This document shows, piece after piece, positions 1-64,000 of a stretch of DNA of 64,000 bases. Origin of the DNA: Eledone cirrhosa. Lineage: Eukaryota. The notes below the pieces were generated by a model, which was not told where the DNA came from, made no database searches, and was given only the letters and a program-made list of their open reading frames with translations. The position numbers were made by a program, and so were the translations under genes. The stretch spans positions 261,578,001 through 261,642,000 of the forward strand of contig OZ024743.1 of NCBI GenBank assembly GCA_964016885.1, written 5' to 3'. Position 1 is the stretch's first letter. Each line of letters opens with the position of its first letter.

Positions 1-229
1 TTTTTCGTGATCCCCAGTAGGTGCTTTTCTATAAATTTAAAAGGCTGAAAGGTGTTTATCTGTAACTGCCTCCATTTTCGGAAAAGGAAGTTGTTGGCGA
101 GTGATTCAGAATAACAACAACAATCACCTGTCATTATAGTGAAATACTTTTTTTAAAGCCTGTGTTGCATTGTTGGACACACAGAAACACATACACAAAA
201 ATACATACATTATTTTTTGTTAGTTAGAT

Positions 230-425
230 GGCGGTGGAATGGCAGTATCGGTAGAGGGAGGCCGGACACCATGCTTTGACGCATAGAGTTACGCCCCTTG
301 CCATTCTGAGTTCAAATCCCGCCGATGTTAACTTTGCCTTTCATCCTTACAGGGTCAATAAAATAAAGTACCAGTAATGCACTGGGTAATTGCTGGCCTT
401 GTGCCAAAAGTAGAAAAACAATTAT
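230..425 (+). mobile_element. tRNA-derived SINE (main family in window)
   Basis: A-box-like TGGCAGTATCGG, B-box GTTCAAATCC, body GCCTTTCATCCTTAC..GGTC.ATAAAATAAAGTACCAG, tail AAGTAGAAA..ATTAT; near-identical copies at 15973, 17454, 44600. Confidence 0.9.
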
Positions 426-657
426 ATTTTTGTTAGTTAGAGAGAAGGGGGGGGGGGGGAATAAATTGACAGCAAGCTTGCTTGAGGTCAGATTAGTTGA
501 AAACACATGAAAAACTTTAATTATTATCCATTTTATTCAGTGTTATTCGAAGTACAAACTAACTTCATTTTTATAACTATATATATATATTATATGTATG
601 TATACAAATATATTTATATATAATGTATATGTATATGTATTATATACATTTATATAT

Positions 658-693
<36 letters not shown>

Positions 694-1359
694 CATACTC
701 ATATAGATATATGTAAGTATGATTCATATATATGTGTGTGTATGTGTGAGTGTGTGTACATGCAAATAAAGAAACATCCAAAGGGAAAAACAACACAAGA
801 GAACAATACAATATAATGATGGTATATAGTTTAATGCTTGATATATTTGAGGAAAAGTGTTAATGTTTTGGACACCAATCCTTCATCGGAAGTTAAAAAA
901 AGAGGGAAGAGAGAAGAAAAAAAGACAATTGAGAGCAAAAAAAACAAAAAAAAACAAAACGGGGAAAGAGTAGATTCGAGAAAAGGTACATGTTAATCAG
1001 CCATATTGGAAATATTTATGTGTGTGTGTGTGTAGGGGTGAATATATACACACACAAACACACACACACATATATATATATATAAGAGAGTGTTGAAGTT
1101 TGCTTGAAGCATTGTGGAATAATAAAATTGGTCGTTTTGGAAGTCTCAACAATGCAGATGGGTAAATCTCAGGGCAACAGAATCAGGTGGTGATGAGAGA
1201 GATGCAGGAGGAAATGTAGAATGAGACTATAAGGTGTAAACGAACGTAGGAAAGAGTGTAAAAAGAATAACATGAGATAAAGTTACCTTGGAAGTGATTT
1301 AATTGTCCCTATATTTCGGATTTCGCATCTATCAACTGGGGGTTTTCCAAGGGGGAAAG

Positions 1360-1894
1360 TTTTTAGTCAGAGAGGAACAATACGTGGTCCCTGTTGTCCA
1401 CCGTTTGTCACTCAATCTCGCAACATTCTCAACATGCTAAGAAGTGTGCACCTGCAGACAAATCTGCGGAACGCGGCGTTCCCGACACCAAGTATGATTA
1501 ACGCCTCATCCGCCTCAGCCAACCAGCTACCGCAGGCACCGATCGGGCAGCCGTGGATCAACACCATGGACGATGGGTATTGCGCCTTAAACAAACCAAC
1601 CAGCGGCGCATACTTGTCGACCTTCTCCACTGCCTCTCGGCTGAGGCCCAAGCCCTGTTTGAGACGTATCGTCACATCCAGCACTACAAACAGATCAGAC
1701 TGACTCAGAACAAGGTCCGGTATCAACTGACGCCCCTCTACGAAAAAGACCAGTTCCACTCCGACTGCCCACATGAGGCGCTCAGCCTCGCCCGCGATCC
1801 ACCTATGCACAGCGTTGTGTCTCTCCAGTCAGGGGCGCTTGAGCGCCGGGCACGCTCTGCTCAGGTACGAGAGAGATTCGACCCTCACTCTGCA
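1360..1894 (-). mobile_element. 5'-truncated R2-type (RLE) non-LTR retrotransposon: zinc-knuckle remnant plus restriction-like endonuclease
   Basis: Minus strand reads CRVRVESLSYLSRACPALKRP*LERHNAVHRW...LIPDLVLSQSDLFVVLDVTIR...AVEKVDKY...GCPIGACGSW, i.e. knuckle remnant, RHN, PD..D..K..KY and G.P.GA.G.W motifs typical of R2 C-termini; GC-rich island. Confidence 0.8.
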
Positions 1895-1902
1895 TATATA
1901 TA

Positions 1903-2215
1903 AGGTGGCAAATTGTTAGAGCATCGGATAGAATGCTCTGAAGTATTTGTTCCGACTCTCTACTCTCTGAGTTCAAATCCCGCTGAGGTCAACTTTACCT
2001 TTCATCCATTTAAGGTCGATAAAAAAGTACTAATTAGTCTTGTACTCTATATCTCTTTCTCACTTCCCTTCTTTCACTCTCTGTGTCCTTCTCTCGAAGA
2101 AATCTGGTGTATTCAGATTTGGTGAGGAAGGAGATGGGCTCCAGCTGGTTTTAAAATGCCCTAGAAACATTGTATGTCAATGCGCTGCCCCTACGACTCT
2201 ATCAGGAGTTACAGA
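1903..2215 (+). mobile_element. SINE variant with long 3' tail
   Basis: Same B box and central domain followed by GAAATCTGGTGTATTCAGATTTGG...CAGGAGTTACAGA; related copies at about 2995-3190 (-) and 37015-37310 (-). Confidence 0.75.
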
Positions 2216-2228
2216 ACCATACATACAT

Positions 2229-2282
<54 letters not shown>

Positions 2283-3310
2283 GTATATATATATATATAT
2301 CATATATATATGCAGAAATAAGCTGGTCTCACCTTCACACACACATGCACATATGCATTAATGTGTGTGCGTGCATGCGTGTATATACACATTAGTGCTT
2401 GATGCTAGCACCACAGCAAAGTAGTTCTCTCCTACACCAGAAAGAAAAAGAGGAAAGCAAAAATAAAATGAAAACTAACAAATAAACAAACAAAAATAAA
2501 TTACAATAGAATAAGAAGAAACAGAGTTAACAAGGAAAGTAGACCAACTGGACTGGCAGTCTGTGTTAATGTTAGATGGTAGTGTCTTGAATATAGAGTT
2601 AAGCTATGTGACTGGTGGTAAGGTGGTTAACACATGATGATGGTAGGTAGAGAGGAAGAACGAGTGGAGCAGGGAGGGAGAAAAGGAGAGGGAGAGGGGA
2701 TCAGAAAAAGGGAGGAGAGAGGGACAGAAAATAGGAGGGGGGGTGTATAGTGAGTGTATGTTCGTAAATATGGGATTTCTTGTAATATTCTTTTTTTGTC
2801 ATATATAATGTTTTTTTAATGTAAAATATAATTATTAATAGATTCTCCAGCTGCTGTATCAATATAAATCACTTACAGTAAAATTTTGCTGGAGATAGAT
2901 TAGCAAAATGTAATAAATAGGGAGGGATGGAAAAAAATCTGAAAAATTAATAAGCAGAGGAGGGTGGGGGTGATTATTCAAGGCTTGAGAGTATGTATGT
3001 ATTGACCGATAACTCCTGGTAGAGTTGTAGGTTTGCTGTAATGACATGCAGCTTTTCTTGGGCATTTTGTTTAATCCAGGCAGAGCCCATCCCTTCTCCA
3101 GATATGAATATGGCCAATTTCTTCCAGAGTAAAGAAAAGGAGTGATAGAGAGAAGGTGAGAAAAAGATATAAAGGAAGAATCGACCCCTGTAAAACATCT
3201 CAAATAGCTGAATCATTTTCACACCTCATGTCAATGCAGACTGTTGCACATTAAGTGGCAAGTCAAGATCACAGACATGGAGGGGCCCTAATAGGTAAAA
3301 TTGTCTTTAA

Positions 3311-5179
3311 CCCTTTAGCATTTGAACTGGCCGTATCCGGCCAGAATTCTCTCATCTCTTTCTGTTCTAACCGGTCATAATCAGCTGATGTTAAGGTATT
3401 GTTCTCAAAATAAATATCAAAATCTCATATTTTCAATATTGTACGACAACTACAGGAGAAGTACCTAGCTAAAAGTAAACCCCTATACTTAGCTTTTGTT
3501 GACTTGGAGAAAGCCTTTGACAGAGTCCCACGCCCCATTATCTGGTGGGCTCTCAGAAAACTAGGTGTTAATGAATGGCTTGTGAGAGCTATACAAGCCA
3601 TGTATAAAGAAACAGTCAGCAAGGTTAGAATTAACAACGAATATAGTAAAGAGTTTAGCGTAAAAGTTGGTGTTCATCAGGGCTCTGTCCTGAGCCCCCT
3701 CCTATTTATTATTGCCCTTCAGGCTATAACAGAGGAGTTCAAGACCGGCTGCCCATGGGAACTCCTATACGCAGATGACCTAACGCTCATAGCTGAATCA
3801 ATGGCTGAACTAGAGAAGAAATTCCAAACATGGAAGCATGGCCTAGAATCAAAAGGCCTTAAAATTAACCTGTCTAAGACTAAAGTTCTAATTTGTAGGA
3901 AGGAAAATAGGGCACTGGTCCCATCTGGGAAATGGCCATGCTCAGTGTGTAGGAAAGGAGTAGGCAGAAACTCCATTTTATGTCCCAAATGCAAAGTATG
4001 GGTGCATAAAAGATGTAGTGGGATCACAGGTAAGCTAACTAAGAATATAGATTTTATATGTGGCCGGTGCTCAGGTGCAATAAGTAGCAGCAAGTGCCCA
4101 CAGAATACTAGCTCATTCCATTGTACAGATGGTTCTATAAAAATAGTGGACACCTTCCATTACCTGGGTGACAAAATCAGCAGTGGTGGAGGGTGCTCTG
4201 AAAGTACAGTAGCTAGAGTCAGAACGGGATGGAAAAAGTTCAGAAAGCTTATACCACTATTGGCCGCTAAAGGGTTCTCTCTAAAAATGAAAGGCAGGCT
4301 GTATGATGCCTGCATACGAACAGCAATGTTACATGGCAGTGAGACATGGGCATTGTGTGCAGAGGATATACGCAGACTGGAGAGGAACGAAGCTTGCATG
4401 CTCCGTTGGATGTGTAATAGTAATATACGTGAACGGCAAAGCATAAATGAACTAAGGGAGAAATTAGGAATAAGAGGAATCAGATGTTGTTTATTTGAGA
4501 GAAGACTACGTTGGTATGGTCACGTGATGAGCATGAAAGACGACAGCTGTATAAAAAAGTGCAGGGCAATAAAAATAGACGGTAGCCACGGAAAAACCTG
4601 GGACGACTTGATAAATTCCGACCTCACACACTTACACCTCTCCAAGACAATGTCACTGGACCGAGATCTTTGGCGCTACACAGTAATACAGAAGACCCGC
4701 CTTGCCTAAGTACAAAGCGAAACCTACAGTCAGTAGGCACCTCTTAACAAAAATACACCCCCGTTCCATTACCCCCACCACGTCCACACCACCCCTTTCG
4801 ATGTAAAGTTATGTTGGTACCACAACATCCAGTCCTAAATAAATGAGGTCGTGTAGGTGTCACGACAAAAAAAAAAAAAAACATTCCACGCTGTAATGTG
4901 GCCGTGTAGGTAACACGGTAAAAAACTCCCAGTCCACACTGTAAACGTGGTTGGTGTTAGGAAGGGCATCCAGCCGTAGAAAACCCTCCAGACAGTCCTA
5001 TACGAGCAAGACAACCAATCTTGCTTCAAGTGGGAAAATTCCCGTCCAAACCCATGCAAGCGTGGAAGATGGACGTTAAACGATGATGATGATGATGATG
5101 ATGTAGGATAAATATGTGAGATAAAGCCTTTTCTGTGAAAATACAATAGTAAATATAGAGTAATGTGAATGATAAAGGG
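3311..5179. mobile_element. piggyBac-like MITE (TTAA|CCCTTTA...TAAAGGG|TTAA) split by an RTE insertion
   Basis: Halves 3311-3429 and 5105-5179 join to match the uninterrupted copy at 39159-39366; TTAA at 3307-3310 and 5180-5183. Confidence 0.85.
3430..5103 (+). mobile_element. 5'-truncated RTE-clade LINE (RT, PHD-like finger, 3' UTR, (GAT)n tail)
   Basis: ORF 3504-4709 has DLEKAFD, GVHQGSVLSPLLF, YADD, YLG, LRWYGHV; ends CGTTAAAC(GAT)n; highly similar to 54820-56472. Confidence 0.95.
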
Positions 5180-5534
5180 TTAATATCCTTCTGGGAAAGA
5201 GCTAAATTTGCTGTACAGGTAATGTCCTCTTGAACAACAAATACATACAAAAACAACTTCTCTAAAGTGAGCTCATTACAAGGAAGAGAACTGTTGGAGA
5301 TCAGAAAGACCACAAGAAACACAGCTTGAATGTAGCACTGAAAGTCATGAGCATCAAGATAAGATTCTGGGAATAGCTCATTCAGAAAAGGCCATTATGT
5401 CTGTTGGTACACCATCATTCTTATAGGCACAAAATCCTCACAAGAGACATGCATTCAGACAGCAGAAACCAAACGTTAGCTCTGCAAAGTTCACTCAGCT
5501 GGCATCTCAAAGGAAGCCACAGAACATACACGGT

Positions 5535-5775
5535 AGGTACTTCTATGCCAAAACCAAGCCTATCAGCCATCTACAGGAACATAGCCGCCCCCCGCCCCCC
5601 ACCACCACCACAGAACATATGTATCTCACATGTGGCAGCAACTTCTATGACAGAATGAGATCTATTAGCCTTCTACAGGGACATAACCCCCCACAGAATA
5701 CATGTATCTAACATGTGGCAGCATCTTTTATACCAGAACCAGACCAATCAGTCATCTACAGGAAGATAAAGCCCA
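5535..5775. repeat. degenerate tandem repeat, about 85-95 bp period, about 3 units
   Basis: Recurrent CTATCAGCCATCTACAGGAACATA and CACAGAA.A.ATGTATCT.ACATGTGGCAGCA. Confidence 0.6.
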
Positions 5776-5829
5776 ACCAATCAAGTATCCAAAGTCATAG
5801 TCTTTATCTATTATATAATCTTCTTACCT

Positions 5830-6110
5830 TCATACATACATATTGCCTAGATTCTTTGTTAACTTGCTTAAAATCCTGCTACATCTCTTGTGTGCCCACT
5901 CCTTACATTTTGTACTCTCTCCCTTTGCATGTGGCCACTTCTCTGATGGAATATGGGCCCCATCATCCTTTCTACCTAACAGGATTCTAGTCTTGACCAA
6001 ATTGATTCTGAGGCCCTTCAATTCCAGATTGGGCCTCCAAGTCAGGGACCTCCTTCTCTCCAGGTCCTCTGTGGATTCAGCTACAAGAACTTAGACATCT
6101 GCATGGCCTT
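5830..6110 (-). mobile_element. degenerate RTE fragment (RT end / PHD-like region)
   Basis: KGLRINLVKTRIL...PSEKWP...CKEWAHKRCS. Confidence 0.75.
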
Positions 6111-6131
6111 GAGGTCTTATATATATATATA

Positions 6132-6470
6132 TCATCATCATCATTGTTTAACATCTATCTTCCACGCTAGCATGGGTTTAGACGGGAGTTGTCCTACTTG
6201 AGCAAGATTGGTCGGGTGACCATGTCTCGCTCGTATAGGACTATCTGGCAGGTTTTCTACGGCTGGATGCCCTTCCTAACACCAACCACATTTACAGTGT
6301 GGACTGGGAGGGTTTTACCGTGTTACCTATACGGCCACATTACAGCGTGCACTGTGTGTTTTTTTGTTGTGACACCTACACGACCTCATTTATTTTGGAC
6401 TGGATGTTGTGGTACCAACATAACTTTACGGAGAAAGGGTGGTGTTGGTGGGTGTGGGGTGGTGGAGTAG
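6132..6470 (-). mobile_element. RTE 3'-UTR-only copy
   Basis: Reverse complement of 4770-5100 with (ATC)n tail. Confidence 0.85.
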
Positions 6471-6512
6471 GGTAGTAGGATGGGGTGTTTATTTGGTTAA
6501 TATATATATATA

Positions 6513-6670
6513 CAGTTAAAATACCGTTATAACGAATTTTTCAGTATAACAAATTTATTTCAACCCTTAGCCACATGGTCGATATGTTAGGTCGATCTCG
6601 TTATAAAGAATTTTTCGTTACAACGAATTTTTTTATACCCCATGAATTTTGTTATAAAAGAATTTCACTG
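6513..6670. mobile_element. Tc1/mariner-pogo type MITE
   Basis: TA|CAGTTAAAAT...AATTTCACTG|TA termini, internal GTTATAACGAAT repeats, inserted in (TA)n. Confidence 0.75.
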
Positions 6671-6785
6671 TATATATATATATTTATATATATATATGTG
6701 TGTGTGGGGGGAGGGGTGTATGTGTATGTGTGTATATTTATATATATATGTGCGTTATGTGTGTGTGTTTATATATATACACATA

Positions 6786-6835
<50 letters not shown>

Positions 6836-6905
6836 ATTGTTTCTACTTTAGGCACAAGGCCAGCAATTACCCAGTACATTACTGGTACTTTATTTTATCG
6901 ACCCC

Positions 6906-6945
<40 letters not shown>

Positions 6946-7079
6946 ATAAGTTGACGGGACTAGCATACGTTTCCCTGCTAGTACTGGCTGGATATCAGCG
7001 TACTTAATAGGTAAGGTTATGTAAAAATCCCAGTTATTTGCCCCTCTCTCTCTCTCTCTCTCTTTATATATATGTATAT

Positions 7080-7532
7080 GCACACACTTACACCTCTCCA
7101 AGACAATGTCACTGGACCGAGACCTTTGGCGGTACTCAGTAACAGAGAAGACCCGCCTTGCCAGTAGGCATCTCTAACAAAATACACGCCGTCCCACCAC
7201 CACCACCCCCACCCCATCCACACCACCCCGTCCTATGTAAAGTTATGTTGGTGCCGCGCCATCCGGGCCGAAACAAATGAGATCGTGTAGGTGTCACGAC
7301 AAAAAAACACACAGTCCACGCTGTAATGTGGCCGTGTAGGCAACACGGTAAAAACCTCCCAGACCCACACTGTAAATGTGGTTGGTGTTAGGAAGGGCAT
7401 CCAACTGTAGAAAACCTGCCAGACAGTCCTATGCGAGCAAGACAATCACTCTTGCCTCAAGTGGGACTACCCCCGTCCAAACCCATGCAAGCGTGGAACA
7501 CGGACGTTAAACGTTGATGATGATGATGATGA
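7080..7532 (+). mobile_element. RTE 3' end copy
   Basis: Matches 4627-5103 including the (GAT)n tail. Confidence 0.9.
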
Positions 7533-7678
7533 TATATGAAAATGTTTAACCTCGACGGCTTGACTCTGCTGTCGGGGTTAAATATTTTCCTATTACCCAC
7601 TCTACTACCCTAAGTATTGAGCACTCTGATGCGTTATGGTCCATCTTGTTCCTTACCACACCTCCTTCGTTATATATA

Positions 7679-8216
7679 CTAGCAGAAAAACCACAACCAC
7701 CCTTCGGGTGGTTTTTCTGCTAGCATGTGTATATTTTCTGCTTGTATGTGTATATCTGCTAGCATGTGTATATTGATATGATACATAAAATAAAATCACA
7801 ATTGACAATATACACAGAAATTGAACGAAGACTGTGTTACACTGCCTTATGTAATCAGTAACGTAATCCATGATACATTAAAAAAGACGATATATATAAA
7901 CTGCATTAGGAGAAAATTAGTATGTTTATTTAAGCGATCGCCACCGAAAGTGTTGACATCACACACTCTCTCTTTCTATATATATGGTAGTTGAAATGGT
8001 GGTAGTGGCAACGATATACCGGAAGTGCAACTTTGAAAAGAAGTCAATTTTAAATTATTTATTTTTACGAAATTATTTTTGTTTACGAAATTGAGTACAT
8101 AAATTATGTAATATTCATTCATTATTTATTCAAAGTAATCCAACTTATTTTACAAACGGGATAAAAATAAATAAACTATACGCAATCCCGCATACCTTCG
8201 TTTATTATAGTTTAGA
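7679..8216 (-). mobile_element. non-autonomous Helitron
   Basis: Minus strand starts A|TCTAAACTATAATAAA and ends hairpin-CTAG|T; homologous to 15693-16376. Confidence 0.75.
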
Positions 8217-8389
8217 TATATAAGTAATGTGTTAGGAAAGAAAAACATACAAGGCATGATTGGAAAAAAATATTATTTAATTATAAATTTTTACACGTGT
8301 TTCGTTATTGAGTTATGTCATTGTCTGTTAGGAGATATTGAAATTTCCCATCTTTCACACAGTATGAGATTGATAAATAAATGTCGAGA

Positions 8390-10416
8390 GAAAGCTATCT
8401 CCCTCTCTTTTAACCTGCCTGGCCCTTCAGCCAGGCGCGTTCCGCCGAGAGTATACTCTCTGGCAACCTGAACATGGTAATGTAAAGACCTCTTGGTCTC
8501 TTGCGCGCTGACTTCAAAACGGTAAATAACTAACTTTAATTCATCCTTTCATCTCTCTTGGCATGTCAACTATTCCGCTCTACATAGATCAACCTTGTTA
8601 AATAAACATTGTACATACAACCCAGTGTCATGTCATAATTGGTGACCCCGAGAAAAAAATAATAGGATCTAGTGTTGTGTGAATATGAAAAAAAGAAAAT
8701 TAATTAGCAGTATTTCAAAAAGAAAAAAATTCCTCTAACAACATTCCACATGGATTTTGTCTACAACGAAAAATATAAGTAATCTTTTCCTCAGCAGTAA
8801 ACAAACAAGAACAAATTTTGCTTTTCACCTCACGTGTTTACATCGTTTAAATGTGTTTCAATCACTGGATATATCCTTCGTACGTCTCACAACGAACACT
8901 CAAAAAGATTTGGACTCCTGTATTCTTATATTTAACATGTCAATTTTGATGAACATCACAGCTCACTTACTCATTCAACTAAGCCTTTTTCGCTACCTTT
9001 TCATCATTTTCAAAAAAAAAAAAATGGAACTCTCGCCATATACAAAGTGAATATAGCCTTTCCTTCTTTTTCATCACACCACGTTCACACAAATATTTTT
9101 AAATGGCTGCCAACGACCTGTTGCACTATCATTTTCGCGCCATTTTCTCGCGCAATAGAAATTTTTTTTTTTTCAACTTGACTTTAACTTTGTTTCGGCA
9201 CGTGTGGGAGCACACATCTCGACTCACTGAGATAACACACGCCATAGATAATGTTTCTTGCCAAGGATCCTCCAGCCTTAAGCTATATTCTCCTATTTGC
9301 CGGTTTAAAAATTTACCACGTAAATTTGCCGTTGAAAACTGCGCATTTATTCAGAATGATTATTTCTATGGTCGCTGGCCTCTTGACCCATCCAAGTCAA
9401 CGCGTTCTCAACATCGACTATCAACTTTGGCTGTTATTTCTAGCACTTTGCGCAACTCATTTTTTCTGGGAAACTTTTTACTGTGAATGGAAACAACATC
9501 GAATAGGCTCACTCCGCGAGACAACAACACAGCTTCATCTTTGCTTTATCAACAACCAAAACCAGCAGAACAAAACAGAGAATTTATTTTTGCAGCACTC
9601 TTCCTGTGAGAAAATCCCACCGCCTTCGGAGGTTGGGAATTTCACCACAGTCCAGAAACCACCTGGAGGACACACTTTCTTTCCTGCTGTCACCTGTGAA
9701 CTGTATTTTGAACATTTGAACCTTTTTTTTAATAACTATGTTCGAGCACGTTTCTTTGCTCCTTTGACCTCTTCTTTTAGGTTGATTACATTGTATCTTT
9801 GTGTGATGGATAGATAGATGTCCAGTAGCTCTCTGGCCAAGAGCGGTTGGCTGCCTTGATATCTATCATTGATTTTTGCATGCTTATATTTTGCTGTTTT
9901 GCTTTTATTGCAAACATTATTTTTTTTGTAATTTTCATGCCTGGACTTTGGTGTTACATGCTTGCCATCTTACTTCATACATGGTTGATTCGATTTTTAT
10001 ATTTTAAAAATCTGGCGGGGGATAATGTAGCAAGAGTTGCCTCCCTTGTTATGATGATCACATCACCAGTAGCGCTCTCTAGACAGGAAGTAGCTGGAGT
10101 TACTTCCCGTTGAGGTGGCAGAACCTTCTTAGGAACTTCCGTCCAGGGAACTATAAAATGAGAGAGCTGAAAGCTATCTCCCTCTCTTTTAACCTGCTTG
10201 GCCCTTCAGCCAGGCGCGTTCCGCCGAGGGTATACTCTCTGGCAACCTGAACATGGTAATGTAAAGACCTCTTGGTCTCTTGCTCGCTGACTTCAAAACG
10301 GTAAATAACTAACTTTAATTCATCCTTTCATCTCTCTTGGCATGTCAACTATTCTGCTCTACATAGCTCAACCTTGTTAAATAAACATTGTACATACAAC
10401 CCAGTGTCCTGTTATA
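8390..10416 (+). mobile_element. non-coding LTR retroelement (5' LTR truncated 8390-8637; 3' LTR 10026-10416)
   Basis: Direct repeat 8390-8637 vs about 10170-10416; PBS TGGTGACCCCGA at 8640; PPT-like CTGGCGGGGGATAA before TGTAGC; no gag/pol; interior homologous to 19254-21370. Confidence 0.88.
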
Positions 10417-11080
10417 GTGGTAAAGAAAAATGATTGTGGAAAATAAATATTTGATACCAACAGAATTCATGCAGTCAGTCTTGTCCCATTGTTTTTTTTT
10501 AGGATAGGGAGAGAAAAAAATATAAAAAAAAACATTAATTAAGTCCTCTGTACTACTTCGTTCATTTCATAATGTCAGGGATAAAAAAAACCCATTAATT
10601 AAGAGTTCAAACAGTTCTCTTTTACTGTTTTTCTTTCTCGTGTGCGTGTGTGCTGTTTGATGTTGTTGCTGTCACACAGATGTTATTGTTGATGTAAATG
10701 AGCTTGGTTTTTAAAACGTGTTGTTATAGATGTCATTGTTTTGAGCGGTTGCTGCTGATGCAGCCACAGATGTTGTTATTTTTGTTTTCAAAATTAGAAG
10801 GCTATATTAAGAAACATATTTCTGTTGTTTGTAAATTTTGATGTTCATTTGTGTGTTCGAAAAATCTGTTCGTTAAAGAAAGTTGTGTTGGTAGAATGTA
10901 TTGTTTTTCGTAACAGTATACTGCTTTTTTCAAAACGCCCTTTATTCTTTTCTGAAAGTTAATTTTCATGCATGTTGTTTTCGTATATTATAAGAAAGTT
11001 GCATCAGAAAATACACCAGAAATGCGTGTTCTTTTTTTAATTTTTTTAATTGATATTAGAAGGCTGCTTTTGTTCGAAAC

Positions 11081-13700
11081 GCCAGGTTCATCAATTATAG
11101 CAGGTGTAATGTTAGGATGAATGGTACTGTTGTGGTGTACATTCAGTTGTTGTGAGTGTACTCATTTGTGTATTGCTCGGTGATGTGGTTACTGTTGTAT
11201 AGAATGTAGGCAAAGGAAGATTGATGTGCCTAACATAGTGTGACCAGGGATTGTAGGTGTGCAAGTAAGTGAGTAACAATACCCCTTATGATGATGATGT
11301 GGCGGTTCCTTGGGTAAGAATTACACCTTGATCACGTTTATTTTAAAAAATGTATTTACCTAACTTCTCTTGACGGGATGGTACATGAGACAGTTGGCCA
11401 CTACATCTTAACTAGTTAGTATGAACTCTGCAGCTGCTTGGGTTGACTGGGAGCAGATTATTTGTGAGTATTTCTTCCTTTGTCTCCGAAACTTGAGAAT
11501 GAGCAGATGGCCGTTTGATATGGAAAAATTTCAGACATCAATATGTCTGAAATTTTTCCATATCAAACGACCATCCCGTCAAGAGAAGTTTGGTAAATAC
11601 ATTTTTAAAAATATCTATGCAAGCAAACTCGCCTACATATCATACTTGATACATAACATCACACAATTCAACTCTCATTCTTCGTGTATTATCATTATAA
11701 CTCCGATTAAAATTATATTTAATAAATTAGTAACATAGCGGTCTTGTGTATTGTGTTATTGTAATTTATAAACTTCATTTCCTACGTGATCAAGGTGTAA
11801 TTCTTACCCAAGGAACCGCCACATCATCATCACCATCATCATCATCATAAGGGGTATTGTTACTCACTTACTTGCACACCTACAATCCCTGGTCACACTA
11901 TGTTAGGCACATCAATCTTCCTTTGCCTACATTCTACACAACAGTAACCACATCACTGAGCAATACACAAATGAGTACACTCACAACAACTGAATGTACA
12001 CCACAACAGTACCATTCATCCTAACATTAGACCTGCTATAATTGATGAACCTGGCAACCTCTACAATATATTTGTTCTTTCATCTATGCACAACTTGCAG
12101 GATTTAGTTCCATTTACGTATGGTTTCGAATTTTCTGAGGATTTTCCATTGGATGGAAAAGTTCATGCCCGCCTCCTTGAGTGACGGTACGTGGCTTTCC
12201 AGCTTTGTGGTCGATCACTTTTCTGAGTGTCTGAAAGTCGTCTGATGGTTAAGGAAGCGTTTTTTAAACCAGCCCTCCAACATACCTACATATGTCTTGA
12301 CCTCTTACCGTTGATTCTGCCAGGTGGATGTAACTTCAGCCTCGTAGACTACTGAGGGTGTGTTAGATTTTTGTAGAGGGCATGATTCTAGTTTTCTGCA
12401 AGAGCATCTGGGTGAAGGAGCACTCTTGGTGGTGATGTGGACTTTCATATTTTTAGCACAGGAATATCCGAGTTTCACCCTGTGTCTGTTGAAGATAGAT
12501 CTGTATTTATGCCCTATAGGGAAATGCTTGACTAGGAGTGTTAAGAATTTCTTACCTAAATTAGTTCTAACTCCTAGCGAGAAGGGTGGGCAAAACTAAA
12601 TTATTATTTAATTTCTATTTTTCTGTCTATTGGTAGTGTGATGCTGGTGAGGGAAGTAGGACATTTTTAATGATAATCCACTGTTGGTTAACGCTGTGTT
12701 GTATGATGCCGCTTTGTCAAACATCGCCTTGTTAGAGGAAAGATTTGAGATCCTAGTGCTGATGTTCTTGACGAAGTTTTTATAGATCGTAGACAGGTGG
12801 CATGAGTAAATATTTCATTGAGTTTGTGTAAATGTCTGAATGTGAAATGCGAAGGTCTAAGTTGATATCTAGTAATTTGCGCTAGTTAGATTGGTGGCTA
12901 CATTAATCTTAAGTCCTAACTCATTGAACGTGGCTATCAGGTTTTTCCTAAACCGGTCTGTCGTGATCGCTTGTATGGAAGGCCTGGAATTTGACTCGCA
13001 ACATATCTAATATAAATAAACCAACCAAATCGCATACATCAGCACTATCGAATGGTCCCATCGAGACATCGAATAGTTCTGAGGTAGTTGATTTTTTTGC
13101 CCAGGCTACTCCGTTATTGAAAAGCCTGTCCAAGTCATAGACGGAGGTGTATGTAGTGGCGAACTCCAAAGCTTTATCCAAAAGGGTCACAGAGATCGAT
13201 GCGTAAAAGTCCACTATATCGAATTTCGTGAATCTAGATTTGTTGGTTTCAAATGAGTTAAACCACTTGCAACAGGGTCGCTGTTTTCCCATTGGGAAGG
13301 TTATATTTTTTCCTAATTGTCCTGACTAGTCCTCTAAGTACAGATTTGTTAACTAGCCCTATCTCTGTCCTTGCTAGATTTAATACTCTACATGTAGGGC
13401 TAGTAGCAAAATCGGCTTTGTGATCCTTAAGGTTGATAAAAGTCTCACACATAGCTATGTATTCTCGTTTTCTATCTACATTAAGGGTGGAGGTTAGGTA
13501 TTTGGCTTCACTATTGATGTTTAGACATTCAGACAAGCGATCGACCACAAGGTTGGAAAGCCACGTATGGTCACTCAAAGAGGCGGTCGTGAACTTCTCC
13601 ATCAAATGGAAAATCCTCAGAAAAATCGAGATCATACGCAAATGGAACTAAGTCCTGCAAGTTGCGTTTGATGAAAGAACAAATATTTTGCAAAGATTAC
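11081..13700 (-). mobile_element. decayed Penelope-like element (Naiad-type RT + GIY-YIG) with inverted terminal segments
   Basis: Minus strand: INLKDHKADF..PTCRVLN, KFDIVDFYASI, FDVSMG.FDSADVCDLVGLFIL, CSCRKLESCPL, VYEAEV..TYVG..FKKRFLNH, SCKLCIDER; frameshifted; inverted copies at 11081-11337 and 13521-13690. Confidence 0.85.
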
Positions 13701-14090
13701 GTAACAGTGCTTGCAGTAACACAATCGCCGACCTTTTTTGATTGTTGCCCCCATGCTTCAAAATTTTTATTGCGTAACTGGAAGGACTAAGAAGGACCCA
13801 GACCGAACTACCACAAGGGATCGTTCTTCAAAAGTTGTCTCCCCGACAACAGTCCTACTCGAGTTACCTCTCTCGTCACGGAAACAATACTGACATTTGA
13901 GTAGAATATCCACCCAGCTCATAAATACTCCCGTTCACGCTATAACCGTACACGAATTGAATAATTCTATTTTAAGTGAAACACATGTCCTTAAATATGG
14001 TTTGTTAATTGTTGTGGAACTAACTGTATACCGAACTCCTTTGGACAGAGTACTCTGCCAATTTTGGATATAACATCCTATATTTTGATT

Positions 14091-14119
<29 letters not shown>

Positions 14120-14124
<5 letters not shown>

Positions 14125-14305
14125 TATAATTCTACTTGTCCGTTCGTTCGAGCTTTACGCTTTAGTTAGAGAGAGGGGGAAGTGGAGTAAGACAGAGGGG
14201 AGGGAGTGTGAGAGAAAGAGAAAGACATGTGTTGTGAGAGAGAGAGAGAGGGAGGGGGAGGAGGAGAGAGAGATGTTGCTATTCCACAGCAACACCATAA
14301 CTAGT
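14120..14305 (+). mobile_element. short Helitron-like element
   Basis: Ends with hairpin TGTTGCT-ATTCCAC-AGCAACA then CTAG|T; 5' end uncertain. Confidence 0.4.
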
Positions 14306-15525
14306 AATTAAGAACAAAATGAAGACATACAGACAGACACAAAAACCAAACTAACAAAACAAATAAGACACACACAGATAGAACAAAGAACCAACTAGTG
14401 ACAAATAAATAAATATGAATAGATAAATAAATAAAAACACACACACCCGGATGTAACGCATGCGCAAACTAAACACAAAAACAAGATGGTGTAGGAGAAA
14501 ACAAAGGAGAGACACAAAAGAAAAGCCAGTCACTGTGGAGGTCACAGAATGTGTGACGAAAGAGATTTGATACTATATAAACAACTATCCGATTATCGAA
14601 TCAACCAATCAACCGGAAATTTATAATAAATTGAAGGGAAAACCAACAGGTGCGTGTGTTTTTATTGGCAGCATGACCCTCCCAAAGTATAACAATATAT
14701 ATATGTATGTATGTGTGTGTGTGTGTCTTGTTTTTGAAGTTGTAATGCTTTATAAAGCTATTCCTTGCTAATTTTTTAAAATCCTCTTCTTATCGCTCTC
14801 TTCAAATCTCTTATTGTAACATTCATATAGGCTAGGCAGATTTTTATGCAGAATGTTTTGGTCAAAACACCAACATATCTGTGAATTTCATTTATTTTTT
14901 TTTTCAATTTGTTTTACGACACGAAAAATAAACTCATTTTCTCACATTGCTGTTTGGACATTAGTTTTCATATTATCTAATACTTGGAGCTTTTGTTGGT
15001 GGCTTAGCGTCTCTTCGTAGTCTTTTCATTACTATTCTTAGCACATCTACCATGTAACTTTTTAAAAATAACTTCTCATACAAACTGCTAACACAAAAAC
15101 ACAAAATGTATCGCAAACATTTTTTAGGAAATCTTTAATGTAAGGGAGAAAACTCAGGAAAAGAATGATAGCAGAAAGGGTTAGTTTCCTACCTTACATT
15201 AGGTAATGTGGTTTCGTGTGGAACAGGACGTTTAGAGTTCTACAACTTTTTTGAATAAATGTTTTTTTTCTCACTGCGAAAGATGTGCACCCACTGTATT
15301 CAAAATATATATATATATATATATATATTCAGGTTTGAGGTTCACCACTGTATAGAGCTGGTCTATTCCGTATGGTCAATCGTAATGTAATAATATAGAG
15401 AGTACTCAACGTAAAGCAGTTCAAGCGACCGGCTGAGGTTGAAGGAGCAGGATAGCGGTCGCCCTCGGTTCCTCGATTTTCAGCCCCATGGATTTTATCT
15501 ATTACATTCACGTATTATATTTCGA

Positions 15526-15583
15526 ATACCTGATGATATCACCGGATTCATACGGAACCCGGTCATTGAAATGATCATAGTAT
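15526..15583 (+). ncRNA. type I hammerhead ribozyme motif (partly decayed)
   Basis: ATAC-CTGATGA-[ACCGG...CCGGT stem II]-GAAA-TGATCA-TA-GTAT: stem I ATAC/GTAT, palindromic stem III. Confidence 0.7.
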
Positions 15584-15692
15584 AATAAACCTTTCAAGAA
15601 TTTACACAAATCAAGCCTCCTGTCATTTCATTATAATATTATATATATATATATATATATACATTTATGTACACACACACATTACTTATATA

Positions 15693-16376
15693 TCTAAACT
15701 ATAATAAAGTAAGGCGCGTGGGACTGCGTACGGTTTATAATTTTTTTATCCCATTAGTAAAATAAGTTGGATTACTTTGAATAAATAATGAATGAATATT
15801 ACATAATTTATCTACTAAATTTCGTGGCTGTTGATTAAATATATTTTATTGTTTATTTAAAGATTCACTTCTTTAACATTTTCAAATGTCAACACTTCCG
15901 GTTAGCGATTGCTTAAATAAACATACATATATTTCCGTCACTAATTTTCTCCTTATGTAGTTTATATATAATTGTTTCTACTTTAGGCACAAGGCCAGCA
16001 ATCACTCAGTGCATTACTGGTACTTTATTTTATCGACCCCGTAAGGATGAAAGGCAAAGTCAACCTCGGCGGGATTTGAACTCAGATCGCAAAGGGACGT
16101 AACTATGCTGGAAAACATGGCGTCCGACCCTCTACCGATACTGCCAATCCACCGCCCAGTTTATATATAATATCGTCTTTTTTTTAATGTATCATGGATT
16201 ACGTTACTGATTACATAAGAGAGTGTAACACAGTCTTCGTTCAATTTCTGTGTATATTGTCAATTACAATTTGATTTGATGTATCATATCTACATGCATA
16301 TATACTTGCGTATAATATAAATATACACACTACACATACTAGCAGAAAACCACCCGAAAAGTGGTTTTTCTGCTAG
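15693..16376 (+). mobile_element. non-autonomous Helitron carrying a SINE insertion
   Basis: A|TCTAAACTATAATAAAG start, terminal hairpin ending CTAG|T; inverted homolog at 7679-8216 lacks the SINE. Confidence 0.78.
15973..16157 (-). mobile_element. full-length SINE with 14-bp TSD
   Basis: AGTTTATATATAAT at 15959-15972 and 16158-16171. Confidence 0.92.
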
Positions 16377-16981
16377 TATATATAATTAAGTCAAAAAGAA
16401 TACTAAGGCAGTTATTCAATTACAATAATTTATTTCTACGATCGTTTCAATAAGGATCGATGTAGTACCAGTTAAATTAATTAATTAATCAGTCAACCAA
16501 TTATTTATATGGCTCAAAACATCTCTCCTCATAGATAGACGATTGTTGCTAAATATTAGAAGATTCTTTCACTTTCATTTACTCTCTCACTCTCTTTCTT
16601 TTCTCTTATGCTCTCTCTCTATATATAGAGAGGAGAGAGCGGGAGATAGATCGAGAGATAAATAGATAGATAAATGGAAAGATAGTTAGATAGGTAGATA
16701 GATAGATGGAGAAAGAGAATGGTAAGGGGATATTGAGAAAGCCAAACGTTAAAAAAAAAGGGAGACAGAAAGAAAATAGTATCCAGAAGTATAACTTTTA
16801 ATAGTTTCCCTAGTATGTATGTCGATATGTGTGTATATTGGTAAGTGTGTCGTGTGTATGTGTGTGTGTATGTATGTATCGGTATGTGTGTATGCCAGTA
16901 TGTATGTATGTCCGTATGTGTGCCTCGGTACGTGAATCTCTACATGTCTACGTAGATTCAGTTTACGGGTGAGATGGAGCG

Positions 16982-17016
<35 letters not shown>

Positions 17017-17102
17017 TATATGAAGTATTACCGTAGGAAAAGTAAGGCAAAAGAGAGTGCTCTCTGTAGGCTACAAAGCTTTTTAGTTATGTAATAAACA
17101 AC

Positions 17103-17272
17103 ATAAGATAATTATTTCATTTACCAAAGGTTTCACGAAGACGGACGAGCCTGGCACAGACGTCTGACTTCAATCGTCAGAATAAAATTTCATTCTGACG
17201 ATTGAAGTCAGAGGTCTGTGCCAGGCTCGTCTGTCTTCGTGAAACCTTTGGTAAATGAAATAATTATCTTAT
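17103..17272. ncRNA. 170-bp palindrome containing two divergent type I hammerhead ribozyme motifs
   Basis: Plus strand: TTTCATT-CTGACGA(17195)-stem II-GAAA(17241)-CCTTTGG-TA-AATGAAA; mirror copy on minus strand (TCGTCAG 17174-17180, TTTC 17131-17134). Confidence 0.82.
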
Positions 17273-17331
17273 TCCAATACTGGAATTGAACCATCAAGAC
17301 CGTTGAGGTATGTCATACACCAAATCATGTA

Positions 17332-17393
17332 TTTTATCTGACGAGGACGTACTGAAAAAACAGCACAGTACCTTCGAAATATATATAATAAAA
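17332..17393 (+). ncRNA. type I hammerhead ribozyme motif
   Basis: TTTTAT-CTGACGA-GGACGTACTG..CAGTACCTTC-GAAA-TATATA-TA-ATAAAA; all three stems pair; homolog at 28193-28254. Confidence 0.82.
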
Positions 17394-17453
17394 CATATAT
17401 TTTGAATATGTGAATGTCTTCATTTATTAATATTCTGAATAACATTAATAACT

Positions 17454-17637
17454 GTTTCTACTTTAGGCACAAGGCCAGCAATCCCCCAGTGCATTACTGG
17501 TACTTTATTTTATCGACCCCGTAAGGATGAAAGGCAAAGTCAACCTCGGCGGGATTTGAACTCAGATCATAAAGGGACGTAACTATGCTGGAAAGCATGG
17601 CGTCCGACCCTCTACCGATACTGCCAATCCACCGCCC
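17454..17637 (-). mobile_element. full-length SINE with 20-bp TSD
   Basis: TCTGAATAACATTAATAACT at 17434-17453 and 17638-17657. Confidence 0.93.
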
Positions 17638-18868
17638 TCTGAATAACATTAATAACTCCAGAAAACTTCATTGTAGAGTGCTTTTAATCTATTGTAAAAC
17701 TATATTCATTGAGTAATCAATGAACCATATTAATCTTTGGTTATATATATATAACATATATTCATCTAGTTAGTCATTTAACAGTATACATAGACGGACA
17801 GACAGATGGATGAATATATATATAATGAAAAAGATAGATAGATATATAGATGGATAGATGGATAGATAGATAGAGAGGGAGGGAGAGAGAGCAACAAGAC
17901 GGGAAGAAAAAAAATGAGAGATAAGCAATATATCAAAAAGAAAACCCTAGAGAGTGAAATATATAGTAAACAAAAATAAAGATACAGCTAGATTAATATA
18001 CAGTAGCAGAAATTTCTAGATATCTCAGAATGTTAAAGTAAGGTAAATAGAAGTATATTCTCTTTATATAGCTATAATATAGAACCGAGATTCATTCTTA
18101 CTGTTGACTTTTTATTTCACATAGACATCGATTTACAGAGCAAACTAATTTCTAACACAGTTGTAGAACATTCTCACTGAATTAATGACTCGATTAGACT
18201 AATCAAGTCAATCTTTGGAAATCACTACGGCTTCGGTAAATTATTATCGATACCATTCATTCCAGTACAAATTTTTTTTTTTTTAATTTGTGGAGCTGGC
18301 ATAAGGTTTTAACGGTGACTATTTTTAGCACTCTGGTTAACCTGAGCATTTGTCAGACAATATGATTTATAATTTTATATATTAATGAAAATATATGTAA
18401 TTCTGCTCCTAACATAACATTTTAATTGAGCTGATTTATTTAGACGTAACGTGCTGCTGCTTCTAGCAGTCTCGTTGGCCTACCCGTATCCTATTATATC
18501 GTCCTTCCCATGTGTTTTTACATTGTGTTGAATCTATGGTGGTTAGTCGTTCCCAGTGCATTTAGTAAGACATTCTACCGAAGAGGAGTAGTTTTGCCTT
18601 AATGGTGCCGATTATCCAATATTGGCGCTGTTTCTCTTACACTTTGAAACAGCTGTATAGAATTTTGGAATCGGTCTTTTACCATCTTCGTTTACTTACT
18701 TTCCATTATTTTTTGTCAATGTACCTATCATAGGGAAATTAAGAATCGTTTTTACCATTTTATGTATATCAGTTCATTCACTTACTTTCTGGTCTTCTTA
18801 TGTCATTATACCTATATATACACATGGAATTTGGTTACAATTTGTCTAGGAAATTTTTACTTTTATAT

Positions 18869-19040
<172 letters not shown>

Positions 19041-19253
19041 CAGTAAAAGTTGTTTGAGTGAAAAACAGGAGTAAACAGGAGAAAGCTCTCTACATACGTA
19101 GTGTATAGGAGATTCATTGACGAGCACGCAAGAAGGACGTGTTTTTTTCTTTTTTGCTTGCAGCATATCACATAAACGAATATTTCATCTGAAGATATCG
19201 TTCCCATACCGACAACAAATGCATATATTACACATGAGATTGCATAAAAGAAC

Positions 19254-21370
19254 TGTAGCGGTTGTCTCCCTTGTTTTGATTAGGATCTAGACGGGAAGTG
19301 GAACCCTTTCTGCAACTTCCGGTCAGAGCCCTATAAAACTAACAACTTTAAGCTTCCTTTCTCTCTTTGCCTTTTCGGCACCGATTCACAGAGCCTCTCA
19401 TTGGGCTCCGCCATTAATTTGGCCAACAGGCGCCTGGCCTTAGCCAGGCGTCCTCTGCCAGCCGCGTTTGCCTGGCAATCAAAACGGTAACTACTAACTT
19501 TGCTTCATTCTAACAACATCCTCATCTTTGACATGTCAAGTATACTATCTACCATTGTTAATTAAATATTATACACACAAACCATGTCTCGTTTTGTTAC
19601 ATTCACCAACAACCAGTAATCTCGCTATATTGGTGACCCCGACGTGATACGAACACGCAGCCGTTCATCGCTATAAGTGGTCACCCCCCAAAAAAAAGAA
19701 AAAAATAGCACATCTGGTTTTGTGAGTAACATTACGAATACACAGCAAATTTAGCGACAAACTATGAAAATACTCAAGGACACGCACACACGCACATGTG
19801 GAATTCGCACAGACAGACTTTTTCTCTCACGCATCAATTAACTGTCGCATTTCACCAATATATATATATGTTTCTCGTTTCTTACAACGAACACTTTCAA
19901 AACAAAAAAAAAAACAAAAACATTTCACGATATATATATATGTTTCTCGTTTCTTACAACGAACTCTTTCAAAACACACAAAAAAAAAAAGAAATTTGAT
20001 ATTCTTTAAAAAACATTTCGACAGGAACATTTATTTTCGATGAACCATTGCCTTTTTGTTCATCGTTTTCTTCATCGTTCAAGTTTTTTGTTTTTTTCCA
20101 AAGTTCACACCAATAATTATGCTGAGTGAAGCCTTTCTTTTTCATCATTGTCACTTTCAAAATTGCACTATCATTTTCTCGCGCGTTAGAAATATTATTT
20201 TTTTCAACCTTGTATTGGCACGTGTAGGCAGCATAAATTCTCGATTCACAGAGATGTCTCTACTCACAGACAGCCGCACGCCAGAGATAACATTTCTCAC
20301 CAGGGATTCTTCAGCCTTAAGCTATATTCTTCTATTTGCCGGTTTATAAATTTACAATGTAAATTTACCGTTGATAACCGCGCATTTATTAAGAATGCTT
20401 ATTTCTCTGGTCGCTGGCCTCTTGACCCTTCCAGGTCAACGCATTCTCAACATCGATCATCAACTTCGGCTGCTATTTCTAGCACTTTGCGCAACTCATT
20501 TTTTCTAAAAAAATTTTTTTTACTGTGAATTTAAACACCGAATACGCTCACTCAGCGAGACAACAGCAGCAGCAACAGCAATACATCAATACAGCTTCAC
20601 CAAAGCCAGAGAATTCATTTTTGCAGCACTCTTCCTGTGAGAAAATCCATTCGGAGGTTGGAAATTTCACGATATACCACAGAACAGAAACCACCTGCAT
20701 TCATTCTCTGGAACACACTTTCTTTTCTGCTGTCATGTGATTGCACACCTGTGAACTATATTTTGAACTTTGAGCTCTTCTATTACTTTTACTTTATTAC
20801 ATTGTATCTTTGGGTGATGGATAGATGGATGTCCAGTCGTTCTCTGGCCAAGAGCGGTTGGCTACCTTGATATCTATCATTGATTTTTCCAAACATTCTT
20901 TTGTCGTAATTTTCATGCCTATTACAACATTCTCGCCAACTTGCTACATATTTTCATTTCGATTTTTATACACTAAAATTCTGGCGGGAGGTTATGTAGC
21001 GGTTGTCTCCCTTGTTTTGATTAGGATCTAGACGGGAAGTGGAACCCTTTCTGCAACTTCCGGTCAGAGCCCTATAAAACTAACAACTTTAAGCTTCCTT
21101 TCTCTCTTTGCCTTTTCGGCACCGATTCACAGAGCCTCTCATTGGGCTCCGCCATTAATTTGGCCAACAGGCGCCTGGCCTTAGCCAGGCGTCCTCTGCC
21201 AGCCGCGTTTGCCTGGCAATCAAAACGGTAACTACTAACTTTGCTTCATTCTAACAACATCCTCATCTTTGACATGTCAAGTATACTATCCACCATTGTT
21301 AATTAAATATTATACACACAAACCATGTCTCGTTTTGTTACATTCACCAACAACCAGTAATCTCGCTATA
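19254..21370 (+). mobile_element. intact non-autonomous LTR retroelement (LTRs 19254-19629 and 20995-21370), tRNA-Trp primed, Gypsy/CsRn1-like signals
   Basis: 376-bp LTRs with one difference seen; TSD GAAC; PBS TGGTGACCCCGACGTGAT at 19631; PPT-like CTGGCGGGAGGTTA; TATAAAA in LTR; no gag/pol ORF. Confidence 0.95.
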
Positions 21371-21482
21371 GAACCATTGAGATAATTATAATGAATAAAC
21401 GATTTATGTAATATCAGCATCTTTTTTATGTCGATACGCAATAAATATTTTTCATATGTAAACGAAACTTCCTCGTTTTTTC

Positions 21483-21602
<120 letters not shown>

Positions 21603-21635
21603 TGAATGTAGAGGAGTGACACACGAGTTAGTTGA

Positions 21636-21964
21636 TATATATAATAGTAAAAAAGAAAAAAAGAAAACAGTAGAAAATGCTAAAGGGATTTTCTCTCAGA
21701 ATAACAGCAAAACATTTATTTACAAAATAGGAATTTCCGCATTATTTGTACCGGTTTCAGCTTGTAGGCTTCTTCATAAGACAGAAGTGTATAATGCAAT
21801 TAAATTGCATATTAATAAGAACAATAAGAATATGGGAAAACAAATTTTTCACATTTTTATCCATAGTTTTCTTTCTTTCTCTCTTAGTGTTGACCTTAGA
21901 TTCTGAAAGAAAATCCCTTTAGCATTTTCTACTGTTTTTTTATTATTTTTTTTACTATATATAT
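21636..21964. repeat. inverted repeat (about 65-bp arms) around a decayed hammerhead-like motif; probable Penelope-derived fragment
   Basis: AAAACAGTAGAAAATGCTAAAGGGATTTTCTCTCAGAA vs TTCTGAAAGAAAATCCCTTTAGCATTTTCTACTGTTTT; minus strand ATGAAGA-AGC..GCT-GAAA-CCGG-TA at about 21747-21779. Confidence 0.6.
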
Positions 21965-22384
21965 GTGTGTAGTGACCCCTTGTTATGTCGTAATTGTTTT
22001 AGGTTAAGCCGGTCCTAGCGATTCAAAAGCCCTTCACGTCAGTAATTTGTCCCAAGTAAGTGTTGGTGATTATGAGAGACGAATAATACATTTATCAAAT
22101 AAGAGTAGTTAAGACGGGATTAATTCACCATAATTGTTTATTGCATGATATATATTTCTGTCACATAGTTATTCATTTGACTTCATTAGATGTTTACGCA
22201 ATTTTATGCAAAGATTTGGATATGTCGGTGTCCATGTATAACTAACTATCCTGTAGTGATGGCAGCCGGTATATGAATCTCTTATCTTCGAACGGCGCAC
22301 CGCCTGTAACTGTAGTTAAACACCTAACACACACACACACGTTTCAATTTCAAACTAGTAGCGGACTCTTCAACTATCAATGAT

Positions 22385-23449
22385 TCAAAGTTAAGACACA
22401 TCTACGGACCAGCATCATTCGCGATCTCTTTTTTTGCAAATGACGCTGCACTTGTAGCAACATCTTTAGAGGAAGCACAGGAACACATAAACCGTTTTTC
22501 TGTTGCAAGTAAAGCCTTCGGGTTTGCCATCAACATAAAGAAACCAGAGGTGGTCCCCCAGCCATGCTCTATTCCCAAACAAATACAAGGTATCAAACAG
22601 AAACGACCAGTTCACCAGTTCCCAGATACCCCTATGGAGATCATGGGAAGAACCTCAAGTATGTGAAATCGTTCATATATCTTGGCTGTAAGGTGAACTC
22701 AAATCCATCTCTTGATGACGAGATAATTAATCGTAAAGGGAAAGCCACGAGTGCATTTGGTAAGCTCCATCATCGCCTTTAGAATAAGATGGACATAAAA
22801 CTGGGCACTAAGATACAGGTTTATAAAGCTGTTGTACTAACCATACTCTTATATGGATCAGAATCTTGGACACCATATAAGCCACACATCAACCAACTAA
22901 GCGTCTTTTATAAAAGTGGTCGTTGCACACTCGAAGACAAAATATCTAACGCTAACCTCTTCATCAAGTCATTGAAACCTTTCTTGTGAAATCACAACTA
23001 CGCTGGGCTGGTCATGTCATCAGAATGAAGGACAAAAGAATACCAAAAGTCCTCATGTAGCCAGCTTGATGGTGAATATAGAAATGTTGGACGGCCATGG
23101 CTCAGGTACAAAGACAAGCTGAAGAGTAATCTTTCAGCAACTAATATACATTATCAGACATTTGAGCAAGTGGCCTTGCAGCAGAAGAACCGGAGATCTC
23201 TGTGTCATAATGGGATTAGAAACTTCGAGCTCGGTTGTATCTATAGGCTACAAGAAGCAAGAGGGAGAAAAGCATTATTATACATGCCGGCAACATTGTC
23301 CAGTAAACCTCACTCTTGCATAATCTGTGGACTTGCTTGCAAATCCTTGGCAGGTCTAAAATGTCATATTCAGTATAAACATCCAAACTGAGGGAACAGA
23401 ATAGATTGTTCGGATCCTCATACGTCGAAATCGACGGGAGAGTCCATCA
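22385..23449 (+). mobile_element. decayed RTE (BovB-like) LINE 3' part with C-terminal C2H2 finger
   Basis: LF(F)ANDAAL, FIYLG..SLDDEIINR..KATSAFGKL, TKIQVYKAVVLTILLYGSESWT, QLRWAGHV, CIICGLACKSLAGLKCHIQYKH. Confidence 0.88.
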
Positions 23450-23495
23450 CACACACACATATATATATTCATTTTATTAAGGCTGAATAGTGAGC

Positions 23496-23541
23496 CTTGT
23501 TACTCTGGAGTTTCATGTTTATCACAGGGTCATCAGACAAG
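23496..23541 (-). ncRNA. type I hammerhead ribozyme motif (weak stem II)
   Basis: Minus strand: CTTGT-CTGATGA-CCCTGTGATAAACAT-GAAA-CTCCAGAG-TA-ACAAG; stems I and III perfect. Confidence 0.65.
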
Positions 23542-23544
23542 AAC

Positions 23545-23596
<52 letters not shown>

Positions 23597-23753
23597 GAGA
23601 GAGAGAGCAGTGTGAAGCAAGCAGGTAGTAGATGATGTTTTAGGGAAGATATAGAGAGGGAGAGAGAAATGGTAAAAGGGTAAGTTTAAAATAGATAGTC
23701 TGTAGAGTTAGTTGAGAGTGGAAAGAAGTAGTAGTAATAATAGAAACTTTGTG

Positions 23754-23910
<157 letters not shown>

Positions 23911-24185
23911 TTGTGTGTGTGTTTGTATGTATGTGTGTGTTTGTGTGTGTGTTTGTATGTATGTGTGTGTTTGTATGTATGTATATGTGTGTGTGTATGC
24001 GTTTGTATGTATGTATATATATGTGTGAGTCTGAGTATGTGAATGGACGCTGGCATGGCCAAGTAGTTAACAAGTTCGCTTCGCAATCAAGAGGAACCAG
24101 TTGCATATGATTACTGCTATACTCGCAGTCGAAATTGACGAAGAACCATTTACTTTTTTTTTACATGAGTGTTTTGTTTACATTT

Positions 24186-24665
24186 ATCAAAACAACAACA
24201 ATCATTACCACCGTTACCACCACCAACAATAAGAGCAACCCACATCACCACAACCACAACTAACAACGTCTATTACTACCGCCGCCACCAACAGCAACCA
24301 ATAACGCCACCACCACCACCGACAACAACACTATCAACAACCACCAGTAACAATATCGCCACCACCACCACCAACACAACACTACCACCACCAAAAACAA
24401 CAACACTATCAAGAACCACCAAAAACAACATTAATACCACCAACAACATCGCCATCACTAACACCACCATCAATACCACCACAACCACTAACACCACCAT
24501 CACGAACAACAGCAACCACCAACAACAACAACAATCAACACCACCACGAGCAATAGCAACCACCACCAAAAACATTATCAACACCACCATCACCATCACC
24601 ACTACCAACAACAACCAACACCACCACACCACCACAACAACAACAATAACCAATAACAGCAACCC
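24186..24665. repeat. degenerate (CAA/CAC)n trinucleotide tract
   Basis: Low-complexity ACC/ACA runs; source of the spurious poly-T and poly-V ORFs. Confidence 0.9.
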
Positions 24666-25032
24666 CAAATCACGGAGTGTTTTTGAGCAAATTATACCAA
24701 GTCAAAATGAAAAGACCCTTCTCATTTGTAAACAGAGTAATAGGATTTTTTTTTGTATAATGAGAGGAGGGCAGCGAACATGACAGTTTTGTAGGTCCTC
24801 TGGTGAATGATCTCCAGATAGGAGTTGGAAAACTTTCTTCAAAAGTAATTCGCTATAGGTAAGCATGACCAAGTGTTGGTGTTAAACAGTGCGACGGATT
24901 GAATGTACAGGTAAATAAAGGGAAACGGGAACTGTAGGTGCATAATTTAAAGAGAAAGAGAGAAAAAAAAAAGAGAGAGACGGTGTGTAAGAGACAGAGT
25001 AGAGTAAAGAAAGGGAGAGAGAGAGAGAGAGA

Positions 25033-25104
<72 letters not shown>

Positions 25105-25294
25105 AAGAGTAGAGAAAAAAGAAAAAAGTAGAGAATGAAAGTGAAAGAGAAAGAGAGAAAAAGTAAAGTGTAAGAGAAAATGAAAAAGAGAGATAGAGAA
25201 ACAGAGTGAGAGAGGAAGAGAAGGACAGACAGAGTAAGAGATGAAGTTAGAGAACTGCAGAATCTGAGATGGAGCCAGAGGTAAATGTAAAGTT

Positions 25295-25337
<43 letters not shown>

Positions 25338-25600
25338 GAATGAGTGAAAGTGCTATGTAGATGAAGAGAAAGTAAGGTAGTGTGTGAGGGCATTAGATAG
25401 AGAGAAAATGAATATGTGAGAGTGTAAGAGAGATGAAGGGTAACTACAGGTAGAGAAAGAAAGAGAGAAAGAGGGAGAAGAGAGATATTAAAACAGAGTG
25501 AGTGAGGGCTGTAGAACAAAATGTAAGTGAATATATGAGTGTAAGGGAGATGAAGAGTAAATATAGGTAGAGAGAAGATAGATACAGACGAGGAAGAGAA

Positions 25601-25637
<37 letters not shown>

Positions 25638-25964
25638 GAGAGAGAGAGAGAGAGAGGGAGAAATGAGAGATAGATAGTTAGTTAGATATATAATTAACGA
25701 AATAAGGTAAAGTAATATATATATATATAGTGAGAGAGACAGAGAAATAGTTATATAGAGAGGGAAGAATATACATTTATCTATCTATTTATCTATAAAT
25801 ATATTTACACACACACACACATCATCATCATCATCATCATTTTACGTCCGCTTTTCCCTGCTTATATATATATAAGTAGAAGGGATATTCAATTTGTTGG
25901 TAATTCAACAAATATAAATGTTTATAACTGATTCAGAGCACTCGACAGTTATTTCTGGAGTATA

Positions 25965-26055
25965 ATATACAATGATAATAAATAAATGGAAACTATATTT
26001 ATAAAATATGGTTTTATAAATATAGTTTCCATTTATTTAATATCATTGTATATAT
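25965..26055. repeat. AT-rich palindrome, about 42-bp arms
   Basis: TACAATGATAATAAATAAATGGAAACTATATTTATAAAA / TTTTATAAATATAGTTTCCATTTATTTAATATCATTGTA. Confidence 0.85.
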
Positions 26056-26074
26056 ATATATATATATAGGTTTA

Positions 26075-26160
26075 TCGGGAAGCCTACTCCCGACCAGGAT
26101 CGAACTTCAGACCAGGATCACCACCGTCTATGACTCCCCCAACTATGCCGCCGAGACAGC
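26075..26160 (-). mobile_element. tRNA-like SINE head
   Basis: Minus strand GGCGGCATAGTTGG...GTTCGATCC (A and B boxes); no good cloverleaf. Confidence 0.5.
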
Positions 26161-26581
26161 TACATATATATGTGTGTGTATGGTGGTGCTCCAGCAGGGC
26201 TGGAACAGGTAAAAGAGTATGAATACATCCATATATGTATGTATATATATATATATATATATATGTGTGTATGAGAGAGAAATATGTGTATGTGGGTAAT
26301 TGGTAAGAAAAAGGGAAATATATATAGTTGTTTAGAGTGAGAAACAGTAAAAGATAGAGAATGTGTATGTGTCTGAATGAGAGACTATCTGGTGAAGATG
26401 AAATGATGTAGAGAGAGGCAGTTGCTTAAAGGTAAAGGGAAATATAAATAGCTATTAGAGAGAAAGAGAGAGAATTATACAGAATAGAGGGAGAAAGGCT
26501 AGAGGTAAACTGAAAGATGGATACTTAGAGAGAGAGTGTGTGCATGATAGATAGAAAGAAAGACAGAGGGGCAGTGTGTGT

Positions 26582-26654
<73 letters not shown>

Positions 26655-26789
26655 GAAAGGGAGAGAGAGAGAGTAATAGATAGATAAAAAAAGAGTGATA
26701 GATAGATAGAAACAAAAAAGGAGGGGGAAGAGTTAGTGTATGTGATAGATAAATAGAAAGAGAAAGAGGGAGGGGGCAGAGTAAGTACA

Positions 26790-26948
26790 AACTATTCAGG
26801 TTACACCAAAATGGCGGAGCTACTGAGAGGCGACTGTGGGTGAAAAAAAGTTTTGCTGTACTTTCGACCTGCCTGGGCAAACGTAGAACAGTGAAACTAC
26901 AAGGCCCCTTTTACTAGGGATTAAGTCCTGGAAACTTTTAAGGTGATT
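26790..26948 (+). promoter_or_regulatory. candidate promoter / non-coding first exon
   Basis: YY1-like AAAATGGCGG at 26808-26817 in a unique island; possible donor AAG|GTGATT at 26943; GA-rich to CT-rich skew flips here. Confidence 0.4.
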
Positions 26949-28192
26949 AATTTTTCACTTTTTCTGTTTTTGTCTCATGTCAATAATTTAATTCTTTATA
27001 AAGTCAGGCCGTTCTCTCCCTCAGACACACGCACTCACTCTTTTCTCACCTTCCTTTGAAAAAAATAATAAATTCCTCTTTCTACATCATTTCGCTTTTT
27101 CCCTCTCTCTCTACAGTTCTTTCATTCAGTATTTCTATTTCATCTCCCATCTAATTTTCGCACACTGAATCTCTTAGCAATTTTCTATATCACTTTTTTC
27201 TCTAGTATCTCACCTTTTCACTTATGTCTTTCTCTTTATTTCACTTAATTGTCTATCTTTCTATATCTTTTTATTGGACTGCCCCATCTCTCTCTCTCAT
27301 CTTCTCTCTCTTCACCTTCCCTTTTCTATGTTTACTTTTTCTCCATCTTCCCTTCTCTGTGTCTACCTCTCTCTCTCTTCACTTTCTCTTTACATCTCAC
27401 TACCTTATGTTTTTCTCTCTCTTGGACTGCCTCTCTCACTCTCTACTTTTCACTAACTTTCACATGTTTTTCTATCTCTTGGAATGTCTCCGTCTCTTTC
27501 TCTTTATCTTTCATTTTCCATTCCTTTCACTATTTCTTTCTTCTCTGCTCTCATCTATACACATTTTCTCTCTTCGAAATGTTTTTTTTTTCTTTTTTGT
27601 ATTTCTCAAACTTTCGAAGTTTATTTTTCTTTGATCACTCTCTCTTTTCCCCACACGCTTTGTCATTTTATCTCTCCCTCTCTTTCCTTCTCTCTCTATC
27701 TCTCTCTCTCCCCATCCCCTTTTTCACTGCAAAACTTTTACATCTTTCCTCTTTCTCTCTTCTCTATTTACTCATTCACAATTCTGTTCCCTAACTATTC
27801 CTTATCTTACTACCATATCTATCTAGGCACTAGCATCTCCTTTCTGTCTCTCCCGCACACTAAATAAATATCTGCCTCTCTGTCACCTGTCACTAAACAA
27901 ATTTCTCTCTCTCGTCATCTTTTCTTTATTCGGGAAAAACGACCCGGTTTCGATTTCCAGTCCTTCGTTGCAGTTAATGAAGCTACTTCATTTTACATCT
28001 TTTTTACGTTGAATAACATGCCCTTGAGGAAGTAAGGCATGAACGTCATCACATGTCTATTTTCTTGCCCTTCTCTTTCTTTTCTCCCTCTATCTCTCTC
28101 ACATGTGTGTGCGTGTATATATATAGATATATATATATATATTATTCAAAATGTTAACAAATGAAAAATATTCGCATTATCAAAATATATAC

Positions 28193-28254
28193 TTTATTAT
28201 ATAGATTTCAAAGGTACTGTGTTATTTTTTTCAGTACGTCCTCATCAGACAAAA
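28193..28254 (-). ncRNA. type I hammerhead ribozyme motif, homolog of 17332-17393
   Basis: Minus strand: TTTTGT-CTGATGA-GGACGTACTG..CAGTACCTTT-GAAA-TCTATA-TA-ATAAAG. Confidence 0.75.
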
Positions 28255-28299
28255 GGAAAACTATTCGTTGAGTAATCAACGAAGCATATTAATCTTTGG

Positions 28300-28337
<38 letters not shown>

Positions 28338-29218
28338 GATAATATATTTTGCATACTTTGATTTATTCTAATTAAGTAATTTGTATAAACCGTTCCATCC
28401 GTAGTTAATATTCGTCACCCTGGTGGCTCTATATCCCTTATAATTTGAACACATATATTTATGTTTGAAATTTCTTCCTTGAGTTTATTTCATTATAAGG
28501 GAATATTGTGAGTTTTTAATTGGACAATTTATTTTATATATATATATATATACAGTGAGTGTCTTCTGTTATTATTCCTGGCAATATAATTACAATATGA
28601 CCCTCCCCAAATATAACTATATATATATATCCAATCCAGGACCTCATTCCCTGGTTGACCTTCACCACTTTCTGTTTGGCATTGGTCATGTTTTGGCCAG
28701 TTGCGGGTTGGTGAGGCTATTTGACCCATACTTGGCATATATCATCACCATCACCATATATATATATGATCAATTTATAGGAAAGTACCCGGTGGGGTTC
28801 GCTCAGAATTTTTTTCTAAACTGATTTCCTACACGCTCGCAAAATTCCCACCGAACAAAACTCCGATGCTGGAAAAATACGAGATCTTCACCTGACGACC
28901 CCCCCCCCCCCCCGTTTCCCGGAAAAAAGTCGATTGCGACCATGTCGGTCGGAGGTCAGATTAATTGAAAACATGAAAAAAAAAAAACGTAGAAACAAAA
29001 AATTCCTTGGCGAATCTCCGCGGGTGTTTTTCTGTAATTTACCATAAAAATATGGTAAATTTGTAGAAAAGCACTAGCTGTCGAAACGGCCGGAGCTCAG
29101 TCGTCGGGGTCCTGACTCTTTTCCTATTACCCACTCTACTGCCCTAAGTATCGAGTACTCTGGTGGGTTATGGTCCATTTGGTTCCTTACCACACTTTCT
29201 TTGTTTTATATATATATA

Positions 29219-31460
29219 TATCATCATCATTTTACGTCCGCTTTTCCCTGCTTGCAAGGGTGGGACGGGTCTTATTCAGCACAGCATCTCTCCACTTGTC
29301 ACGGTCCTTCTTCATCTTCACCTTCACTGTGAGCTTCTGAGGTCTGTTCTCACCACCCCCGCCCATGTTTTTCGTGGTCTACCCCAACCACGTCTTCCTT
29401 CAACTGGCATTTCCTGGCACTTCTTCACCCATCGGTCATCCTCCATGCATATCACATGTCCATACCACCACAGTCACCTCTCTCGCACACTACATTCTAT
29501 CTCTCTCAACACATCCATGCTGGGTCGTTCATGCACATTGACATTGCACATCCGACGGAGCATGCTTGCCTCATTTCTCTCCAGCCGTTGCATATCCTCT
29601 GCAGTTGCTGCCCATGTCTCACTACCATGCAGCATCGAGCTCCTCACACAGGCATCATATAACCAGCCTTTCGTACGCAGGGAGAAACCCTTCTTCGTCA
29701 GCAGAGGAAGCAGCTCCCTAAACTTCTTCCAACCCGTCCTTATTGTAGATACTATGGCCTCGGAACCCCCCCCCCCCCCCCTCCCGTGCTAATCTGATCT
29801 CCTAGTTACCGGAAGCTATCCACCACTTCTATAGCACCGCCTGCATTTGAAAAATGTATCTATCAATGCGACTTCTACTGTCTAATTTCTCTGTCCATCT
29901 ACTGCATACATATTTCTCCCTACCTGTTAGTTTGCCTGCTATCCCACTACATCTCTTGTGTACCCAGCATCTGCATTGTGTGCATTTTATAGAATTTATA
30001 CCAATTCCTTTTCTGCATATCGAACATGGCCATTTCCCTGACGGAATCAGAGTTTTGTCCTCTTTTCTACTCATCAACACTTTTGTCTTAGCTAGGGTCA
30101 CTCTCAGTCCTCTTGCTTCCAACTGCTGTTTCTATAGCCAGAATTTTATTCTCTAGCTCCTCTACTGATTCAGCTATAAGAACCAGATCGTCAGCATAGA
30201 GAAGTTCCCATGGACAGCCAGTCATAAACTCTGTTATGGCTTGGAGGACTATAATGAACAAGAGCGGGCTGAGAACTGAACCTTGATGTACTCCTACTTG
30301 TATCTGGAATTCTTCACTAAACTCCATTCCTACCCTGACTTTGCTGACAGCACTGCTGTACAAAGTTTGCACTGTCCTCACAAGCCATTCCTCAACACCT
30401 AGTTTCCTTAGGGACAACCAGATGACAGATCGGGGTACCCTGTCAAAGGCCTTCTCTAGGTCAACAAAGGCTAAGTATAGTGGCTTATTCTTCTCTAAGA
30501 ACCTCTCTTGTAATTGTCTCACCAAGAAGAGGGCATCTGTTGTACTTTTCCCAGGCACAAAACCAAACTGCATCTCATCTAGTTTGATTCTTTCTCTAAT
30601 TAGTTGTGCTAATATCCTTTCTGCCACTTTCATAACCTGATCCATCAGTTTTATACCCCTATAATTGCTCCTCTCCAGAGCATCCCCTTTACCTTTGTAC
30701 TAATTTATGAGAATACTGCTCCACCAGTCTTTGGGTATGACAGCGCCATATATAGCCTGATTGATGATGCATGCAACCAGTTTAGTGCCTACGTCCCCTG
30801 ATGCTTTCAGCATCTCAGCAACTATCCTCGATCAGCATCTCAGCAACTATCCCCAACGGTCCAGCAGCCTTACCATTTTTCATTTCCTTAATCGCCTCTT
30901 GGACCCTATATTCATCAATCTCAATAGCTGGTTCCTTTGTTGGATCTACTGAGGGTAATTTCTCTCTCCCATTCGTTCTCCACATTCATCAGTCTCTCAT
31001 AATGACATTTCCAGACCTCCTTTTTCTGATCATTCGTGACACTAAGTACACCGGCATCATTCCGGACACATTTATCTCCAACAACATCCTGATTTGCATT
31101 GACACACTGCCTTGCAATGTGGAACACTGCACGCCTCTGATCTTCCTGTCGCAGAACATTGGCAAACCTTCTACTCTCAGCCTTCCTGCGTGCTAAGTAC
31201 ACCTGATGTCTAGCTTCTCTCTTAGCGGCTGTATATCCTTCTCTACTCGCACCCTTTTTCCAAGCCTTCCATGCTAGTCTTTTGTCTCTAATGGCCTTAT
31301 CTACTGTGCTGTTCCACCACCAGGTCACTCTCTGTCTGGTTGGAGCTCTGTTTCATCAGTAGCCTGCAGTTAGTTGTCATATAAGAAATTCCAGTTATTA
31401 TCTATGTTTTACGTCTCTAAATCGTCTTCTTTTTCGTCATACACATCTTGAAGGGCTTTC
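29219..31460 (-). mobile_element. decayed RTE LINE (second PHD-bearing subfamily)
   Basis: MTWWWN..., QFGFVPGKSTTDA, DLEKAFD, GVHQGSVLSP, YADD, WPCSICRKGIGINSIKCTQCRCWVHKRC; frameshifts; (GAT)n tail at 29219. Confidence 0.93.
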
Positions 31461-31809
31461 CTATATATATATATATATATGTATATGTGTGTGTGTGTGT
31501 GGCCGAAACGTTAAGACTCTTTTCCTACTATATCAAGCGTTAAACTAATGTATCATCATGGAACTGTATCTACCGCTTTGTTGTTTATCCGTTTACTTTT
31601 CACACACACACACACACACATATGTAAACTCCCGGCCGCGACGTCAAGCGGTTTCGGCTTGTGTCCAAACTGTTTGGCACTGCAGTCTGGATTTTACATA
31701 TCTCTATATGCACTCTACATCTCCCCATGTATGAAGTACTCACACGATTTGTAGTCTCTCTCGGTCTCAGCACTGCAGACTATATATATATATATATCCA
31801 AAGTTAAGA

Positions 31810-33515
31810 CATGGGAGGACTTTGGGGTTAAGCTGGACTTCAGATCAGCAAATAGTGTTCTGGTAGACCATCTGCTAACTTAATAAAATGTCCTCCACGC
31901 CACTGTCAGGAATGTATCTGGGGTTCTCCTCTCTCCAGGTAGGTGCATCTTTGTGAGGTGGAGAGAATACTTTGCTGATCTCCTAAACCTGATCGCAACA
32001 GTATCTTCTGATGTACACAAGGTGCATCTTGGTGTAATGAATAACCTCTTGGAGGCTGAGATATCGAGCAATTAAAGAGCTCAAATGTGGCATGGTTGCT
32101 GGGGAGGATGAAATTCAGTTGAGATGTTAAAAACCTAAAATAGGGAAGGTATTTTTTGGCCGACTCCTGTGTATCGGATGGGCTGGATCTCTGGAAAGAC
32201 ATCTAAGCAATGGCAACCGGGTGTGATAATCCCAATTTTCAAAAAGGGAGACTAGTGAAATTGCTCCAATTATAGAGGGATATTCCTTGTTAAGCCTCCC
32301 CGGTAATGTCTATACTAAATCTTTGACAAAGACATGTGATATTGTCGAGTCCAAGCTAGCTGACAGTGTGGTTTTCAACTCGGACGCATTACAGCTAACC
32401 AAAGACAGGTCTTTGAGAAATCGTGTGAGTACTGTCAAGAAGCGTATGCTGGTTTCGTAGACCCAGACAAGGCATATGACTGCGTTCCACAGGACCTGTT
32501 GCAGAAGGTTCTGCAGGAGTATGGCCAGGAGATGAACAGCTTCTTGTTGCCCTGATGTCTCTATACAAAAGCCTTAGTATTTGTGTTCGGATAAATGGTG
32601 TTCAGTCGAAACCATTTAATGTGGATATGGGACTCTGCTAAGGGTGTGTATTGTAATCTCTCCTGTTCATAATCTCCATAAACAGAATTGACATACACAG
32701 TTGGGTTGGAAGTGGTATCAGAACTGCTGGGTCTAGGATCAGTTGGCTGAAATTGAAAATGACATGCTCACCAGAGGGAGATCTCTGATGAGCACTTGAT
32801 AGATTTGTTGCTGAGTGTTGCATGGCAGGAATGAAAATCAGTGCTGTGAAGACACTTATCCTCTCAAGGAAGCTTGTGCAGTGGACTCTATATGTGAGTG
32901 GAGTTCCACTGAAGCAGGTGAAGTTCAAGTATCATGGGGCCATGTTCATGAGTGATAGAAAGCAGGAAGCTGAATTAAGTGCAAGAATTGCAGGAGCTAG
33001 TGTAGTCATGAACCAGCTTCAGCATTTGGTAATCAGAAGGGAGGTAGGTGTAAAAGTCAAACTCGCTATCTTCAATTCGGTCTTTATGCCAACCCTTACC
33101 TATAGTCATGAATCTTGAGTAGTGATCGAAAGACTATGATCATGAATATAAGTGACTGAAATAGGGTTCCTCTAAACTGTTTATGGAGTAACATTGCTCA
33201 ATGGAGTGCATAGCATGGAGATCAGAAAGTTGCTCCAGATAGAAATGCTACTTCTCGAATGGAGAGATCACTGCTCTGATATTATGGACATGTGGTTAGA
33301 ATGTCCAAGGAAAGAATTGCAAGACAGATTTTTCAGGGAAAAACAACCAGCAGGGGACCCAGGGTAGGCTCTGAGCAAGATGGTTGGGTAACATCCATGA
33401 GCTTGGCTGGTTTTGCTTGGGGATCCAGCCCAATCAACTGGAGATGGTAGTTTCTAACAGGAGCCACTGGAAGGCGTGCGTGAGGACTCTGCCCCCATAA
33501 CCCTCCCAGCAACGA
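31810..33515 (+). mobile_element. heavily decayed RTE (Expander/Rex3-like) LINE
   Basis: WREYFADLLN, PIFKKGD..CSNYRGI, DKAYDCV, PLKQVKFKYHG, IFNSVFMPTLTYSHES, YGHVVRM remnants with many stops. Confidence 0.85.
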
Positions 33516-33715
33516 CTGTGTGGATTTCAGAGTCAGCTGTGATCACCATATCGATCGTGCTTCGAGCTGGTCGCTCGAGAAACATTTGTAATATGTCCAA
33601 TAAATTCCTTTCGTTGCAACACTGATTCTCTTTTTTTTTGTGATATATATATATATATATATATATATTATGAAATACTGTGTGCTTCTTGCTCATAATA
33701 ATTTCTATACTTTTC

Positions 33716-33751
<36 letters not shown>

Positions 33752-33799
33752 AGGGAGTATAATGTGAAGTTACTGTAGGTTCACCCAGGTCTTACTCAC

Positions 33800-34110
33800 A
33801 GAACTTTCTGGCTTGGTTTCTATGGCCAGATGCCCTTCCTAATGTCGACCACATTTACAGTATGTGCTAGGTGCTTTTTGTTTTTACACCTACATGACCA
33901 CTTTACAGTGTGTGCTGGGTGCCTTTTGTTGTGACACCTACACGACCACTTTACAGTTTGTGCTGGGTGCTTTTTGTTGTGACACCTACACGACCACTTT
34001 ACAGTGTGGGCTGGTGCTTTTTATCGTGACACCTACACAACCTTTTTATAGTGTGGGTTGTGTGCTTTTTGTCGTGACACCAAAAAGACCACTTTAAAGC
34101 GTGGACTGGA
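33800..34110 (-). repeat. RTE-3'UTR-derived element with internal tandem array (about 47 bp)
   Basis: GATGCCCTTCCTAA then repeated CCACTTTACAGTGTGTGCTGGGTGC..TTTTGTTGTGACACCTACACGA. Confidence 0.75.
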
Positions 34111-37100
34111 GACTTTCGAGGGAGAGGTGTGTGGTGATTGGGGAATCTGGTATAGGAGTGTGTGAGGTGTATGGAAGAGGTGATGGAGGCAGATGTGGTG
34201 TATGCTAGCTAGATGTATGCTTCAACCTGTTTTTATGGGCCGGCAAGTCTTCTGTGTTGCTGCACGAGAGAGAACTCAGTTCTGTGCCATCGCCCCCGAG
34301 AAATGCAATTGTACAAGGTCAGCTTTTATCATATCTCATCCCATGTCTTCCTGGGTCTTCCTACTCCATAGCTTCCATATCACACACACACACACTTTTA
34401 CCATTAACATTTTACGAGGAAACGCACACTACAAAAAAATTGAAACTAAAAAGAAAATTTTGTAAGATGAATGAAATTTTAGAAAAATAAGATAAAAAGG
34501 AAAAATTCCAATTATTTACTTGGAATTCCTTGCTTTTTCTGTTTATAGTGCACATATCTTACATATGTTAAGTTGTTTAGCCTCAGTTCTTAGCCTTGTA
34601 TTATAATTTCATTTATATATAGGATGTATTCTGAGTTCAAATCCCACGAAGGTCAACTTTACCTTTCCTCTTGGGCAAGGCGAGATTAAGTTCTTTTGCG
34701 GACTAAACATTTAAAAGATTATGATGTCCCTCCCCTCGTATATACCCCCCCCCCCCAAAAAAAAAGTGACATATAATTAATTTGAATAAAATGGTGCCCC
34801 CCCCCCCCCCCATTTGATATCTCTAATGGTTAATCCAGTCATGCATTTAGAATTGATAAAATAAAATGCCCAATGAGAGTTAGGTGCCTTACCGATTATA
34901 TCTTCATCATTTTTTCTTAATGCATGTATTATTTTATGAACGTTTTAGAAATAGATTTTCGAAGGTGTATTAAAAAATATATCGCAATTAAGAATTGTTA
35001 GAAATGACATTACGTTTCAGTATAAAATCTGTGACATTATCCTGATTTAAATTATTCATTATCGACATAAAATTGGGCAGTACGATGAAAACATTTCCGA
35101 GTTTAAGTTTAGCCTACTACAAATACAAATTAAAAGTAGGTAGGTATCACTGTGGAGCATGGAAATAGGGGTGACAAGCACAGTTTGACCACCAAAAAAT
35201 CCACTTTTTGCTTCATCAAATTACATCTTTTCCTTGAAAAATTATCATGTAAAAGATCTGGATGTGAACTTCGTTCTCATATACTTTTGATCAAAATCCG
35301 ACACTTACATATTATACCAGAAACCTTCAATCACCTTTGTATTTCCACCCATTTACAACATTTTTATCTGCTGAACGATAACGCTAGTTTTTGTTTAATG
35401 TGCTGGATCACTATAACTCGATTTGTGTTGAAAATAAGATAGTCTTGAATAGGACTTGTTTTGCTTTATTTTGATATAAAAATCAATGGGGTTAGGTCTG
35501 ACAATCGTTATGAAATATATGTGAAAATTTTATTATTAATTTTCACTTAGAAAAGAACGTATTTTCTCCAAGATTTTTATACCACAAGAAAGAAAAATTT
35601 CTCGCAAATTCAACGCGACAATTGCCGATTCTGGTCATGAGCTGGCACAAAAGCACAAAGTCAATAAAAAGGGGAATACCATGGATGTTCGTAACGCATA
35701 ATGATGCTACTTGTTGAATGGCGTATTACCGTGTGGTGAGAGCTGAAACAGAACACGAACCCAAGACTTCAAATATCGAGCCATAATTTCAAGAGATGGA
35801 CGAATTAATTGTTAAGTAAACATATATTTCTACGGAAAACTGTTCCTTGAGCTATATAAAGCCTTCTAGAGCCCAAATTAGCACCGAGAATGTTGTTTAT
35901 TCCTTCTCGTTATTTTGACATGTGGAGAGCGAGGTCAGAATTTTTCTTTTTCTTTGAGAAATATTGGTGAAATTTCGCCAGTAAAAATTATATTGTGGAA
36001 TGAATAATATTTTGTAGACTATTAAAGTCCAATGTGATGTTTTTTTTATCGGATTTTGAATACAATCGGATAATTTGTGGTAGTGTTTACATTTTCATAA
36101 GTAGTGCCGATACGTCCCCGCCTCTCTCTCTTACGAATGAGTTAGTTGGCTTACATGAATTACTTGTTTATAGCTATTTTTAATAGTCTATTGAAATGGT
36201 ATCATGTCGCCAAATCTCGCAATTCATTCAGTTCTATACCTACTACAAATGTGCCCAAAACTCAAGACCCTATGGCTTGTACTTTGGGATTTAGATAGGT
36301 CTGAAAATACGAAAAGCTTATGCAACAAAATAAGCTTTACATAAATATAAAAAAAATTGCCCCCCCCCCCCAAAAAAAAGCAACTGCTATCCCGTGAACA
36401 CTATTAATTCGTGTAATTTGAAGATGATTATCACCTCAAATATGGCTAATTATTCATTTAGGCCTAATTAGGCCAGATTTCGACCAATTCGCTGACCATT
36501 CTAATTGTCATATTTCTAAAATATTCATCCAAATTTAACAAATGAGGTGTCAAAATGTTTCTTTTTGGATGCTCTCCAAGAAAAAGTACAGTAGAAGTTA
36601 GATTTAAATATTGTCAAAAATTCATAGTGATAGCTATTAAAAGTGTACAACAAATGAAAGCATTATCAAACGAAAATATACAATAATGAGTTATACTTCG
36701 GGCACAAAGCCAGTCATTTTAGTGGAGAGGAGAAGTCTATTTTAATCAACCCGAGTACTTGATTGGTACTTTATTTTATCAACTCCTCAACAGGATTTGA
36801 ACACAGAACATAAAGGGCTGTAACTAAATGTTGCAAAGTATTTAAAAAATAATTATTTTTAATTCCAACAACATAATCACATCTACCTTTGAAAATATAT
36901 CACTGCAAAATTTTATTAAAAAAATGTACATGATGAAGAAACATAATTTACTAATCTTTTCATTTTTGAATTTCTGAGTGTGTGCCTGTGTTAGAAACGA
37001 TTCATCTTCTTAAGGATCTGTAACTCCTGATGGAGTCAGTGATATACAGCATTTGTTGGGCATTTTAAACCTGACAGAACTCATTACTTCTCCAAATCTG

Positions 37101-38269
37101 AATACAACCAATTTCTTCCAGAATAAGGAATGAGAGTGATAAACAGAAAGTGGGAAAAAGGTAAAGAGGAAGAATTGGCCCCAGTACTGGACTGATACCT
37201 TTTTTTTATCATCCTCAAAAGGATGAAAAGGAAAGTTGACCATGGCGGAATTTGAACTCAGAGAGCCGGAACGAATTTCACAATTCCAACAACTCTGCTA
37301 ATTCGTTGTCTTAGAAACTATTTCAGGAATTTAAAAGTGCTGCTAATACTTGAATGGTATTTTATCAGTTCCAGAAGGATTGATATAAAGGCAAATTTGA
37401 ACTCGTGATGTAACTAAATAGCTAGACATTTTGTCTGATGTTCTAATGATTCAGCCTATTATCAGGCATTTAAAATAATGTATGACAGCTATGGCCATCC
37501 CCATTTTGCTTTCATTGTATCAATCTGTTCGATGTATATATTTTTTAAAATGGTTATAAGATGTAATTTGAGGGTGATTTACCTGCAATTTTCTTTTTCA
37601 TGTAAAAGGCTCTCTCAGCTCATTGTTATTTAGTTTTAGGTCAACATTGATTCAGGAGACTCATGATCAAAGTATTGAAGTTATGATCATTGTTATCTAA
37701 TGTGCCCTTCCTATTTTTTAAGGCAATATGATATTTTGAGAAATATTTGGCAGCTATTGCTTTCAGGTCAAACGACTATGTAAGTGGATCCCTCTTAAGC
37801 TTATATAATAGTTGTTGTTATTAACTCCTTCTCTGGGTGATTTGGCAGTTATTTTCAACTGGTTGAGAGATCATATAGAGATATATATATCCATGAGATT
37901 TGAAAAGAAAAAGTTTTCATGACATGTATGAAAATCTCAAGGCAAACAAATCTCAGATCCTTTTGATAAAACATTAATTACGTAGTTATTACCCAATATA
38001 ATAATTGACTTCATTCAAATTGCTAATTAATGCATATTAGAAAAAGGCATGCACACCTTAACACCTTATTTTATTTTTATTTTTGTTAAAATTGAAAATT
38101 TATATGAAAATATTGCTTTTTATTCATTGTTTAGTCAGGGAGTGAAATGAAGTGTCCATGACCCTTTTCAGGGCCTCTAAGACTGGGGAAGTACCCTAAA
38201 ACTGGAGAACTGACCTAAATACTTGAAACAGTGGACTCTGCTAAAGGCATCCAAAAGTCAGGTCATGGT

Positions 38270-38460
38270 GGTAAACTGGGCAATAGATTAAGTCTACCAC
38301 TGAAAGATTGGGTGGTGTCAAGGACTGAGTGGTTTTAAACTGGGTGACAGATTAAATTTGCCACCCAAGACACAGGTGGTGATGTTAAACTGGGTGACAG
38401 ATTAAATTTACCACCCAAATACTAGATAGTGGTAGTTAATTAGATAGCAGATTGTCTATC
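38270..38460. repeat. degenerate tandem repeat, about 50 bp
   Basis: Repeated GGTG..TTAAACTGGGTGACAGATTAAATTT.CCACCCAA. Confidence 0.6.
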
Positions 38461-38737
38461 ATTTAAATAGTGCCATTGAAACATAGGGCATAGAAAGTCA
38501 GAATAAATACCACAAGGCATCTTATTGACCTTTCTAACAATTCCACTAATCCATTTCAATGGACTTTATTTATTGACCCTGAAAAGCAAAGTTGATCTCG
38601 GCAGTATTTGAACCTAGATGAAAAACTGCCAGGCATTCTGTCTGATGCTCTAATAACTCTGTATCATCAACATTTTATATCCTGTAGTACTATTCTGTTG
38701 AATGTCTTGTTTTAGTTGCAATCGTAGACATTTATGA

Positions 38738-38975
38738 GGGTGCATGCATGGCCCAATAGTTAAGGTGTTGGGCTCATGGGCATCAGGTCATGAGTTTGAT
38801 TCCCCTACCTTGTGTTGTGTCCGTGAGGAAGGTGCTTCATTTCATGTTGCTCCACTTTACCTACCCAAAAATGAATACCAGTGGCAACAGCTGAGGATTA
38901 GCTCTGCAATTGACTGGTGGCCTGTCCAGGGGGGAAGTTTTGTACTCTGTCACTTAATGTTCATGAATCTGGGAT
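38738..38975 (+). mobile_element. different tRNA-derived SINE
   Basis: TGGCCCAATAGTTAAGG...GAGTTTGATTCCC head; GACTGGTGGCCTGTCCAGGGGG resembles a V-SINE-type central motif. Confidence 0.55.
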
Positions 38976-39158
38976 AAGATCCAGGTTTTGTAAAACCTGT
39001 GCAAAAAATGGATTCTTTCTCTTAGAAAGGCCAAAGTTTTGACAAGTTTTTGATTTATTAAAAAGTTTCATTACTTTTTCTTATTGGAATGAGTAGCATA
39101 ACAAGCTTAAAACATTAAGAGATGTGAGTGAGTATTCCACTGACATGCATATCCTTAA

Positions 39159-39366
39159 CCCTTTAGTATTTAAACCGGCTATATCCGGCCAGAATTCTTT
39201 CACCTCTTTCTGTTCAAACCAGTCAAAACCAGCTGCTCACACTGATGTTAGGATATTGTTCTCAAAATAAATAATATCAAATTATCATAGATTCGATATT
39301 ATGTGAGGTAAAGTGTTTACTGTGAAAATAGAATAGTAAATATAGAGTAGTGTAAATGTTAAAGGG
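39159..39366. mobile_element. intact piggyBac-like MITE
   Basis: TTAA|CCCTTTAG...TTAAAGGG|TTAA. Confidence 0.88.
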
Positions 39367-39659
39367 TTAATGTAATTCTCCAGTAGTATCAGCATGATAA
39401 AATATGTAGCTAGACTGATCCTTTTGAATTACAAGTACAGTCCATCCAACGGGCTTCCAGACTTTCCATTTATCTGTTTTCACTCATAAGACTTGTCTTC
39501 ATCTGAGGCTATGCACTGGCATTGAACCTTGTACCCAATGATTATGATGCAACATTTTTAACCACTTAACAACCCTTGTTGTACTGAAATAACTGCCAGA
39601 TACAAATATATTTTGCACCTAAATACCCATTCAAGTACAGGTATTTTGTAAACAATATA

Positions 39660-39726
<67 letters not shown>

Positions 39727-39902
39727 TGATATATAAACAAAGATAGCCGTCTTTGTTTATATAACATTCTGAATGAGTTGGGATGTATAACCCAACAAAA
39801 CTTAAGTACCTGTATATGTCACTGTTGTAACTAATTATACTTAACTTGTCCTATGGACTGAATGCTCTTACCTTTGGATATTTCTACCAAACTTGTACTG
39901 CA

Positions 39903-39952
<50 letters not shown>

Positions 39953-40139
39953 CACTTTATCACTATATCACTGTCTACTGTAGTTATTTCATTTAATTAG
40001 TGCAAAATTACTCTGTATGTGTGTGTTTGTACACTTGTGTACATGTGTGTGCATGGGATCCTTTTGTTTCTGTATTTGAATGGGTCTTATAATAATTTGT
40101 GCATTGAGAGTGTGTATCTAATCGTATGGACTTTGATGC

Positions 40140-40515
40140 CATTACCATCATATGTTTATTTTCCATGCTTGTTTGGGTTAGATTTTCACATACTAAGAGT
40201 AGACTGGTCAGGTGACCATGTTTTGTTCATACTTTCTGTTTTTGGCCTGATTTCTATGACTAGATACCCTTCTTAATGCCAACTACTTTACAGCATGTAC
40301 TGGGGACATTTCATTATGAATCTGGCACTACCACTTTACAGGGTGGGCTGGGTGCTTTAATATTATCGCAGCAGCATTACCACCTAACATGGTGTGCTGG
40401 GTGCTTTTTTGTTGTGGCACCAATACTGCCACATTACAAGATGGACTGGGTGTTTTTTTTTTTTTGTCATGGCACCAGTACTACCACCTTACAGAGTGCA
40501 CTGGGTGTATTTTGG
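40140..40515 (-). repeat. RTE-3'UTR-derived element with tandem array (about 43 bp)
   Basis: Repeated TGGCACCA.TAC.ACCAC.TTACA...G.CTGGGTG. Confidence 0.65.
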
Positions 40516-40956
40516 AATTTCTTTTTTGGGGCTTAAGAACACTGTGTGAATTTTCTTTTTACCATTCTATTCAGGGAGGGATAGCCAATACCCATGACTT
40601 TCTTTCAAGGCTCTCTGTGAGAGCAGAGTAGAAAGGAAGTTTTCCTTGACTGAGAAATCTGACCTACAGAGTGACTGCAGCTAAAGCAAAGGCACGGGTA
40701 GTGGTTTCAAATCAGGCAAAGGATTAAGTCTAACACCCAGGAACTCAGAACACAATGAACACCAGGAACTCAGAACACAAGGTTTCTTGTTTGACATTTT
40801 CATGATTCCATCATTCTGTTGTCTTGGACTGGTACTTTATTTCATTGACCACTGACAGGATGAAAAGCAAACTTGACATCAGCAGGATTTGAACTCAGTG
40901 CAGAGAGGTGGAATGATTACCACAAAGCATTCTATTCAACATTCTAATAACTCACA

Positions 40957-40989
<33 letters not shown>

Positions 40990-43671
40990 GTACATAAGGT
41001 ATGTGTGTGTGTGTTGGGAGGACTCTTTAGCTGTCAATGACATGCAACCTCCCTGGTGCTGGTGCTATGATAAAATACACTTGGTAGAGTATGGGGCTGT
41101 ATATAAGCAAGTTAAAACAGATGTGTGTGTGTTTGTATACACAAATATTTACATAAACTTATTTCACTTAATGAAGGAGCCTCTACATAGACACTTGACC
41201 TACTGAAAGTAGCTGTGAAGTTTTCCTCAAATCATGCGCTTAAGAGTAATGAGATATTTAAGATTACATTAGATAATGTAGTCAGTACATGAGAAAACAA
41301 ATAAAAGATGGTCATTACTGGATGGCTTTTTAACCATAGGATTGTTCAACCAGAACCAGCCTATAATGCTGCTAAAAGTAAGTGCACATTCGATAATGTA
41401 GTCCGAAATATCTAAATAAAAGATGGACTGGTCATGGCTGAACCATCTTTTATTAGAAGGTTGACTGAAGGTCTTCATCAAAACATGTCTGAGGACATGG
41501 TGGTGGTGATGTAGACAGAAAGTGTGTATTTACAAAACCATAATGTTTAGTATTAGGTGATGTTTCAACCATTCTCACTCAATTTTTTGTATATCGGGGA
41601 CTATATTATTCAGTGTGTCCAGGCTTTCAAAAGGTAAGTTGTAATGTTGAGGGAATTTGACTGCTATTTCTTATAAGTTGAGTGACTGCATTGAGCAGTG
41701 GTTCCTAAACTTATTTCCTTGTAAAACCTTTCTACAATTTTCCAAATATAACAGAACCCATACTTAGTTTTTACAGTCAATTATCACCATCTTAATTTTA
41801 ATAAGACATCACTCTTTGGTTCCTGTATTTCTAATAAAAAATGCTGCCTATAATTTTCAAAATTAATTTAAAAACTAATGATTTTGGCAGGATTTAGGAA
41901 TATAACTAACTTTTTCATGATTAAGCTGGTGTTTGGAACATAGCTTTACAAAGGTTCTTACATAAAATTATGATGGAAGGTTTTAATTTAAATATGAACA
42001 CTTAAATAAATAGCTTTGTATCATAGAACCAGGGTGGTTTATGGCAGGTTGGTATCAAAAGTGTTAAATGAAATATAAATGAAATAAAATTGTTTTAGAG
42101 AAATCTCTCTCTCACAATACATTTTTATTAAATTTTATTAAAAGCTTTTATCTAGTTGAACCTCATACTTTTTTCAGAACAGTCAGGTTCTTTGGAATCT
42201 ACTTTGGGAAGCAGAGGCATAAAATCAACCTTGTTTATGATGTAAAGATTAACTGTAGTTTCTCGTCAGAGGTGTTTCATCTGTGGGTGTGTTATTGATG
42301 GTGGTGTGATGTCTTCATAATGATTGCTATTTTACTTCAAGGAAGGGTATATTAAAGATTTACTCTTATAGTTTAAAATAAGAGAAAATAGGAAGAAAAA
42401 AAAAATGCCCTAAAACATTTGTTTACGAAGATTTTTGATAGCTTACACTTACCACACCCTTCTTTATGGTCTCTATCCAGTTCTTATGTAAGATAAATTG
42501 ATTCTTTTTAAAAATAATTTTATTTACCATACCTCATTCTTACAAAGGTTAAATGGCTCAAATATACCACCTGTCTTTTAATAGAATGATAAAATAAAAA
42601 AAAAGGTATTTGCCATTCCCAGATTCTGTGGCCAGTTATTTAGATATGTTACTTTATTTACCATTCTCTATCAGCAAATTTGCTGAAGTGTTAGAGTGGT
42701 GGAATTTTGTGGTATTTATTTCGGCTCTCTTGTGTTCTGACTTCAAATCTCACTGAGGTCAACTTTGACTTTTGTTCTAACGGAATCCATAAATAAAGTA
42801 CTAGTTTAGGGCGATGAACTGGCTGGCTAAATTGTTAGATAGTTGAATATGATGCCTTGTGGTATTTGTTCTAGTTCTTGGTATTTGGAGTTGATATTCG
42901 ACAGTGGCGTAACAGGGTACTATGCAAGGGATTGGAGGCACTCCATGTACTGACATTCATATACACATTTATGCACTCTCGGTTACCTCTATACAGATAT
43001 TTGATTGTATATTTCAGCTGTTTAGTGCACAACTTACTTTATAATGTATATACTCGAATATAAGTTGACTGCACTATGTCTGAGAAATGGGCAAAAATTC
43101 AAACCTTATTTTTGTAGAATTTGAAGTTGGTGAAAATTGTCAAAATATTGACCGAGAATATAAGGTGACTCCCCTTCTACCATCAATGTTTTCTTCTTTT
43201 CTTTTTGTCACATATACCTTGGCTTATATAAATATAAATTTTCTGTTACAACCCTACCCAACAATAATAATAGTATGATATACTATATGATGCACAGATA
43301 AACAGAAGCAGTTCAAAGCCAGCCAGCTAGGGCCCTCCAATTACTATATGAACTGTGCATCTAAATATGCATAGAGCTCTATCCTGATCTGTGGTCTTCT
43401 TAGTCTCCATACCATTAACACTTCAGATATATAAATATGGGTTTCTTAATTCAAATATTCATACTATCATTACTATTGAACAAATCATTGTGAAATTTTG
43501 CTATATTAAGGACTTTAATTTTTAATGTAATACAGTCATGACACTTATACATAATGAGGATTATGGCTGATTCTAAATGGTTAAGTTAGTATGAACATAT
43601 TTCAATGCAGCTAGCATTACAAAAAAAACTAAGAAGTAATTATGTAGTGATAAAAAAACAATATTAATCAA

Positions 43672-44310
43672 TCATCATCATTTAACATCCATTTTCCACG
43701 CATGTGTTAGGATTGTCCTGTTATGAGACAAGTCAGGTTCAGCGACCATGTTGTGCTCATACGGATTTGTATTTTGGCTCAGTTTCTATGGCTGGAAACC
43801 CTTCCTAACACCAAGCACATTACAATATGGACTGGGTGCTTTTTATCATGGCTCCAAAATGACCACCTTATGGGTTGAACTGGGTGCTTTTTGTCATGTC
43901 ACAGCAATCTCTTCTGTTCACTGCATCTAACCCCTCGTATGTCTAGTTTCTCTCTCTCTGTTCACTGATGCTTTGTTGTTCATGCACTCTATTACACATC
44001 CATCAGATGTGTAATAGTAGAGTGCTTCATTTCTTTCTAATTTTCATAGTTCCTCAGCACATATTTCCCAGAGTTTCACTCCCATGCAGCATTGCTGTTC
44101 ATACACAAGCTTCATACAATCTGCCTTTCATTTTGACAAAAAAACCTTTTGTAGCTAGTTGCAGTAGTAGCTCCCTGAATGTTTTTCATCCCATTCTCAC
44201 TCTGGCCACTATAATTTTAGAACACCCACCTCCACTGCTAATTTGGTATCCTAGGTAACAGAAACTATTGACTACTTCTATGGAGCCATCTGGATATTTA
44301 AAGGAGCTTG
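43672..44310 (-). mobile_element. old RTE 3' fragment (ORF end plus 3' UTR)
   Basis: Antisense of YLG..ISSGGGCS..RMGWK.FRELL..GRLYEAC; (ATC)n tail. Confidence 0.8.
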
Positions 44311-44571
44311 TATATTATTTTAATTATTTTGGCAAGTATGAGAGACAACTCCAGACATATTTCAATCTTATGATTCCTTCATCAGTGAAACTAACTTCAT
44401 TGTACCTGCCAAAGTATAGTGCATATATTACTCTGGTTGGTGTAGAAAAATATTGTTTCAAGAATAAATAAATCAGACACCTGCAAGATATTTAATATAT
44501 TTAAAACTGGGAGTGTTAAAATCAGTGATTATTTTGTGTTGTTGACTCCTAATTTTATGCTGCAAGTTTAC

Positions 44572-45008
44572 ATTGTGCCAAAAGTAGAAACCATTATAAG
44601 GGCGGTGGATTGGCAGTATCGGTAGAAGGTTGGACGCCATGCTTTCTAGCATAGTTACGTCCCTTTACAGTCTGAGTTCAAATCCCGCCGAGGTTAACTT
44701 TGCCTTTCATCCTTACGGGGTCGATAAAATAAAGTACCAGTAATGTACTGGGTAATTGCTGGCCTTGTGCCTAAAGTAGAAACGATTATAAGGGCGGTGG
44801 ATTGGCAGTATTGGTAGAGCGTCGGACAACATGCTTCGGGGCATAGTTACGGCCCTTTACATTCTGTACAAATTCTGCCGAGGTTAGCTTTGCCTTTCAT
44901 CCTTACAGGGTCGATGAAATAAGGCACTGGTAATGCACCGGGGCTGATTTAATCAATTTTCCCCTCCTCTAAAATTGTTGATCTTGTGCCTAAATCAGAA
45001 ACCATTAT
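44572..45008 (+). mobile_element. head-to-tail SINE array (tail + full SINE 44600-44790 + full SINE 44792-45008)
   Basis: AGAAAC.ATTATAAG|GGCGGTGG junction occurs twice. Confidence 0.9.
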
Positions 45009-46261
45009 AAGAATCTCTGTAATCATTGCCATCAACTTTTGCTACCATCGCCATATCACTCTTGGTTGCCTTTAGCAGGATCCACTCTGTTACAAGCATT
45101 GGGGAGGTGTGGGTGGTGGCAGGTTTTTGGTTTGGGAATATCTTCCTTTGCGCAGTTCATCAGTCTTCTCCCATGACCCCTCTCTCAAGACCCAGTAAAA
45201 GATTATGAGCAATGCTCTTCCCAAAAGAAAGCTATTAGAAGTCATTTAGATTGGCAGACTCGATAGGTTGATAGATACATCTTGAGGACAGAATACTTCA
45301 TGGTATGGTACCTGTTTAGGATTTTTATGTTCTGAATTCAAATCCCACCTGGGTCAGCTTTGCGTTTCATCTTTCTATGATCGGTAACATGGAGTACAAG
45401 TAAAGGTAGTGGGGGAGGGGTAGTCTCTACGATTACTCCTCCAACCTTCCTTCCTGAGATTGCTGGCCTTGTTCCTAACTTAGAAACCCTTATATTGTCA
45501 AAATACAATGAGACTGGGTGGATGAATGGGTGAGTGGGAAGGTGGGTTTGGAAATACAAAAAACAATAAGTAGAAATATTCAAATTGTAACCTTCTTGTC
45601 TATATATGGAGAAGATGGAAAATAAACAAAAATATATTTTTAAAATTATACGCAAATAATCAAAAGCAATATCAGTTTGTTTTAGTTATGTTTTTGTTTT
45701 TATTGTCCATGTGAACACTTGCAGCCCTAATCTAGTTTTTTTGCCCTGTTTTTTAGATGCTAGATGTTTATAAGATTGTATTTATCTTGTCTTTTACTAT
45801 TTCCTGCCATACAACAACTGCCAGACTTTGTTAATTCCTGTGTCTGTAGTTTGTAAAAACCCTGATAAAAACTACTGCTGGTACCACCACCTCTACCCCC
45901 TCCCCACATCACCACTGCTGTAGCTACCACCTCTACCTCACCCACACATCACCACTGCTGTAGCTACCACCTCTACCCCCCATCACCACTGCTGTAGCTA
46001 CCACACACTACAGCTCTATTTCTCTCTCTTCCTCTATACATCTATCTCCTCACCTCACCATAGGCTATCTCTCTCTCCCTAACCCCCTCCTCACACCACA
46101 GGCTCCCCCCCCCCTTCACCAAAGCCCCCCCCCCTCACAGACTATCTCTCTCTCTCTCTCTTACTGCAGGCTATCTCTTCTCTCTACTCCCTTCACCACT
46201 GGCTATCTCTCTACCCCACTCTTACCACAAGTTATCTCTCTACCCACACCCTGACAGGCTA

Positions 46262-47345
46262 GGTCTCACCACAGACTATCTATCTCACCCCTCTCACCAC
46301 AGACTATCTATCTCACTCCTCTCACCACAGACTATCTATCTCACTCCTCTCACCACAGACTATCTCACTCCTCTCACCACAGACTATCTATCTCACTCCT
46401 CTCACCACAGACTATCTATCTCACCCCCTCTCACCACAGGCTATCTATCTCACCCCTTCTCACCACAGGCTATCTATCTCACCCCTTCTCACCACAGGCT
46501 ATCTATCTCACCCCTTCTCACCACAGGCTATCTATCTCACCCCCTCTCACCACAGGCTATCTATCTCACCCCCTCTCACCACAGGCTATCTATCTCACCC
46601 CCTCTCACCACAGGCTATCTATCTCACCCCCTCTCACCACAGGCTATCTATCTCACCCCCTCTCACCACAGGCTATCTATCTCACCCCTTCTCACCACAG
46701 GCTATCTATCTCACCCCCTCTCACCACAAGCTATCTATCTCACCCCCTCTCACCACAAGCTATCTATCTCACCCCCTCTCACCACAAGCTATCTATCTCA
46801 CCCCCTCTCACCACAGGCTATCTATCTCACCCCCTCTCACCACAGGCTATCGCACCCCCTCTCACCATCTCACCACAGGCTATCTATCTCACCCCTCTCA
46901 CCACAGGCTATCTATGTCACCCCATCTCACCACAGGCTATCTATCTCACCCCTCTCACCACAGGCTATCTATGTCACCCCATCTCACCACAGGCTATCTA
47001 TCTCACCCCTTCTCACCATCTCACCACAGGCTATCCATCTCATCCCCTCACCATCTCATCCCCTCACCATATCACCCCCTCACCATCTCACCCCTCTCAC
47101 CATCTCACTACAGGCTATCTATCTCATCCCTCTCACCACAGGCTATCTATCTCACCCCCTCTCACCACAGACTATCTATCTCACCCCTCTCACCACAGAC
47201 TATCTATCTCACCCCTCTCACCACAGGCTATCTATCTCACCCCCTCTCACCACAGGCTATCTATCTCACCATCTCACCACAAGCTATCTATCTCACTCCA
47301 TCTCACCCCTCTCACCACAGGCTATCTATCTTACCCCCTCTCACT
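46262..47345. repeat. minisatellite, 28-29 bp unit
   Basis: (CTCTCACCACAGGCTATCTATCTCACCCC)n, about 35 units, degenerate flanks. Confidence 0.97.
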
Positions 47346-48569
47346 ACCTCTTAGGTACAAGCCCTTATCTTTTATTTTACATAAGGCTTACATAGAGAGG
47401 TATCTTAATAGAATTTATGATAGTTTTCCTTGTTTCTAATAAAATGGCCTTATTTCTAATAAAATACATGTATATATTAATTACTGTATATACTTGTATA
47501 TAAGCTGAGAAATTTGATTGTAAAATGGGCATCTGGAGTGACTATTTTACAATGAAACACTGATTGTCTACATTTACTTTGTTGTCATGAGTGTTGTTTA
47601 TGCATTCCCTCGAGAACATTCCCAACAAATCTTTATAATTTGAATTTTTTAAGACAAATATTCCCTGCACACATATGAATGCACCTGTGTGCCGACTGTT
47701 TTTCTCTGTGACTTATACTTTTACTTTCAATCTTACTTCTGTCTTGTATTTTATTGCTCCCATTCTCTTTCCCTTCTCTCGCTCTCACTTACTCTCTCTC
47801 CTTAGTCAATTTTTTTCTTTCAACTATTACCTATTTATATGAGCATAGTTTCAATCACCCCTAGTATTTTTAATGATCTCCATAATGTTTAAGGAAAAAA
47901 AGTTTTTAAAAGTAATATCTTAAACTCAAAATGGGGTAAAAGGGTAGACTAATATATCAATTAATAATTTGACTGATTATTAAATTTTAACCAGCTTATA
48001 TGGTTTTAAAAAATTCGAACTGAGTGTACTAAAGAAAAAAATTTTTTTTCCCCAAATTATACCAGTGTTTAATATTAAACTTTTTAGCTAACTGAATGAG
48101 GTGGCATGCTGGCGCGAAATGTGTATAATTGTAAAAATCTTCCTAAAGCTTTAATACTTGCATGACGTTAAATTGTTTCCAAATTTTTTAAAATTTGAAC
48201 AGTTTCATACAAAAATATGTGCACATAGGTTTTTCTGACTTAATATTTTTTCTTTCAATCCTATGTAAGATTGAAATCTTACTTCTGATTTTATTTTATT
48301 GCTCTCGTTCTTGCCCTCGCTTTTTTTCCACCTCCTCTCTCTCCCTCCTACTACATGAATCCCCACACAAAGGTTTCTTATTCGATCTCTTGCTTTCATA
48401 GTACTCCTAGCATGTGAGTGGCTGGAAGTAAACTTGTTGAAACTTAATGTAATGGAAACTCATTACGTAATGAAGATGTGAAACAAAAGCTATACTCTAA
48501 ATGTCACTTAAAAGATTTTAAACATCAATATATTAAAACTTCATAAATATATTTTGTGAAATATACTCA

Positions 48570-48875
48570 GCACTCTTTCATTACCATATTTTTAATGAAA
48601 GACATTGCCTATGATTCTCAAATAATTTTGAAAATAATCAAGAATTTTTAGTGATTTAATAAAATAACTTTTTTTCATTTTAAAGCTAGTGTTTCGAGCA
48701 TAGCAACATTTTTTTTTTTACATAAAAGTTACAATAGAAGGTTTATATTTTAAGCACTAAACTGCTTTGTAGAAAGTAGTGTTATTTGAAGTTACGACAA
48801 TGTAAAATGGACAGTAATTACTTTGAATCATAGAACCAGGGGTGATTTCAGGTGGTTTGGCATCGGAAGGATTAA
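48570..48875. mobile_element. second TTAA-ended MITE family (old copy)
   Basis: Similar to 41810-42068 and, inverted, to about 61000-61257, which ends AAAAGGG|TTAA. Confidence 0.55.
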
Positions 48876-49249
48876 ACACCTGTAGATATTTTACAGCAAA
48901 AATAACTTTTCAGCACAAAGATATTTTAAGAGAGGGTCTAAGACAATAATGAGAAAAGAGGACCTTCTGTACATGTTGAGTATCTGTGAACAAACAATAT
49001 AGGGCAGAGCAGACTCTATAATTTGCTTGAAAATATGACAGCCTTTCTAGTGCTGATGTCATAATAAAATGCACCCAGTACACTCTGTAAATTGGTAGTG
49101 CTGGGGCCATGAAAGAATGAATCCTATCCACTCTGTAATGTGGTAGTACTGGTGCAACAAATACACCCAGTAAACTATGTAAGGTGGTTGGCATTATAAA
49201 GGGTATCCAGTTATAGAAACTATGCCAAATATCTTTTGTATCATAACAT

Positions 49250-49415
49250 ATCACCAGTCAGCTCAGTCCTGTATCATCGCTGTTGCAGTATTTGTACTGG
49301 TGGACAGGTTTGTTGTTTTATGGTATATCACCAGTCAGCTCAGCCCTGTGTCATACTTGTATTGGCAGACAGGTCTTTTGTATCATGACATATCACCAGT
49401 CAGTTCAGTCCTGTG
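49250..49415. repeat. tandem repeat, about 70-bp period x3
   Basis: ATATCACCAGTCAG.TCAG.CCTGT three times. Confidence 0.75.
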
Positions 49416-50111
49416 TCATTTCCTTTATGATGTTCAGTTTCTTGAAGTCAGTCTTCACAACTTTATTTATTTTACATGACCCAATCAGAAGTGAAAGTAC
49501 AGTTCTTATGACATTTCTCAGGGCTTCACATACGAGTAGGAGTAAACGAGAAAGTTATCCTTAGACTGGAATGTCCAAAATACTTGCAACAGAGTGTTCT
49601 GAGTTTTTAACAGTTCTAAATATTATCAAAGTGGGATTATTGAGGTTATCACTTTAATTTCTCTTGAGAAAATAATTAAACTGAAAAATTACATAAATGG
49701 AGAATTGTTAAAATATTTCAAATGATCACTGTTGATGATGTCATAGGAAAGTACATTTGTTGAAATCTTACATTGATAACATTGGGTTTTCATTTTCTGA
49801 CAGAATTGTTTCTATAATGAATCTATTCCTTTTTTTCTCTTTTAATTTTGACTGATTTTTTTTGTATTTTAAAATCCAGTCCTTAACTAACTTCTTTTCT
49901 CTCTTTACATTTCCAGGTTCTAGGTTGTTGAAATCAAAAATCATTTCGTCAAACATTTTAGAATATCATTTATTAAAAATAATATATTTATATTTACATA
50001 TACATATATAAAGAAAAAAAAAGAAAAAAGAAAAAATAACAAAAAAATTCCCAAGAAGGCAAATTTTTCCTTCTAATTGACAAATTGATTATATATATAT
50101 AAATATATATG

Positions 50112-50157
<46 letters not shown>

Positions 50158-50534
50158 AATATATATTTTTAATGAATTTGTCAGTTATTCCTTTTATAAG
50201 TATGCATAGTAGTATACTCATCGAATTACTTGTCTATGAATGTGTGGAGAATTATGTAAATGGTACAAGGAACTTTGGGCAACAGAAGCAACTGAAGTGT
50301 AGAATTTGTGCAACCGTGTATACTAATTGGACATCTTGGGTCCCAAAGACCAGTGCTATCTTTTATGAATTTCCCGAACAATACTCAAAGCATGATTCAA
50401 TATATATATAACAAATAATCCTTGGTATAAATGGCTGTTATATAGAATTTAAACAGCCATTGTTATCAGTCACATTGACTTTGACACATTTTATTTTTAT
50501 TTTTCCTCTCTCTCTACTCCACTTTTATATAAAG

Positions 50535-52523
50535 ATGGAGTCTAGTGTTGACCAAGAAGTTGATGAACAGGCTAAATTAAAGTCTAGTTCATTATCCCCC
50601 AAAGTTGCTAGACCAAAACTGCCTGCTTTTTCCTCAAGCTTTAGACCATCGAAAAGTCGCTCTAAAACAGATCCCGGCCACGCTGGTGAAATCAATCGGG
50701 CTGTTCTGGAGGATAGTAAACAAAGAAAACATGGTCGTCAAAGACTATCTCGATCTCAACCATCGAAGAGTTCCCAAGCACCAACATCAACTCCTACATC
50801 TCCTGTCACTGACACACAGAAGTCAGGATTTTCTCGGAGACAAAATCGAAGTCTAAAGCTTACAGAGTTAACAGATAAATTAAAATGTGGTCCTAATTCA
50901 AATGATATTTCATGCAACATTCCATCATCCAGTGATTTGTCAACAGTAACAGCCTATGGTACTTTAAGGAAAATGCGTAATATTGAAGATTTTAGTCAGT
51001 GTGAGCAAATTTTGGACTCGGCAGACGACAGTCTGTTTGAAAGCAGCAGTTCAAGGATGTCTGAAGATTTACAAAAGATGGAATCACCAGAGGCTGTGCC
51101 ATATTACCCTCATAAAGAAACAAAAGATTCCATGTCAGAACAATGTCTAAGTAAACTGGAAAGTTCCTCTGTTTCTTCAGATTGTCTGCCTTCTCCAGAT
51201 GACAAGTCATTGGATGATGATGGAACTGGTACCAGTGAATCAGATAACAGCTCAACAACAAGTGGCCCCTATATTTACCAGCCACTGAATCGGGACTCTG
51301 AGTTTTTCAAACTTGCTAAAACTGCCCCACAACGAAGAACTGGTATAACTACATTAGCAACACGTAACAAAGTACAAGCCATTTTTGGTACTAATTATCC
51401 ACAACTGACTGGTTCACAGCAGTCTGATGAAGAGAAACGCTCAGAAGAACATTCAGGTGGCCGCCCTCCTCAACGGTCTGAGTCTGTTCACGTACCAGGC
51501 AGACAACGAAAACCTGACCGATTCATTACACGTTCTTCAAAGCATAAAGCGTCGTCAAAAGAGGAGGGCTCGATTGATAGTAATGGATTTGGTACTTTAA
51601 AATCTGAAGAAACCTCAGAAAGTGCACCATCAGACCAATGTCAAGATAATATCTCACTGTTAGCTGCAGGCAGCTGCCATTCTACAGATGATCAAATTAA
51701 CCCTGATGATGCAGTGCATTTTTCTGAATATGCAGATGATAATATTGTTATGGAAATCTCAGACAGTGAAAGATTTGAAAAGAAAAATGGAAAATTAACA
51801 AAACCTAAATCAATAAGTGACCCAAGTGCTGACAAGACAAAAGTTTTGTCTGAAATTAGTAAGGAAATCAGTTCATCACATGCACACAGTTCACCTGTCT
51901 TGTCACGTGATCTAACAGAAGATGGGGGGCCTTTACAGCAATTCCAAGAAACCAATAACCCTCAACTTGAACTAAGCCCGTATTCAGAAATAGTTCTTTC
52001 ACATGCAAGCCCTAAATCCTCAAACCCAGAACGCCGTATATCTCAAGAAAGCCAAAGATGTCAAAGCCCAGGCTTGGAATCGACAATAGAAGAAGGAGAT
52101 GAAAGTGAACAATATTCTGACGATTCCTTATTAAAACCTGACAAGCTGATCTATATAGGATCATCTGCCCCAACAACGCCTCACAATCAGTCTCCAACAA
52201 GTACCCTGGAACGTCCTCCACACAACCTCTTGAGTGTTCCCATGACGCGGAAACCCATTTTAAGAAGTATGAGTTCAGCGAGTGTCCTTCAACATGACAT
52301 GCGCATGTTCAACGTTGCAAACAAAGAAAATGATGTTGTTCGTAAATTCAGCATAAATTCTGATGACTCAATTCCAGGAAATATGAAGCCTGGTACGTCC
52401 GTACCAGAATTTGCTACACCTCTCAGTGACAATGGTTCTTATATCACTATAAGCATGCCAGATGTCTGGAAACAGAATGCAACTGTATTTGATTCTCCAG
52501 AAAGGGCTCAAGCATATGCTAAG
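50535..52523 (+). CDS. large coding exon (663 codons, phase 0) of an unidentified host gene; Ser-rich, probably disordered N-terminal region
   Basis: Stop-free 2-kb frame in AT-rich DNA; polypyrimidine tract then AAAG|ATG; ends AAG|GTAAGA; no TE motifs; no recognisable domain. Confidence 0.88.
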
Positions 52524-52799
52524 GTAAGATCCTTCTTCTGAACCTTATTCTAGCTTGATCTATAAATATATATATATATATATGTATTATAATATATATA
52601 ACTCAATGCTATTCTATAATTCTGTCTGGTTGTTCTAAATAATCTTCTTGTATTTTAAAATCCCATTATTCGCTTATTACTGTTATATGCTTGTCCAATT
52701 ATGCCCAAAATTCGAAGATTTTATTTAAACCCTCCCGCTAACTACCCCATACCCCTCCCACCTGCCCCCACTCTCCACCATTATTATTTGGACCAATAA

Positions 52800-55700
52800 T
52801 AAGTCAGCGGCTTATGCTATCACTTCTCCTGGTTGCTTTTCGATATGATGGATGGACTAAGGAATTCTGGAGAGTCTGAAAAATCTGGACACTCAGTGAC
52901 AATGCCAAAGATAAAGACAAATTCACCTCATGCTGCCGGATGAAAAGGCAAGGACTCCTCCTCCTCTTTGTTTCGGCTGCGAATGGCCAACATAACCCCA
53001 ACCCCATTCCCCTCACCGCTCCCCACGCCCCACCGTTCCCACCCACCAAACGCAATCCAAAACTTCAGAGTTGGTACCATGAATGTAGGCACCTTAAAAG
53101 GTCGCTCTAACGAGGTTGTAGAAATGCTTGAACGTAAGGAGGTTGATGTTTGCTGTATCCAAGAGACCAGGTGGAGGGTGGGTCTGCTAGATTCATTGTG
53201 GGTAAAAAAAGATGCTATAAGCTTTTCTGGGTGGGAAATGACAATGGGCTGGGTGGGGTAGGAATCATGTTAGCAGAAAAATGGGTAGATGAGATAATAG
53301 ATGTAAATAGAGTGAACGACAGAATAATTAAAATAAGACTTGTCCTAAATAGAACTACTGTGATAGTAATATCTGCGTATGCACCCAATCCGGACTGCCT
53401 GGCGCTATAAAAGACAGATTCTATGAGACATTGATGCTCACTACCTCCCAAATAACCGACAGTGACTACATAATTATTGCTGGCGACCTAAATGGTCACG
53501 GACAACATTGCGACGGCTTTGACGGAATCCATGGAGGCTATGGGTTTGGTACTAGAAATGAGGAAGGCTTCAGAATCCTGGAATTCTGTGACGCAAATAA
53601 CCTAACTATCTGTAACACTAACTTAAAAAAACGAGACAATCACTTGATCACCTATAGATCAGGGGAACACACCAGTCAGATAGATTATATCCTTACCAGA
53701 AGACGTGACAGAGTGTCTGTTGTAAACACTAAATCCCTCCCCCATGAAGAATGCACCTCCCAACATAGACTCATAGTCAGCGACCTCATAGTCAGGACCT
53801 CATAGTCAGGACAAGACGTATTCGACAACAGAGGAGGACTATCCTCAGGAGGAAAATATGGAAGCTAAAGGACCCCACAACCAGTAATAAATTTAAAAGC
53901 ATATTACTTGATGCTTTCGACAGTAAGGAAGAGCAATTAGAGTCGTACAATATAGAGGAACAGTGGGAATTCCTGAAAGTTAACCTGGTGAAGGCGGCAG
54001 ATAAAATCTGTGGCTGGAGCAGGCCTATAGGCAGGAGGAGAGTAATGTGGTGGTGGAACAGTAAGGTGGAGGAGTCAATTAAGGCCAAAAAGCAGGCTTG
54101 GAAAGTATGGCGGAATGGGGGAAGTAGAGAAGACTATCAAGTGGCCAGGAGGGAAGCTAGGAGACAAGTGTACTTCGCAAGAAGGGAAGCAGAGGAAAGA
54201 AAGTGCAAGCATGTTCTACAACGCGAGGACCAAAAGCGTGAGGTGTTCAGGATTGCTAGGCAATGTGTCAAGGAAAACCGTGATATTGTCGGGGAGAAGT
54301 GTGTCCTTAATGATGATGGTGTACTTGCCATCACTGACGCTGATAAGAAGGTAGCTTGGAAGTGTCACTACGAAAGGCTACTAAATGAGGAGAATAAATG
54401 GGAGAAAGACAGTCTTCCCCACATCGATCCAATAGAGGGACCAGCAGTGCTAGTTGAAGGTAGTATAATAAGTAAGGCAATCAAAGATATGAAGACGGGT
54501 AAGGCGGCTGGGCCTTCGGAAATAGTTGCTGAAATGCTGAAAGCATCTGGAACGGTGGGACACACTATGGTCACCCGGATAGTAAACCAAGTCATACAGA
54601 ATGGGGCTGTTTCGAAGGACTGGCGTAGCAGCAGCATCATTAACTGCTACAAGGGTAAAGGAGATGCCCTAGATAGGGGTAACTATAGAGGCATTAAATT
54701 AATCGACCAGGTCATGAAGGTCACAGAAAAAGTAATAGCGCAACTAATCAGAGTAACGAATTGATCTAGATGAAATGCAGTTCGGGTTTGTGTCGGGTAA
54801 AAGTACCACAGACGCTCTTTTCATTGTATGACAACTACAGGAGAAGTACCTAGCTAAAAGTAAACCCCTATACTTAGCTTTTGTTGACTTGGAGAAAGCC
54901 TTTGACAGAGTCCCCCGCTCCATTATCTGGTGGGCTCTTAGAAAACTAGGTGTTGATGAATGGCTTGTGAGAGCTATACAAGCCATGTATAAAGAAACAG
55001 TCAGCAAGGTTAGAATTAACAACGAATATAGTGAAGAGTTTAGCATAAAAGTTGGTGTTCATCAGGGCTCCGTTCTTAGCCCCCTACTATTTATTATTGC
55101 CCTTCAGGCTATAACAGAGGAGTTCAAGACCGGCTGCCCATGGGAACTCCTATATGCAGATGATCTAACGCTCATAGCTGAATCAATGGCTGAACTCGAG
55201 AAGAAATTCCAAACATGGAAGCATGGCCTAGAATCAAAAGGCCTTAAAGTTAACTTGTCTAAGACTAAGTTCTAGTTTGTAGGAAGGAAAATAGGGCACC
55301 GGTCCCATCTGGGAAATGGCCATGCTCAGTGTGTAGGAAAGGAGTTTTATGTCCCAAATGCAAAGTATGGGTGCATAAAAGATGTAGTGGGATCACAGGT
55401 AAGCTAACTAAGAATATAGATTTTGTATGTGGTCGGTGTTCTGGTGCAATAAGTAGCAGCAAATGCCCACAGAATACTAGCTCATTCCATTGCGCAGATG
55501 GTTCTATAGAAATAGTGGACACCTTCCGTTACCTGGGTGACAAAATCAGCAGTGGGGGAGGGTACTCTGAAAGTACAGTAGCTAGAGTCAGAACGGGATG
55601 GAAAAAGTTCAGAGAGCTTATACCACTATTGGCCGCTAAAGGGTTCTCTCTAAAAATGAAAGGCAGGCTGTATGATGCCTGCATACGAACAGCAATGTTA

Positions 55701-56472
55701 CATGGCAGTGAGACCTGGGCATTGTGTGCAGAGGATATACGCAGACTGGAGAGGAACGAAGCTTGCATGCTCCGCTGGATGTGTAATAGTAATATACGTG
55801 AACAGCAAAGCATAAACGAACTAAGGGAGAAATTAGGAATAAGAGGGATCAGATGTTGTTTACTCGAGAGAAGACTACGTTGGTATGGTCACGTGATGTG
55901 CATGAAAGACGACAGCTGTATAAAAAAGTGCAGGGCGATCAAAATAGACGGTAGCGACTGAGTAGGCAGACCCAGAAAAACCTGGGACGACTTGATAAAT
56001 TCCGACCTCACACACTTACACCTCTCCAAGACAATGTCACTGGACCGAGATCTTTGGCGTTACACAGTAATACAGAAGGCCCGCCTTGCCTAAGTACAAA
56101 GCGAAACCTACAGTCAGTAGGCACCTCTAACAAAAATACACCCCTGCCCCACTACCCTCACCCCATCCACACTACCCTCTTCAATGTAAAGTTATGTTGG
56201 TACCACAACATCCAGTCCGAAACAAATGAGGTCATGTAGGTGTCACGACAAAAAAACACAGTCCATGCTGTAATGTGGCTGTGTAGGTAACACGGTAAAA
56301 ACCTCCCAGTCCACACTGTAAACGTGGTTGGTGTTAGGAAGGGCATCCAGCGTATAAAACCCGCCAGACAATCCTATACGAGCAGGACAACCAATCTTGC
56401 CTCAAGTGGGAAAACTCCCATCCAAACCCATGCAAGAGTGGAAGATGGACATTAAACGATGATGATGATGAT
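52800..56472 (+). mobile_element. near full-length RTE LINE (APE endonuclease + RT + PHD-like finger), inactivated by frameshifts and stops
   Basis: GTMNVGTL..CIQETRW, AGDLNGH, QIDYIL, SQHRL, YKGKGDALDRGNYRGI, DLEKAFD, YADD; (GAT)n tail; 5' end may extend to about 52576 (possible low-complexity TSD ATAAATATATATAT). Confidence 0.95.
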
Positions 56473-56974
56473 AAATATATATATTTAAGAAATTTAATTT
56501 TTTTTAATATATCTATCAATTTCCAGGTTTTTCCTGCTTATTACAACGTTTGCATGTATATAGTTATGTTGTCAAACACACACGTACAAGGATGTGTGTG
56601 TGTATATGTATGTATGCATTTATATATAAAGACATTTTCATTTTTTTCACATTGTTGTATATATTACGGACCTAACTTTTGAATTTTCAATCATGAAATT
56701 TATTTTATTAATTTAAATATATATATATATATATATATGGTGAAACAGTTCATTTCTAACTTGAAAGTAGTAGTAGTAATATAGGAGCTAATAATAGCTT
56801 TAGTACATGCTTTTACCATCAACAAATACTTGTGTGTGTGTATTTTGGTGGAAGTGTTTCGTGGTAGTACTTAAAGATTGTGGCCTCCAAATATTTTGTA
56901 ATATTGTTGCTGTTTTGTTTTTCTTTTTAAATAGTATTTCAACGACTTAGCATTATTCAATATTATTATTATTT

Positions 56975-57147
56975 GGGCAGTGGTTTGGCAGAATCACTAG
57001 TGCGTTGGATGAAATGCATTGCAGTATTTCATTACGGCCTTCATTCTGAGTTCAAATCCCGCTGAGGTCATCTTTGACTTTCATCTTTCTGGGGTTGATA
57101 AAATGTAATACCAGTCATGGCCTTGTGCTTAAATTAGAACCAATTAT
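56975..57147 (+). mobile_element. diverged SINE copy
   Basis: GGCAGTGGTTTGGCAGAATC...GAGTTCAAATCCC...GGGGTTGATAAAAT; other diverged copies at about 36697-36840, 38560-38660, 40826-40950, 42685-42805, 45245-45490. Confidence 0.8.
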
Positions 57148-57784
57148 TAGGATGGTGAATTGGATGCAGACTTGGTTAAAAGGTTAAGAAGTTTGCTTTG
57201 AGGTGTAGGGTTTGATCCTGCTGTGTGGCATCTTGAGTAATCAACATCGCCTGCCATGAATTTTTAAAATATTATTTTAGAATTTTTTAATTCTTCCTTT
57301 TCTGTTTGACTTTAACCCTAAATCATTATCGTAAACTCAAACCGTAAATCCTAAGCATAACTCTGATTTTCTTGTCAATCACAATCACGCGTGCTTAAAA
57401 CATAATTTATATAACAAAAAAAAAAAATGGGCCCCCAAAATATATGGCTAGTTGTATACTCAGGGCAGACAGAAAAGAATCGTAAATAAATTTTCTAAAA
57501 ATAAAATGAAATTTAGAGATTGTGCATATTGCTCTTACATTGGCTTACTCCATGTGGAGTGGTACATTGGTCACAGTCATTATTGCATTGTGTTCTTTCA
57601 TTTAGGTGGTATCATAACGTACACTTGTGAAGTTCAGGTTGTAGAAGATACTCTGTGAGCTTCTTGCTTGTTTCCTCTCTCGCTCTGAACCTTATAGCAT
57701 ACCAAATCTCTTTCAGACATGTCATCACTTGCAATGGAGTGGGAAATTCTAATTTTGATTTCTTTTGTATATATATATATATTA

Positions 57785-57882
57785 CTAGCTGAGGTACCTG
57801 GCTTCACCTGGGAGAATAGTTAAGAGATGACGGATAAAAGAGAAAACGGCTGTATTGGATGTATTGTCTGGTTTACAATATG

Positions 57883-57966
<84 letters not shown>

Positions 57967-58460
57967 TGTTAAAAAAGCAAACGTAAAACTTCCTTATTAG
58001 GCTGGGGGATTAAATTGCTGATTAAATTGTAGCATTGGCCTTGGATTTTAAATGTTGTGAAATAACCATAGTCAGTATTATCTTTTTCAGCTCCAAAGAA
58101 CGTCATCTGAAATGCCGCATAACATTGCTTCTGATGTGTTTAGTTTCGTTAGTACTGTCTATAAGTAGTATATAGATAAAATCTACCTGGAGGGTAGATT
58201 AAGTTAAAATAGTATCAATTTTTCTTTGTTCTGTAAAATCAAAGACTGTAAAACGACTTTATAAAAGCTAATGCAATATTGTTAAACCTATAGATCAAAG
58301 GATCTATAGTTTCTAGACTTTCACGGGACGTTACTCTCTCAGAATATCTAACACTTTAATTGTATCTCTCTTTAGATGTGTGTATGTATTTGTGTGTGTC
58401 GTTTTTGTGGGATTCAACCAACCAACCAACCAACATCTCTCTCTTATATTAGATAATAGA
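57785..58460 (-). mobile_element. non-autonomous Helitron-like element
   Basis: Plus strand A|CTAG...ACCTGGCTTCACCTGGG (3' end and decayed hairpin) and ...TAGATAATAGA|T (5' TC on minus strand). Confidence 0.55.
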
Positions 58461-58727
58461 TTGTATGTTTTTTTTTGTTTTTTTTTATGCTGTTACTGAC
58501 AGGACATCATATTTCCTGGTGGTGGTGGTGGTGAAGCTGGTAGTTTTTTCTTTAGAAATAGTGAGACTACTGTGTTCTGTGAAAGGACTGATGTTATAGT
58601 AGGAGGACTGACAGATAAGTTGACTCATTCCTGTTACTGCCACTCTTCAAATTTGAACACTAGCGTTTTTTAGAAAATCTTTAGGAGAAACATTTTCCAA
58701 TGGGCAACAAATGTTTATCCTGCAGTA

Positions 58728-59597
58728 ACTTTGTAGGTGACCTCTGTCACTAGCCTGGTCACTTCTGTGTAGGTGACCTCTTTGTCACTCGCCTGGTCTC
58801 TTCTGTGTAGGTGACCTCTTTGTCACTCGCCTGGTCACTTCTGTGTAGGTGACCTCTTTGTCACTTGCCTGGTCACTTCTGTGTAGGTGACCTCTGTCAC
58901 TAGCCTGGTCACTTCTGTGTAGGTGACCTCTGTCACTAGCCTGGTCACTTCTTTGTAGGTGACCTCTGTCACTAGCCTGGTCACTTCTTTGTAGGTGACC
59001 TCTGTCACTAGCCTGGTCACTTCTTTGTAGGTGACCTCTGTCACTAGCCTGGTCACTTCTTTGTAGGAGACCTCTGTCACTTGCCTGGTCACTTCTTTGT
59101 AGGTGACCTCTCTGTAAATTGCCTGGTCTCTTCTGTGTAGGTGACCTCTTTGTCACTCGCCTGGTCTCTTCTGTGTAGGTGACCTCTTTGTCACTCGCCT
59201 GGTCACTTCTGTGTAGGTGACCTCTTTGTCACTTGCCTGGTCACTTCTGTGTAGGTGACCTCTGTCACTAGCCTGGTCACTTCTTTGTAGGTGACCTCTG
59301 TCACTAGCCTGGTCACTTCTTTGTAGGTGACCTCTGTCACTAGCCTGGTCACTTCTTTGTAGGTGACCTCTGTCACTAGCCTGGTCACTTCTTTGTAGGT
59401 GATCTTTGTCACTTGCTTTGTCACTTGCCTGGTCACTTCTTTGTAGGTGACTGCTTTGTCACTTGCCTGGTCACTTCTGTGTAGGTGACCTCTTTGTCAC
59501 TTGCCTGGTCACTTCTGTGTAGGTGACCTCTTTGTCACTTGCCTGGTCACTTCTGTGTAGGTGACCTCTTTGTCACTTGCCTGGTCACTTCTGTGTC
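58728..59597. repeat. minisatellite, 39-41 bp unit with internal hairpin
   Basis: (GCCTGGTCACTTCT.TGTAGGTGACCTCT(TT)GTCACT.)n, about 21 units. Confidence 0.97.
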
Positions 59598-62204
59598 TGA
59601 TCACTTACAATAATAATTGTTGCCCAATTTGCTATAAACAAATAAATTTTGCAAGATTCTCACTTGCAGAGGAGCAGAAGATATGGGTGACATATTCTTA
59701 TCATCATTTTACATCTGTTTTCCCTGCTGGCATAGGTTGGACATGTTTTTATGGACTAGGTCAATACTTAATCTGAACTACTGTCCTCTTAGATGGGTTG
59801 GAAGACCATGTCTTGCATAATGCATTCCATTTTTGGTATGGCTTCTATAGATTCCCTTAATGCCAACCACTTTTCAGAGTGTACTGGGTGCATTTTATAG
59901 TGCTGTGAACACTAGAAAGGTTGTCATGTCTTCATTATGATTGTAGCACTCTCACAACCCTTTTTCCTGCTTTCTATGGCTGGGTGCAATTGCTAGTTTC
60001 TAAACACAATCATACACTGATCTGTTATGGTTTAGTAATGGGAGGGGTTGCTAAAGACAAGATGTTCTTTGTGAAATACAATTTAGACTCTGATGTTACA
60101 AATGGATGTCACACACATACACACTCACACTCACTCTCATCTTTCTTTTTACTATAACTGTTTTGAATGACAGACAATGCATCATAGTACACAGGGAGAG
60201 AGAGAAAATGTTTATGTATGAGAGAGAAAGAGAGAAAGAATTCAAGAATGATAGACTAGATAAAGACAAACAGGAGAAAGAGAGAGCGGAAGTTAAAAGG
60301 TTTACAAACATAAGAGGCTAGAAGACACAGATCAATGGAATTTGTGTTATTGTGTAACCTTTGCACCTCTTTTCGATTGTTGAGGATTGAAGGAAAGAAA
60401 ATATCCAAGTTGTTTAAAAGAAATGATTTCTCATAAAAGAGTCAGCAGAACTGAGGATGGGAAGCAAACATAAAAGATAAAACAACAGCATAAAATAAAA
60501 AACTTAGAAAATGAAGCAATAACAATAATAAATTTGAGTCACTGAGGGAGTCTCTTCATGGTTCCTTGACTTACTAAAGGATAGCAACCAATTCTTTGTC
60601 AAATCAATTTCTACCTTAAAATAATAGAACATGAGATAATGTAGTCATAGAGGCACTGAATAAAAGTGATCATGGCTGGAATGCCTTTGATCATTGTTTG
60701 GCACACTCTTTACTGACCAGCAATTAATATCAAGCTGCCTGAAACTGCTCCTGGTTCGAGAATACAAAACTTTATTTTAAAGTGTTTATATTTATTGAAA
60801 TTCTATCTTAATTTTATGTAAGAAGCTTTGTTGAATTATACTCAAAACACAAGCTATTAAGTTGAAAGTTAGTTATATTACTAAAGTTAGTTATCGAGAA
60901 AGTCTATATTACTAAAGTATATTACTACATTCCTCCAAAACTTGATTATTTACTCAAATTATTTGAAATTTGGAGTTAAAGCTCTTTTCTATATAAAGTA
61001 ACGGCAATACAAGAACTGAAAACAAATAATCCTGAAAAATGACATTATTTCAGATGGTTTGACCAATTTATTGAAGAGGAAACAACTAATTTTTTTACAT
61101 GTCATCTTTTTTACAGACAAAGTATGGTTGCATTTTATCTTTTGAGTTACATTGATTTTCAGAACACACAGTTGTGGTTGTCTGATAATTATTTTCCAAA
61201 TGATGTGAACATAATAGGCAGTGTATCTCATCAGAAATCTCGTTACAAAAGGGTTAAGCATATAAGTTATGCTGTGGAATGAATCATGGTTGTGATGGAG
61301 TAGGGAGTCTACCCCCTAATTTTGTTAAAAGTTGATTCACTTGGTTTGTGCATCCCATTTTTACAAAAAGAAGCACCAAAAAAATACAATGAGTTGTGCC
61401 AACACAGAGAAAAAAGAAAGCAACAAAGATGTTGCATTATTTCACTGATCACTATCATATAAACACTACACAACTCCATTACTCTCTCTCTCTCTCTATA
61501 CTTCTCTCTCTTTCTACATTATTGTTTAGTAGTGAAATTTAGTTACCCCTCTCCTCCACCCTATACTACTGTCCCTTGCTGACCAACTAGAAATGACTCA
61601 ACTGCTTATTAGTCAGTTTCAAGTTAAACACACTCCTAGTTAACATGTCATCTTCATTTACCAGTGTGTGTGTGTTTGTAGCATGTGTAAGCATGTGCAC
61701 ACACACACACACACGCATGTGTTTCTCTCTCTCTCTCTCTCCACACACATACATATACAGGGTGTACATACTTCAATACCATTTTAATAAATATTGCACA
61801 GGTAATAAAGGATGTATAAATTTTTTGTTGTGTACACACACACACACACATATATGTATATGACATATATATTTACATACTTGTAAACACACCCACACAC
61901 ACATTTCTGTACCTGTTCTGTCAATAACTATGGAATTATGTTTATCTTAAGTCTATTTCAAATGATTATAAAATTGAGGGAAAATATATAGGGCTGTGTT
62001 TATGGAAGTAAAGGAGGAATGATATTACTTTGTGTTATATTTAATCTTGGGATGAATAAGACTTGTCATTTCTTACTGTTTGTTAATATTTGTCCATACC
62101 CCCTCCCTACCCTCAATGTACTTCCACCCATCCCCATGACTGTCTTTTCCCAGCCCGGCTGATGATACAACTTGTGCCCAAGTATTGTAGTAAGGTGGTA
62201 GCAC

Positions 62205-62575
62205 TTGTGTCTCAGTAAAAAAACACCCACAAGGTGACAGTGCTGGAGCCAAGTTAAAAAGCACCCACTCCACACTATAAGGTGACAGTGCTGGTGCCAA
62301 GTTAAAAAATACCCACTCCCCCCTATAAGGTGGTAGTGTTAGTGCCAAGATAGAAAGCACCCAATTTGTCCTGTAAGCTGGTAGTGCTGGTGCCATGATA
62401 AAAAGCACCCCATCTATCCTGCAAGGTGGTTGTGCTGGTGCCATGATAAAAACACTGTCAAGTGGTTGACATTAGAATGGACGTCCAGCCGTAGAAAGCA
62501 TGCCAAAATGGAATCTCAGAATGTGACATTCTGTTTGACCCATACCAGCATGGAAAATAGACATAAAATAGTGAT
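62205..62575 (+). repeat. RTE-3'UTR-derived element with tandem array (about 43 bp)
   Basis: Repeated AAGGTG..AGTGCTGGTGCCA...TAAAAAGCACCCA, then GGACGTCCAGCCGTAGAAA...AGCATGGAAAATAGAC. Confidence 0.7.
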
Positions 62576-63717
62576 TTTCATATACACCCTATGATTAAAT
62601 TGTGATATACATACATACACACACAGGTATATCTGTAAGTTTGTGCTGCTGTGTGTTTATGTATATATAATAATTTAATGGAAATTGTTCTGATAAGCTT
62701 TTCTCTTTGTTGCCTTCTTTTCATTAGTTTAAACAGATCACAAGATTTGCAACAAGGTTTCATTTATAGTTGAAGTTCCTTAATGCAACTGAAAATTGTA
62801 TTGATACTTTCTTTCTTCACCTATAGAATTCTCTTCTGGTTTCTTGCTTTCTTGACTTCTACAATTTACAAAAACATCAATTGTGATAATTTCTCTCTTT
62901 GAATTATGTTCTCTTTGTTTTGTTCTTTTCCCTTCTCAGGTTTTATCACCTTACTATATACATATGAGTTATGCATATTGAAGCTAACAGCAATCAAATC
63001 GCCCTCAAATTACATTGTTATGTCTTGAAAAAAGAAAGACAATTATATCAAGCATTTAAAGACTACTTTCCTTGCTAAAGCAGGTGTCAGCCTTGTGGAT
63101 CCCATCACAAGTTTCATATTCATCTAGGAGTCCTTTTTGAGGCAATGTTTTTTTGGCTGGATGTCTCTCCTGGTGCCAATGATTTTAATCACCTCTTATG
63201 ACATACAACTATTCCTTTTGTAAACAGGATACACACAAAAGGAAAGACTCATTAGGTAATGTAGTTTTAAATATGCTTACATTATGTTTGAAGGGAAAAT
63301 AGGATAGTCATTGTTGGAATGTGTTTGATCATAGGTCTACTTGATTAGATTTAGATTTTAGTTATGGCTAAACAATAACAGCTTACCATAATCATTATCA
63401 TCAACAAGTATGGGTGTAGCCTGACATATCTTCATTCATTCTGATCTGTGATAATGATGTGACTTATAAAACCCAACATATCTCACTGCCACCATATGGT
63501 TCACCACAAACCAAGATCTCATTGGAATGACTGGCAAAAATTAACCTGGGACGTCTTTATTTTTTTTATTTTTTGTTTGTTTTGTCATTGAGGAAAGAGC
63601 TGGGCCTCCAAAACTAACTTAATTTGGAAACTTGACCTGAAATGCTTGTAACTGGATGGCTCATACTAAAGGCACCAAATGGTGGTGTTAAACCAGGTGA
63701 TGCTTTACCATCCAGGT

Positions 63718-63900
63718 AATGGACTGAATGGTTAAGAAGTTTGCTTTTCAATTGTTAGGTCCTGGGATCACCCCCACAGCATAGCATCTTGCCTGCATAG
63801 TGTTTTGGGCAAATGTCATTTACAGTATAGCCTTGTGAGTGAAATTGGGTGAATAGAAATTGTTTGGAGTCCTGTCAGATGGACTGTACCTGTAATTCAA
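63718..63900 (+). mobile_element. old tRNA-derived SINE of a further family
   Basis: TGGTTAAGAAGTTTGCTT head; similar heads at about 24050 and 57180. Confidence 0.55.
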
Positions 63901-64000
63901 AATAGACATAGTAAGTAAAGACAATTTTAATTAATTAAAATTACACCTTGAATGATGAGAACAATCATTATTTCATGGCTGTTAATTTAAGTAGAACATT

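Follow-up and report, generated by a model that had tools for sequence, protein, structure and literature searches.

The palindrome with a hammerhead motif on each strand in the window (the whole 64,000-nt stretch of Eledone cirrhosa DNA analysed here, contig OZ024743.1, positions 261,578,001 to 261,642,000) is, with a probability that can be put at roughly 0.8, the head-to-head 5' junction left by a truncated Hydra-clade Penelope-like element (PLE) inserted into a (TA)n microsatellite, likely formed by twin priming with joining at a microhomology. At this locus the insertion is dead and shows no sign of function or of selection on the copy. Inverted pseudo-LTRs (pLTRs), tails and pairs of hammerheads on opposite strands have already been published, and the locus is of a known kind, an inverted-pLTR PLE stump. 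What is new is an octopus Hydra family, some 7,000 related motifs and a strict rule by which one arm of an insertion has a tail and the other does not, a rule that favours twin priming from fixed sites.

Sequence comparison shows the two arms of the palindrome, 17103-17187 and 17188-17272, to be complementary at 82 of 85 positions, and each strand gives a full match to the hammerhead descriptor, as the sequence-only reading had described. The three mismatches fall at 17184/17191, 17162/17213 and 17143/17232. The boundaries given in that reading (17103..17272) were too narrow, the element extending over 17020-17272. In this copy the 65-nt tail is present on the left arm only (17020-17084), and the right arm, interrupted by a second element, stops 19 nt short of the point termed site 2 in Table 1, at +77 and not at +96. 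Fold-back chimeras can give perfect palindromes, and no independent contig crosses the exact junction: three contig sets from one sample contain the family, and none of them spans the junction of the window copy. Nevertheless, an artefact of sequencing or assembly is scarcely credible, since the arms differ at two sites away from the junction and have biologically fixed end points, and since inverted partners are found at 50 of 75 loci of the family, with a mean arm divergence of 5.6% in the 22 that were measured.

Table 1. Parts of the palindromic insertion and of the element abutting it, in window coordinates.
Feature	Position	Strand	Remarks
(TA)n target microsatellite, left end	16984-17019		From the sequence; same flank in most copies
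65-nt PLE tail, from putative RT start site 1 (17020) to putative site 2 (17085)	17020-17084	-	Copy ends cluster at both points
Long-arm pLTR segment, from hammerhead cut to site 2	17085-17121	-	Comparison of copies
Long-arm type I hammerhead motif	17114-17188	-	CUGACGA from 17180; expected cut after 17122
Junction of arms in the parent pLTR quasi-palindrome AATAAAATTTCATT	17181-17194		Probable microhomology join; junction hot spot
Short-arm type I hammerhead motif	17187-17261	+	CUGACGA 17195, U10.1 17202, U11.1 17240; expected cut after 17253
Rest of short (site-2) arm	17262-17272	+	19 nt short of site 2
5'-truncated, abutting copy of the second hammerhead PLE family	17273-17742	+	Canonical G10.1-C11.1; core 17338; own tail; ends in (TA)n
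Dispersed repeat of about 190 bp inside the second element	17454-17637		Flanked by a 20-bp duplication, 17434-17453 and 17638-17657

On the plus strand, stem I is formed by ATTTCATT/AATGAAAT (17187-17194/17254-17261), the core runs from CUGACGA (17195-17201) and U10.1 through stem II to U11.1 and GAAA (17241-17244), and the 3' part consists of stem III, CC-UUU-GG, followed by GUA and the predicted cleavage point; the minus strand has the equivalent layout. A scan of the 64-kb window with a type I hammerhead descriptor returned four matches, namely the palindrome pair and single motifs at 17338 (+) and 28248 (-). The motifs of the palindrome have the CUGANGA, GAAA and UH core of a type I hammerhead together with stems I-III, and 10.1-11.1, usually a G-C pair, is U·U in both arms. 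A search of the palindrome against Rfam, which the earlier reading had named as a check, gave no hammerhead match and only miRNA hairpin matches below threshold, so that the motif call rests on descriptor matching and on covariation within the family. When folded in isolation the plus arm is predicted to take up the hammerhead topology as its minimum-energy structure (-19.3 kcal/mol both free and constrained), and for the minus arm the hammerhead fold is predicted to lie 2.3 kcal/mol above the minimum. The entire palindrome is predicted to form a single hairpin of -144 kcal/mol, which beats the hammerhead fold by 104-106 kcal/mol. As the antisense arm is transcribed ahead of the hammerhead arm on either strand, read-through RNA of the locus is predicted to form an inert 81-bp hairpin, and here the model agrees with what had been suggested from the letters.

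The attribution of the hammerheads to the pLTR of a PLE is borne out by a colinear link to a PLE open reading frame (ORF). In the copy L103/L211 the last ORF codons (…RSCPHLKSHLL…) are followed in colinear order by the 3' UTR and by a hammerhead with 91% identity to the window arm. ORF end, 3' UTR and hammerhead all lie in one long inverted arm of L103, and it was through this arm that the parent was found, a search with the GIY-YIG Pfam profile having missed it. When the L103 3' UTR was used as a genome query, most matches contained ORF remnants. L231 runs from tail, 5' UTR and ATG through a broken RT-EN ORF and a long 3' UTR to a hammerhead of sister subfamily B and a further tail. Of its two tails, that at 2320-2385 leads into 5' UTR and ATG, while that at 6910-6975 lies 3' of the hammerhead; the sequence that follows the hammerhead therefore recurs upstream of the ORF, as in EN+ PLEs. 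L232 has, on the 5' side of its ORF, an inverted arm that matches the window arm at 94% identity. Also as in EN+ PLEs, remnants of a linked single ORF with an RT plus an EN of GIY-YIG type at the C-terminus are present in L231, L233 and L234, where they are colinear with hammerhead and tail, and 5'-truncated inverted copies with a one-ended tail occur, as detailed below. A 342-aa piece of the protein has 180 longer, full-length relatives of about 600-950 aa, nearly all of them unnamed. Pfam gave no RT or GIY-YIG match on four broken ORF pieces, and the RT motifs were taken directly from the sequence.

By these motifs, rather than by an RT tree, the palindrome family is assigned to the Hydra clade, which the accessible text of Craig et al. 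(2021, PMC8557442) defines by RWK, DKT, CxCx5C, CxxC and a CxH around the catalytic E and N, with no CCHH. Of 20 broken copies, MRWK is present in 2 and SDKT in 7, most of the remainder being 5'-truncated; the CxCx5C linker occurs in 10 of the 20, CxxC in 11, and a CCHH-type core in none. CxH was seen by reading the C-termini, the pattern count of 0/20 being due to a mis-sized pattern. The family shares the clade's preference for insertion into (TA)n, with flanks judged by eye and without a control count. An intact ORF belonging to the window's own subfamily did not turn up, all 20 of the long copies examined being broken. Two other clades were considered and rejected. Nematis, considered first, is ruled out by the clade definitions, the CX2-5CxxC linker and CCHH being absent; Neptune lacks support on the same linker and motif, and the Neptune-type ORF of L172 is unlinked to the palindrome family. 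Such ORFs close to family copies (L172, L191 and L208) are separate nested insertions and not the parent.

These loci hold several further structures. The Neptune-type piece of L172 (1779-4019) encodes 747 aa without a stop and has a 3' hammerhead-like motif in which UUGAAAA replaces CUGANGA; adjoining it is a 459-bp tandem dimer with U·U hammerheads that looks retrozyme-like (L172 5100-5150 and 5500-6420). Another locus, L305 (G000:C5:96507300-96514000), contains a nearly full-length Hydra-like ORF with a different stem II family 1.9 kb downstream. Finally, in L231 the region 1900-2500 is an inverted copy in which tail, 5' UTR and ORF start are fused to 3' UTR sequence, which suggests either an internally deleted non-autonomous derivative or a tandem or circular template.

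The palindrome is multicopy: a genome search with it yielded 1455 candidates, and each of the 40 that were scored matched on the two strands. With an exact 20-nt core pattern there were 89 matches, against 0 with its reversed control; by our own count they correspond to about 81 loci, of which 75 were analysed. The order within the copies is hammerhead, about 35 nt, site 2 (the first fixed end), the 65-nt tail, site 1 (the second) and (TA)n, the last of which masks target duplications. An inverted partner is present in 50 of the 75 copies and was not detected in the other 25. Where both ends of a partnered copy can be read, 43 of 44 combine one arm that bears the tail with one that stops at site 2; the full 50 are made up of these 43, one tail/tail copy and six with one end cut, and a stricter first pass gave 37 of the expected kind and one exception among 47. 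Unpaired copies terminate at either site (15 and 12 of 28), and the one-of-each rule is thus not a base-rate effect. The rule recurs in a related subfamily, where 16 of 28 tail-selected loci (nearly all subfamily B, with one duplicate and the window dropped) are partnered and 15 of the 16 partners end at site 2.

Unlike the ends, the junctions vary between copies, their position relative to the core lying between about +120 and -560, and the second arm is incomplete in many copies, which makes the palindrome a by-product of insertion. In view of this variation, the earlier proposal of a hairpin-versus-ribozyme switch, or of a unit propagated as a palindrome, is not supported. Some evidence does speak for a non-autonomous hairpin element (MITE- or retrozyme-like) that is copied whole, or for a bidirectional hairpin/ribozyme switch under selection: both cores are intact in the window copy, and several unlinked copies (L003, L006 and L008) have an identical perfect centre. 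Those three are different sequence variants, however, and such a unit would also have to be reconciled with the shifting junctions, with the copies that have no detected partner, with a hammerhead predicted to be unable to fold in the read-through transcript, and with the failure to observe any tandem retrozyme array of the palindrome family; this explanation is accordingly most improbable. Nor is there a sign of transcription starting at the centre, as had also been envisaged. The centre is more probably a microhomology junction within the quasi-palindromic AATAAAATTTCATT, and unjoined copies carry this same sequence upstream of the hammerhead core.

The lengths of the arms bear on how the inversion arises. 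The 5' extents of the two arms are independent (n=43), the site-2 arm being longer in 19 copies and the tail arm in 9, with the two within 8 nt of each other in 15; in these counts L095 was set by hand and L103 was scored as equal though its site-2 arm extends beyond the reference. The site-2 arm is thus more often the longer one, but not significantly so (p=0.09). In four of the 43 (L090, L107, L283 and L289) the inverted arm consists of the tail alone, with no sequence in common with the other arm. Tail-only inverted arms and independent extents are outcomes that fold-back copying of a cDNA would be unable to produce and that two cDNAs from opposite target strands could. This is a difficulty for an origin by self-priming, in which an antisense transcript or the first cDNA of the PLE folds back at the quasi-palindrome and is copied. 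Such a route, proposed on antisense RNA for rotifer Penelopes in the accessible text of Arkhipova et al. (2013, PMC3846280), would fit the hot spot of junctions at the self-complementary 14-mer, which is used by the window copy and by the 15 near-symmetric copies of the 43, and would fit the variants common to both arms. Yet fold-back of a cDNA cannot tail the shorter arm while leaving the longer arm untailed, as is seen in 19/43, cannot yield arms without common sequence, as in 4/43, and does not predict the tail/no-tail rule. Self-priming is therefore unlikely for the family, and it could apply to the symmetric class, window copy included.

The relationship between the arms was followed in the 22 copies with two cores, in which divergence within a copy (5.6%) compares with 9.3% between copies. 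Minor variants common to both arms of a copy number 57, as against a mean of 20.9 (maximum 36) in 2000 partner shuffles (n=22), and eight rare variants are present in both arms in 7 of the 22. In just 9/22, though, is a copy's own partner its closest arm, and the arms of one copy differ at a diagnostic site or sites in 9/22, L261 doing so at three. A single source RNA for both arms thus appears to be common, not universal; with concordance imperfect, two RNA templates or gene conversion may act.

According to the twin-priming reading, both nicked target strands would each prime reverse transcription of pLTR RNA during integration, with one cDNA beginning at the end of the tail (site 1) and the other at its start (site 2), and the two cDNA ends would then be joined by microhomology just upstream of the hammerhead. 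The hammerhead comes from the parent pLTR, in which its likely role is the processing of tandem transcripts. A PLE protein is described as cutting and extending both target strands in vitro, with reverse transcription beginning at two sites between which the tail lies (Frangieh 2024, PMC11167929). The accessible text of that paper gives the start site as no different between the two strands, so that the strict one-of-each rule is left unexplained by it, and reports that the PAc hammerhead is dispensable for insertion in vitro. A broader proposition is that every head-to-head PLE insertion reflects twin priming from two fixed sites, the end and the start of the tail on opposite strands, leaving one tailed and one untailed end, and that the thousands of octopus hammerheads with unpaired 10.1/11.1 are an active, little-studied variant; to this the balance of evidence inclines us only slightly. 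If two-site twin priming is true, the antisense self-priming model would give way to it, and tail, inversion and palindrome would share one explanation. The formation of PLE tails and inverted repeats is a stated open question in the PLE literature available to us, and hundreds of natural insertions with near-absolute one-of-each ends lead to a prediction that applies directly to the in vitro system already in use. A search of the literature outside subscription journals found, beyond the papers cited, no printed twin-priming model of PLEs, no data on 10.1/11.1 mismatches and no octopus PLE hammerheads.

The U·U at 10.1/11.1 had raised doubt about activity. Across 153 motif instances, a sample biased by the search patterns, 10.1/11.1 is paired in just 12 and unpaired in 141. 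Pairs 2-6 of stem II are retained in 134-148 of the 153, pair 2 being U-A in 54, C-G in 46 and U-G in 37, with slid controls partly high because of GAAG/CUUC repeats. By our own count from File S2 of Craig et al. (2021, PMC8557442), U·U occupies this position in 14 of 25 Hydra-clade families. On these comparisons U·U is typical of the clade and no sign of decay. A genome-wide pattern with the same stem III and U·U has 198 matches, and one with the same stem III and non-U at both positions has 6,989 (some double-counted; controls 0). Among 100 matches listed for the non-U pattern, no G-C was seen at 10.1/11.1 by our own reading, and there are at least 7 head-to-head pairs within 600 bp. Several stem II families make up the roughly 7,000 motifs, position 10.1/11.1 being A·G, C·A or A·A, and some of the families look young. 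A cephalopod genome thus holds a large reservoir of hammerheads without the usual G10.1-C11.1 pair, as well as many long perfect hairpins.

Other features of the window were noted in passing. The second hammerhead PLE family, represented at 17273-17742 and 28131-28302, has 1349 candidates, with copies about 98% identical and a palindromic stem III loop. It likewise forms head-to-head palindromes and has Hydra-like ORF remnants upstream in L291 and L292, and the copy at 28131-28302 looks like a case of a tail-only inverted arm; an automatic count of its ends (16/19) was set aside because the self-complementary site-2 region gives self-matches. The dispersed repeat within the abutting copy is presumably SINE-like. 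A broken Hydra-like PLE ORF on the minus strand (12064-13664, 42-52% to P0004) carries part of its own 3' ORF region in inverted form (12091-12235 against 13520-13664), and an inverted repeat with 219-nt arms, 99% complementary, and internal inverted segments occupies 11081-12055. Broken LINE-type RT/endonuclease ORFs, which from their motifs we take to be RTE-like, lie at 3414-4709, 30088-31352 and 53353-55961, and minisatellite arrays of 29-bp and 36-bp units at 46064-47439 and 58706-59753. The first coding exon of an ARHGEF17-like gene (50412-52541, plus strand, ATG at 50535) is found 33 kb downstream of the palindrome, its segment 50535-52535 being 89% identical to an Octopus vulgaris ARHGEF17-like protein.

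Twin priming is familiar from L1, where two target strands prime on one RNA and inverted segments are joined by microhomology, the second start being variable and the segments non-overlapping. In the PLE family, by contrast, the second start is fixed and the arms usually overlap, with a palindrome as the result. The Hydra-clade PLEs listed by Craig et al. (2021, PMC8557442), which include Hydra-1_Obim and Penelope-13_HM, share the common motif set, the C-terminal EN and the (TA)n targets with the present family, and likewise have a hammerhead at the 3' end, in which U·U is frequent below stem II. For Penelope-13_HM an inverted copy truncated at its 5' end is listed there, so that both strands bear a hammerhead. 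By eye, the palindrome family is distinct from Hydra-1_Obim, whose listed hammerhead and N-terminus differ, and it departs from the published Hydra PLEs in its long, microsatellite-rich 3' UTR, in a stem II of about 20 bp as against 3-7 and in a tail of 65 nt as against 30-40. The dual min-HHRs of Schistosoma mansoni (Cervera and De la Peña 2014, PMC4209133) are similar in that PLE hammerheads lie on opposite strands, 100-700 bp apart. They are described as minimal, with a conserved G10.1-C11.1, a palindromic helix III, action as dimers and weak cleavage in vitro, unlike the octopus motifs with their 3-bp stem III, non-palindromic 3-nt loop and unpaired 10.1/11.1. PAc Poseidon (Frangieh 2024, PMC11167929) offers a parallel in its two RT start sites around a tail, the cutting and extension of both strands and an AT-rich target; it belongs to another clade, and the accessible text of that paper makes no connection between its two sites and inverted copies. 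Non-LTR retrozymes (bioRxiv 10.64898/2026.07.22.740005) have a type I hammerhead and a PLE pLTR origin in common with the family, but are defined in the available text by two or more head-to-tail tandem hammerhead units, whereas the window locus is head-to-head with no tandem unit. A further likeness is to the inverted pLTR of Penelope (Arkhipova et al. 2013, PMC3846280; Craig et al. 2021, Fig. 2), likewise a head-to-head, 5'-truncated copy with a palindromic junction and a one-ended tail. Relative to the account of Arkhipova et al., the difference here is that 75 copies have been counted, and that their pattern favours twin priming over antisense self-priming.

What the first reader, a model, noticed from the sequence alone, without database searches (positions are those of the whole stretch)
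19631..19662. Primer-binding site extends 32 nt into tRNA-Trp with a single mismatch opposite A58: possible fossil of m1A58 read-through
Seen: TGGTGACCCCGACGTGAT-A-CGAACACGCAGCC. Known: the first 18 nt are the canonical tRNA-Trp PBS, and RT normally stops at m1A58 after copying 18 nt. Against the animal tRNA-Trp sequence as I recall it (..GGCTGCGTGTTCGAATCACGTCGGGGTCA-CCA), complementarity continues 14 nt through the T loop and T stem, with one mismatch at nt 19, which is A58. Inference: RT read through the methylated base, misincorporated, and fixed the product in the genome. This would record a tRNA modification in DNA, or represent a heritable extended PBS.
Basis: partly seen in the sequence, partly recalled or inferred. 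Interest (0 to 1): 0.78.

Follow-up and report, generated by a model that had tools for sequence, protein, structure and literature searches.

The report
Retrotransposons record tRNA methylation footprints
A young jumping-gene family carries a 32-letter copy of its primer tRNA instead of the usual 18, and dozens of independent overlong copies in this genome are miscopied or cut off at the same three tRNA positions, which likely makes them a DNA record of where that tRNA is methylated.

Summary
Confirmed. 19631-19662 matches host tRNA-Trp(CCA) for 32 nt, except an A opposite A58. It is the primer-binding site (PBS) of a 2.1-kb non-coding Gypsy-type LTR element (LTRs 375/376 identical, 4-bp target duplication). 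A duplicate of the LTR end and a decayed copy of the family's older 11-nt PBS follow it.

It is not a one-off: 160 of 410 Trp PBS sites run past nt 18, in at least 46 independent lineages. Nt 19 is mismatched in 9 of 31 lineages against 3 of 124 positions at nt 21-24 (p=2.5e-5). Copies end mostly near G37 or just before G26; the one copy passing G26 is miscopied there. This matches the reverse-transcriptase signature of m1A58, m1G37 and m2,2G26; methylation itself was not measured.

The mechanism, delayed second-strand transfer, is published for defective HIV-1 proviruses. Not found in 9 paper searches: overrun copies that are inherited and amplify (about 83 sites; median LTR divergence 0.4% against 4.1% in short-PBS sisters), or a three-site footprint. 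This scan has no earlier finding of it; one different tRNA-in-U5 case exists elsewhere. New variant of a known kind.

The parts
19250..19253 (+). left copy of the 4-bp target-site duplication
   Evidence: same 4 letters flank both ends
19254..19629 (+). 5' LTR, 376 nt, ends TG...TA with short imperfect inverted termini
   Evidence: 375 of 376 identical to 20995-21370
19631..19648 (+). canonical 18-nt tRNA-Trp(CCA) primer-binding site, 1 nt after the LTR
   Evidence: complement of tRNA positions 76-59 including the non-genomic CCA
19649..19649 (+). nt 19: A opposite tRNA A58 (T expected)
   Evidence: A in 27 and G in 2 of 29 inspected sites of this lineage
19650..19662 (+). overrun: exact complement of tRNA positions 57-45 (T loop, T stem, variable loop), G57 isodecoder
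19663..19677 (+). junction plus duplicate of the LTR (U5) end; 19668-19675 repeats 19622-19629
   Evidence: sequence; the same kind of duplication (8 nt or more) in 6 of 46 lineages, null mean 0.9, null maximum 4
19678..19687 (+). second, decayed short PBS, followed by the same A-rich tract that follows the 11-nt PBS of sister copies
   Evidence: 154 short-PBS sites; 20 of 20 fetched have the 11-nt PBS directly after the LTR end
19688..20982 (+). non-coding internal region
   Evidence: longest stop-to-stop frame 112 aa
20983..20991 (+). polypurine-tract-like site 3 nt before the 3' LTR
   Evidence: sequence; function inferred from position
20995..21370 (+). 3' LTR
21371..21374 (+). right copy of the 4-bp target-site duplication
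8514..10408 (+). older relative of the same family in this window, with the short 11-nt PBS at 8640
   Evidence: internal region 72% identical over 960 nt (9141-10055), LTR pieces about 70%; outer limits approximate

Best explanation
This is the primer-binding site of a non-coding LTR retrotransposon that carries 32 letters copied from host tRNA-Trp, likely because reverse transcriptase ran past the probably methylated A58, put an A opposite it, and the overlong strand was likely rescued by re-priming just inside the LTR end. SHOWN: the match to the host tRNA; the element's anatomy; a sister group with an 11-nt PBS; the order [LTR end][PBS+14][LTR-end duplicate][old PBS]; inheritance in a young clade; and position-specific mismatches and stops at A58, G37 and G26 across independent events. 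INFERRED: (1) plus-strand strong-stop DNA copied the still-attached tRNA to position 45; (2) its 3' end could not pair at the PBS, switched to the U5 end of a minus strand, recopied the U5 end and the old PBS, and finished normally; (3) the element was integrated by a Gypsy integrase supplied in trans; (4) the new 5' site became the working PBS and the old one decayed; (5) the three hot positions are m1A58, m1G37 and m2,2G26.
For: Match and anatomy. 160 of 410 exact 18-nt sites continue to match at nt 20-24. 116 of 140 inspected sites fall into 46 lineages. With nt 19-24 left free (39 sites, 31 lineages), nt 19 is mismatched in 9 of 31 against 3 of 124 at nt 21-24, p=2.5e-5. In a second set it is 5 of 21 against 9 of 168 at nt 25-32, p=0.011. 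Stops: 16 per 73 nt at risk at nt 37-42 (G37 = nt 40) against 16 per 389 elsewhere below nt 48, p=2.5e-6; none at 43-47; 3 of 3 survivors stop at 48-49 (G26 = nt 51) (35 lineages). A search leaving nt 40 and 51 free gave 80 matches, 79 at tRNA-gene loci or clusters; the one outsider (L255) is a PBS overrun to nt 68 with wrong bases at nt 19 and 51. In the 8 longest copies 8 of 17 bases opposite A58/G37/G26 are wrong against 3 of 249 elsewhere past nt 18. Nt 19 varies within lineages that share a junction (T3/A4, A1/C1, A27/G2). L162 shows LTR, PBS, overrun, a 13-nt LTR-end duplicate and a 4-bp flanking duplication. These three methylations are the dominant causes of RT mutation and stop in tRNA sequencing (PMC5066629, passages).
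Against: No methylation data for this host. Most lineages (about three in four) have the correct T at nt 19, and a coding Gypsy lineage has T in 34 of 34 sites. The window's A is one founder event. Mismatch at nt 19 is commoner with T at nt 20 (8 of 16) than with C (4 of 30), p=0.013; a host gene with T58 and A57 exists (L196), which could explain some A cases, though not G or C cases or the window. The control rate is pushed down because search patterns demanded matches at some control positions. Only 6 of 46 lineages show a clear LTR-end duplicate, so slip-back is one route among several. The window's stop at nt 32 (G45) is not one of the three methyl sites; 8 of 35 lineages end at 31-33. 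The tree needs 3 changes of the 'extended' label, so one origin is neither shown nor excluded. The published dATP preference is for m1A followed by U, and here it is followed by A (PMC4787781, passages). A second primer could not be tested (0 sites).
Confidence: 0.83

Rival explanations
1. The overrun is real but was copied faithfully from an unmethylated tRNA, and the A at nt 19 is an ordinary later point mutation in this family's founder.
For: One founder event; most lineages have T at 19; the HIV-1 authors read their overruns as hypomodification (PMC12657518, passages).
Against: Nt 19 is mismatched about 12 times more often than nt 21-24; most of the changes are to A or G (transversions), only 1-2 lineages have C.
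Confidence: 0.09
2. The primer was a variant tRNA-Trp with U at 58, copied correctly.
For: 1 of 67 gene-type matches has T58 (L196); 5 lineages have A19 with T20, as that gene would give.
Against: L196 has A57 and the window matches G57; G and C at nt 19, and the G37 and G26 signals, are not explained. Without the three A19/T20 lineages the unbiased set still has 6 of 28 (hand count).
Confidence: 0.03
3. The extra letters came from DNA-level recombination or gene conversion between a PBS and a genomic tRNA-Trp gene.
For: PBS and gene share 15 nt; about 70-80 gene copies exist.
Against: A DNA template would not give stops at nt 37-42 and 48-50 or mismatches at nt 19, 40 and 51; no inspected copy runs through the gene into its flank; LTR-end duplicates fit template switching.
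Confidence: 0.02
4. The 32-nt site was kept because it is a better PBS that captures and unfolds tRNA-Trp more strongly (compatible with the best explanation; this concerns why it persisted).
For: The two largest lineages both end at nt 32 (34 and 29 inspected sites); the extended clade is younger than short-PBS sisters; predicted duplex -64.7 against -36.6 kcal/mol for 18 nt; the second PBS is decayed in most inspected young copies.
Against: Gaining a full 18-nt site over an 11-nt one would suffice; nt 31-33 is also a common stop among singletons; short-PBS copies as young as 0.8% exist; no functional data.
Confidence: 0.25

Closest known systems
Delayed (aberrant) second-strand transfer in defective HIV-1 proviruses (PMC12657518; section 11 and passages read)
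   Same: LTR end, then 18-nt PBS, then 7-54 nt of further primer-tRNA copy, in integrated DNA; 5 of 44 had a change at position 58 and none at 54.
   Different: All HIV cases are defective somatic dead ends with deletions, and the authors did not read the change at 58 as misincorporation in the passages seen. Here the copies sit in an animal's genome assembly, occur in many LTR families, two lineages amplified, one gained a duplicated PBS, and G37 and G26 signals are seen.
m1A58 plus-strand strong-stop (PMC8599865; passages read)
   Same: Explains the 18-nt norm and why nt 19 is special.
   Different: That model says products running past the stops cannot finish or integrate; here they did, and propagated.
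RT signatures in DM-tRNA-seq, mim-tRNAseq and m1A profiling (PMC5066629, PMC8062790, PMC4787781; passages read)
   Same: Mutation at m1A58, stop-dominated m1G37, stop and mutation at m2,2G26.
   Different: Those are in vitro library reactions on purified tRNA; this is the inferred in vivo equivalent written into chromosomes.
Non-autonomous Gypsy-dependent LTR elements (TRIM/LARD range; PMC10886601, passages read)
   Same: Two LTRs, PBS, PPT, no coding, 4-bp target duplication as in animal Gypsy-dependent elements.
   Different: 2.1 kb, longer than TRIMs (<1 kb); the tRNA-derived piece is antisense at the PBS, not a promoter-like tRNA inside the LTR as in Helenus.
Ty1/Ty3 plus-strand transfer (PMC5371799; passages read)
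   Same: LTR elements whose first plus-strand product extends into the tRNA.
   Different: In Ty1/Ty3 the tRNA copy is a dead end and is not inherited; here it has repeatedly been inherited.

Membership tests
non-autonomous LTR retrotransposon | two direct LTRs | tested here: met
   376 nt, 1 mismatch
non-autonomous LTR retrotransposon | PBS just after the 5' LTR and PPT just before the 3' LTR | tested here: met
   19631 and 20983-20991
non-autonomous LTR retrotransposon | target-site duplication | tested here: met
   4 bp here and in most full-length sister copies
non-autonomous LTR retrotransposon | no gag/pol coding | tested here: met
   longest frame 112 aa; these frames were not scanned against Pfam
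Gypsy-dependent element | an autonomous Gypsy partner sharing LTR ends or PBS | tested here: inconclusive
   4-bp duplication fits; another Trp-primed family encodes protease and RT (L139), but no partner of this family was identified and domain order was not established
TRIM | shorter than about 1 kb | tested here: not met
   2117 bp
Helenus | tRNA-like sequence inside the LTR | tested here: not met
   no tRNA by ARAGORN or Rfam
delayed second-strand-transfer product | tRNA copy contiguous with the PBS, beginning with the CCA complement, directly after an LTR end | tested here: met
delayed second-strand-transfer product | variable overrun lengths followed by a junction to non-tRNA sequence | tested here: met
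   24-50 nt in 46 lineages, 68 nt in L255
delayed second-strand-transfer product | intermediate seen in extrachromosomal cDNA | not testable with these tools
   needs sequencing of unintegrated cDNA
m1A58 / m1G37 / m2,2G26 RT signature | position-specific mismatch or stop at 58, 37 and 26 | tested here: met
m1A58 / m1G37 / m2,2G26 RT signature | signal lost on demethylation or in a methyltransferase mutant | not testable with these tools
   no such data; no RNA holder listed
m1A58 / m1G37 / m2,2G26 RT signature | same pattern with a second primer tRNA | tested here: inconclusive
   only tRNA-Thr could be tried; 0 PBS sites

The most novel reading that the evidence does not exclude
Animal genomes hold a readable, datable fossil tRNA-modification sequencing experiment: LTR-element overruns report m1A58, m1G37 and m2,2G26 of germline primer tRNAs, possibly isodecoder by isodecoder. 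Overrun plus slip-back is also a routine way to create a new, longer PBS that takes over from the old one and founds the next active subfamily.
Probability: 0.5. Interest if true: 0.8.

Novelty: new variant of a known kind. Interest (0 to 1): 0.62.

Why it matters
It would give in vivo evidence, from genome sequence alone, for where a retrotransposon's reverse transcriptase stops and errs on its primer tRNA, a point argued mostly from in vitro work. Any assembled genome rich in LTR elements could be mined for the modification map of germline primer tRNAs, and copies can be dated by LTR divergence. It shows that overrun products thought unable to integrate can be rescued, inherited and amplified. 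It also offers a concrete route by which a family lengthens or renews its PBS (11 nt to 32 nt here).

Tried and rejected
ARAGORN and Rfam find no tRNA in the window or element. The first search for tRNA genes included one letter of the CCA complement and so returned only PBS-type copies, 30 of 30 fetched; it was redone. 'No overrun passes G26' was my working claim and was overturned by L255. The pooled length test was biased by a search that demanded 35 nt and was replaced. Second-primer test: the Rfam tRNA search scored 63 of 552,091 candidates and yielded only tRNA-Thr genes and a tRNA-like repeat; the Thr PBS had 0 matches. Expression: no RNA holder listed. Contigs of three runs cover the region in pieces, none spanning it; one low-depth contig from a second organism label (X5) carries the extension with A at nt 19 but ends in adapter-like letters, so it was not used. 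LTR starts of singleton events were often not resolvable; only L162 gave a clean flanking duplication, L043 and L116 lie in AT repeats, and L035 did not match. Three older papers were not held (the third id was recalled and may be wrong), so early retroviral and Ty work is known to me only from reference lists, one review and recall. No supplements were read; the HIV paper's Fig. 5b alignment could not be seen and may show position-37 stops. Repeat databases were not searchable.

Full report
Observation. The 32 letters are at 19631-19662. A 44-letter search of the host genome (G000, 3.0 Gb) gave 71 matches. Of 30 fetched, ARAGORN called 29 tRNA-Trp(CCA) genes and one was a PBS-type copy. The genes have A58. 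With the CCA tail, the G57 isodecoder pairs with window nt 1-18 and 20-32; nt 19 (19649) is A where T is expected, and nt 33 breaks the match. The chance of 13 of 14 extra matches is 1.6e-7. Position n of the site faces tRNA position 77-n (my numbering from the ARAGORN cloverleaf), so nt 19 = A58, nt 40 = G37 and nt 51 = G26.

The element. LTRs at 19254-19629 and 20995-21370 differ at 1 of 376 positions, with a 4-bp target duplication, a purine tract before the 3' LTR and no frame over 112 aa. It is a recent non-coding LTR element; Gypsy dependence is inferred from the 4-bp duplication, and no partner was identified. After nt 32 come 5 junction letters, an 8-nt repeat of the LTR's right end, 2 spacer letters, a decayed short PBS and an A-rich tract. 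A search for the LTR end joined directly to an 11-nt PBS and that tract found 154 sites (up to 1 mismatch; a few may be second sites of extended copies). All 20 fetched had that layout, and an older relative of this kind lies in the window at 8640. The extended form therefore looks like the short form plus an inserted block, as a slip-back of the overrun plus strand would give (inferred).

Heritability. 90 sites have A at 19 and match at 20-24. Seven lack this family's junction letter at nt 33, leaving 83; 25 of these were inspected and all belonged to the family, and 13 lie in one tandem array. LTR pairs could be aligned over 250 nt in 18 of 21 extended and 14 of 20 short copies: median divergence was 0.4% (7 identical) against 4.1%, p=0.005. 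In a tree of the internal region (38 rows; 3 short copies dropped for lack of an anchor) the window lies in an all-extended clade of 16 (99/96). Five other extended copies are unresolved among short ones, and the label needs 3 changes. One of those five (L142 = L218) has T at 19 and a different junction, so it is a separate event.

Not a one-off. Of 410 exact 18-nt Trp sites, 160 match at nt 20-24 as well (70, 90). I inspected 140 distinct sites; 116 extend to 24 nt or more and group by junction into 46 lineages, behind many different LTR ends. The grouping was by BLAST of the downstream sequence with five manual reassignments.

Position 58. One search left nt 19-24 free and returned 39 sites in 31 lineages. 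Nt 19 is wrong in 9 of 31; nt 21-24 are wrong in 3 of 124; p=2.5e-5. A second set gives 5 of 21 against 9 of 168 at nt 25-32, p=0.011. Among 67 gene-type matches only 1 differs at this position. Wrong bases are mostly A and G, rarely C, and nt 19 varies inside lineages sharing a junction. Against: about three in four lineages have T; the mismatch is commoner with T at nt 20 (8 of 16 against 4 of 30, p=0.013); and the one T58 gene has A57, so it may account for some A19/T20 cases but not the window. If the founder's A came from the same mixture, about 92% of such mismatches are position-specific (inference from 29% against 2.4%).

Positions 37 and 26. In the 35 lineages unbiased for length beyond nt 24, stops per nucleotide at risk were 16/73 at nt 37-42 against 16/389 elsewhere below 48 (p=2.5e-6), 0/15 at 43-47 and 3/4 at 48-50. 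The window 37-42 was chosen after seeing the data, and chance microhomology blurs ends by a few letters. As a forward test I left nt 40 and 51 free: 79 of 80 matches were at tRNA-gene loci or clusters, and the one outsider, L255, is an LTR-PBS overrun to nt 68 with wrong bases at nt 19 and 51. In the 8 longest copies 8 of 17 bases facing A58, G37 or G26 are wrong against 3 of 249 others; for G37 and G26 alone it is 3 of 9, p=6e-4 (control rate partly deflated by the search patterns). These are the dominant mutation and stop sites in tRNA sequencing (PMC5066629, passages). That this tRNA carries m1A58, m1G37 and m2,2G26 is inferred from position and from general knowledge of eukaryotic tRNA, not measured.

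Rescue route. In 6 of 46 lineages the overrun is followed by 8-24 letters repeating the element's own LTR end (null mean 0.9, maximum 4 in 300 draws), often with 1-4 letters of overlap at the junction. L162 then shows a 4-bp flanking duplication. The other 40 lineages join to internal or unidentified sequence.

What is known. Delayed second-strand transfer with 7-54 nt of tRNA-Lys3 after the PBS is described in 44 defective HIV-1 proviruses, 5 with a change at 58 (PMC12657518, section 11 and passages). The m1A58 stop was shown in vitro, with the model that products running past the stops cannot integrate (PMC8599865, passages). In Ty1/Ty3 the tRNA copy is not inherited (PMC5371799, passages). 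PMC12220202, PMC7472051, PMC4787781, PMC8062790 and PMC10886601 were seen as passages only. Nine searches of the open library found no report of inherited, amplified overruns or of a multi-site modification footprint in a genome; subscription papers, older scans and repeat databases were outside them. This scan's index gave one different case in another genome (tRNA-Trp copy inside U5, e1-9869716; not checked) and nothing by sequence or place.

Verdict. The mechanism is a known error of reverse transcription. What appears new is its heritable, amplified form with PBS duplication, and a three-position footprint readable from one genome. New variant of a known kind; interest 0.62.

Noticed in passing
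L139:2058-3719 and 33 other sites (lineage D0): A second, coding family (protease and RT by Pfam) also carries a 32-nt tRNA-Trp site, with the correct T at nt 19 in 34 of 34 sites; one further copy (L017) has one extra G inserted exactly at nt 19.
   Followed up: partly
L162, L116, L043, L169, L055, L035: Likely mini-insertions of one LTR, PBS, tRNA overrun and a short duplicate of the LTR end, then apparent host DNA; L162 has a clean 4-bp flanking duplication.
   Followed up: partly
L143: LTR plus 48-nt overrun with a 10-nt direct repeat on both sides, as if a dead-end plus strand was captured without a normal right end.
   Followed up: partly
L168 (G000:C10:53056915-53056997): Two overrun PBS copies joined head to head as a palindrome, folding back near the anticodon.
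   Followed up: no
L103, L106, L174: Copies of the window's family with two tandem units of [LTR end + 32-nt site], suggesting repeated slip-back or unequal exchange.
   Followed up: no
window 19678-19687: In most inspected young copies the second PBS has changed so that it is complementary to the first and can pair with it in a predicted hairpin.
   Followed up: partly
window 19615-19622 and sister copies: The 5-6 letters about 10 nt inside the LTR's right end are hypervariable between otherwise near-identical copies.
   Followed up: no
G000:C14:21370171-21464587: 13 extended-PBS sites in one orientation, mostly 4-6 kb apart, a tandem array inflating the copy count.
   Followed up: no
G000:C4:353.39-353.49 Mb and C4:277.41-277.44 Mb: Tandem clusters holding most of the roughly 80 tRNA-Trp gene matches.
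   Followed up: partly
L241, L243-L251: A dispersed tRNA-like repeat with variable anticodon, probably a SINE head.
   Followed up: no
window 3414-4709, 50412-52541, 53769-54764: Long open frames (431, 709, 331 aa stop to stop) not examined.
   Followed up: no
window 46064-47439 and 58706-59753: Minisatellite arrays with 28-29-nt and 36-nt units.
   Followed up: no
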